Part shown: positions 1 through 64,000 of the stretch, in pieces
How the letters are laid out: every line of letters starts with the position of its first letter
How positions within the stretch are numbered: position 1 is the stretch's first letter
Source of the DNA: Bigelowiella natans CCMP2755
Taxonomy: Eukaryota > Protista > Cercozoa
Direction of reading: 5' to 3'
NCBI GenBank assembly: GCA_000320545.1
Contig: ADNK01000247.1
Coordinates: forward strand, 21,300-85,299
DNA length: 64,000 nt
Translations under genes and position numbers: made by a program
The notes under the pieces: model-generated
Told to the model about the DNA's origin: nothing
The model's database searches: none
What the model saw: the letters and a program-made list of their open reading frames with translations, nothing else

Positions 1-207
1 TTATCATTAGTGCTGTCTGCTATCCTTGACCATAAATCCACCCTCCCTCCTCTTTTCCCTATCTCCCTCTAATGCCTAAAACTAGGTCCTACTCGTATTG
101 CTTGAAAGTCCCTGAGACTGACGTCCGTGTTCCAATAATGGCCCACATACGGCATCTCACCGACCGTCGAAAGTCTGCAGCAACATTAAAATACACACAT
201 ACACATA

Positions 208-248
<41 letters not shown>

Positions 249-322
249 TTTTACCCCCCTCACTACTAGTAGTAGAAGTAGTGGTAGTAGCGGTGGTAGT
301 AGTTGTGTTCATAGCAGTAGTA

Positions 323-1666
323 CTACCGTTTTTGTCTGCCCTTCTGGTTAATATCAAGGGTGATACGCTGCGCCTTCTTCTTCTTCTTCTTCTTCTTCTT
401 CTTCTTTATCCTTTTCTTCATCATCTTTCCAGTTTGTGCCTCATCGTCGCCTCTCAACTCGTCGGCTACGTGATCCGTCTTCCCCACTTCCGTTCCTCCT
501 CCTCCTCCTCCTCCTCCTCCTCCTCCTAATCTTCTACTACTACCACCTCCAGCAAAAGCCGCCGTAGCTGCTGCTGGTGGTGCTGTTTTACTGTTCTTGC
601 TTGATACACCGCCACCTATGGAGCTAAGAGCAGATTTGGTCGATTCGAGAAGCAGTCCAAACAGTCCGGAACTGTGGTCATCATCGTCGTAGCCATGAGG
701 CTGCTGCTTCTGTTTTTGGGGAATAAGGGGAGGGGGGCGGACAAGGGGGCGGGTTGTATGGTCCCCGCCAGCGCGCCAGCGAGAATACTGATGACAATTC
801 TCGTGGTTGTTGTTGGTGTTGGTGATGGCTGCTTCTGTTGGAAGTGATTGACTTTCATTATTGTAATGCTGCAGAGGGCAATGATGACGAACATCTTCCT
901 GCTGCTGCCGTTGATGTGGGAGGGACTGAGGACGGTCACGATGTCGGCCATTGCGATTCTGCTGCTGCTGATGATGATGATGCTCATAATCTAGTGCGGT
1001 AGTGGTGTTACGATGCTTCGAGGGGGAACGGCTGTAGTGTCGCTGCCTTCGGGTCCTGCTTCCACCATTTTGATCATCCACATGCTTTCCCCCCTCCATC
1101 CCGGCCTCAATGTCCTCTTTCTTGCTGCTATTAGGCCGAAATTTATTGAGAAACTTCATGAAACCTTTCCTTAGTCCAGAAGTGTGCCGACGCTGACGAG
1201 GACGCCGCCCCGTTCTATTTCCTCCCCTCTTCTGCAGCCTCTCGCTCTTCGAATCAGCATCATCGTACTCCCAATCATCAGGATCATCCGAATCCCCATC
1301 GTCATCGTCATCGTCATCAGTATCGTCAATGGTTCTGGTCCCGGTGCTTCGAAGGCCCGTCCCCTTCATCAAACGAGAGGAGTGATGCTCGTCCGATTTA
1401 GCTCGTCCAGGTGGATGTGGCATCTGCTGTGTGGTGTCTCGTTCCCCTCCTCTCCTCCTCCTCTGCTCTCTTTCGTTGGCCGTCTTTATTTCCTTCTTAT
1501 TCTTCTTCTTCTTCTTTCCGACATCTTTGTTGGGGTTGTTGCCATCGTCACCTTCGTCGCCGTGGTAGCGATGCTCCGCGGCAGCAAAAGAAGGAAAAAC
1601 GTCTCCCGGAGGTGACATAGCCTCCAGAATGCTGTTCGGATCCCTTTTCTTCTGTTCCTTCTTCAT
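323..1666 (-). CDS. Probable large low-complexity exon of an unidentified multi-exon gene
   Basis: 447-codon ORF with poly-K/G/D/H tracts and no recognisable domain; may be partly a product of trinucleotide repeats. Confidence 0.35.
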   Translation of the reverse strand: MKKEQKKRDPNSILEAMSPPGDVFPSFAAAEHRYHGDEGDDGNNPNKDVGKKKKKNKKEIKTANEREQRRRRGGERDTTQQMPHPPGRAKSDEHHSSRLMKGTGLRSTGTRTIDDTDDDDDDDGDSDDPDDWEYDDADSKSERLQKRGGNRTGRRPRQRRHTSGLRKGFMKFLNKFRPNSSKKEDIEAGMEGGKHVDDQNGGSRTRRQRHYSRSPSKHRNTTTALDYEHHHHQQQQNRNGRHRDRPQSLPHQRQQQEDVRHHCPLQHYNNESQSLPTEAAITNTNNNHENCHQYSRWRAGGDHTTRPLVRPPPLIPQKQKQQPHGYDDDDHSSGLFGLLLESTKSALSSIGGGVSSKNSKTAPPAAATAAFAGGGSSRRLGGGGGGGGGGGTEVGKTDHVADELRGDDEAQTGKMMKKRIKKKKKKKKKKKAQRITLDINQKGRQKR

Positions 1667-2368
1667 ATTGCCGCTGCTAGTGTCGTTGCTGTCGTCATCA
1701 TTGTAGGCTTCTATGGATTTGGAAGCGGCGATCCTCGGAGGATCAAGCGAGTGAGAGTTTTCGAATGGACCAGCCTCAGAGGGAGCTTCTGTGGCAGCAG
1801 CACGAACACAAGCAAATAGTATTTGCGGCAGGTATATCCACCGCAGCAGTCAGTTGGTTCGTCCAATGATTACGTCTGGGAGATAACTACTACAGCGAGG
1901 CACTACTGGCCTATCTTACACGCAATTTCTGACCCGCTAATTGTTCATAGGTGGCCTCATACATAACATCCGACATGTGTTAAGGCCATGCCGCATGACA
2001 GGTTCGCTTCGATACTATGTGAAAAGGGAAGGACCACAGATCGGCATAATAATGCTCGTGGTGTGGGAGGGCGTGGGCCATGAAATGCACCAACAACAGC
2101 AACAACAACAGCAACAACAACAACAACAAAGAAGAAGAGAGGACTGCTACTGCTACCAGCATATCTCCTTTCGTGATCTCCCCTTCTGCTTGAAGATAGC
2201 GCTGGTGGTAGCATGATGGGACTGTTCTTCGGAGAAAATCTCTGAAGCAGCGCACATATATAAGAGGCTCTTTGAAGGATTAGTAACAAGTGGGTGCTTG
2301 TGGAACAGTGAGAACAGAAAAAAGCGAGAATAGAATAAAGAGAGAACAGAATAAAGCGAGAATAAATG

Positions 2369-2410
<42 letters not shown>

Positions 2411-3336
2411 TGGAGAGAGAGAGATAAAACAACCTTGGATGGGCTTGGATAAGACTCCGAAAATCTGAAAGCAGATACGATCATTAGACACGACCAGCAA
2501 CTAGATTATGTTTTGGGTATGATCTATGACATTCGGCATCATCACCACCATCAACTGCAGCAACACAGGGGCGAGTAGGAGTGCTCCAACTACAACTTCT
2601 CATCACAGTCACGGTAGTAGCAGCTGTAGTAAGTAGTAGTAGTAGTAGTAGTAGTAGTAGCAGTAGCAGCATCTATGCGGAGGTGGCGACATGCATAGAT
2701 GTTACATCAATGAAGGTGAAATGGCAGAAGAAGAGAAAATAAAATTCAAAAGGCTGTCAATTTTGGTTCACTGTTCTTCCCCTCATCTGTCCTTACTCCC
2801 CCAATGCTACTAGTGCTTCCTCATTAAGGCCACCACAACTACTACTACAACAAACCTTCCGGATTGCGGTGGTGTTGCTGTTGACCGCATGAATCGATGC
2901 CTACCATCTATGCCCCCCTCGCTATCGTCCTCCATCTATTTCATTATATGCGGGAGGAGCAGGTGGGGAAGAAAACGAGAAAGGCACAAGATGCGTGTGT
3001 TTTGACAGTATTATTGCTGTTGCTGCTGTAATGATCATGCAATCTCATGAATGGTAAGGAGTACTTCGTCGTCAGACATCTCGTCATCCTCCTGCCCCTC
3101 CTCCTCCTCGTTATCGTTGTTATCCAGGACGAGCTCAGTTGTTCTGGTGTTCAGGTGAAGGGGGGGGGGGGGGGGATTATTAGGATGTTCTACTGATGAT
3201 AGTTATAGCGATATGGAGGCATTGATGGTCAGTTTCATTGAAACCAAGCGCAGATGATGGAAGATGACGATAATGATTATGACGACGGCTCCGATGAGGA
3301 TTTGTACTAAACTTCTTATTGAGTTATGATAGACAC

Positions 3337-3375
<39 letters not shown>

Positions 3376-3555
3376 TATACACACCTATATACACACCTAT
3401 ATACACACCTATATTTGAAGTATTTTGCATGTGCTTGTATGTGCTTTGTGTAATTAATTCAGTGAGTATATGTTTTCGATCTACTTCCTCTTAATTGCGT
3501 CTCTCTGTGTCTTCTTCAGGTTCTTCGTTATGCAAATAGACTAACGTATAACAAT

Positions 3556-3595
<40 letters not shown>

Positions 3596-5932
3596 GCACG
3601 CACGCCATAGAGAGGGGGGGGGAGGGGGGAGGAGAATAAAAGATAAGCTCAATTTCAGATATAATTTGTCGCTTACGTCAATGGTATATGTGCGCGCGCG
3701 CGTGTGGTGTGCGTGTAATAGAAGGGGGGGAGGGGGGGGGGGGGAGTGAGGGGAGAGGAATCAAAGAGGAGGGAGAGAGAATTCTATTGCATTCTCTTAA
3801 TCATTATACATCTCTTAGTCTTTTCTCTCATTTCCTGGAGTGAGCACCGTGACATGCTGCACACACACCATACATGCTACACACATCATACATGCAGAGA
3901 TCTTGACGTGACTTTCTCCAGCGGAATCCACGTTCCCTGTTGTTTGTTGTATTGAGAGAGGAGAAACCAAGCAGCAATGCATGAAAGTGAAAGAAGAGTG
4001 GGAGGAGGAAGAAGAAGAGGAAGAGGCGATTTGTTGGAGGAATTTCCCTCCTTCCTCCTCCTCCTCCTCCTCCAACACACTCAGTCCTGTATGCATTACG
4101 TGTATGGCACGGCTGCGGCTGCTGCCATTGATCATGACGACGATGATGACGATGATGGTGATGACAGAGAATTCGAGGGCATAATCTTAACCAACCGCTA
4201 TTCCAAAACCGGGGCAAAAGTCAGAAAAGAGCAACCATTCAGTTAAAGGCATGTATTTTGAGTGAATGCCCATCCCTACTCTTATCAATCACCACCTCCT
4301 TGCGGTAGTGAAGATTCCGTATCTTACGACAGATGCTTCCTTTGAGCTCCTTTAGTAAACATCAATAATGGAACCGTTCGAAAAAGAATGAAGGCCCCTG
4401 AATCAGCAACACGCCTCGTACTTACGTGGTGCAAAGCGCACCGCACATCGGCCAGACACCCACACACACACACGTGTAGATGATCTACTTTTGCTTCTTA
4501 AATGACCGATGTGATATGTAGATCGTACTCCTCTGGCACCCGGATGATGAACTCGCTCGACGTGGTGCTAGGTGTGGACGAAGAAGAAGAAGAAGAAGAA
4601 GAAGAAGAAGAAGAAAGGGAAAACAGAGGCGTTACTGCTCATCATGCTGACATTGTCTCCTAGTTTCTACATTCATTGTCAATTATTATTATTGAACGTG
4701 GAGTTTGTACAACTACAACCTCACAGTGATTGCTTCAACTTTGGTTAGCAGGATGCGCCGTAACACCTTGTATCGACCCGGGGCCACGCAAAAGCTGATC
4801 GTTCAGATATAAGCAATGATCTAGAAGATGAAGAAGCAGATGATGAAGAAAACCATGACGCAACTAGTAGCTTCATGTGCGTTTTGATTATGTATTAATT
4901 TTTCACGCAGCTGCCAATACAACTACTGTCTGCGCTGCACTGCATGCTTTCATCGCCACGTTGTTTACATAGATGTCTTGGTCAGGATAAGGCGATTTTC
5001 CTTTTCCTTTTCTCTTCGGTTAATCTGTGTTCGTATGGTGACAATTTGGGGAGGGTTGATGGCAGAGATTGTGTGATAGAGGGTGACGGCGAAAAGGTGA
5101 AGAATAAGGCAAACAATCTAAATGTCCACCTTCACAACGTTCCCAGTAAATCGGATATCCGTCGCCTCCTCGCCTGTAACAACACGTGTGATGAGAATTG
5201 GTCTTTCGCTTGCATCTTTTGGGAGTAAGGTTGCTTAGGGGATTGGGGGGGGGGGGGCAGGGATAAGAGGGTGGGTGCAAGCGAAGGGAACCCTCTTTTT
5301 TGAGCATCTTGATGACATCAGGCCTGTCTCTAAGCCCAAGTCTATCCGCCTTCCGTAGCTTTCGCTCGGTGTCGTCATCGTGGTGGCGAGCACTCATTCT
5401 AGTGGGATCCCTTCATATCGGAAAAAGGAATTGATTTGATGTTCGACTTTCTCCGCCACCGACTGCCCTCCGGCCACCTCCAGGTTGTTCTTCGGGTCTT
5501 GTGCACGAGGGATATTAGGTTTGGCACGCTGGGCACAATTTAGTTTCCCGTGCAGCAAGTGTCTCCTGTTGGACTTTCGCAACACGCGACAGCGCTCATC
5601 TTCGTCGAGCCTCGGCAAAAAAGTCTGCGGGTTTGGAGGCATTTTCCCAGGCCTTTTGGCCATCGGTGGGGGAAAACCACAAAACGCCCTTATTTTGTCT
5701 GTTCCGTCATCATCAAATGACTCGTCTTTCGAACAAATTCGCTCGCGATGCAGGCCGACGGTCTGCAGATATTTTCACGATGTATTGAGGTGATCCACCC
5801 GGAGTCAGCACTGCATGCCGACGATGAAGTTGGTGCTCACTTGATACGACAGTTGTTACTTTTTTATATCACTTCCGAACGGGATATATCTACGGGAAAA
5901 ATGTAAGTTTCTTCCATCTAACTTCCGAGCTC

Positions 5933-6172
5933 ATGCGTGTTCCGCGCGGGCTGAAGAGGGTTGCCACTCTGTGCATACTCAAGGACCCTGCCCGCGCAAG
6001 CTTCCTACTACTTAAGCGGTATAAAGAACCGCATAAGAACCTCTTCTGCCCCGTGGGAGGGAAACTGGATCCGCATGAGGGCCCCAGAGCGGCAGCGAAG
6101 AGGGAGATCTTCGAGGAGACGGGGCTGAGCCCAGGGTAATGTAACGTACGGCTTGCATGTGAGGGTGGGGAA

Positions 6173-6215
<43 letters not shown>

Positions 6216-6610
6216 CGATGGTGATCGTGAGTTTCTTCGGCTAGAGTAGAGGATTCCACTGATACACATCCACGAACATGCGAACAGACGTAAATTTAAT
6301 CTTGTTGTGCAGACACCTGAAATACTGCGGGGTGATGACTGAGACATCCCCAGTTGAATACAACTGGACTTGCTATGTGTACATGTCTGAGTTGGAATCT
6401 CGCATCACCCCGCCTCCATGCGACGAAGGTATCCTAGAATGGATCGATTTTGATGATATAGAGTCACGGCGCGTACAAATCCCTCAAACTGACCCTTTCG
6501 TCTATAAGTACGTCCTTGCCGGGAAGCCGTTTGCATTCGATGTAGAGTACGATGCTGAGTTGAACGTGACATCGATGGTGGAAGGGCTGGAGAACGTGAC
6601 ATTATGTTGA
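5933..6610 (+). CDS. Nudix hydrolase (MutT/8-oxo-dGTPase-like), 2 exons (5933-6135, 6313-6610)
   Basis: Nudix box GGKLDPHEGPRAAAKREIFEETGL. The GT..AG intron 6136-6312 joins in frame to HLKYCG...CDEGILEWI. Confidence 0.9.
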
Positions 6611-7429
6611 TATCAAATATTAGAATCGACAATTGCAATTGATACTCACGCTACTACTCACTCCCATGCGATCTCAATAATGAACTATAATGCTCGCCGA
6701 TTCTATACTTCATTTTTTTTGCCATCTGCGCGACATATAAGCCATGCATAGTGCTACGCATAGCAGAATCTACACCCTAACCACTGCATATCGCTCATCG
6801 AAATAAAAGCACGCATTAACATATCGATGTACACATTTCGTCTACTGGCAAAGAATAATGGTGCACGCGTGCAATGTGCCCGGCGCGAATGTGATCCGAT
6901 TGTAGCGTAATCGAATTGTTGTGGGATGTTATCGACCTCGTAGCAATTGCAAAAATGTCTGTATCACTATACATCGTTTAAAGGAGACAAGGACGGTCTC
7001 CTGGGCTTAACGCCTGCGACAATACTAATGCAGATCTAGAGATGTATACTTAGAATGCATGCATTGAATGAAGAATAAATCCGACGCTGTTAGCCCTCCA
7101 CGACAAGATCGACGAAGAACACCGCGCACACACGACAGCTCGTGGCATGCAACCTGTGCAAGTGGAACCATTAATTTCAACCTTTTTGTATATCTTTCGC
7201 GGATAGCCGTGCCTCTGGCTCCTAATATTTCTTGTGCTTCTGAAGCAAATGTTGGTGCGTTGTTCCTCGTTCCCTATCTCTGCAGCAAGTACCACCTTTC
7301 CTGCTATGGAGGGTCTAATCCTCAAGGTCGGAGTGCGTTTCATTGAAGTATTCGATCCGCTGCCCCCTGACATACCGCATTTCAATCAATCATCTTGGTG
7401 AGCACCATATATTCAGTAGCGAGTTGTGA

Positions 7430-12061
<4,632 letters not shown>

Positions 12062-12507
12062 CGCTGCCCTACTCTGCTCCTTCTAAATGGAAAATTTTTT
12101 CATGCATAAAATATCTATAAAATAATTGCAATTTTATTATTTGATTTGGAGAGGGGTCCACAAATCGGAAGAGTGAAGTAGTTAGTTGTTTGAAGTGGCA
12201 TTTGTATATCTGAGGGTAATTTATAGTGTTTTTGGGGATTTATGCTGCGACTGTTCCAACCGGAGATGGTCCTGACTGCAACAGGAACAACAAGCAAATC
12301 GTTCACCTTTCAAAGAATCATTTTCATGTGGAAGTTCTAAGCGTATTTTATTTCCCATAAAATCGTTATAACTCAGACATGATTGTATCGGCTTTGCATT
12401 CCAAACATATACTCTCACCAGAACGGATATTTATGATATTCTCCGCATAGATTTAGGACTGTGATCGTTGGTCGACAGCCTGGTCGACTATTTTCGGCGG
12501 GAGCTGA

Positions 12508-13812
12508 ATGGCTTCTCCCCGCTCCATACGGAGGATCGCCGCGACCGCTTTAGTCGTCGCTACGTTGTTTCACATCGCTGGGGAAGGAACAAGGCGCTGG
12601 GCGATGCGAACGATGCTTTCTAGCCCTTTTAAAACCGCAACACCGCCATCAAGACTTCATTCGTGCCTCCCAAATATAAAGACTGCTCGCTTCTCTCCCA
12701 CGAGGCGGGCCGTCAGAGAGAACCTCCTCTGGTCTCGTAAAAATATATTCAAGAAGGCGAGGACGTTCGAGGATGGTAGGATCAGGGTGCGAAATCGACT
12801 GTCCTGTTTTGCCGGGGGCGGGGTAAGGGGCGCTTTCGCAGGAACGGACGATGCAAACGATGCAACAATGAGAACCACGAAGAGAATCTGTGTGAGTTCC
12901 TTCAATACCTGATGCGGTCGTTCATAGGGAATGGCCATGTGACTTTGTTCGATCTCTCGCTAATCGGCATAAAGAACGGCGTGCTTGCGGTTTAGGATGT
13001 GCGTGACGTGGCAGCCAATCATGGCGAGGGGGATGGGAACTTGTGCTATTATCATTTGCAGATCGTTGATATCTGTGTTGTGGTGTGATACCAGATAATC
13101 GGCGACGTGCATGGAATGTGGGACGATGGCGACAAAGAGGTAGACATCATCATCGTCATCATAATCGCCTTAGTTGATTATCAAACATTCTCATTAAGGT
13201 TCTCCGAGCGTTGAAGCCGGACTTGGTGCTGTTCGTTGGGGTAGTAAAGGAACGGCGATAATTACAACGAAGAAGAAAGAATCCAGAGAAATAATTCAGA
13301 AGAAAGTTGACCCAAAACTTGACGCTCACATTCGTGAATACCCACAGGATTTTGGCAACGAGAATCAAAAAATAGTACAATCAATTGCGTCATTCTGTGA
13401 TTTTCCCAAGGTAAATATGCTCTCCTCACCTGTCGTTGAGAAATTTGTGTGTTACGAATTGACAACCATGAAATCCGTTACAATCTTGCTTTAATGCAGG
13501 CAGTGATACTGGGTAACCACGATGCATGGAGGTATGTACATGTAGATGAAATCAAGTATTTCATTTACACTATCATCACCAGCCCCATCATCATTATTAT
13601 CATCATCATGATCATCATCCTGATGTTGTTGTCGTATGGCTCTTCACTCATCACCAACACAAGTTGCAGACGATGACCCCTCATCCACACATTGTCAACG
13701 ATATGGGGCAGCCAACGACGTGGTTCTTCCTACTTTCTTAGGTCTATTCGACTGAAGAAACCGACAGACGCGCTTAAAAATCAGATCGAGATGCTCAGGA
13801 AGGTATTAAGTC

Positions 13813-13844
<32 letters not shown>

Positions 13845-13964
13845 TAGTAATTGTGATGTTAATAGGTTGTGAGATTCATCTTCTCTTTCTAATCCATTAT
13901 CTGTTTTATACCAACTGACTCTGCGTACTCCTTTTCGTTCTTTCTCTCCCCCCCCCCCGCCCCC

Positions 13965-14008
<44 letters not shown>

Positions 14009-14613
14009 CCATACTACGATAAATGGCCCCAACAAAAGACCGAGTGCGATGCGGGATACAATGCCTTAAAGTTTACTGATGTGGGGGTGGGGGTGGTCGG
14101 CTGCCGCGCTCTGTCGTTTGGGGGGGGGAAGAACAAACGCTCCAGCACTTACAGGCTTCTTAGTCCCCTCTACGGCATTAAAAATCATGTAAAATAGAGA
14201 GAGAGAAGAAGAAGGATGATGATCATATTTGTGGTGACGCTGTGACGAGGCGAATCATGCGCGCATATGCATGCTCGTGTGCCTTATTTGCTTTTCACCT
14301 ACGTCCTCAAACAGGCGGAGTCAGTTGATCGAATTGTAGCGAATATCAAGGTACAGCCTCTACGACGACAACCCTTGTTTCAGCGAAGCAGCTTCGTTCA
14401 AATGCATAATCGTGCTGTTCATCACGGTGAATTCTCAATCCTTTTTGTCCATGTACTTCCCCATCCCCATCCCCATCCCCACCTCTGGTGGAAAGAATGT
14501 GGATGAAGCGTCGCAGCCATTGAGCTGCATCTGCCTTGCACATAATGGACCTACTGGACTAGGGGAAAAACCGTATTCCATATGCGGCAAGGTTTGTATT
14601 AGCAGTGGGGAGA

Positions 14614-14651
<38 letters not shown>

Positions 14652-15088
14652 GTTTCTGAGGAAAAAGCAGCGATAATGCATCTCTCTTTCCTTCTAGCCT
14701 CCTAGTGTGGTCACTGCCTGAGTCATGTTTGTTGGTGTAGGATTTCCCCCCGGCGGGGGGGGATTGGGGTGATCCCGACCTTGAGGAAGCATTAATGAGA
14801 GTGCGAGTAGAAGCCTCCCCCCCCTCCTCCTCCTCCTCTTCCTCCTCCAGCTGCCCTGCGCCTAAAGTGAGCATGGTGGCTTTCGGCCATATGCATGCGA
14901 ACCTCCTAAACGGGGGGCGACGGCAGATGGTGGTAGAGGATGAGCACGGCACCGTGTTTGTCAACGCCGCAGAGGTTCCCCGCTGGGAGCACGAGCTAGC
15001 GCGACCCGCACGATCCAGCTACGTCACCATGGTCGATATTGACAGTTCCACCAAGAGAGTCATCCGAGTAGAAGGTGGTCGTTCGTAG
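12508..15088 (+). CDS. Calcineurin-like metallophosphoesterase (TIGR04168-like) with a putative bipartite plastid-targeting leader, multi-exon
   Basis: Motifs across exons: IIGDVHG, LVLFVG/DFGNE, ILGNHDAW, LAHNGPTGLG, DWGDPDL, FGHMH, VNAAEVPR. The N-terminus has a hydrophobic stretch followed by an R/S/T-rich region. Confidence 0.85.
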
Positions 15089-15949
15089 AAACATAGCTGA
15101 ACGTCTGTTTGCTGCGGTTCGTTTACATCAATAACGTCATCGGTGCACCGTTGATCGACTTTTCTCGCTTGCTTTCTTCGCAATCACTCAGGTCTATGGG
15201 TAACCACGGAAGGTGTGACAACAAAGAATGTACTCCTGTATTCTACCCCTCCTCCTACTTCTTCCGTCTCGGCAGTCACACCATGATCTGGCGGTAGCCA
15301 GTTTGCCTTGAAAAGGAAATCCGTGATTGTGAGGCCGCGAGCGCGTCCCATGACGAACGCGCTATGGACCCTGTCGTTTAAAATTACAGTTGCATGATGA
15401 TTGTTTTTATAGCAACCTCGTTTGGTTATCTAGCCATAAATACACAGCTGGTTTTTCCTTACGTTGCGATGATTATGTATATATCATGCGCACAAAGGAA
15501 TTTACTGCACGTGCGTACGCATGCATGCGCTTGCGGCAAAAAAAAGTTTGCATAAGGCGATCCGCTAGCACGGCGATGCATTGACCTTCACACACGGACG
15601 CATTATTGTGGCTATTATGGCTTTTGATAATAAGCCTTAGTTTTGAAATGCACATGATGGGACTAGCCGAAATAAGTAAAGCTGACGACGTGCAACAACT
15701 AGCCACAACAAATTAATCAAATGCGTGGAACAGCAATGATGACATCTGGAGAAATCTTAAGAAGTGCTATTCGCATAGCAAAAACACTAATTCCTATTCT
15801 AATACTAACAACGTACTAGACGTGTCGCATGGAGATATATATTAATAAGCGCTAGCCATACAGATAATTATCTCCGTCTATGCTGTTAAAATCCATGCTC
15901 TTTCTATCACATTCAATGTTCTAACAAGCCATTAGAATCGTCAATTAAC

Positions 15950-16585
15950 GTTGAGCAAATGCATCCTGGAAGACCGCCCTCATCGCACGAAGCCTTTTAC
16001 TTTCTTCCTCCTGATCAGCCGAAGAGTATGATGAATCCGGAAGATCCCTGCTCACCGCAGCAAATGTGACCATCTTTAAGGATCCCTGCATTAATAGAGC
16101 GTTTTATTGGTTATTTGCGAGAAGCTCGCCAAATTGAAGGCAAAGATTTAGCCATTCCCACATCACAGGGTACATCGATGGTGATTGCTGCGTTGTGTGT
16201 TATTCTGCGTTGGCTGACCTCTCCCCCCCCTGACACTTGACGCAATACCGCTGCAACATGCCGGATCACCTGATTTTTGGCGTGGATGGAATGCTTTGTA
16301 TTACGGCGTTCTCCGAAATGAGAGATGCATTATTTATTTGAATGCTGCTACTACTTACAGCTGCAGAGTGGTTCGGTGTGGGCATGCAATGCGACCCGAC
16401 ATCTTATATGCGTGCACAGTAAGTCAAGCCACGGCCAAACTAGGCACCTGGTTTGTGGAAAAGCTTCCCCATAGCCCCGCCCCCCCCCCTTCCTTCCCAA
16501 GCGTTGCAGCAGACTGCTCAACCGAATCTACGACAATAATCAACGATCCGATCGACATGTCGTCGGCACTGTGCAAAGCCTGGTG

Positions 16586-16640
<55 letters not shown>

Positions 16641-17767
16641 AGTAAGATAGCTTCAATGCGGCGCACAATCAACCAGAAAATACAGACAGCACACATCAGG
16701 CCTATCATAGATTCAGTTAACGGCAGATGAATGACCATAGCGAGCGCATCAAGGGTAAAGCCACCATCTCCCCCCCCCCCCCCGCTGGTGGCACGTCTGC
16801 TGCCTTGTCCTCCGTTCTTTGGTCTATGCTCACTCGCTGCATTCGTTGTCGTTATTGTCGCATGGAGGACAGCATGAGCCAAGCGAAGATTCGAGTGCTG
16901 CGTGATGACTAAATCCGTGCCTTCTTTCTTCTGCCCTGCTGCTTTCACTTGGCGATGATGGCCCCCCTGCTGCTCTTGCTCCCCTCTCATTCTTTGTTGC
17001 TGTTGTCGGAGGGTGCAACGGTTCGTGCGGTATCTCTTCAATTGAACGTGCAGAGGGTCCAACTGACACTCGGGGCTCTGATAATCATCATCGTCGTAAT
17101 CACCATGGGGGTAAATAGTGACGACGAAAGAGAAGAGGGAGGAGGGGGAGGAGGAGGAGGAGGAGGAAGGGGAGATACTACTATAACTGTTAGTACCACC
17201 ACCACCACCACCACTACTACTGCTACTACTTACTACTACCTCCGCACAAGTTTGCACGAATTCGCTCCAAACTTCCTTCACACGTAGAGGCCCTTTGTCC
17301 CCCTTCTCCTCCTCTTCCTCCTCCTCTTCCTCCTCTTCCTTCTCATTATCAGCAGTAGTACGCCTACCTTCAGTAGTTTGTCCATCAAGTCTCCCACTGT
17401 TCTTATCATCCTCTCCAAAAGTAAAGAGAGGTGAGGTTGACGTGAGCAACGACGACGATGACAACAGCGAACTACTGTTGCGAGTGGACGTGGACGCCAC
17501 TATCATTGCCTCCTTACTCGATTTACCCCCCCCCCCATCCCCCGCCTCCCCCAATATCATTTGGTTGTTGTTGGTCTTCTTCTTGGCTTTGTTCTTATTC
17601 TTGATGCTGATGATCCTCTTCATGATTCTCTCCTTCTTTCTTCGCATATCCCTTCTCGCCTTTTCGACGTGCTGTGCCGTTAGCAGCTCCTGGGCAGTAA
17701 CGGGGCCTTGGTACATCAACGGTAGAAGAAGGAGAAAAAAGAAGAAGATGAGTGAAGGAGGAAGATC

Positions 17768-17805
<38 letters not shown>

Positions 17806-19323
17806 CCGTAAACAATAACATAATAAAGTCATTAGAGTAGACGGTGCTATTCGTCAGCTACGACGATGATGGCGACGAGAATGAAGGACCCCCAAAAATA
17901 CAAAATATATCGAATTTGCTGCTAATGCCATTGGTGACAATCACCGCTACTATACTAAAGGAGAACCAGAAGAAGAGATAATGATGATAGCAATGATGGC
18001 ATGGTAAGGATGAGTAAGGCGATAAGAAGAAACCCAACCACCTTTCTGTTGTATGATTGCTTTGTCTGCGGGAATTAGAAGAGCTTGAAGGCGATTACCT
18101 AACGAATAAGTAACAAGCAACCACCCATGCAGTTTTGAGGAGGGGACAAAAGATATGACTTGTTCGGAGGCCATAACATCAGTTTGTTACTACCGTAAAG
18201 CTGCAGCCCACATTGTGCGTAGAGCTTCACCTAGAGAAATAGACAATGAACGACATAGCAAAGAGGAAGAGGAGGAGGAGGAGGAGGAGGAGGGGATTGG
18301 CCAACTGAGGGGACGATAAATTGTTTTCAGCATCAAATATCCATCAGCGATTCACGTGCCTATTCTTCACGTATCTCAAAAAAGTACTTTTCTTCACTCT
18401 TCTCCCCTCCCCCTTCTTCTCCTGACCTCATAATCGTTGTCCTCCTCTTTGCTAGTACGGACGTATTCTCCTCCTCCTTTTTGTCTTCGTCGTTCCTGCT
18501 GCTGCTGCTTCTTCTGTGGTGTAGTATAAAACCGCCGCTTGAATAATGTGCTCAGTCTCTCTCGTACAACCCGTATATGATACCTAGGAGGAGGAGGATG
18601 GGGGAGGGGGGGAGGAGGGAGAGGAAAAAGGGTATAAAAAGTTGTCCTTGTCTGGCCAGATTAATGCCTCTCATGGCTTGTTCAAGCACTTGCAGTCGGT
18701 GGCTGCTATCGTCGTTGTGTTGTTTTGTTGTTGTTGTTGTTGTTGCCACCCCCGTGCAAATTCGGAATGTTGATGACTCGGCTTACTTCCTGCGGTAGGG
18801 ATGGGAAGGCCCGGTCCACACATAGGTCTCACATACGATCTTTGAGAACGACGATCGAAACGAGAGATCATGCAGCAACAACTCCCCGTCTGACGATGAT
18901 GAAGGAGCAGCAGCTTCATGAAGTTCGACTCCCCACTCGCCACCAATGGTTTCACGATGACGATTATACTTGCTGCTACTGTTGCTGCTGCTGCTACTGC
19001 TGCTGCTTTGCTGCTTACGACGATGATGAGTACTTATATTGGCGCTGCTACCAGCAGCCTTCCCCCTCCTCCTCCTGTTCCTACTACTATTGCTACTGTT
19101 TCTATTGCTACGAAGATCGTTTGGGAGGGATCTCGATGTCATCCGAATAAAAGTGCGGAACTCAGAACGCTGTTTGGTAGGGGAGGGGAGGGACAGTACG
19201 GAAAGGTAGTGTTGAGAATACGTACTTATCACGAAGCTGACTCTTCACTATAAACAAACAAATAAATAAACAATGCAAATATATACATGCACACATGGAA
19301 CACATGAAGCTCTCATTCTCCTT

Positions 19324-19375
<52 letters not shown>

Positions 19376-20976
19376 TCTCTGTCTCTCTCTTATGTGTGTA
19401 TGTGTGTGTGTGTTTCTATTCATGTTTTAGCGCTCATTGATCTTCATAATCTCTGGCATAATATGGATGAATCCCCGTTGATGAGGAAGAAGTAGGCGAC
19501 CTGTTTCTCCTGCATGGCGGAAATCCTCATTGCGCTCTTTCCGACGATTTGCTTCAGTTCCAACTCGTGCCTTTGTTCGCATGGACAACGGCACACACAC
19601 GCGCACATAAATATGGCTATTGTCCAGTATCAAATTTCTCCCTTTTCGTTGGTGATTGTGCGTTGTCTTCTAGCCAACTGCCTTTTCAACTTACTACGCC
19701 ACCTCCTCCTCCTTCTCCTCCCTCTCCTCTTCTACCTGCTGTTTTCAAAATCTAGATCGCTCTTCCTGACTCGCCCTCCTTCCCCAACCTTGAGCAACCG
19801 GCGCATCGTCTCGTTGTGCTGACAGATGAAAAGTACAGAAAGCACAAAAGAAATAACGGAAGAATTGGTGTATTAATGCCTGGCGGGTGTGTGAAAAGAG
19901 GCGAAGCGCCCATACAGCGAAAGGACAGAAATCGTTGACGCTGATTCCAATCTTCCTCCTCCTCTTAGTTTATACCTTCTGTTTGGCAGCAGAGACTTGG
20001 TCGCCACACGCGTGAAAGAGCTGCCGAATCGTGATGCTGAAGGACCTTTTGGTGTTTCATTTATTTGTTAGAGCGCCAGCTGTCGCCGTTATGACCATGA
20101 TCATGAGCATCATCAACCGTTCCAATTCGAAGAGCGTTCTGCCAGCGTCTGCCTGGAGTAGCTTGCGAAACCCACCACCGCTCCACTCGGCCTCCTCAAA
20201 ATGCACACGCGATGATGACTTTTAGGGGCAAGAGGGAAGGCAGGGGGGGGGGACAAATGGAAGGAGAAAGGCAGGCAGGGTTAGGATATTCCTACAGAAT
20301 AAATACATAGCTGTGTCGTGTTCGATGGGTAGACCGAATGCGTCGCAGAGCTCGTAGACATCCAAGCCTTAGCAATTGAATCGAGTTCTGCTTCTTCTTC
20401 TTCTTCTTCTTCTTCTTCTTCTTCTTCTTCTTCATTGTCCAGCTCAGCTTTGTCGTAGTCTTCCCAAGATTTCGCGTCCTCCTCTCTTGGACCCTCATTC
20501 CCTTTTGATCGTTTTGTCGTTAGATATACATTAACATCTTACAATCTACCAACAAGTACTGAGGAGGGGAGACTCATAGCGCACATTTCTCGCAAAATAA
20601 AGTATTCATTATTAGTAAGTTTTGATTGAGGTATTACTTTCAAGGTTCTCCACTGCAGAATATATTGACGCAGCATCGCAAGGCGGAATCTAAGTGATGT
20701 GGAGAAGGTAGAGGATTCAAGAATTCTGCTCATTCGTCGTTCGTGTGTGTTCTGCAGATCGGACTGTTCATCCTCGAGCTCTATGCTGCATAGAATTTCG
20801 TATTTTGGAGGTGGGGAAAGTAGAAGCACCTCTTTCTCCTCGCACGCTGTTTCTATGGCCAACTTCGAGGTAGCCCAAGGGACATTGAGCCTTGTAATGT
20901 CTTCTTCATCCGTCCCCCCCCCAGCACCTCTCCCCTTCCGCTTGGCCTCATCGGCAGGAGGGAGTCCCAGCTCCAT
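15950..20976 (-). CDS. Unidentified multi-exon protein-coding gene; boundaries uncertain
   Basis: Exon-like ORFs at 20539-20976, 17950-18174 and 16424-17821 separated by SSR-rich introns; no domain recognised. Confidence 0.4.
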
Positions 20977-21341
20977 AAGTTGTTATGTATTCATTCTGTC
21001 AAAAATTATACGGCATACTATCTACACTCGCAGATTTTAGAAGAAACTTGTTCCAGACCGAAATTATAAGCCCAAAACATCTGACCAGTTTTATCTATAT
21101 TCGACCAAGAATAATGAAGATTGGGCTCCTCTCTGATGAAGCTCAAGAGACTTCCCTGGGACTTCCAGGACTTCACTTCCTTGAAATTTCGGGCATCTGC
21201 CCAGATTTCCTAAAAATGGAGAGAATTCTCAAGGATTTCATCTGTACGACATCTCGAAATTGGCTCCTAAATACCAAACCGGAGCTCAGAACGTATTGCT
21301 CCAAAACCCAGAAAATTCTGACATCCTAGGACATCCGTACA

Positions 21342-22292
21342 ATGGCGATGCCCATTATACCTGCCTCTTCTTGCAGAGAATTAAAGCGGAAGACGAAGGA
21401 AGCACCGCTACCGAAGCAGTACGATCTTATATCGTCGCAGCTGCTTGCTCGGGAAATAAACCATTGGCGAATCAAACGCAACGAACAGGGCTTGAGACGA
21501 GTGAAAACCCTCATCAGCCGTGGCGCCGATCCGTGTCTTTGCGAGAAAACAAAAGAACTCGCCGGCAGCGCTATTCACGATGCTGCACAACGTGGAATGG
21601 CCCGGATCGTACGCTTCTTCGTCCGTCAGCGAGGACTGGTGTGCTTGTACACTCCCTGCCGCCACAGGTGGAGCCCATTGATCTACGCTTCGGTCGGATA
21701 TGGTTCGGAGAGAATCCGGAAAAAACCGGATAGGCAGCGGTGGAAAACAGTCATGGCTATGGTTCAATTGATGTTAGATGGTGTTGACTCCTGCCTAGAC
21801 TACGAATCACCTCTCCCTACCCCACCTGATCAGAGGCTGATCTCCTTTTCTGCAGTTGGGGTAGAGAAAGAATCAAAAGTTGAGAATCCAACTTTGAACC
21901 CGTTGATGCTTATATACCAATTGGTACAAAGTGGAAGCATTTCGAAGGCGCTGAGTCGATCTCGATGGGAATCCATACCATCTAATGTCATCGCTAAGAC
22001 GGCCGTCATTCACCACTACATGTGTGTAGCACATGAGTGTTGGCATCCAAGGGACGAAGACCTTGACTCATTCCAACAGGCTGTGGCATTAAATGCAAAA
22101 AAATGTAACCAAAAACATCGTCGACACGCTGTTAATATGATAAAAGTACATCTCAGTTCAGACGTGTCGCTCATGGTTGTAGACTATCTTCCATACATCC
22201 CTTTGCCGGTCATCGAGGCGAGACATATGGAGAATACATGGAACACCAACCCTGCATATTATCTTCCCTCGACTGCTAACAACTTTCTCTAA
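21342..22292 (+). CDS. Ankyrin-repeat protein, single exon
   Basis: 316-aa ORF with LISRGADP...SAIHDAAQRGMARIVRFFV...SPLIYAS ankyrin-like repeats. Confidence 0.75.
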   Translation: MAMPIIPASSCRELKRKTKEAPLPKQYDLISSQLLAREINHWRIKRNEQGLRRVKTLISRGADPCLCEKTKELAGSAIHDAAQRGMARIVRFFVRQRGLVCLYTPCRHRWSPLIYASVGYGSERIRKKPDRQRWKTVMAMVQLMLDGVDSCLDYESPLPTPPDQRLISFSAVGVEKESKVENPTLNPLMLIYQLVQSGSISKALSRSRWESIPSNVIAKTAVIHHYMCVAHECWHPRDEDLDSFQQAVALNAKKCNQKHRRHAVNMIKVHLSSDVSLMVVDYLPYIPLPVIEARHMENTWNTNPAYYLPSTANNFL

Positions 22293-22785
22293 TAAAAGTA
22301 GGCGTGCAAAATTCATGATGTCATGAGCTCATGAGATGCTAGTGTGTAACACTATGTTACTGGAAGAAGCATGAACATGATAGCGCTGCATACTACATTA
22401 ATGTTTCCATGTTTTCCCTACATAAACTTCATTTTAAACTATGAACAAGTGATAGCTGCAACGATGTGGCATGTGGAAGAACAAAAATATTTGGTACGTG
22501 ACTGCCAGAACATGCGCGACTCATGGATTAGTCATAGTCACATAGCGGAGCGTACACATTGATCTTTCTAGTCAGATGTATCGAAAACTTTATTTCAATA
22601 ACGTGCTTTCTTGTGTCGAAACAAAGTCGCGTGGTGCACATCATTTGCTGGCAAACTGTAAACTTTGTCTCTCTATCTTCTAGCTATAATTCCATAGCTA
22701 GACAGAGGTGTCGTTACGTCCGTCTCAAAAATTTGTCCAGATTTGTTGTTGACATCGTCCAGATTTAACTGGCTCTAAACAGATG

Positions 22786-25700
22786 TTAATTTATTCGTCG
22801 AATTTTCCTGATCATCTTGGAAAGTAATGTCTGGATTGAAAATATTCCATTGTGTTCCTGAAACCTGAATTATATATTTTAATTGCATGGTGTAGGTCAA
22901 ATAAAGGAAATATATGAAAATGAATCTAGATTACCTGCTTTTCGACATTAGCTAAACCTGAGGCAAGTCGAATGTGACGCTGCCACATTTGTGCATCTAC
23001 GTATCCATCACTTCTGATCTGGTATTCCATTATACCAAAAGAGTTAATTGCAGATTATTATTATTGAAATATACAAGGGCGAACCTTCAAAACTTCCTTC
23101 TCGTTTCCCCACCATAGAACCTCAATTTCAGTGGGCTTATTGGGGTCCAAGGATGGCCGGACCTGACATCTAAAGGAAATAATAAAACTGAATGGAAAGA
23201 TAATCGCACAGGGGATATTAAGTAAGACCCAATCAGATCAATGGGATCCAGAATTTGTAGCTTCCTTGTACCGAATAAACTAGGGGGGAAACTTTGTCAA
23301 GAAGGTGCGGCGCATTAAAATTTTTTTGCAATTACGTTGAAAAGAATCCTCCTTTGCTTCCTTTGCTTTTTGTAGAACTTGGAGTTTTAAGTTCAAGATT
23401 GCCGCTGTAAATCATAAGCTATGAGGCTAGTTTGTAGGTGTAGAATTTCGTCAGCATCATCATTAGACCTTCGATTACTTCCAGAAAATTGAGTTCCAAG
23501 ATCAACACCCTGAAAACAAAAGCGTGTGACACCCAATCAAGATTACAGCACTTTGATTTTAAATGTTACCGATTGTTCGGTTTGTACAGAGTGGCGAAAA
23601 CTGTCTTGCCGTATGTTATCAAAGAGAGCATCCTAATATATAGTTTATCTTTACGGTTGAAATTATATATATATCAGTGTACATGAAATATAGAAGATAC
23701 TATTGTCTTCCTGATGTCAGCTTGCCATTTTTTTGATCCATCAAATGAATCAGCGCGCATCGTTTCGATCTGAGGAAAAATCAAAAAAATATTGTTTTAG
23801 ATACATGTGCTACACAAATACTTCGGATACCTTATTTGATAATTCCAGGGCAAACACAGTTTCTCTTTTCGCGTCGCTACTCTAGATATTTAGACCAATT
23901 ACGTAGTTGAAAACGCAACATTGTCGACGTTATTTTTTATGTATACAATGACGCATTTTGGATTCTTAGCATCCACTTCGAGGACAAACTCTGACTCCTC
24001 GGAGGATTGAAGCTGATTTAATTTACATATTCAAGATCTTTCTTATCTATCTTCACATAAATTAAACAAATTCGTTGCGATATTGTCACCATTTTGAACT
24101 CGATGTGCACAAAAGTCCTATGAGACAGAAGTCGAGCCCAATATTTCTGAAATCGACGTCCACGAAGTACTTCAAGCCACCCTTCGCAAACAAGTGTAAC
24201 CTACGCGCGATGGTGAAAGATTATGAATAATTAAAATGCACATAAATGACAATGTACTAGCTACCACTTCAGTATTTAATTCGCTAGATCCCAGATTCTC
24301 AGAGACCTTGTACATAGTTGTGTGGAGAGTGAGTGTTTAGTGGGTTGGAAAGAATAGAAAATATACAGACAGAAGGAGATTCTTTAATGCTCCTCAAAAT
24401 TGAATTTGGCCTGCACAACACAAGCATAAGTATTTGTTGCGTTCAAGACTTTGATGCAACCTATGACCTAGAGAAACTCGGGTCCTCGAAAGAAACTTGT
24501 CTTGAAACTTGCCCACTGGAAATATCTCCTACCTAGTATACATCGATAATAGTGATCTAATTATAAAAGATAAATCTATATTTATTTGGTACTTGCGACT
24601 CCGGAATCCCTGTCATCAGCGATCCTGTTTTTTGGTTAGATAGCCATAAATAATATAGGGGAAATTATCTTCAGATTAAATTATCATGATGAAAAGAGGT
24701 ACCTCGCAGCTTGCATACGAATCTAAATTAATAGGGAATAGACGGTTACAGTTTAGGGTCAATCCATCTTAGTATGATTGAATTATTCACCTAGCACTCT
24801 TTTTCTTTCGGATATGTGGCTTCCCTGCGAGCTTTAATGGGCCCTGAGGTAATCAAATCAGCCTAAAATGGCAGAACGGCTGTTACAAGGATGTGATTAT
24901 TCCACAACCCAGCATCGAGTAAAGGTCCGTGTAGCATTCAAAGCAATTTTATTAGCATTACGGAGTCCTGGCAGAGAGACTAAGTTTCGACTAACAAACT
25001 TAAAGAGGAAGAGGGATTTACCAACTATACACGTTTGCCGAGTAGATTTGGTTGCAACTTGCATCTCTTCAAAGGATTGTAAGATCGTCAAATATCTGAA
25101 TTTCCATGATTCATCTTCCTACAAATTTGCTCTTCCTTTTCAACTATGTTAATTCAAATTTTTGTACCGTAAATTATTGTGATTGACATTGGCAATGAGT
25201 GCAGACATTTGTTTGCACACCTGATATATCAGACACCATATTAGAACAGTAACATCTCCACATTCATTCGATAATCTTTTTCCATTCCTTGGGAGCTAAA
25301 TCGCAGTGAAAGATGATGTCTTGGGCCGAAGGAATGCAGACTTTGAACTGAATTAAGTTTGAACATATGACTCAAAGCCAGATCCTACGTATTCGATTAT
25401 GACTCACATGGTTAGACTTCCTGCAGAGTTTAATCAACCCGACACGATCCAATGAGACTTTATAATACTCCTTCGGGTACATAACTATCAGTGCGAGGTC
25501 AATCATCGGATGGAGATAAAAAAAAGACCCTATTGAGATTTCTGGGCCTGAATATCATCAGATGTCGATTTGTCAATACTATAACTTTTTTCAACGATTT
25601 TGGATGTCCTGTTCATAGTTTATATGGGTCTTCCTGAGATCTAGTTCTAATCCAGAATGAGTAGTTGCTCGAAATATCTTGTGACCTTCAGACACAATTC

Positions 25701-28700
25701 CAGCCCATCCAACGCTATCATGTATAGTTTCAAATGCCTACGCGACATCACATATTGTTTGAATTGTCAACAATTTGACAATTAGAGGTTCTCATAAGAC
25801 ATCGGATCAATTCAAACAACCTGTCCTGCCTTCGCAGTTTTCAATAGTTCTTGCATTTCGATTGCAGCCTAAAGGTTTTATTATCATGGATCGAAGATGA
25901 TTATATCTATGTTAATAAAAAATATTATTCGAAGGTGCTTGAACCTTAAGTTCTGCATTTGCTTCCAAGTCCGAGGGGTCGGCGCTGGATTTTTAACATG
26001 CAACAACTGTTAGGAAAAGAAAATTGGTGACATAGAATTTGAATCCACTTATGCATACCTTACGATTTTCTCAAAGGCGATGATAGCTTTAGCAACAAGC
26101 GAGAAGGAGACAGGAAGGACTTTCAACTCGTTAAACATTGAGTCCATCAGGATGCGACCCTAGCAAAATATAGGGTATTTATAAAGGCACTCATTTCGGT
26201 TTAGCAAACCTGAGCAAGGTCTAAGACCGAAAGCTTCTTCACCTATCAATACCCAAAATTTAGAATTTTGTCCTTGCAATAACCAGATTGAATCGATACT
26301 CACCCGCAGACTTGTAGGTACTAAATCAACAATATGAAATTTGGTGAAGACCTTATATGCTCGCTTTGTTGTTAGTCTACAAACCATTACACTCATTGTT
26401 GTGGCCAAGAAACCATTATTACCAAATACCCTTTTGAGAATCGAGCTAGGCATTGGTCAGTGAGCCCGAAACTAACCATATGTAGCATATATGTAAGCAC
26501 GCGGAACATATCAGGCAATACCTGAGAAATCCATGTCAGAGAAGGTACTGTAAACAGATCCTTCGATTTGAAATTATTTACAAAATTTAGATTTACAAGT
26601 CCGTAAAGCTCAAACTTAGATGTAAACTGCTTGCTGTCCATCTGTCGAATATTCCTTAGGTTTCCAAGATCCTTATGCCTTGTGCCATCCTATAAGTGAA
26701 TGTCCTATTGCAACACTTTCATCTTCACACAATATAGGTTTACTCTTTTCAAGGCAAGAGGCCCAAATCTTCTCAGGATTCCTTTGTAAACATAGATCTT
26801 CCAGAATTCTTCTTCAGCTATAGCGTCCTACATTGACAAAAAGGAGAATGAAGTTCATTTTTCCTTCTGCACCTATACACAAAAGATATTGATTGCATGC
26901 AGTGACCTTGAGTGCATCTGCCAACCGTGTCATGGAGTTGCTCTGCACTTTAGTTGGTGCCTTTCCTGGATATGGGTAATTTGATTTACAATAATTTGAA
27001 CGGAAAAAATCATCAACAAAACCTTGATGTCTCTTTTCGCTAGATCCCACTATTTAAAAGAACAATGGGTGATGTACTTCAAAATTACTTTCATTGAAAC
27101 TCGTTTATTGCTCTCACTGATCAATTCTCGCAAAAATTACCAGTAAGATTTAGAAAGTGCACAACAACACTCATAAGATCCGAGTATCGGCCTAAATATC
27201 ATGTGCATTTTAAATCACCGCCGTATACATTCATATATCTCCACCTGTTCTGTTCACAAGATCTCTGAGACATCCTCGAAGGAGATTCTTCAATGTTCGA
27301 GCAACCTTTTCACGTGCGATATATGGTGCGTAAAATTTATGTATGCAAGTGAATGACTTAATTGTCTCATACAATCTCAACAAGGAGAGCAGCACGGTGC
27401 TTTTCTGAAGATATGATGCTCCTAACCAGACCCATATGACGTACATTTACACCCGCCTGTAAAAGAAAGACCAAATCCGTATCGGTAACCTAGGTAACAT
27501 GCCTTGGTTGCGAATAAAGAATAAACCTTATGGAATCTACTACTTAGGCTTATATGCCGAGTTATCCCATAACTAGATTCTTTTTCGTCAGGTTCAGGTA
27601 GCTTCTCCATCTCAAATTCTTTTGCAAATTGTGGGATAACGGCCGTGACTAAATAGCGGGTGGCTTCTGCTACCTGTTTGCAAAAATTGTAGGTGTCAGC
27701 AAAAATGTTTTTTAAACTTACAGCTACCATGCGTAAACATATTGACATCAGACTAAGAAGAAAATCTACTTACAATCTCATTTTGCTTTTTGTAGTCGGA
27801 AGATCCTTTTGAGAAGTTTGACATGGCATCCGCGGATAATCTAAGAAACGTGGTAGCTGTGAGACGACGAATCTTATTACTAAACTCATAACGCGTACGG
27901 AGGAAAGATTTTCGCCTTCTGCCTTATTAAGTGTTCAGGCCGTTGCAGCCGGAAGAAAATAGATTGCTCGTCACTACCTGAAGAAATTATCAATGTAGAA
28001 CAAATGCATCCTACAAATCTACAAATTAAGCTTACTTACCTCGAATTAGATGTCGCACTTCATCTGGATGCTCCGGAGGAAATAATCGAGCAAGATCCAA
28101 ACCATATATCCCTTCCAATTAAATAACTCAGCAAGTCTCTATGAGTTAGAAAACTACAAACACTTTTATCTTTGCCAAGATGAATTTCCACATCAGCTGC
28201 GAGATGAGCCTTCTTCCCCCATTGTGTATCGTGCACAGCTAAGTGTAGTGCTGACGACGCACCCTTTACGTGAAAATTGAGAAAATTTAGTCAAAGCTGC
28301 CTCACACATTAGGAAGAACTACCTTTACAAGTTGACTGACTCTTTTGCTAGTCTTTTCATCAGCAAAGTCATCATAGTGGTAAATCTTTCCGTCTCTAAA
28401 ACCTATGTATTGGGGACCCTTGAGGCGTTTTCAAGGTGCATACGATCTCTAATTCATCGTTACCACTCACGAGTCCATCAAGCTGTATCCACGGCATACA
28501 AACGGCCCGATATCCATGGTAATCAATCACAACCTTATTCCAATAAATTGATGAGTGTGATTGACGTAATTATTGTCGTAATAAGAAGATTGTAATGCCT
28601 GCATGGGAACACGGATGCCATCTCCATCGACCTAGTTTGAAATAATCGTAAGTTTTTCAACACTGATGAATTTATGACGAACCTCAATCTGCTGAAAGCC

Positions 28701-30982
28701 GACTCGAAATAACTGGCTGGCGCCTCGTAGATCATGGGCGGCAGACTTTTGAAAATAGATGTGGCGATGAGAATCTTTCTGATATCTTTATTGAAATATC
28801 ACCTTGCTTGCATACTCGTAGTTAGCACCTTTACTTCCACCATAAAGATAGAACGGTTTCTTGTTGCGGTAACAAATCAGAGGATCCTTAACCTATGTGT
28901 ACCAATAGGTCTCACTTAGAGGAAGTACTAAATAGCATATAATACATCACCAATTTCACGAGCATATTTCTGACTCTATATTTCGCTCCTCCAGCAACTC
29001 CCCCCGCATGGAATGGCTTGATAGTCTTCTCTTTCAACTAATTGCAAAATATCTCATGCGTTGTATTGGTAATTTGTTAAGTAACGTACCGGTAGATATT
29101 GTTCTACTATTATAACTCTGCCGTAAAGCTTAGCTGTTTCAGCAAAATCAACGGCGACATGGTACACCTGAACGAAAGCAAAATTGTAAAAATGATACAT
29201 ATTACTATTGAATTTCAAATAACCTCTGTATAGCTTTCACTATCCAAGGCTTTTTGAAATTCAAGGTTCCACTCAGGGATCACAGTTTTGTCCTTTCCGA
29301 TGTCATCTATCCTCATCAATGCAAGAAGCTCTGACGTCTCATCACCTTCTTTTAAGGGACCCTTTTTCAATTTTTTGGGGGATACTTTGATCATAGAGTG
29401 TTTATTATTTTCCCCGGCAACTGCATTATTTTTAGCCTAAAAAGAATTCAAGAAGTTTCAATTTTCACTTTTTCTGAAAGGGTATTGGACCATATACCAT
29501 AGGAGAGACATTTTCTGGAGAAACCTCGTAGACTTTTTCATCATCTGGAGTCTCCTTTTCATCCCTTTGCTCATTTTTCCGGAAAAGCTCGACAGTTCCC
29601 AAGTTGCTATCCTTCAAAATTTATTTTTCACTTGATTTCGATTGTATTTTCTTATAAAGTACTTTGAACTTGGTAGACTCACAAATTCATCTGGACCGTA
29701 TGGCACGTCAGCTGTGTACTCTTGAATATACACGTTTTTCTCTGGAAGTAGATTTAGATTAGGTTTCTTTGGCTTAACCGATCCATGCCCAGTGTTTTCT
29801 GATTAAGTAAACTTGTACATGTAAATGGTTAACACCAGACTCCATAAATTTTCAAGGTATACTTTCAAGATCGTCATTTCCAATTCCATTCTCTTGCTCT
29901 CCGATCCTAATCAATGCGATGCAATGTTCATACTTTCCTACTTTTTGGATTCAGCATACCTTCGTAAGTGCGACTCTGGAACACAACTGTATGTGGTGTT
30001 GTGAACGTCATAGTTTGGATCGCTCTCGTCAGTTGGCCCGATGAAAATATCGTAAGTTCCCGCGTTGTATGACACTATTGTACCTAGTTTAAAATTTATT
30101 AGCGATTAGCGATTAGCGACGGCGCGGATAAATAAATCGATCATAAAACCCTTAATCCACTTCCCATAGGAGTTGCCCATTCGGATGATCTGATAATCCT
30201 GGGATTAGAATCTCCCATGATGAGTGAGTGGTTTGAAAGATACCTTCAATTCGACTGCTTCATTTTTGCTGTATTTGTATCTCAGCAATGCAACATACCT
30301 ATAGTGCTCTTAATAAAAATTTTATTTTAATCATTCAACTGAAAATTGCTTACTCTCTAGAGGCTTTGTATTTGCTAGTACGAATCCCCTTGCTAAAAGA
30401 TTTGACTTTTCGAAATTTCCCTGCCGTGTGTGTGGGACGGTTTCGAATCTTGTTGCCTGGTCGTTCAATTTGTCCGACCGAAGGTCGTTCCCCAGATAGG
30501 TCCTGTCGAGGCTGGACGTTTGGTCTATCAGAACGAGCTTCTGATCCTACTTTACCCCCGGGGTTACGATTTCCAGAATTGCTCTTTGGTCGTGAAATTT
30601 CTGCAGACGGTTGATTACTCTCTCTAGTTTGTGTTTTTCCTTCATGAGGAGCTGCAGGTGTAGATTCCTTTCGCATTGATTCAGAACCGCCACGTCTTCT
30701 ACTTCCCCTCTTTGTAACCAGGAATGCTGACTTTGATTTAGTTCTCGGTGGATCGCTCTTCCGGCGATTGCAAAAGTCATTTTTTGGTTCTGGGTTTGGC
30801 GAACGTTGCCGAGCTGTCCGAGATTGACGAGTATTTATTTGGTTTACGGGAGATTTTCGTCGAGAGCTAACACTACTCCGCAAGGGTGATGTTGTGAATT
30901 GACGATTGATATTGGTAGGGCTTCTTCTGGAGCCAGAAGTCCTTCTAGACGACGACATTTGTTTTAGGCTTATTGTGCTCAA
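22786..30982 (-). CDS. Large CLU-domain protein with many short introns; 5' end uncertain
   Basis: Exon peptides VAVDFAETAKLYGRVIIVEQYL, KTIKPFHAGGVAGGAKYRVRNMLVK (~28950-29040), VAEATRYLVTAVIPQFAKE and VARTLKNLLRGCLR match protist CLU / CLU-central motifs. S/R-rich N-terminal exon at 30350-30982. Confidence 0.7.
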
Positions 30983-31671
30983 TACCTCATTTGACTAGAA
31001 ATTGAGGAAAAACTCAACCTACAACAAAGGGTGAGGGGTCTGGAAACATTTGGCAATTTGATCCTGCGTCAAGAAAAATACAATGTCGCATGACTGAAAT
31101 AATGACGAATGATCAAGTGCACGCATCAGAGATTTGGCCCAACTTTTCTGACTGCCCGGATTTTTCCTGAAAAAGAGCACTTCACGCTCGGAGGGAATCC
31201 CTATGGAAATGGCCTTTAATTTATGAAAACGGCTTACATCTCAAGGACAAAAGTGCGTCACACAAAGATGTATGCGGATTTCTCTCGGCGACCTGACAGA
31301 ATGATAATTCCAGCGGCGTAAAAGGTGAACTCTTTTGAATGTAGATCTAGCACTAAGCTACTTAGGGTTAGCTTCCAGTCGGAACTCGGAAACAAGTTGG
31401 AAACAAATTTAGGTGAAAATACCACAAAGAAACCGGTAAATGGTAAACGGCAAAGCCGGAATTAATGGGTTCTTCTTCCTTCTGCGAGCATATCTCAGCT
31501 CCATAGCGGGATGACTTTCCATTTGGCCCTGTCGACCTGTGAGATTGGAAGGAACTATTATTGGTGCGACATGGTAATAATAATAGAAATACAAAAAAAT
31601 CCCATATAGACGCGTGTGTGCGTGTGCACATGGCGGTCATCAAGTCATCATTCCGATCCACAGAAACGACG

Positions 31672-34600
31672 ATGATGGTGGTTCGTGATACGCACTATCG
31701 TTTGGCGGCGGCCTTCTTCTTTGCTACCGCGATTCTTCACCAGGCTGATTCTCAGATAGTGTCCGAGCCTGTAAGCATAATTGTAAATTGTGATGACAGA
31801 ATTAGCACAAACTCAATCAGAATCATTTATCATCTTGTCCAAATGTAATTTTCTTTTTGGACAATGAAAAATTGGGATTTATTGACTTGGAATGTAAATA
31901 TTACATCTCTGAATTTAAATGGAACTCGATCCGTCAAGTTCGAATTCACAACACTCATTGCAAATGGGCAAGGTGCACAAGATGGATTACCAAACCAAGC
32001 TCAAGGTCATCACAAACAATTTTATTAGCGCTTTACTAAACAAATTTCCAATATGTACAGTTCACTCTCCTAGGGGAATTGTCACTCGCATAAGCACTGG
32101 GGAAATATATTTTGGAGAAAATGTACCAGACAACAAGATAGATTATGCCGTGTTGAATAATTATTGTTCATCAGAACCTTCCATTGTTACGTAAAATCGA
32201 CCCAATAACTTTTACCATCACAACATTAGTTGGACCAGAAGACGATGTAAGTTATTCCTCAATATCACCAAATAGCCATCACGACCGAATTTGATAAACA
32301 GACCAGTGGAGGACTTGTTGATGGGATAGGAACAATAGCCAGGTCTTACAACAAAGTATTGAGATCGTTCTGTCCTCTCTGAATTGAAGTATCATTTAAA
32401 GATTTAGGGAAATTGAAAGATTATCCTGGCAGGACGCAGAGGAGACCTTGCTTCTAATCAGCGATCAGGTATGATACAAAGGAACAAGTAGATCATCAAT
32501 CAATCTCATCCTTTGGTGGTTCTTATGCAGACGAATAGTCGAATCCGATTAGTTGACGTCGAATCCCTGGAAGTATTTATTATGTCTTTAATTGAAACTA
32601 TACTGAATACTATTTTTAATACATGTTCTATCATATTCGGCCAATAATGGCTCGTAAGACGACAACTGGTATATGACCACATTCTGAACATCTGAACTTT
32701 GTGTTCTAATCAAATCATTACATGTTGTAATTAGTTGCTGGTGGAGGAGCAGAAGGCGACGGATTAGGAACTAATGCCCTTTTCATAGTCCGTATATTGC
32801 ATTTGGTTATCGTGCCTCTAACATAAATATATGTTCAGCGTCCCCGAACAGTGAATGCTGATGTTCAGCGGGGATATGCTTACGTGGGGCAGAATGGCAA
32901 AATACGCGCTTTGAAGCTTAATGACTACGAGGTATTCTAAAGGAAAATTTTAGAGGGAATATAATTTTCTTGAATAGGTTACAACCATCGCCGGTGATGT
33001 GATTCAAGGCGTTAGCGATGGAATCGGTACGGCAGTAAGGATACGGGAGGTTCAAACTGCTGAACTTCGGAATGGATTCTTGTACTTTTATTTGACTCAG
33101 TATTGATTTCATTTCGATTCAATGAAAGTATGTGTCTAGGTATTTCGTCGATGAAGTTACCACAAATTTCAACCAAATGGCCTTGAGAAGATTGAACGTG
33201 GATTCTGGAGAAGTCGTTACGTTGATCAGAACTGGGTAATCATCAGAAAACTCAAAGTAAATTGAATTGTTAACATTTAGTTTGCTTTGCCAGGGATCTA
33301 GTTAGCTCCAACAGTGATTTAGAGATTAGAGGAGGATTCGGGATCATATTGTCGCCTCTTGATTCGAATTCAGACCCGACTTCTATTATTACAGCAAACC
33401 ATGTCGGTGAATAAATTGAGCGACCTTCTATCTGTTTATTATAATGTGACATGAATCAGCGAGACCGCGTAATTCATCGAGTGGATTTGGCAAACCAAAC
33501 ACTTTCTGTCGTCGCAGGAGTAGGTCGAATAATCACGTTTTAAACGAAAAATAATCTAAAAGTGGAAGCACCTATTAATCTCGTAACAACAAACAGCTGG
33601 TCAGTCGTTAATCGTGGACGGAGTTGGCACGAATGCTAGATTCGAATTGGGACCAGAGGTACTATGTGTCATTATAAACATATTGGAAACCGTAATGGAT
33701 GTTTAGAAATATTTTCTTAGGCTCTGCATCATATCCCAGGAACAAACAGGATTATAGTTGCGGAGGTTATCAAACGTGTTGCCAACTTTCGTGAATAAAT
33801 GTATCTTGACATTAACCTAGGATGGAGCACTTCGTGAAATGGTGTTTTCCACACCCCCAACACCAATTCCAACAACAAGCCCTACAACTGAAACAGCAAG
33901 TCCTACATCGATTCAAACACCAAGCCCAACTATAACGCCTCAGTTGTCTGTTTCGGTTTCGATATCGTAAGTACATATACCTTTGGTTTATGAATATATT
34001 AATATATTAGCGAATGCAAGTGAAATTTTAAAATATTTTTACTAAAAGGTCCATCGTTCTTCATGAAAGTTTCCCGCCATGGGACTCCTCGGATATCAAT
34101 GGTGAAGGGACGACGACATTTTTCCTGACTAATAATCGCGCTCCAGCCTCTGCAGTTCAAATTGTATGCACTTCATCTGATGAAACTATTGTGAGAGTAA
34201 ATGCTGTAAGTCCCAACTTTGGTAGCGGATACGTAATTCTACCGGGAGAAGAGGCTCCATTCATTGTTGAGTCGACCTATGATCCATTGCACGTGGAACG
34301 ATATGCAATTATCGAATGCATGGTGTCTAGCGAAACAGTTGTGTTGGGTATTATTACGGTACCGGTCACAGTGAGAGATGTAGTGTGGCCCAGGGTGACA
34401 GATTGGCTACTTTTGATTAGAGGTAACCTTCAAGTCAGCTCACTCTTTGAGGGGGGCTACACAGTCACAGTGAGTGGATCTACAAACATCACTGCCCTAA
34501 TAGAGTCAAATATACCAGCAGGGACGATTTATCCACAAGGCTTGTGTCCGTCTGTTACAGTCGGTGGCTTGCAAGCTCCGGTAACATCGTGCACATTTGA

Positions 34601-37228
34601 TAGCGTGGACTTCATTACACCCGCTTTTCAAGGACTTTGTGAAGTAGATGAGACCGAGTGTGGATATCAAACCATCCAAATGTCATACCCAGACGGGTTG
34701 ATTAGCTCTGGACTTCAGAATGAAAGCGCTGGTGGAATCATCGTATGTGATGGCAGTTGTCCTATCATGGGCCGCGGGTTCTACTACACTTCAACTTGTG
34801 TGGGTTTTACAGCTCCAGAGTTATGCGCTAGGATAGAGAACGACCCCTCAGGGTGTGCTTTTGGGTCCGGCGACAATTGTCGTCCGTGCTCTGAAAATGC
34901 GTTTTGCCCAGGCGGGAGTCGAATGTGGCCACGTGTCGGTCGAAATATTTTATACAGAATAATTTAAGAAATTTATATGCTTGCTGGAATCAACCTGATA
35001 ATACCAAATTTTATATAATCATAACTGCCAGGATATTGGACCTCGAGTGAATCTGTAGGGACAGTAGTACGCTGTCCACCACCTGCAGAGACACGATGCC
35101 AAGGATGGGACGAAGTAAGATCTGAACCAGATTGTGCGCAGGGCTACGAAGGGAATCTGTGTGGGTCTTGTTCCAATGGTTTCTATGAGCAGCTTAACGA
35201 ATGCATCAGATGCCCTGATTCTTCAGAAAATATCTTGCGTATCTTCATTCTTATTATTGTCGCAGCACTTCTTTTTGTTGTTGTTTACGCTGGGCTGGTG
35301 TACAGTGATATCGGCGGTGGGAAGGAAGAATATAAAGATTTGATAACATGGCAGGCAAAGGATTTTGTCATATGGACAATCTTAATCTTACAGCTATTTT
35401 CGGTGGTCACCTCCACGGCAGGAGCAAATGCTTCGGCGGCGACGACACTGTTAGCATGGATCAATGTTGTCTCGCTTGACTTCCAGGCTGTCGGTCCAGA
35501 ATGTTTCTCCACTTCTGATGAGGCTTTTCTTAGAGAATATTTGATGTTCTCTGTTATCCTTTTTGCTCTAATTGCTACTGCACTACTGAGTGGGAACGGT
35601 CCATGCTCAGCCATATTGAATGAAACTGGTACTCAAGGAAACTGGGGCAGTCAGTTAAAGACGGCGAGGGGATACTTAATGACGATGCTCATATTTCTTT
35701 ACACTCCTGCAACATTCCTTGCAGCAGGCGCCTCCTACTGTATTCCCTCAAACGATGAAAATGATGGTGACACTTTAGTGTCCTGGGCTAACCCTAATTT
35801 CGAATGTGGAGGCCCTACCCACCTTCCTGTTATGACATTAGGGCTTATTGTCTTATCTCTGTACAGTATAGCCTTTCCAATTTGGTCCTATATGAAGATT
35901 CGTGGAGTATATAAGTCTAATAATCTGTCAAAGTTCGGGGCTCGTCACTATAGAAAGTTGTGTAACCTAAAAACCAAAACTCTGATTTTTACCTTTTCAA
36001 TTTTGGATATCAACAGTACCAACACTTGTTGTGTCACTCAGATTTTTTGGAGACGATTATTATCCACAGTATTACTGGGTTATACTTTTTGTCTTGCACT
36101 GCAGCAGCAACATACTGAATATTCGTTTCTTGCTTGAAGGTTCTGCAATGTCAAATGCTATTATCATTTACACTCTGCCTTACTCGAGTATACTTATCAA
36201 ATCATGAACAGCCTGAGCAAGTAAGATAAACAAACTTCAAATTTTGAGAATGATCGTTTAAACGTGAATTCTGGACTAACTTTAGTTATCGAAGCTCATC
36301 ATTAATGTAATCGCGATATGTACCTTCCTTGCTCTTGTGGTACATTATGATTGATTTTTAAACAGAATCTAAATCTTGCGGGACATTATAATCAATATCT
36401 ATCATCTTGCTACTTAGTTACACCTGAGACCACATGTTCGACACATGGCATGGAAGCTTCCGGTCCAAATTTCCTTGATGATACTACTCATATTTGTGAG
36501 TTTGCTTGAATTCTTCAACTACTTGTTCCTTGAGCAACAGGCTGTGTCAAAATCATTCGTTGAAGGTGGGACACATTGAACATTGAACATTGAATTGATA
36601 CCATATTGGTACCCGTTGGATTTTAGATGTATGTTCCTGCATATTCCTGTTAGGATTCTCTTACTTCATACTTTGCCTGGCTCTGTTGAACTTCATGCTT
36701 TTGGGATACTCCTTCTGGTTTGTTGTAATTCGCAAGAAAGAGCAAGACTACTATATTCAGCATTTTATGATTCAACGCCAAGGTACGTCATAACTTTATC
36801 TTCTAATGCACTTTACCTAATTCTTTTCACTCATAGCTCCAGGGCAGTTATCTCGTCGAAGTGGATCAGTGTCTAGAATAAAACGTGGACAATCAAAACG
36901 AGGTGATGGTCTAGAGGATGGTCAAGATTTCAATCCCGTATACCGGCACGCTATGGTCTCAAATGGATTTCAACCTTCTCAATATTCAAGACAAACGAGA
37001 AATTCGTTAAGCGCTACTCGCGCTATGCACTATCTTCCAGAAAGAAATTTTGTTTCACCTGATGCTCAGGAACGAGCTAATTCCGGAACGTTTTCTCCTC
37101 GTAGCCAACACTCTACTGTGAACATGGTGAACATGAGAAATGGTGACAGCATCCATCATCAGCCAGAAATTAGCATTACTGCTGAATCAAAATCTGTATC
37201 TGCTTTATTTCGGTCAAACAAATGGTAA
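31672..37228 (+). CDS. Large membrane protein: signal peptide, beta-propeller/NHL-like region, P/T linker, IPT-like and Cys-rich ectodomain, multi-pass TM region
   Basis: Signal MVVRDTHYRLAAAFFFATAILHQADS; CRPCSENAFCPGGSRMWP; CAQGYEGNLCGSC; several hydrophobic helices in 35235-36720; short GT-AG introns. Confidence 0.7.
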
Positions 37229-37379
37229 ATGACAATGTTTATGGTTCTAGAGCTAGATGCAGATTTGCAGTAAACACATGCAGCTAGAAATATCCAATAA
37301 ATTACATCGTAACAAAAATGTCTTCAGAAATAGATTGCTTGCTTAAGGGGGACCATGAGATTGTCTTTTAAGCACCAAA

Positions 37380-38840
37380 CATAGCTCATTTGCAAATTTG
37401 CTGTGGTGTCATCATCACAGCATCGTCCAGTTCATCGCAGCCTATGTGCACACAACATCACCGCATGAGATTCAAATGGTCCAAATTCGGACATTCGCCT
37501 GCTAGCTCGCGTTGCAGTCCACGCTAGCATGGCCGGAATTTGTCTTTGCTAATTTGATCATGTCTAGATGTGTGCTAGTGTGCGCAAATGTTGGCTCAGC
37601 TCACAATGTCGCCATCAGGATCGGATGCAAGTTGGGATCCCAGACGACACGGTTTCATCGGTGGTGCACGCTGCACGTGTTGCATGCATGCTAGCATGTA
37701 GCATGCACGTGGCTAGCGTGTGGTTGACAACAGCTAAACAGCTCACGTGAGCTGTGGGCGCGCGTTCGTTGTTCATGAATGGATCACATGGTTGCCACAT
37801 GCTAGCTAGCTAGCTAGCACGCCGCGGTGCCGCAGACTAGAATCGGCAACATCGCATCGATCGCATCATTGTTGGATTATTTGGTGTTGCGGATGGTCGG
37901 TGTTTGTGCACGCCATTCTTCTGCAGAATCGTGAAACTGGTCTGTCTAGCTGTCTAGCTGTGCTGGTGTGTGGCGGAACACAATTGCACATTGTGACAAT
38001 GGCATTGATGATGCAAAAGCAACGTGCGCAAGCTAGCAAGAGCCACACGTTGAACAGGCATTTGCACGCAGCAGCGCCTGCAAACAAGCGAAAAACCATT
38101 GCGAGGACTTGTCAGCACCCTGCTAGCTGCAGCTAGCCTGTCCAACTGTTGAACATCAATCGTTGCGAAACAAACGTGATGGAGAACTGCATTTCCAAAG
38201 TGCTGCACAAGACTTGCAAAGTGCGAAACGCAAAGCCTCGAACTAGCTTCAGTGAGGACTGATTGGATTTGAAAAATTGGCACTCTGGCTAGCTCTAGAG
38301 CTAGCTGCGTGGGGCAGCGCATTCAGCAGCAATGTGGCGGCGATGCAAAGCATGTGCTCTTCGCAGAAACTTCGTGAAGGCTACATCTACACGATGAAAG
38401 CAGCCGGGTCGTCCGAAGCGAGGACCTTTTTGTCACCAGAGACCATTGAACAATGAACAATGAACAATGAACAATGAACAATGAACAATGAACAATGAAC
38501 AATGAACAATGAAGAAAGCGTTGATCAAAACTGCATGCGCCAGAACCACATGGGAGACAGGCATTTGCACGCAGCAGAGCCTCAACAACACTCGTTGCAA
38601 GGACTTGTCAGCACCCTGTTGGTGAGAGACACAAAAAATCAGCCGCATCCCATGAAATTGGCATGGATGCCGATTGATGGTGCCGTTGAGATGTGAATTG
38701 ATTGGAACTAAAGCTGGCATCTTGGATGCCGAACAGCAGCAAAATTGTCGAGCAGGACAATGGTTCGACGGAAAGCCCTGTCAATTTCTTTGTCAGTCGA
38801 AGGGACACCAGATGTGGCCCGAAAGCGTTGATCAAAACTA
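37380..38840. repeat. TpA-depleted degenerate repeat island
   Basis: Nearly all remaining TA are in CTAG/CTA/TAG context; internal direct repeats (38054/38557, 38514/38821). Confidence 0.6.
38447..38513. repeat. (TGAACAA)n heptamer tandem repeat, about 9 copies
   Basis: Directly visible. Confidence 0.95.
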
Positions 38841-39050
38841 CATTGAATTGAGAGCGGTAGTCGTCAGTCTCAAACACGATTATCCACATGGCTCCATTTG
38901 CGATAAACAAACAAAAAAATTTATCTGCGACATACAAAACAAGTCGTTATTTTATGGAAAACAACGCCGTTCAATGTTTGCAAACCGAGGAATTTGATTC
39001 TTTCGTGGCTGCAATCGCAGCAAGTTGGAGCACTAGCCCAGGAGAACACG

Positions 39051-41085
39051 ATGGCGTCGTCCCAAACCCAATCGAGACCTGTCCAGCTACGAAAACTTCT
39101 TTCAGCCTGCATCGACTGTTCCAGAGCTGCAGGAAAGCTGATTCGCTCAATAAGGGAGAAGGGCGCGCTGCAGGCGAAGGACAAGGACAAAGGTGGGGAT
39201 GACGGCTCAAATGGGGAGGTGGATGAGAAGGACCTAAAGGACCCTGTGACCGTCGCGGATTTGGAGGCCCAACGACTCATCGAACATGCGCTAAATTACG
39301 CTTTTCCAGGGATCAACACCGTAGGTCGGAGCTCTGTGTCCTCAAGGGTTATGTCATGTTCAAACATATTGTAGCCGAGCTCACCCCACCTCAAACCACC
39401 CTTTCTTTTCCCTCTGTTGTAGGGGAGGAAGGCACGCTGGACAAACCAGATGTTCTGTTCTCTCCGAGTATAGATCTGGTAAAAGACACTCTTCCCTCCG
39501 TATACGATGCGGTACCGCCAGAAGATATTACGATTTGGATTGATCCAGTCGATGGAACGAAGGTCGTGCGTGTGTGCATGCGGTGAACCACTTCCACTGC
39601 CGCACTCACCTTCATTTGAGATAATCGAACGGTCATCCACACAGCCACCATTATAAACTGTTAGTCGTTTATCCTCGGGAAGCTGGACGTTGTGACCTGT
39701 CTGATTGGCATCTCGGTTAGGGGTTGTGCTACGGCGGGTGTTATCCACTATCCGTGGAGGGAGGGGGGGGGCAAAACAGGTGTTGATGATGAACTATTTC
39801 ACTCACGTTGGCATCATAGAATAGCAAATCATTTTGGTTCGCCTGAGCATTTATACAGTCACGCACGTACGCAAATTCAGTCTGGGGCGTGCGAGGACAT
39901 GGAGTTGGAGGTGACATCATCGCTTCGTGCCTGAAGACACTCTCCCTGCCTGATCGAGTGAGTGGATATCAGGAACAATTGATAAAAGATAAAAATCTTC
40001 AATGAAACGGAGAGCTAGTAGAGAACGAAAACACATCGTTGAGGATTGCTTTGTATTCATAGAAGCGTCGAAGAGCTCTCATATGGTTCGGGGAGAAGGA
40101 AAAACTTGCTAAAGCTTTAAAAGTAGCATTAATAGCATGCATTAAATGCAGTTTCAATGGCTGTACTAGTAACTGTTGTAGTACTGGTAATATTTTTGTT
40201 TATACCTATTCGCAACCCCCCTCCACAGAAAAGCTTCATTCACGTATCGTGTATTTTCATTATGATTATCATCATATCATTGTTGTCATTTTCCTCATCT
40301 CGTATTCTCCCATAGAATGTAGAAAGGCCTCTAGGTGAAGTTGTCACCTCAGGGAGTGCTGGAAACATGATAATGAAGGTGTCGCTTGAGTGCAACGCGA
40401 GAGCCGAGCTTTCATATTTGACCGCGTATACACTCAAATGTGTCCTTATTCAAGAAAATAGACAGATGTCTAAGTTGATAGGTATTCGTTTAAGACTTCG
40501 CTTATTCTGTACGTCATCTTCCAAATTAGGTTGTGGAGGGGGAGGTAGATGTGTACTTCCAAACAGCAAACAATAAGTGGGATACATGCGCTGCAGAGGC
40601 CATTCTAAGAGCAGCAGGAGGAAATCTCACTGATTTCTATGGCCGCCAGTACTTCTACGACAAGTGAGGATGGGAGGGGGGGGTATAAGCTTGCATTTTC
40701 TTTATATCTTCATTCACTCTCTATCTTTCCGCGTGTCCCCATCAGAAACGCAAAACATCGCAATTCGACTGGAGTTCTCGCGACATTGTTTGACCACGAA
40801 ACGTAATTAGACCACTACCAAACATTAAAAGATCCATATAGTTAGAAGAGTATAGAGGAATGGAAGATGAGAGGAGAGGGGGGGGGGGTACAAAAAGGGA
40901 AGAAATGAAAATATATTTATTGGCACCGGCTGGATTGGGTGGTCACTTGCCAAGTTTTCACATGCCAAATAGAATTGGAAGGAAAGTCTTGAAGATATAT
41001 GGCAATAATGACGTGCAGGTACTTACCCAGATGTGGCGATGAGGATGATCTTGTTAAAGCATGCAATGATGAATTTAAAAAGTAG
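39051..41085 (+). CDS. Inositol monophosphatase family / 3'(2'),5'-bisphosphate nucleotidase (BPNT1-like), multi-exon
   Basis: DPVTVADLEAQ, GEE, WIDPVDGTK, LIGISVRG..AGVIH, GSAG, KWDTCAAEAILRAAGGNLTD. The last exon is uncertain (alternative stop near 40806). Confidence 0.9.
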
Positions 41086-42065
41086 ATCAACTGTAAGAAA
41101 CATGCACGGTGTACATGCTATGCTGGCGGCTAAAATTTGACGTCTAAGCTATAGTGCCGTTGCTGACATTGTTCACAATGAGTTTGCACGATGGGTAGTA
41201 GGCGCAAGATCATTGTTGACACTGGGAAAAGGACTAAGTCTACTAGTCTAGTAAGCAGATGTTGCATCCGCCATGATCTGTTATTTATAATCTACATGCA
41301 GTGTAACTTGCATTGTGGCAATAGCATGGCATGTCTTGTACGTACGTGCTGGACCATCCCCGGAAAATTATAAACTTAACGACAGCTGGCGGCATAGTTC
41401 TATACGTACGTGTGCATATGTACCTAATGCTTAGCTCCCACACTGCCATGCATGCTACATCCGGTATGCAATAAGCACGTACTGTAGTAGTCATGTGCGA
41501 GATGGCGCCGGCGAGGCGATCGAATAATGTAATGAAATAGTTACTACATTTTTTCATTGCAATCATCATCCTAATTATGTAGCCATAAAGGCTCTATATA
41601 CAACATATGGCACAAAAAATACCGCGCAACATATGTTCGTATACGTGTGTACGCTATATAGCCATAAAGGCTCTATATAATCTAGTAATGTAGCTAGTCT
41701 AGTTGTCATCAATGATGCAGCATGATTATCATGATCATGGCAGCATGTCTAGATGTGTCTAGCTAGCTAGCTAGGTACTCTACTGGCGTGCTATTAGGCT
41801 AGCGTGTGTAAACATCTTAATCGGTTAATATAAAGGGTACCCAGTTCAATAATGGTACAATATGATTGTATACTTCGACCATCGGCACCATAAACTTGCT
41901 TTCATTTGCCGGATGCAAATGCGATACATGTGCTTACAGACGAGTTATTAAAGGGATATTTTATTCATTAAGTTAAATCGCTGTTAATGCGACGCCATTC
42001 ATCTAGACACGTCGGTGTAACCGCACGTGATAATATATCATCTATAGTTATGTCCCTATCCCTCC

Positions 42066-44046
42066 CTAGTTTCTCATTCCTCCTCCTGCACTGGGAACGG
42101 GCGGTGACCCCATTGCCCCAAGCAGCAGCTGCGTCTGTGGCTGCTTCTGGAGTGTTTGACTGTTGCGGCTTCCCACAGTTTTCTCCTTTGTCGTTGGGAA
42201 AGGATTCGCCCTTAGCTGGTGAAGTGATCGGCCGAAGTGCACGTGTTGCTCGTATGCATAAAGATACTCCTGGTAGAATCCACGCAACAGACAGCACGAC
42301 TCCTCTCTTGTGGGGCCCTCATATCTCCCTAGTTTAGATAGAATTTCTTCCCAACAACGAGGATTTGACGCAATGCGGTCGTAGCCTCCTCTTGCAACTA
42401 CTTGACGGAATAGGTTGTAGAGGTTAACATCACGCTTTGCGATTGTCGGGTACCTCGTGAGCGGCGCCGAGATTGACCGTAGGAATGAGGTTAGGTTCTT
42501 ATAAAACTGCACTACACCGCTTACTTGCTGCTTCTTCTTCCGCTTATTTATTGATGAAGGTCGTCGTCGTGGTACTTCCAAGTTCCCCCTTCTTGTTTGC
42601 AGTATCTTCGTTTGCAGTATCTTCGACTTCATGGCAAGTAGATCTATGCCTTTATGCTGTGCCAACTGACAAAAGTAGGATCATGACTTAGCAATAGAAG
42701 TTGGGATGGTACTGCTAGGGGTTGCACTATACAAAGCTAGTATACTAGATGACAGACATGAAGGCATGCAATACCTGAACTAATTTCAGCACTTCGCTGA
42801 TATGCAACGGTCCTTTCCCCTGCCGAGATTTCCTCCCAGTTTGCAGGTGCCGATGGCGTTCCTGCTGGCTATGTTTTACATCGGTTCCAGCGAGTTTCTT
42901 GAGCTGCTGGAGTACTTTGGATGGCGTCGATGATGACGATGAAGGCAATGCGGATGTTGCTGATGAACTTCTTTTCAATATTGTGGTGAGCTTTGGGCAA
43001 GTCACGATGTTATCATTGCTACCGCTTTCTCCAATGGGACGCAGGCGTTGATCTGATGCTTCTGCCTTCACCTCTGCGTTTTTGAGGTGATTGAGGACAA
43101 GAGCTCGAGAGGCTTCAGATTTCTTCATTAGATTCCTTGGAGACGTAGGGGTATGAGTGGCCTTCTCCCGCCGCTCTGCCTCTTTCGCTGCTTCCAGGAA
43201 AATCATGGAGAAGTCCTGGACGGTACCGCCGCCGCCGCTGCTGCTGCTGCTGGAAACACTTTTTTTCCTCTTCTTCGATATTTGCTTCAACGTGGAAGGT
43301 ATCGCCCTGCGTTTAAGAGGACATTTCTTCATCAATGCAGATATTGAGGCGGCTAATGGTAGATTATCCCGCGCCTCCTCGTGTATTATCCTATTGCTGC
43401 TGCTGCCAGTAATATTTTCCTCAACCTTTCCTTCCTTACCCGTTTTTGAACTCTCGAAAGCAATGAAGGGGGTCTTTGGTTCGGAGTTGGCTCGGTGTTG
43501 GTGAGGATATTCTCCATGGCCCCGGCAGCCGCGGCACTGGTATGAAAAATCCTCCCTGTCCTTAGCCAAATAAGCCTCAAGCGCGATGCGATATCCTGCG
43601 TTTACTTCACAGGCGACGTGGCTCCAGCGTAAGCATTCCGAGCATTCAATCCATTTTTTACCATCAAACAGGTCGCTGTCCCTTTGTCGGTAAATTTGGT
43701 CGCAATAGCCACAGAACTGGTCACGATCGAAATGCTTTGCGCAACCCTTGCACAGTTTGGCCTGTGCCACTCCCTAATATGATTCGCATTCAATGGTTAA
43801 TCCTATTATATAGACAATCGAAAAAAATGTGTGGTGCAGAGTGCGGAAAGTGTATTTGGAGACCCCGTATAAACAAATATGGCTCATTGCGAGTTCCAAA
43901 AGAAGCTGGCGCTCGCTCCAAATTACGTACACGCAAGCACTGGGGCCTTACAAATTGCACAATACCTTATAATCTCTCCTGTGCCATATAAGTGAGGTTG
44001 TGCGGCCGCAAAAGTTGTTGGCACATGAGGATTCCCCACTACTCAT
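42066..44046 (-). CDS. Chromatin protein with an N-terminal PHD-like zinc finger and a C-terminal ARID domain, 3 exons
   Basis: Spliced N-terminus MSSGESSCANNFCGRTTSLIWHRRDYK|GVAQAKLCKGC...FCGYC...WIECSECLRWSHVAC...CRGC. ARID: FYKNLTSFL...VNLYNLFRQVVARGGYDRI...WEEI...LRGFYQEYLYAYE. Confidence 0.85.
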
Positions 44047-46127
44047 GTCACGATGACGAAAAGGTGATTCTGGGTGACCGCGAGAATCACAATATGACTA
44101 TTAAGACTTAGATCACTTGCCATGTAAAATCCTTAAATCAACTAATATCGTTAAAAATGTAGTATGCGACATCATAAAAGAATCTCTTTATAACATTATT
44201 AATAATTAATTGAAATATTTAACATCCAAGTGCGTTGTTTGAGTCTGAGGATAGAAACGCCTTCCAGGAAATACGACACATTAAACTCGGGATATTCAAA
44301 ATTTTCAAATACGAATAATTATATGTTCTATTTTTATCCATTTTAAATAACTTAGTCTAGTCGTTTTTATATGTACTAGTATATAAAATATTTTATAGAT
44401 TTCTTCAAAATATATTAAACCTTATTTTGAATCTACACCTTCAGCGATAGCGATGAACCCAATTTAAACATTAAATTAACATTGCATTCATAAATTCCAA
44501 AAGGTCTCCTGTTATTATAGTATATTTTACTAAATCCGGTGTTACGGCATTCTTGGAAGACGAGGGTCCAAAATGAGTGAGATTATGAACTAAAATGAAG
44601 GTGATTTCAACATTAAATCATATGCATGGATTGTTTTTTTGTAAAAATGTATATCGTCAATATCTGGTCTAATCCCGGGCTTTGAATTTTTCCTGGTAGT
44701 TTCATGATAAACCGGAAGATAATTTAAGTTTTTGTAATTTTATTTTATTACACCATAATTTATTTTTACGATGTAATTTATCATAGTTTGAACAATAATC
44801 TTGAAATATATTCCCAAAATAGCAGATTTTAAAATCATACTTTAGCTTTCTAAATAAAATATAGCTGACTACTGTAAGAAGTATCTTCCGGTAAGCCTGA
44901 GATTATTCAGAATATATCATGTTTATAATCAATATGTCGATAGAAAATAGAAACATAAATTACACTTACGTCTGCATCTATGAGTTCGATAGATAGAAAA
45001 TCAGGATTTTATTCATTTGGTAAAATCATTTTAGATGAATATATAGGAATAATAATAAATGGTAAAACCAACGTAGAAACGTAGCTCAATTTTTATGAAT
45101 CCTCTAGTTCTGTTGACGTAAATAGTAAATCCCCTTCATAATATGGTAACGATTCTTGGGAAGTTCTCCCGAGTTCTATATGCATTAAATTCCTTCGTCG
45201 TCGTTCTTTTTCGTAATTTTTAGAATCATATAAGTGAAAATAAAATTGGATATATTTGTATTGAAGAATTTGCAGCAATTGCAATCGATAAAACCATCCT
45301 CCAGACAGGTGAAGAACGGGACACAGACCAAAACACACAGAGAGCGATGTCGGAATAGACGAGGTGTGCTCTCGTTCCGCCACGCTGGGTGTGGTGTGGT
45401 TGGTGGTTTTCGATGATGCTACGTCAGGATGCCCGTCGTTGCCCCGCCACGAAAACATCGCTCTGCACAGTCTGGTGTGCTAACCTCCTTTGGATTCTGA
45501 TCATCTGCTCGTCGTCGCCGTCTCGGCAATATAGGCGACGACAGCCTGCCCTGCGTTCCGCTATTCCAGCTCCACCAGACTCCCTCAAACAGGTCTCCTT
45601 TAGTTGAACTAATGAAATCTCTCCCAAATAGGCTATGCTTTTTCACTCTCTATTGTAGAGGAAGCCCTCGTGTCTCGCTTATTTTGGTGAAACATGATCT
45701 GTAGGAGGGACACGAGATAAAATTCTTCGCCTATGTGGGTGTGCCATGCGATATTACCGGTTCGCCTCCTTTCTTATTCCTAACTTCCCTCTTCCCCTCC
45801 TATTTTCTTACGTTCTGTTCTCCACTCATACTGCACGGTTCATCAACATTTACCAGAGCCGATGCAGGAGTATACTTGCGGAAAGAAGCAACGGCGATAC
45901 TTCACTCGGAGAGATGGAAGGTGCAGAATACTGCTCTAACATACAAGTGTTGAGCAGGATGAGAAAAAGCCTAAACATTCAAGACAATGTTGATTGTATT
46001 TTTTGGTAGGGAGGAGGCGTGGATGGACAATCTCATTCCGGAACTGCGGGAGAGGTGGCCAACACAGATGAATAGAGATACAGATCATTTGTTACGAAGT
46101 TTCCAGAACTAGTGATGGAAATGAGGG

Positions 46128-46179
<52 letters not shown>

Positions 46180-46187
46180 TACTCACC

Positions 46188-47351
46188 TTGGTATGCAGCA
46201 TACAGCATGCCTGTCACTTACACAGGCTCGGTGCCCCGCCCATCAATAAAACGGCTGTCGTCCAATCGAACCAGACTCTAGCACCCCCTATCGACTGGGA
46301 CGAACACGTGAGTGATATCAAATTCGCAAGTAATGCTCCAAAGATCCACCGCGTGGAGTTTATTTATCTCTACCTTTAGGCTGTAGTTGATAGCGACCAA
46401 GAGGAAGCGCAACGAGTGCAGAAATTCCTTCAGAATCAGAGCTTCATAGGCAATTTCGGCGTCGGAAGCTTGGGGCTGCTCACACCTAGCAACACGGTTG
46501 ATAATTGGTGTATCTGGAGTGTGAGCGAGTGACGAAACTATCCATGTGTGCTTGGTTTTTGTGCTTGAATGCCCGGTTACGAAATCCCTCTCCCCGTTAC
46601 ACCTCTTCTCATGCATCTGACTGCTACGCACCTCTTACATGCTGCCTTTTTGCAGAGTAATTCGTTAGGCGTTAGCATGTATTATGATGACCGCTGCTTG
46701 ACCAAGAGGCTTCCTTTCAACCAGCGTGCAACCAACATAGCTATGGCGGCGGGTATATTGTACTAATCATCTGTGGATTATCGGCCACACACTTCATAGA
46801 ATCTCCATTCTGTTCAAAAGTAATTGGGATGTACTTCTTTTTCGAATGGCAGGTGACAACACAAAGATCCATGGCGATGCGTTTATATCCAGATTTTACC
46901 ATGTAGGAAAAATGAATATTTCTCTCTCTCTGAGTCCGTGTATTTTCATGCCAGAAGAGAGATGGCTCAGCTTCTTTCCTTATGCCAAATCTCTCCCCTT
47001 TCCCTCCTCCTCTAGGGTCGTGGATCCCAGGATTGCCGGAGAATCAATTTCACGCTCAAAGACTGTTCTTCTGATGCCGAGTGGGTCAAGCAGGTGAGGG
47101 CGCGACTTTGTCTCTCCATTTTGCGCTCACACACAATACGCATTGAAGACACACAAGGCCTGCAATGCTGCCTCAAGTTAGTTTTGTGCTTAGCGAAGTC
47201 ATTCACATTTGATCGATAGGCTCGTTTGGCAGCAGAGAAGCGGCTGAAAGAAAGCGAAATACTCGCGGAGAATGGCAAGCAGGGATTCGGTGGACGACGA
47301 CAAACCAGCACGGAGGATCGCGTGCCCCCTAATATGCAGTTTAAATCCGAT

Positions 47352-47425
<74 letters not shown>

Positions 47426-48305
47426 ATAGCAGTATGAGGAGAAGGAGAAGGGGTAATAATCTAGCGATAAAGGGGAAGAAGGGAGTCATGCTGCAGCCGT
47501 CTAGACTGTTAGTTGTTAGAGGTGCTGGCTTTGAGGAGGAGGAGCAGGAGGAGTAGGAGGGGGGAGAATAATCACGATGAGTAGGATTATGATGATGGAT
47601 GATGATGACGACAACGACGTTGATGATGATGATGATAATGCTGTGCTTAATTTTAGGATTTGAAGTGCGAGAAGGACGAAGAGCGTCTTGGAGGTGTCAA
47701 CAACAGGTAGCAGCAATTGGGAGAAGAGCAAGGATGATGCATCCCAACACACATTCTGACCGTTATTATCTTCAGCGGCAGTAAGAAGAATCATAGTCAT
47801 TGCGGTATACACACTGATAGGTTTCAGTGGACGCAAACACGGTCGTACGCGAGTATTAGCGTCAATTTACCACCGGGAACTTCGAAGAACGATATCCGTG
47901 TTGACTTCAAACCTGACGTAATGATCGAGCTCACAGAAGCGACTAATTGCACGAATGTCAACATGCCAAATCTACTTGTAGCGTGGGCACTCGCCTGGGG
48001 AAGAAATCATCATCATTTACCTCGTCCACCGTTGTAAAGCTGCCGAACTCTTGTTGCCAATCTTCTGAGATGATACTAATTATGTAATCGAGAATGCGAA
48101 TCTCATTGATGTTTCCCACCGATATGCAATCGTATTCAGTCGTTACGCGTCGAGGTTAAAGGCCGTCTCATAATAGATGGCATGTTGTTTAAGAGGATTT
48201 ACTTGGATTCTGCTGTCTGGTGCATCGGTACAGAGACCGGGACAAATCATTATATCCAGAATCCCTTCCCTCTCCCTTAATTTCTGTTCCCGCCCCCGTC
48301 CTCGT

Positions 48306-48373
<68 letters not shown>

Positions 48374-48560
48374 TGTGCTTGTGCTTGTGCCTGTGTAGTT
48401 TCCAGTACTCATTATGAGATCGCAGATTGAACCTTCCTCCTCTCATCGCCTTCTGACAGAGTGTCATACTAATCGTCGTTGTCCTCCTCGTCGTCCACCA
48501 TATACACGGTAGAGTCTGACGTGCTCGAGATCAACCTTGACAAGTGCTTGGAAGAGGTGT
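46188..48560 (-). CDS. Probable unidentified multi-exon gene
   Basis: Exon-like segments (e.g. SDAEIAYEALILKEFLHSLRFLLVAINYSL) between SSR-containing introns; no family recognised. Confidence 0.3.
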
Positions 48561-49361
48561 GGCCGTGGCTGTTAAGGCCAGGTCATCGTATGATAGATAC
48601 AGTAGCCACGGAGCTAGGAGAGCAACGCTTCAAGGACTCATTGGACTTACCTTCCTCCTCCCTCTAATTGTTCGCATAAGCGAGCCCTTAATATCCTCGC
48701 ATGGACTAAGCCGAGGAAGCTAGGAAGGCATGCTGGCTGTGGCGACACGTCTGTTCGCACGCTTTATTTCTCACATTCTACCACAATAAATAATGAGATT
48801 GTCATGCTGAGAACCAAGTCACTATCAGCACTTGCATGGGAGCTAACACTAGAAATATCACACACGCGCGCTATAGCGCACGCAGGCACGATGGGAATTG
48901 TAGCTCATTTGTTCATATGCATGTTTGGTGATAGTAGCGCATGTTCATGCAAGAAGCATCATACATAGCGCACAAGTAGCACACGACGTTCATAATGGTC
49001 CATTGATAAATGTTGCGATTTGTGCTGCCGTGTACATGAGCAGATAAACAGTTAGAGCTAGTTTCCAATTCTCACTCGCGCAGCCGCATGTACCGTATAT
49101 GCTCATCGATCAGGCTAGGACGACATCAGATTGCACCTTGTCCTGACTACATCGCCCTGCGCGCTTATTGCGTATCGATTGCAACTAACAATAACATGAT
49201 AATAAATTAACAATCGCTAGATCATACACACAGCTAACTGCCTGCTGCATTGTTGATGGTCGATGGTGCCATCCCAAGGTCCGGCGGACAGCACTCTGAG
49301 ACGCCGAGCTCCGACGCTATTATCTGCTCAAATTGACAAAAAGCAACTAAGAGAGTGTATA

Positions 49362-49875
49362 ATGAGCGATCTCAAAGCGAACCTCAGGAATTAAAATCTC
49401 ACGCCTTCTTTCTTCTTCACAGTTTCTCCACACCCTGTGCTACAACTTGCCCCTCGACTAAACAACAGCACTACAACAACAACTACTACTACTACTACTA
49501 CTACTACTACCATTAGCAACCTTGATGATCATGTTATGATGAATGGCGTGGTGCGCACAGAAGAACAACTCGCGTCCCAAGAAAGAACTAGCTCATTCGA
49601 AATTGGAAAGAATATGAGGAGGGGGGCGTGGAATAAATTAGTGCGCATCGCAGTATCCTAATCGTTTCTTCGATTCTTCAACGACTCCTCCCTGAGGCCA
49701 TCATTGTGCCAGTCACTCACTTTTAGGAGCTTATGATGCTGCTACTATTGCTTTTACTATCGTTTCTACTTCTTCAACACTTTCTGCTACTAACCCTAAC
49801 CCTTATCCCTCACTTGAATTCCTCAGAGTTCCCGTCTCCGGCCATCATAAATTCACATCTATTAACGCACACACA

Positions 49876-49912
<37 letters not shown>

Positions 49913-50198
49913 ATACGCACGATGATAATCAGCTGATGTTATACTCTCAAGCTGTGCACTACTTTGTTTTCATCAATTTATAGTTTTTTTGGTCGTCGCA
50001 ATGCGTTTGTGTTATACGATTCGTTGCTTTTCGTGCACTGATATAATAAATACAGGCGCTGCAACCAAAAAATGCTGCTACTCTAAGTTATGCGAAGGAA
50101 ACACCTTAGCCCTCCCTGGAGATCCAGCTGGTCTAATGTTTCTGTATGAAGGGTGGGGGAAATGGGCAAGGAAGTGATGTTTCCCTTTTTTTTAAATA

Positions 50199-50235
<37 letters not shown>

Positions 50236-51085
50236 GAGAGAGGGGGGGGGGGGGGGGGGGGGGGGAGAATTATGGAGTCAGAGCAGATAATAAGGGTGGA
50301 AGGTATTGGAAACCTAGCTCTTCTCTCAGTTGGTCTATAGCCTTATCAGCTGCTTCCCGATAGTTTTCGACGGCTGTGTTTCTCTGTCTCACATCGTACT
50401 GAACTACAACTGCGCTGTTGTCCATCAATATACCCCCCTATTTGATAAAAATACAAACATCTCGCAACAAACACGCATCTTCTGGTGTACCCCTACCTTT
50501 TCTATGTCGCGGCGGCTACTCAGCAACCTGATTGTGAAGTGATGATGTCCCCAATCGTCAACTCTTACTCTTTCGAATGGCATATGGTGGTTCTCTATTG
50601 ATGAGCTTATCGATGAAAGATTTGCTATCTCGGACAACCTGTCGAAATGGTCCAGCGAATGGCGCACGTGGCCTCCGATAGACGAATCGGTGAGCGCGCT
50701 CTTTGTTCTGTTATGACAAGGAATAAGCGAAACCCAAGGACTCTTTGTTTAGATAGATGGGGAAGGATGGAAAGGAGAGAACGAGGTGGGTCTACACTTC
50801 GAGGGCGTGTCATGTATTCGTTTGCGCAGCATATTTCCCGCATATTTCCCCATGACCCTCTTTCCGCGCGTCGGTCTATCCATGCTGAACCCTTCAAATG
50901 CTATGGCAAGACTTGTTTTGTTTGCACCACCGGAAAATATCATCATTCTTCAGCGTTTTCACGACGGACTGCGTTTGACCAAGCACGGTCAAGGCCGCCG
51001 CGACAACCTGAGAAGGCTGTGCTGGCTGCTGCAGCGCTCCTGAAAACGGTAAACTTGCGTGCATGCGTGCGTGTGTGTATGTGTA

Positions 51086-51120
<35 letters not shown>

Positions 51121-51491
51121 CGTAGAACATGTACATGTCGGAAGGTTAGGCAATTTCAACAACTCCCAGACAGAGCAAGCAGCACACTCTCATAGAACTG
51201 CTAGAATTACAGTGCACCATTTGTAGTAGAGGAGGAAGTAGAAAAACATCCACACCGAAAGGGGCGGGGGAATCGCCGAAGGAGCATCATCCGAGATAGG
51301 AATGGACTGCAGTACGTAGTAGTGGTAGCAGTACATGTATTAGCAACATTTTCTACAGATATTTCTGGGTCAAATATAAGTCATCTTCCACATCCTTCCA
51401 AAGAAGAGGATCGAGTCCGACATTCATTGTCCAAGTTCCGTTCCGCGTGCGATGTCTTCGGGGCGAAAACCTGCCGCGAATACCGTGGCTA
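49362..51491 (+). CDS. Probable unidentified multi-exon gene (weak glycosyltransferase-like impression)
   Basis: Exon-like segments RRGAWNKL and EKAVLAAAALLKT|gt; terminal exon ISGSNISHLPHPSKEEDRVRHSLSKFRSACDVFGAKTCREYRG* after ttttctacag. Confidence 0.35.
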
Positions 51492-51797
51492 AAAGAAGCC
51501 CGCGACGCCCTTTCTCGGTGTTCGAAACTGGGCAGCAGCCACATGCTTGCATCCCTGAGCTGACCTTCGTGCCAGAATTTCGCAGGACGTTTTGCCCGTT
51601 TATATCCGTCAATGGGTTGTCTTAGGTAAAAATCGTAGGTAATGCTTCTCCTCTTCCAGAATATTCTCGGAGAAAATTCCTCGGAAACCTTCTGCGATCG
51701 TGCAGACGCCGAGAAAGCTTCCGGGAACACACCTACTGATCCATCCACGCATGGAGGTAAAATTCGGAGCAGGTCCTTCACGCAACTCCCATTGTCA

Positions 51798-51868
51798 CTT
51801 CCCGTCGTTCAATGGTAGGACCCTCGGTTGTAGCCCGAGAGATGTTGGTTCGATTCCAACCGGGGAGA
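51798..51868 (+). tRNA. tRNA-Tyr(GTA), intronless, canonical cloverleaf
   Basis: Acceptor CTTCCCG/CGGGGAG (C1:G72, A73); D stem GTTC/GGAC; anticodon stem CTCGG/CCGAG with loop TT-GTA-GC; T arm GTTGG-TTCGATT-CCAAC. Confidence 0.88.
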
Positions 51869-51878
51869 GCAACATCAA

Positions 51879-51948
51879 AGTCGTGCAAGTGGTCTCTTGA
51901 CCCCCTTCTAATAAGCGGGGAGAGGAAGTTCAATTCTTCCCACGACTA
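51879..51948 (+). tRNA. Non-canonical tRNA-Ile(AAT)
   Basis: Acceptor AGTCGTG/CACGACT + A; D arm CAAG-TGGTCT-CTTG directly abutting the acceptor; anticodon stem CCCCTT/GCGGGG with loop CT-AAT-AA; variable AGA; T arm GGAAG-TTCAATT-CTTCC. Confidence 0.75.
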
Positions 51949-52007
51949 TTCTTATCAGGTATTCGATGTTTGTGGAGACATTGGTTCAAATCCGAACAAA
52001 GTCGCAT

Positions 52008-52077
52008 GGCCTCACCGGCGGAACTGGCGCTGTGGCTTCGAACAACGGTTGGGAGGGTTTAACTCCCTCTGGGGCTT
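52008..52077 (+). tRNA. Non-canonical tRNA-Arg(TCG)
   Basis: Acceptor GGCCTCA/TGGGGCT; D arm CCGG-CGGAA-CTGG abutting the acceptor; anticodon stem CTGTGG/CAACGG with loop CT-TCG-AA; T arm GAGGG-TTTAACT-CCCTC. Confidence 0.65.
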
Positions 52078-52086
52078 CTTCAGTGG

Positions 52087-52156
52087 AGTCGTGCAAGTGG
52101 TCTCTTGACCCCCGTCTTATAAGCGGGGAGAGGAAGTTCAATTCTTCCCACGACTA
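52087..52156 (+). tRNA. Non-canonical tRNA-Ile(TAT), intronless
   Basis: Matches 51879-51948 at 68 of 70 nt; anticodon stem CCCCGT/GCGGGG fully paired, loop CT-TAT-AA. Confidence 0.78.
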
Positions 52157-52162
52157 GTCACA

Positions 52163-52168
52163 TTTTTT
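52163..52168 (+). terminator. Putative Pol III terminator (T6)
   Basis: First run of four or more T after the start of the tRNA array, 6 nt past the last tRNA. Confidence 0.65.
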
Positions 52169-52169
52169 A

Positions 52170-53080
52170 CATCAAGCTCATCGCATCTCACAACAGCGGT
52201 AACAAAATGTAGAAAACAAGGCATTTGCACACATTTTGAATTTAGACACTTTTTGCATCATGTGGATCTTTTAGGGCTCATTTTTTCGAATTTTGTGTGC
52301 AAACATTCCAATCACTTCAACTTTTCAAATGTTGGATTGTGATCGAACGTGTTCCCATTGATGGATGATGGCCAAACCGATGAATCCATTGATGTTTCAT
52401 TCAAGTCTCTGCAAGCAAGATGCTGCATTTTTCCTTCAACGCGGCAAAAATCATGTCACAACATCAAACGCATCCTTTGCTGATTGTGATGCAATGAATG
52501 GTCGATCCATGAGCTAAATGCAGCCACAGATTTGCAATGATTGTGCAAAGCACGCTGGTTGTTGTGTGTGCCATTGCCAATTGTACCTGAACACAACTTG
52601 CCAACTGCCCGCAGACAGTAGTCTGGAGCAGCAGCGCAGTGCAGGCGCACGCACACTGCAAGGCATCACCACTTGGTGACAAACTCCGCCATGTTCTTGT
52701 TCACTCTCAAAACTTGCTAGGCCCGCCGAGCCATGCGCATGTCTAAATGTGTGTTGCTGATTGCATGTGCGATGCATGCAACAATGACTGCACAACATTG
52801 CTTGCTTGCGCTAAGTTGAATGATATGATTGTTCCCCTGAGCCACGACCTGAATGCCACACACACGCATGTGTGCATGTACATGCATCGTGTTTTACAAG
52901 AGAGGTGCATGCGTGCACAAGGCATCATAATCTATAATCATCATGCATGCCTGTGCGCACTTGGCGATGCTAGAATGTGCCTGCACTGATGAGCGGATGA
53001 CACATGCTGCTTGAATTGGAATAGTCACATGCATTACTCAACACATTGTTTCATAATAATGTGCCAGTAACATTCCATGC
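52170..53080. repeat. TpA-depleted island (probable degenerate repeat)
   Basis: AT-rich yet no TA seen from about 52280 to 52510; excess TGCA/CATG. Confidence 0.55.
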
Positions 53081-53365
53081 CATTCAAATGAAAAGCGCAA
53101 CTGAATAGAGAGCAAGAACGTTTACTTTTGTAATAGCAAGGTCATAACGATGCGACCGTAAGTTGTGTACTAGAATAAATGAATTTATAACATTAATATA
53201 CCACAGATTGTGGCACATATCAACAGCATGGTCATATCAGATCAAATATATTGTCTACGATAGACTATGCATAATAACTAAAAACCTGTGCAGCAATTAC
53301 CCTTAAATTAATTGTCGAAAATCTCTTCAACTACCAATACCGTGTCTCGACTCACGCCAATTTCC

Positions 53366-54053
53366 CTAAGTAGGAAAGTACAAAATTTCCCCTGATATTA
53401 GTACGTGGTGAGCAATCGGTGTTAGCAACAAAACCTGAGGGTCGCATTGGGTAATCTCGGCAGCACTTTTCGGGGAAAACGCGTTACCTTCAAACACGAT
53501 AATGATTATTATGGCATTGTTGTTCTTTCTGTAGTGTTTAGAGTACCAAGCGCAATCTGTCCATCGGAAGCAACTTCTCATCCTCCCTGTCGCGAATGAG
53601 ATGCGACTCGATGAATTGGAACATTACCTTGCAACAACATGGTATTATTATCGTGGTTGGTTGCTGGCATTCAGCTCCTCTTTCCCCCTCTTTTTTTTGT
53701 TCCCCCTTTCTTCTTCTTCCTTTTCTCATACTCCTATACCTTTGCTGCTTGATCAACATCAAATCGCCGACTCACCCTGGTCGTTCCGTCTGGAAATAAA
53801 AAACGGATATTGGCCACTACTACCCCTTTGGCACCCACTGAAGGTTCCTTAGGAAGGCTATCGCGTAAATCAATTCGCCTTTTTTCCTCCGCCTTTTCCA
53901 GCCTGTTCTCCTCCGCGGCAGCCCGCACCGCGTCGAGACGACGCTGTTCTTCCTCATGCTCCTATGCAGGGGGAATCACAAGCAAAACTAAGCTTAAGTT
54001 TAAAAATGTCGGGTTGCTTGACAAAGAGAATGGTAACGAGGGACAGCATCATT

Positions 54054-54085
<32 letters not shown>

Positions 54086-54515
54086 TCTGAACTATTCAAA
54101 ATATCCTTCTTGCTTATGATGAACCGCGTTGGAACAGGGTAGCGACGATTGTTGGGAAGATAACAGTGGCAGTAGGAGGGAGGCAACGGTTCTACGCACT
54201 ATATGTATGCAGCACGAAAAAGAGCAAAATAGGGCTGCTAAGAGCACTCACCTGAGAGAGCTTCTGTTCGTCCTGCAACAGTGCTTGCTCATATTCGGAG
54301 TTCTGCTCGCTCACTATCATCCGCCGAGCGCTCTCACTTTTTCGTTTTTCCACAATGTTGTTCCAATTATCCTTAAATGAATATAGGAAGAGATAATAGG
54401 AGGCCAATGGGGGACACATAAAACACCACAGCTCGGATACTGCACCAATAGAAACAGCAGGAGGACCATCGGTCGTGTAGCATATGTATATCATAAATTA
54501 CACTTGTACAATGGT

Positions 54516-54556
<41 letters not shown>

Positions 54557-55237
54557 ATGAGCGTTTTCCGCCCTCTCTACCTGCGCGAGGAGTGCCCACT
54601 GGAGAAATAAGGAAGAATTTCGAAATAAAGCTTGCGCCTTGGCTACAACCTTCACAACGGAGTGGCTGCTGCTGCTAGCTTTGTGTCCCCTATTCTTGTT
54701 CTTATCGGGGGAAGAAACGACACCGATCACGGCTACGAGCGATTCCGATAACTTCTCTTCACCCATTTCCTGTTGGTGGTGAAAAGATAGGTCATATTAT
54801 AACACTGAGGAGTTGGAGGCCCAGCTGTCTGCTACCTCTCATCAACATCATCACAACACTTACCATTCCATCAGGATTGTCCTCACGCATAATCATCCTC
54901 ATCACCAGCAGCATTTGAGCCGCTACGACAACATGGACGACGATTACTACAACTGCTACTGCTACTATTCCATTTACCTTTGCAAGAAGATATCCCTCCG
55001 CCATGCCTTGATCCCTAAGGCTTCCAGCCCAGCAGACGAAATTCGCCGTTAGATACTGCGCTACTCCGTTTGACCCAAGGATCTCCTCTGAAAAACCCGC
55101 GCTGGCATCAGCGGCGGGGGCATGTAGGTAGACGAAAAGGGCGCGATTCTGCACAAGAGCGATCTCCAAGGCTGTCTGCAACGAGTCTGGCACGAAGGCG
55201 GGACCTAGGGGGGCGATCATAAATTGCACATTTGTGT

Positions 55238-55279
<42 letters not shown>

Positions 55280-55830
55280 ATGTTTTTTCCTCCCTCTCTC
55301 TTCCCCCCCTCGATCTCTCCTTTCTGTATTATCTGCTACTACCTCCACCCCCCGACATCCTCGCAACGAGAGAAGAAAGGAGCGCCTTGGCTTCTTTACT
55401 GGCTTGCTGTGGATTGCTATATTCTCCATTGTACGAGGAAGAGGAGGAAGAGGAAGCGAAGCTCTGATAGCCGCCCTGCTGCCTTCGAATGTTGTTATTG
55501 CGGCCTCTGGCATCCTACTCAATTTCCAAATTACATGTATTTGTCTTAAAGTGCAGGCGTGAAACATGTGTGGAAGGTGCAAACATGGAGATATGTGTAG
55601 ATGTATGAATCTAGTGTGTGGGAGAAATGATATGTTGCAAGCTGAGTAAGTGTGTCTCAACTATGATAACTGAAAGCAGCACCTGGCGTCGACGTCTAGG
55701 GGAAGATTTTCCTTCTTGATTTGGGGTGAATTGCTGCTCACGTTTTCGTCGCTCCCGTTCCCGTCTTTTTGTTTGCTCGTTCCGGCGCTGTTCAGGATCT
55801 GGACGAGCAGCAGCACGTCATCTATCATTC
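53366..55830 (-). CDS. UAS + UBX domain protein (FAF2/UBXD8/PUX10-like), multi-exon; 5' end may extend to ~56224
   Basis: UAS: SLQTALEIALVQNRALFVYLH...YLTANFVCWAGS. Coiled coil: RRMIVSEQNSEYEQALLQDEQK. UBX: LPKEP...NIRFLFPDGTTRVSRRF. Confidence 0.85.
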
Positions 55831-55840
55831 ACAATGCATG

Positions 55841-55878
<38 letters not shown>

Positions 55879-57186
55879 CATCTATTCTGAGTCATCATCT
55901 ATCGTTTGTGGCAGACAAAGAGATCAACAACCTACGCCTGTCCATGCCCTGTATGTCAGATATACCACCACAGCTCCACTGGCTAGGTACCAACCGTAAT
56001 CCTGAGGGAGGAAAGGGGTAGAATGAAGGAAGCAAAGTTTCTCTGGTTCATGTGACGCCTGGACGATGCATGGCCAATTTGGACCACGTTCCGCCCTCCT
56101 CACCACCCCATCTCACATGCGCAAGCGAGAAGAAATAAGATCACTTGAATGGAGCAACGTCGAAGAATTCAGCAGAAGCTAAAAGACGACGAACCTTCAG
56201 GAGAAACATGGAGAGCCCGCTCATGTTGCCCCTTCCGTCTCGCTCCTCGCTGACTAAAAGGAATCTGGAATGGTATGTGGCTTCTATTCAGATGTTTTCG
56301 GTTGATATTTCGATCTTATTGGGAGCCAGTCGATCTTCCGATTTTGCAAAGCTGAGAAAGAAACTTCATTCTACATTCTCAGAAAAATATCAGATATTTG
56401 AGCATTGAAAATTGTACTGAATTTAAAGAGAGATTCCTACCCGGGAATCTAGTGTGCTACATGCAGATCGCGACAGGCATGTGATCACTGGCGCGCGTGC
56501 TGCACTTGCACATTTCTTTTGTTTATTTTTCATTCTTCTTCTTTTCAATGCAAGCTCCCAGCGACCAATTGACAGCGACGATGGATTCAAATGAGTAACG
56601 GGATCCGTGCTCCATTCACAGCGAACAATGCGTGTGTGCACTCGACGAGCAGGTGGATTTGTCTGGCTGCACATCATCATTGGATGAGATGTGCCAAGAT
56701 GCAGCCGCAGTGGTGCACTCCACGTTTGGCTAAACATGCATTTCTTTCCTCACCATTGCGTTTCGGCGCCCACAGTGACATGATCACTACGATCTTGCAT
56801 GTTGCATTGCAAGATCTCTGCTAGCAAAATGTGGTTCATTTGCGTTGTGCACAAATGACAGCCATGCTAGCAATTAAAACCCAGCTATGCAGCTAGCCAG
56901 TTGAAGATCAATGCTCAAACAGTGTGAAAAACCATTGCACAGTCGCATTGAGTGTATCTAGGTAGCGAGTAACTTGTATTAAAAGACACAACATTGCTGG
57001 TAAGTTTCTACGACCGCTTTGTTCACTTGCATCGCGCGCAGGCCGGCAAGCAAAGCGATGCTAGGCTGGGAATCGACAGCTTATGAAATGAAACGTAACG
57101 CGGTAATGCTGTTGCACACCAGACATATTTCATCTCATAGAGTAGGTGCATACATAAGAACACAATCACAGAAGTGACATGGGACG

Positions 57187-59024
57187 CTAATAAGTGGAGA
57201 ATTCAGTTGTGTTTTTCCTCCCCACGTAGCGACACAATCTGCGCATGCCTTCCTCAACATCGGATATTTCGGAAGCCAGCGACACGCGTACGTAGCCACG
57301 CGCTACATCCCCAAACGCCGAGCCTGGTGACACTGCAACGCCTTGATCGACTAACAGTTTCTTACAAAACTCTAAGTCGTCGGCTTCAGCGGGGCAAGCC
57401 TTCACAAGGATGTAGAACGCGCCCTACAACGAAGAGCATTACAAATAATATATGATTAATTGCGGAACCATTATCATCTTCCAGGTATCAATAATGTGTG
57501 TGCAATGCGGATGTGCAAAAAATATTGCAAACAATGGTATCTTCTCTCCACCTGTGTATTCCTATTTTTTCTTCTTACAATAATGACTAGTCTACTGCTG
57601 CCTACCGCTGGTGTGTATGCGTACAAACCGAACTCCCTGAGCACAGCCACGGCCACATCTCTCCGCTTGCGGTATTCATGAGCCATCTTCACGGATGCAG
57701 CCTGAGAGGCCGGGTCGCTTAGCGCTGCTAGTGCACCAGCCTGTGCAAACGGCACGCCACAGCTGACAGAAGCCTCAAGGACCTTCGGCATCGCATCGGC
57801 CAGGGCACGATTCGGTGTGACAATCCAGCCCACACGGAACCCCGTCATTGCGTACGCCTTGGAGACTCCATCGACGACAACTACACGCGATTTGTCTAGG
57901 AAGGGGACTTGTAACAGGCTTGCGGATCGTTTCTGATGGCGGTGACGATGTTGCGGGCTGCCTTCTGAGAGCGCGCCTTCTCCTTCAACTTCATCACGAT
58001 CGTTGCTATCAACATCAATATCATCGTGGAGGACACGGGAATAGATTTCATCACTAATGATAACCAGGTTGCGTTCGTGGGCAATTGCCGCCAAGGCCTC
58101 CAGTTCTGATTTGGTCAGAACCGATCCCGTAGGATTCGAGGGTGAGCAGATGAGCAAAACCTTAGTCTTGGGAGAGCATAGCGATGCGACCTTTTGAGGG
58201 TCAGGCTTCCAGCCCTGCGCTTGTTCCAATGGATATTTCACTACAGTGGCTCCTTCAAGCTGAACCATCATCTCGTAGTTGCTCCAGGCTGAATTTGAGG
58301 TAAATATGAGCAATGTAGATCAGTGAGAGGGAGGAGGATGGACTGTATCAAGGATATCATCGTCAGAATTTTTACAGTGTCATAATTTCACAATCCCATT
58401 ACCCGGATCAGGAATTAGAACTTCATCTCCGGGCTCAAGGATTGCCTTTAGGGCTGATGAGATAGCCCCCACGGCACCATGACATACGACAACGTTTTCA
58501 GGTCCGATGTCCTCCGCTATAATGTCTGCAGCAAATTCCCTAGTTGAATCTGCTATAGCCTCACGTAACCTCAGAAGACCAGAGTTTGAAATATACGCCT
58601 GGTATGTAGGATCTCTGAGCGCGGCGCTCGTGGCGGACAAGACCGGCTCTGGCGCGGGGAAGTCGGGTTGGCCAACTTCAAGATGGAGGATTCGCCGTGA
58701 TTCCGTCTTCTCTTTCTTGTCTTGCTCTTTGGCGTCTGAGACATCGTCTCTTCCATTTTCTCTCTCCAGTTTATGCGCGAGCTCCCAGATAACCCGAATC
58801 CCACTCTGCTTTACTTGCGCAAGCTTGGGCGACGGAACGCTGAAGGACGTCGCCTCAGTGCTCAATCTGGCGGGCCACAGGGGTGAGAGCGATGGAGAAG
58901 CGCAGCGAGCAATCGCTGCTGCTCGGCCAAGTTGAGTACTCCCAAAAGCAGCAGCGAGGCTGATGCTCCTCTTCGACGGGTTTTGAAGCACCGTCAGCAT
59001 TCTGCTTCCCAGGACCGACCTCAT
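57187..59024 (-). CDS. PLP-dependent class I/II aminotransferase (aspartate aminotransferase-like), 3 exons, probable organellar transit peptide
   Basis: LEVGQPDF, LIPDP|AWSNY, CSPSNPTG, ISDEIY, GVSKAYAMTGFRVGW, VSPGSAFG..GYVRVS. Confidence 0.92.
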
Positions 59025-59598
59025 GACACCATTTGGGAGGTAGAGATTGATGTAGAAGGGTCCAATTACCATACGAGCGACAACGTAAATTCAAACATTT
59101 TGTCTTACTTGGCGAGAAATGATGACGACCTCTTCGTTTTCTCTAGCGACATGATCCATTGCTTGACGCTAAGGTAAAAAACGCTGTGTTTGATCGCAAC
59201 CAATGTGATCCCCCGGTATGGTGGGATTTGCGTGCCATCTTGATTTTTGAATTTTTGAAACTTCGGCAAACTTTGGAGTTGACAGTCTGCACTTCTGGTC
59301 TATTTGCACGCTGAGAATATCGTAGAGAGAGGTCAAGTAAGCACATACTGACCGCCGATTACGAGACAAAAAGCGACGGAGAAGAAGGAAGAAAAACGAT
59401 CTGGATATTGGTTTATATCTTGAAAAATTCCCCAATATTACATTTTAGACGGGCGACGAGACTCAGTCGATCGGGTGACGGGCTTGGAGGCAGGGCTTGA
59501 AAGGGTAAGGGGTGTCAGCGATGCATCTCGAACGAATGTTTTCCTTTTTGTCTCGAAGGACAATCTTTTTCAATTTGATAACTTTAGAGAAGGAGAGA

Positions 59599-59831
59599 AT
59601 GGTGTTGTCCGGCCCTGCATCTTATGCGATTGTAAATATTCAGTGTGCGTGTTTGTGCGTGTGTGTGTGTGTGTGTGTGTGTTTATGTTCGTGTTTCACT
59701 AACCTTCTTGACAGTCCGACGCGGAACCTTAGAGAACAATGATCGAGCGAACTCCGCATCAGATCTTCGTCCGGGTTTCTCCATTACACGCAATTTGGCA
59801 TTTCCCACCATTCATGACCACCACAGCAACC

Positions 59832-59865
<34 letters not shown>

Positions 59866-60900
59866 CATCGTGATCGTAGTAACCGTCGTTGCTGTTGTCG
59901 TGATTATTAAAACAATGATCACCCTTCATTCATCATTGATGCCGTTCCGTTTAGGTTATTGAAGCCCGGTCGGTGAAAGGAATTAACAACAGCCACATGT
60001 CGAACCCCCACTGCGTCGTCGCTTTGCAACCCACCACCCAGGTAGTAGTAGTAGTAGTAGTAGTAGTCCAAATACAGATTGGGAGCTGAAAAAAGCGAGC
60101 ATATTTCATCTCCTTTTCACGCGTGGTACCGCGGATGATAGATAAGAGCGATGAGAACAATGAAGACAAAATTGTTGGAATAAACAACCTTTTAACCTGA
60201 ATCCAGGTATCTCGCATGACGAAAACACAGGTCGGTAGCACCATCAATACAGCCATATAGAGTAGACCTCACATCGTCTAATGCCCCGCAAAAAACGGTG
60301 TTTGTATTGTCCTTGCATTGTCGTCGCTTCAATCCCTTTTGAATTCCTCCTTCCATCCCCATGGCTAGAGTGCCACCGTCAACTGCGTCTGGAACGAGAC
60401 GTTTGTGTTTGAGGACATCTTCTTGTCCAAAGGTACTGCTACCCCTCTTAAGTGCATAATGATAAATGATGGATGATGATGATAAGATAATGATGATGAT
60501 AGTGATGGTGGTGCATTAATTTCAATCTATACGTCTCTCACCGACTCTTCTTTCTCCCCCCTCCCCTCGATATATCATTCATCAGAGGAGTTCGCGGCTG
60601 AGAAAATCGGCTTGAATATATACAGCCGAAACTTCTTTGTTGTCAATACGTTAGTAGGTCAGTGAATGGCAGGGTGCATGTAGAAGAGCAAGGGGAGAGA
60701 AGAGGAGGAGAGAAAAGGAGAGAGGACTGCGATACAACTCCTCCTTACCATTTCCTAGAACAAAGATTGAACCTCTCATCATTATTAGCACCACCACCAC
60801 GATTCCTTGCTGTGACTACAAATAAGGAGTTCCCTTACCACTACTGCTACTACCACCACCAACGCTACAACCACGACTGCGAGGATATCAATAACGACGA

Positions 60901-60936
<36 letters not shown>

Positions 60937-61552
60937 AGGATGCTGTGAGTTTTCCCTGCAAAACGTCTATCGGCAGACGAACCATGAGTACTACAGAAAA
61001 TGGGTAAGAAGGAAAAGAAGATTGATGGATAGCGACCACATTTTTTCGTCGGGCCAGAGGAATTACTCACATGAATGTGGTGAGAGGTTGGGAGAGGGAG
61101 GGAGAGGGAGAGAGAGAGAGTTGTAGAAAGGCTATGTTCCGCAAACCTCTCTGCATCATCATCACCAGCATCATCATCATCATCATCATCATCATCATTT
61201 ATTTTCTTCTTGTGCTTGTCGTGGTGTTCTTCTTCTGGCAGGTGCCAATCGTACACCCTGACTACCCTGAAGTCGATACTGGTTTGTTGCGCTAAATACA
61301 TGCATTCTCACGTATTCTTCTCACGAACATGCAATCGTTCCAACTACTGCGTGGCAGTGTATCTTAGTGTGTGTGTGTGTGTGTGTACGTTACTTGCTAG
61401 GATGGCTTCTCGTGAGCGTGTTTGTGCTTAAACCTGGGGATCGAACGCCATTGTACAAACAGCCCTTGATGATGACGACGATGATGATGATGAATGATGA
61501 TGATGACGACGAAGACATACATTTTACATGTAACACAATTTATTTCTAAATA

Positions 61553-61598
<46 letters not shown>

Positions 61599-62115
61599 CA
61601 TAATGTCTACGTTATAGTATGACGCACGCACACACACATACACACGCACACACACACGAATATTGTCGTCGTATCTATCTCTCACACACACACACACACG
61701 AATATTGTCGTCGTATCTATCTTTTCCCAGCCACGATGTGGAAGCAGCGGGTTTTGCGAACACAAGTAATACCCCACCAATCAAAATTAAATAACAAAAT
61801 TCCTAATATACTTCCGCAACACTTAGATATATATTCTCCCCTCCCTCCCCTCCCTTTAATCGTTTGTTTCGGTGATTTCACGGCGTATTAAGAGCACACA
61901 TATACGCATATGCGCACACCAGTCATTGACGTATTTATCCCGGCTTTCGAGGGACACGTACATATGAGCTGATGATCTAACGATGAAACGGGCTACTACT
62001 ACTACTACTACTCTTCTTGCAGAAATTCTTAAAGAGCCGCAGAGTTACGATAAGAAGGTCTCAATTCTAAACGGTATGATGAATTTCATCATTTGTTTTA
62101 GTTGAGAAAACATAT

Positions 62116-62147
<32 letters not shown>

Positions 62148-62447
62148 TGCTACTCTTCTCCGTCCTCCATCCCCCCCCCCCCCCGTAACCATCCTCCCCA
62201 GTATTCGTCTACCGAGCCGAGGATTTGCTGCATAGGTGATGGCAAAACTACAACTAATTACGATTAATACAGGCCTTCGTTGCATGATGAATGACAAACC
62301 ATCCACAGGTCAAGTAGGCACATCCAACCGTTTGTGTCGGTGCGATTTCACGGCGTATCGATCCAAACCAAACCGCTGCAAAGCAGGTTCATTCAATTAT
62401 GCTAATACAACACCCCGCACGGAAGCTTGCAGTTATTACATTTATAT

Positions 62448-62490
<43 letters not shown>

Positions 62491-62825
62491 ATCTCTGCAT
62501 AAATAACCTCCCCATGTGCCTATCTATTTTGTACCATTTTTAAGCGCTTTTTCCCGTGTAAATAGTTGTAGATTAGAGACTCAAAATAATACAGGGGAAT
62601 TTACAAATCGGCTTCTAGTTTGCGTATACTCCTTTCCGTATCCCCCCCCTTTCCCCCTCAATATGCACGTTTTCCGACGTGGAGCATCATGTCGGTGTTG
62701 TTGCTGATGCTGCTGTCTTCTCTACACAGAAATCCTGTGATAAATACCAAGATCGAAATACCGGTAGAGATTGTAGATTGTAATGGTTTTCGTATGGAGA
62801 ATGAAGTGGCATTTGGTGCACGCAC

Positions 62826-62879
<54 letters not shown>

Positions 62880-63261
62880 ATGTGTGTGTGTTTGTGTGAG
62901 GTTCAGTAAATTTTGATATTCTTTTATTCGATGCCAAACCCTGCTCTCCTTTCTCCTTCGTTATCTTCACTTCCTCTTCCCCTCCTCCTCCTCCTCCTCT
63001 TCTTCTTCTTCTTCTTCTTCTTCTTCTTCTGTCCTAAATCATTAGTTTCAACGGCCTATCACAAGCGATGCGGTGGAAGTGCAGGTTCATTATGCAAGCC
63101 CCACGAAATTAGTATCTATGATATATAAACCTGCAAAAAGCATGCATATGTGATTTGGCTCGATGCTGTTTGTGTGTGTGTGCGTGTGTGTTTGTGTGTG
63201 TGTGTGTGCGCGCGCGAGTGTGTAGGTATTACCTAAATATATAGTAGCGATGCATGTTGTC

Positions 63262-63304
<43 letters not shown>

Positions 63305-63631
63305 CGTCTCATCATTCTTGCTTTGTTGGTCTAACACAAACACAACAACCACCAACTCCGCCTCTACACTGCAGCTCTGGGACTACGTTTACGGCCTTCC
63401 AGATGTACTAATAGGGTCAATCATCATCAACTATCATGAGCAGAGGTGGTGCTACTGTTGTTGTCGCTGCTGCTACTATGCTTACGACTGAATGAACGTG
63501 TCGTGTTTCATTGATGTGTTGTTCGTGGTATTATCGTATTAACGTAGTGTTTCTTGTGCGTTTGTTACTTGAAGACTTGACTACTCTCCATGGGGACCAT
63601 CCTGGAATCCCTTATATCGGGTACTCATTAT

Positions 63632-63695
<64 letters not shown>

Positions 63696-63831
63696 ATCAG
63701 GTACGTCGGTCGCTTACTCGTCCGCATAAGCGTCCAGCAGAACATAGAGGTGATAGGCGGCTTGTACGATAATGAATAGATATCATCATCATCATCATCA
63801 TCATCGTCATAACGCCTCTTACTACCACCCT

Positions 63832-63866
<35 letters not shown>

Positions 63867-64000
63867 TATCGGTGGTCGCAAACAAATCAGGATTTCGGTG
63901 TCTCGGTGCCACGTGCAATACCTTGTCGGCCGTACATGCCTGAGAAAAAACGCTGTCGCTACATCGCTCGCCTCACACTGCACTCGGCATCTGAGATCCC
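59599..64000 (+). CDS. Ferlin-like multi-C2-domain protein, 5' part (runs off the window)
   Basis: Exons VIEARSVKGINNSHMSNP, TVNCVWNETFVFEDI, IGLNIYSRNFFVVNTLVG, HEYYRKW, GWLLVSVFVLKPGD, NPVINTKIEIP and LWDY. Confidence 0.7.

Follow-up and report, generated by a model that had tools for sequence, protein, structure and literature searches.

Probable compact-architecture tRNA genes for isoleucine and arginine in a tRNA cluster of Bigelowiella natans

A two-base connector and an anticodon stem of five pairs are held to be near-universal among tRNAs outside tRNAPyl, tRNASec-like species and mitochondria (PMC7609411). Three 70-nt elements, designated E1, E2 and E3, in a 64-kb stretch of DNA from the alga Bigelowiella natans (the whole stretch analysed, referred to below as the window) have neither feature. 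This locus thus raises the question of what such elements are: tRNA genes of an unusual build, relics of such genes, derivatives of ordinary tRNA genes, or parts of a transcript with another role. Here, we describe the geometry of the elements, their relatives in phages, bacteria and the environment, and their state within the genome. Judged from sequence comparisons, the three elements are probably tRNA genes of a compact architecture, two for isoleucine and one for arginine.

The tRNA cluster and the geometry of its compact elements

The surroundings of the locus are those of ordinary nuclear DNA, including an aminotransferase gene interrupted by an intron, a PHD finger and microsatellites, and no viral hallmark was found in 10 of the 12 window ORFs of at least 180 aa. 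Direct reading of the sequence placed a tRNA cluster at positions 51,798–52,168 of the + strand, in which the genes are arranged head to tail and tightly packed (3–10 nt apart overall; 10 nt from tRNA-Tyr to E1 and 9 nt from E2 to E3). The first gene is a canonical tRNA-Tyr(GTA) of 71 nt (51,798–51,868), which was called by ARAGORN and scored 56.7 bits with the Rfam tRNA model. Its C1–G72 pair, short variable loop and lack of an encoded CCA are of the eukaryotic or archaeal style. Downstream on the same strand are E1, a compact tRNA-Ile(AAT) candidate (51,879–51,948); a decayed tRNA-Asp remnant (51,949–52,004), which was recognised by pairwise alignment and received no ARAGORN or Rfam tRNA call; E2, a compact tRNA-Arg(TCG) candidate (52,008–52,077); and E3, a compact tRNA-Ile(TAT) candidate (52,087–52,156). 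E1 was delimited by a scanner parse and by the covariance model R3 described below, E2 by alignments, BLAST and a scanner parse, and E3 by the Rfam model, its minimum free energy (MFE) fold and R3. A run of six T residues, a likely Pol III terminator, lies six bases past E3 (52,163–52,168, + strand), and no run of four or more T residues occurs inside 51,798–52,156.

E1, E2 and E3 share one common compact cloverleaf. A 7-bp acceptor stem is followed, with no connector (positions 8–9), by a 4-bp D stem with a GG-containing D loop of 5–6 nt. A 2-nt hinge leads to a 6-bp anticodon stem and a 7-nt anticodon loop with T33 and A37, and the 3′ half consists of a 3–4-nt variable loop, a 5-bp T stem, a 7-nt T loop and the discriminator. 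The initial annotation had described three 70-nt elements with an unusual cloverleaf, and its positions and every item of its geometry proved correct by the sequence parse and by a strict scanner. The scanner layout was 7/0/4/loop 4–7/4/2/6/7/6/3–5/5/7/5/7, with T33, a purine at 37 and a TTC T loop demanded in addition. With at most one mismatch allowed, E1 and E3 were the only matches on both strands of the 64-kb window, while E2, whose T loop has TTT in place of the TTC of E1 and E3, was accepted after the T-loop condition was loosened. No match was obtained in 692 kb of shuffled viral loci.

E3 adopts precisely the compact cloverleaf as its MFE fold (−27.0 kcal/mol, z −3.4). In the Rfam search with RF00005, E3 scored 32.1 bits, above the 29-bit gathering threshold, but was aligned by deleting the D-arm region, and E1 and E2 were not reported at E values up to 10. 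ARAGORN, one of the checks proposed with the initial annotation, called none of the three compact elements and found tRNA-Tyr alone in the cluster. With regard to the features of RF00005, the elements have the 7-bp acceptor stem, the 5-bp T stem, the 7-nt anticodon loop with T33 and purine 37, and the D-loop GG; they lack the two-base 8–9 connector, the 5-bp anticodon stem and the single base 26. A covariance model of the arginine type (R2) did not find E1 or E3, which indicates that the isoleucine and arginine elements have geometry in common, not sequence. This bears out the original observation that they differ throughout in sequence yet keep the same geometry.

Relatives in phages, bacteria and the environment

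R2 was trained on the copies of this genome only, with E2 in the training set, so that the 91 bits of E2 arise by construction; independent support is given by the phage hits. A pattern limited to the D arm and the anticodon loop returned 79 loci from IMG/VR, in which R2 identified 63 full-length elements of 69–71 nt at 45–69 bits (cut-off 45). Forty-six of 63 unique pattern matches showed at most one mismatch across the 18 base pairs left free by the pattern, and the remainder had at least three mismatches, mostly 10–12, as expected by chance. All 69 scanner hits of the Arg design with at most one mismatch in the phage loci carry Arg anticodons. The 61 unique folded members differ widely in their stems, always have an Arg anticodon and mostly have a YGGAN D loop; CCA is encoded in 48 of them, and the discriminator is mostly G or A. 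The anticodons of the family are ACG, CCG, UCU, UCG and CCU. These phage genes sit in arrays of 12–35 tRNAs with bacterial features such as long-arm tRNA-Tyr and G34 anticodons. No match was obtained by BLAST when the clusters, or compact genes taken singly, were compared with cultured phage records. A longer array query gave generic tRNA matches only, but pointed to Mycobacterium phage Alice. Its tRNA-Arg(ccg) (ALICE_167) scored 55.5 bits and is annotated as an ordinary tRNA-Arg. E2 has the compact geometry, a CGGAA D loop with A straight after GG, and the anticodon TCG; with the phage compact tRNA-Arg genes and the other copies of this genome (on contigs C1676 and C274, see below) it shares the geometry, a CCRG-YGGAW-CYGG D arm and an Arg anticodon. 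It differs from the phage genes in being damaged, in lacking an encoded CCA and in having T as the discriminator.

A compact tRNA(CAT) recurred in the loci fetched with the Arg pattern (10 of 84 scanner hits), i.e., in the same phage arrays. A compact CAT pattern returned a further 37 viral loci. Of the 27 unique matches, 23 can be folded with no more than one mismatch among the pairs left free by the pattern. Among 185,579 bacterial and archaeal species genomes, only 10 contained the pattern. The matches were in five Lentzea, Actinocrispum, a Pseudonocardiales MAG, a Pirellulaceae MAG, two tiny flavobacterial contigs and an Allochromatium contig in which ARAGORN and R3 find no tRNA. In an alignment of 21 distinct phage CAT members, double changes were observed at 21 of 22 pairs. 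Covariation supports all four helices, including the pair of the D stem that is directly adjacent to the acceptor stem and the sixth pair at the outer end of the anticodon stem. These 21 sequences were picked by a scanner that requires the fold, which inflates the percentage paired and leaves the covariation unaffected. Another pattern, GTCTCATAAGC...GTTC, was discarded as unspecific, its matches being mostly canonical initiator-like phage tRNAs.

The model R3 was trained on the phage compact CAT sequences alone, with E1 and E3 held out. E3 scored 65.7 bits (E = 2e-18) and E1 57.6 bits (E = 9e-16), both within the 56–85-bit range of the held-out bacterial members and thus inside the range of the family. 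For comparison, the canonical tRNA-Ile(AAT) of this genome scored 31 bits, canonical tRNA-Ile(TAT) genes from giant-virus MAGs 40–42 bits and the compact Arg genes 33–41 bits. The held-out set (E1, E3, one environmental and nine bacterial members) was 98.9% paired with covariation at 18 of 22 pairs, and pairing fell to 29–47% when the partners were slid. The covariance-model check proposed at the outset revealed homologues with conserved structure in phage arrays and bacteria, and covariation that supports the fold.

E1 and E3 have the geometry of the phage, Lentzea and other bacterial compact tRNA(CAU), its TGGT-type D loop and its AC hinge, and also share the U·G pair closing the CUNAUAA loop, the AGA variable loop and A73. 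Their D loop is longer by two bases, they encode no CCA, and their anticodon is TAT (UAU) in E3 and AAT (AAU) in E1 where the family has CAU, although one environmental member also has TAT. The phage CAU members adjoin tRNA-Ile(GAT) in one lineage, and the arrays also hold initiator-like and elongator-like CAT genes; we lean towards regarding them as lysidine-dependent tRNA-Ile2, the alternative being elongator tRNA-Met. The assignment of the Ile elements to this second compact family is new here. Part of the match between E3 and the phage family could reflect convergence on isoleucine identity, since the GT-CTNATAA-GC anticodon arm raises the score of E3 and also occurs in the canonical Ile genes of this genome. 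Overall, E1–E3 are very probably true members of two compact families.

In viral contigs, compact TAT patterns detected only canonical tRNA-Ile(TAT) genes, and several of these were from giant-virus MAGs. As the giant-virus MAG contigs showed no compact gene, an origin from giant viruses is unsupported. A metagenome contig contains a 69-nt compact tRNA(TAT) that scored 57.4 bits with R3. It has the AC hinge, AGA variable loop and A73 of E3, compensatory differences in the stems and a perfect fold. Its neighbours are tRNA-Leu(TAA) and a tRNA-Asn whose D arm we take to be eukaryotic in appearance, and none of the three genes encodes CCA. The same locus is present in a second, independent assembly, as 3.1 kb of tightly packed, mostly orphan ORFs; two ORFs of the contig have no relatives and a third gives a weak Exo_endo_phos match. 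Both the gene density and the absence of CCA from the tRNA genes would be compatible with a large virus that infects eukaryotes or with a eukaryotic genome of very compact build. The environmental gene shows that the design is maintained elsewhere. The compact genes of this genome are at best 70–76% identical to phage members. This value is similar to the identity among its own Arg paralogues (67%) and indicates no recent transfer; the exact viral match that would have marked the locus as a recent insertion was looked for and not found, the best identity being 73–76%. The expectation that the design is peculiar to the nucleus did not hold, as both designs (Arg and CAU/UAU) co-occur in phage tRNA arrays and are present in a few bacteria.

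State, transcription and possible function of the compact genes

BLAST of the B. natans assembly (91.4 Mb, 3736 contigs) detected copies resembling E2 on contig C1676, with 96% and 94% identity. The cluster on this contig has the order Gln, compact Arg(TCG), Asp, Gln, compact Arg(TCT), Leu, with spacers of 0–9 nt. Model searches found another cluster on contig C274, in the order canonical Asp, compact Arg(ACG), compact Arg(CCT), Asp remnant, compact Arg(ACG). When the whole genome was scanned with exact patterns, six compact Arg genes were obtained with four anticodons, all for arginine (ACG twice, CCT, TCG twice and TCT), and no compact Ile gene was detected apart from E1 and E3. Anticodon changes between copies thus stay within one amino acid, Arg or Ile. 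The compact copies of the genome encode no CCA, and the Arg copies have T as the discriminator. The Arg types of C1676 and C274 differ by six double compensatory changes, with no disruption; these differences among paralogues may predate their arrival in the genome. With two Ile-type and six Arg-type copies in the pattern scans and no dispersed copies by BLAST, a tRNA-derived SINE, which had been named as a possible refutation, was rejected.

The condition of the individual genes varies. In E3, all 22 pairs are formed, and G18G19, the TTC T loop and the discriminator A73 are present. E1 is identical to E3 at 68 of 70 positions, with unrelated flanks, and one of the two differences breaks a pair of the 6-bp anticodon stem (a T × C mismatch in E1). 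E2 differs from its two C1676 sister copies by three changes, all of which weaken the fold or a conserved loop base: an A–T pair of the D stem has become G·T, the anticodon stem contains a G × A mismatch, and the T loop has T in place of C56. E2 is probably impaired by these changes. In the tRNA-Asp remnant, the 3′ half (51,964–52,004) can still be aligned with the intact Asp gene on C1676, and the 5′ half is deleted or diverged. The cluster in the window is partly decaying, with a dead Asp gene, three harmful changes in E2 and the mismatch in E1. Both C1676 Arg copies and one C274 Arg copy fold perfectly, as E3 does, and two of the three C274 copies contain a mismatch. The divergence between E1 and E3 (2/70) is no lower than that of E2 from its sisters (3/70), and their similarity could be explained by recent duplication or gene conversion without selection.

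The initial annotation had argued for selection on structure rather than decay. The argument for selection is upheld by the compensatory changes and the covariation, which support the view that the geometry has been kept under selection for structure. As a whole, the design looks like an overlooked tRNA architecture rather than a product of decay. A reading in which the elements are true compact-family genes that the cell does not use, belonging to an acquired or duplicated cluster that is drifting to pseudogenes, is possible though not favoured. It accommodates the damage in E1, E2, tRNA-Asp and the C274 copies, the low copy number and the Rfam scores at or under threshold. It also agrees with the gene content of the nuclear genome, in which each of the four anticodons checked, Ile(TAT), Ile(AAT), Arg(TCT) and Arg(ACG), has a canonical gene in single copy; this makes the compact set redundant, and nothing requires the compact genes. 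Such drift does not readily account for the perfect folds of four copies, for anticodon changes confined to Arg or to Ile, for an intact terminator arrangement or for the maintenance of the design in the environmental tRNA(TAT). With regard to E3, the chances that it yields a working tRNA appear evenly balanced on the sequence evidence.

In the favoured reading, that of compact tRNA genes, E3 would be an intact tRNA-Ile(UAU) gene whose product decodes AUA, E1 a near-copy with the anticodon AAU and one broken stem pair, and E2 a damaged copy of a compact tRNA-Arg(UCG). The loss of the two connector bases and the shorter D and variable loops would be offset by the sixth anticodon-stem pair and the 2-nt hinge, so that the L shape is kept, as in tRNAPyl and mitochondrial tRNASer(UCN), and G18G19 together with the T loop would keep the elbow contact. 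An isoleucine tRNA with UAU and another with A34 are the usual eukaryotic pair. The canonical Ile genes of the genome carry the same GT-CTNATAA-GC anticodon arm as E3, which fits recognition by the host isoleucine system. The Arg members retain A straight after the D-loop GG. A20 is a known identity element for bacterial ArgRS, and this A may occupy the place where A20 would lie.

The cluster is probably transcribed as one Pol III precursor from the promoter of its canonical leader, tRNA-Tyr, ending at the T6 run. The precursor would then be cut by RNase P and RNase Z, and CCA would be added post-transcriptionally, since none is encoded by E1, E2 or E3. Within six tight tRNA clusters of the genome, about 2.7 kb in total, T residues nowhere form an internal run of at least four, where approximately 12 such runs are expected from composition, an expectation to be read with the fact that tRNA bodies seldom hold such runs. 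A run of five or six T residues lies within 0–7 nt past the last gene in five of the six clusters, and the internal genes have no terminator of their own. A canonical tRNA (Tyr, Gln or Asp) comes first in all three clusters with compact genes. In the compact genes, the B-box region is intact and the A-box region is two bases shorter. The lack of internal T runs, the terminal T5–T6 runs and the canonical leader genes point to one Pol III transcript per cluster.

The remaining explanations were considered in the light of the same data. An origin of the elements as tRNA genes copied into the nucleus from the mitochondrion, plastid or nucleomorph, or a role as genes whose products are imported to supply an organelle, would agree with the closest relatives of the compact designs being in phages and bacteria. 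The published mitochondrial genome attributed to the alga encodes trnR(tcg), trnR(tct) and three trnM(cat), and these anticodon classes are the same (PMC4757882). However, ACG, CCT and AAT are not mitochondrial anticodons, and import is unneeded because the mitochondrion has its own genes (PMC4757882). The neighbourhood, with a C1–G72 tRNA-Tyr, A34 anticodons, no encoded CCA and ordinary nuclear DNA, is not that of an organelle, and no other copy was found by BLAST of the assembly, which contains no COX1-bearing (mitochondrial) contig. An organelle link is therefore very unlikely; the role in an organelle or endosymbiont that had been suggested for the elements is unsupported, given these mitochondrial genes (PMC4757882) and the canonical nuclear Ile and Arg genes.

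The anticodon arm common to E3 and the canonical Ile genes would be expected if the elements were independent deletion derivatives of the genome's own canonical Ile and Arg genes, with the likeness to phage tRNAs arising by convergence. This origin is unlikely, as E3 shows no relationship to the canonical Ile genes in its acceptor, D and T arms, its AC hinge, AGA variable loop, A73 and TGGT-type D loop link it to the phage and environmental members, and compact genes of the Arg and Ile types are found together here, just as in phage arrays. Least probable is a non-translational role, for example as tRNA-like processing punctuation or as a source of small RNA in a Pol III transcript. The redundant coding capacity and the tight packing in a probable polycistron are compatible with it, but cleavage alone would not call for T33, purine 37 and sensible anticodons limited to one amino acid per family, nor for the A after GG in the Arg members and the retained G18G19 and TTC, all of which are needs of charging and ribosome use.

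Comparison with known systems

Literature searches that covered a review of non-canonical tRNAs, a paper on novel cloverleaf structures and papers on tRNA arrays found no account of the compact architecture in phages or for any of the amino acids Arg, Ile and Met. The proposal of an undescribed class of nuclear tRNA thus stands in part: no description was found for Ile or Arg, and the structure appears to be selected, whereas the class is not restricted to the nucleus, being common to phage arrays and a few bacteria. We tentatively suggest that compact tRNAs are a third widespread architecture for ordinary amino acids, spanning phage arrays, a few bacteria, an uncultured gene-dense genome whose tRNA genes lack CCA and a eukaryotic nucleus, and that the AUA-decoding member was refitted from CAU to UAU or AAU in the last two. 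Decoding of AUA by CAU needs a bacterial lysidine enzyme, while UAU or AAU can be used by eukaryotic decoding. If this suggestion is true, array tRNAs have been transferred between viruses or bacteria and a eukaryote and then functionally domesticated.

In these families, the compact layout is combined with ordinary anticodons for Arg and for Ile (or Met). It is maintained by covariation across dozens of phage arrays and is also present in the nuclear genome of a eukaryote, where the anticodons are of the eukaryotic style. If such tRNAs are active, the synthetases, processing enzymes, elongation factors and ribosomes of bacteria and eukaryotes accept the compact shape, which would bear on tRNA identity rules and on gene finders, which score compact genes at or under threshold. 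Such activity would also bear on why phages carry tRNAs, one idea being that an altered shape could evade tRNA-targeting defences, and would matter when orthogonal tRNAs are designed.

The likeness to tRNAPyl and to mammalian mitochondrial tRNASer(UCN) that had been pointed out for the elements is borne out for geometry (PMC7609411). tRNAPyl of the Methanomethylophilus alvus type has the same lack of a connector, a 6-bp anticodon stem and a 3-nt variable loop. tRNAPyl works on ribosomes despite its compaction, and the tRNAPyl of Methanosarcina barkeri and Desulfitobacterium hafniense is without G18G19 and T-psi-C (PMC7609411). Unlike these two, E1–E3 keep G18G19 and E1 and E3 have TTC, so that the likeness is one of geometry only. 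tRNAPyl has a CUA anticodon and is charged by PylRS, whereas the elements carry Ile or Arg anticodons and a 2-nt hinge. Membership of the tRNAPyl group was rejected on the basis of the anticodons AAT, TCG and TAT and the presence of GG and TTC.

Mammalian mitochondrial tRNASer(UCN), of type I, has a short connector, a small D loop, a 6-bp anticodon stem and a 3-nt variable loop, with G18G19 and T-psi-C kept (PMC7609411). It retains one connector base, compared with none in E1–E3, is mitochondrially encoded and has serine identity. It is also a single lineage-specific gene, whereas the compact families span phages, bacteria and a nuclear genome. Assignment to this type was rejected in view of the nuclear context, the Ile and Arg anticodons and the zero connector.

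With respect to gene organisation, dimeric or polycistronic tRNA genes exist in eukaryotes, e.g., the tRNAArg-tRNAAsp tandem of yeast. Tandem genes of this type show close spacing, a shared promoter region, one downstream T-run terminator and separation by processing. The B. natans clusters, for which co-transcription is predicted, differ in having 4–7 genes and in including non-canonical members. Such tight clusters with a single terminal T run present a clear case for examining polycistronic Pol III transcription in a protist.

Tight tRNA clusters and putative degenerate copies in the B. natans genome

The B. natans genome contains many tRNA clusters in which the genes are separated by spacers of 0–15 nt. 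Six of these are located at 51798-52156 in the window and at L002:1424-1898, L008:1181-1573, L014:1304-1837, L024:1344-1978, and L030:1240-1572 in other loci of the assembly. None of the six clusters has an internal run of four or more T residues, and a T5–T6 run lies immediately 3' of the last gene in five of them. At the sequence level, this pattern is the signature that would be expected for polycistronic Pol III units.

Two tight clusters with the gene order Met-Pro-X-Thr-Pro include a 75-nt tRNA that ARAGORN called as Cys(ACA) (L008:1345-1419 and L024:1500-1574, minus strand, contig C3482). The ACA anticodon is normally unused, and the anticodon stem of this tRNA contains one mismatch. 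This member of the clusters may be undergoing drift or may have been re-assigned. On contig C1072, a 55-nt fragment corresponding to the 3' portion of a compact tRNA-Arg (L042:1501-1555) scored 35.8 bits with R2, the covariance model of the B. natans compact tRNA-Arg. The fragment adjoins a tandem repeat of ~120 nt in which CTTCCTTCC motifs are abundant, and it probably represents a dead copy.

Unusual tRNAs in phage arrays and bacterial loci

Short Trp, Cys, and Gln tRNAs were found in phage arrays (L066 at 2775-2846, 3218-3289, and 5498-5568; L073:2723-2792; L048:10571-10642; L118:867-939). Their anticodons are at position 30–31, and therefore compaction of phage tRNAs may extend beyond Arg and CAU. 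Three other arrays, which also carry compact Arg genes, gave ARAGORN calls of a 95–96-nt tRNA-Ile(tat) (L079:70-164, L108:368-462, and L094:7653-7748), whose extra length could reflect an intron or a false call.

The compact tRNA(CAT) gene is present in four Lentzea loci (L281, L286, L288, and L289), a Pseudonocardiales MAG (L285), and Actinocrispum (L282). Its neighbor is tRNA-Gln(ctg) in the Lentzea and Pseudonocardiales loci, followed by tRNA-Cys in L286, and tRNA-Asn in Actinocrispum. Such genes could represent the phage-type gene either as a stably kept bacterial copy or as a remnant of a prophage.

Environmental and giant-virus loci

An environmental contig present in two assemblies (L313:1014-1308 and L314:1846-2140) carries genes for Asn, compact Ile(TAT), and Leu(TAA), none of which encodes CCA. 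They are surrounded by dense orphan ORFs and one protein with a weak Exo_endo_phos match.

A giant-virus MAG contains a tight cluster of 17 tRNA genes (L275, 3106-6217). All members have canonical geometry. Its tRNA-Tyr is 71 nt long with a C1–G72 pair, and the D loop (AATGGTA) is identical to that of the window tRNA-Tyr.
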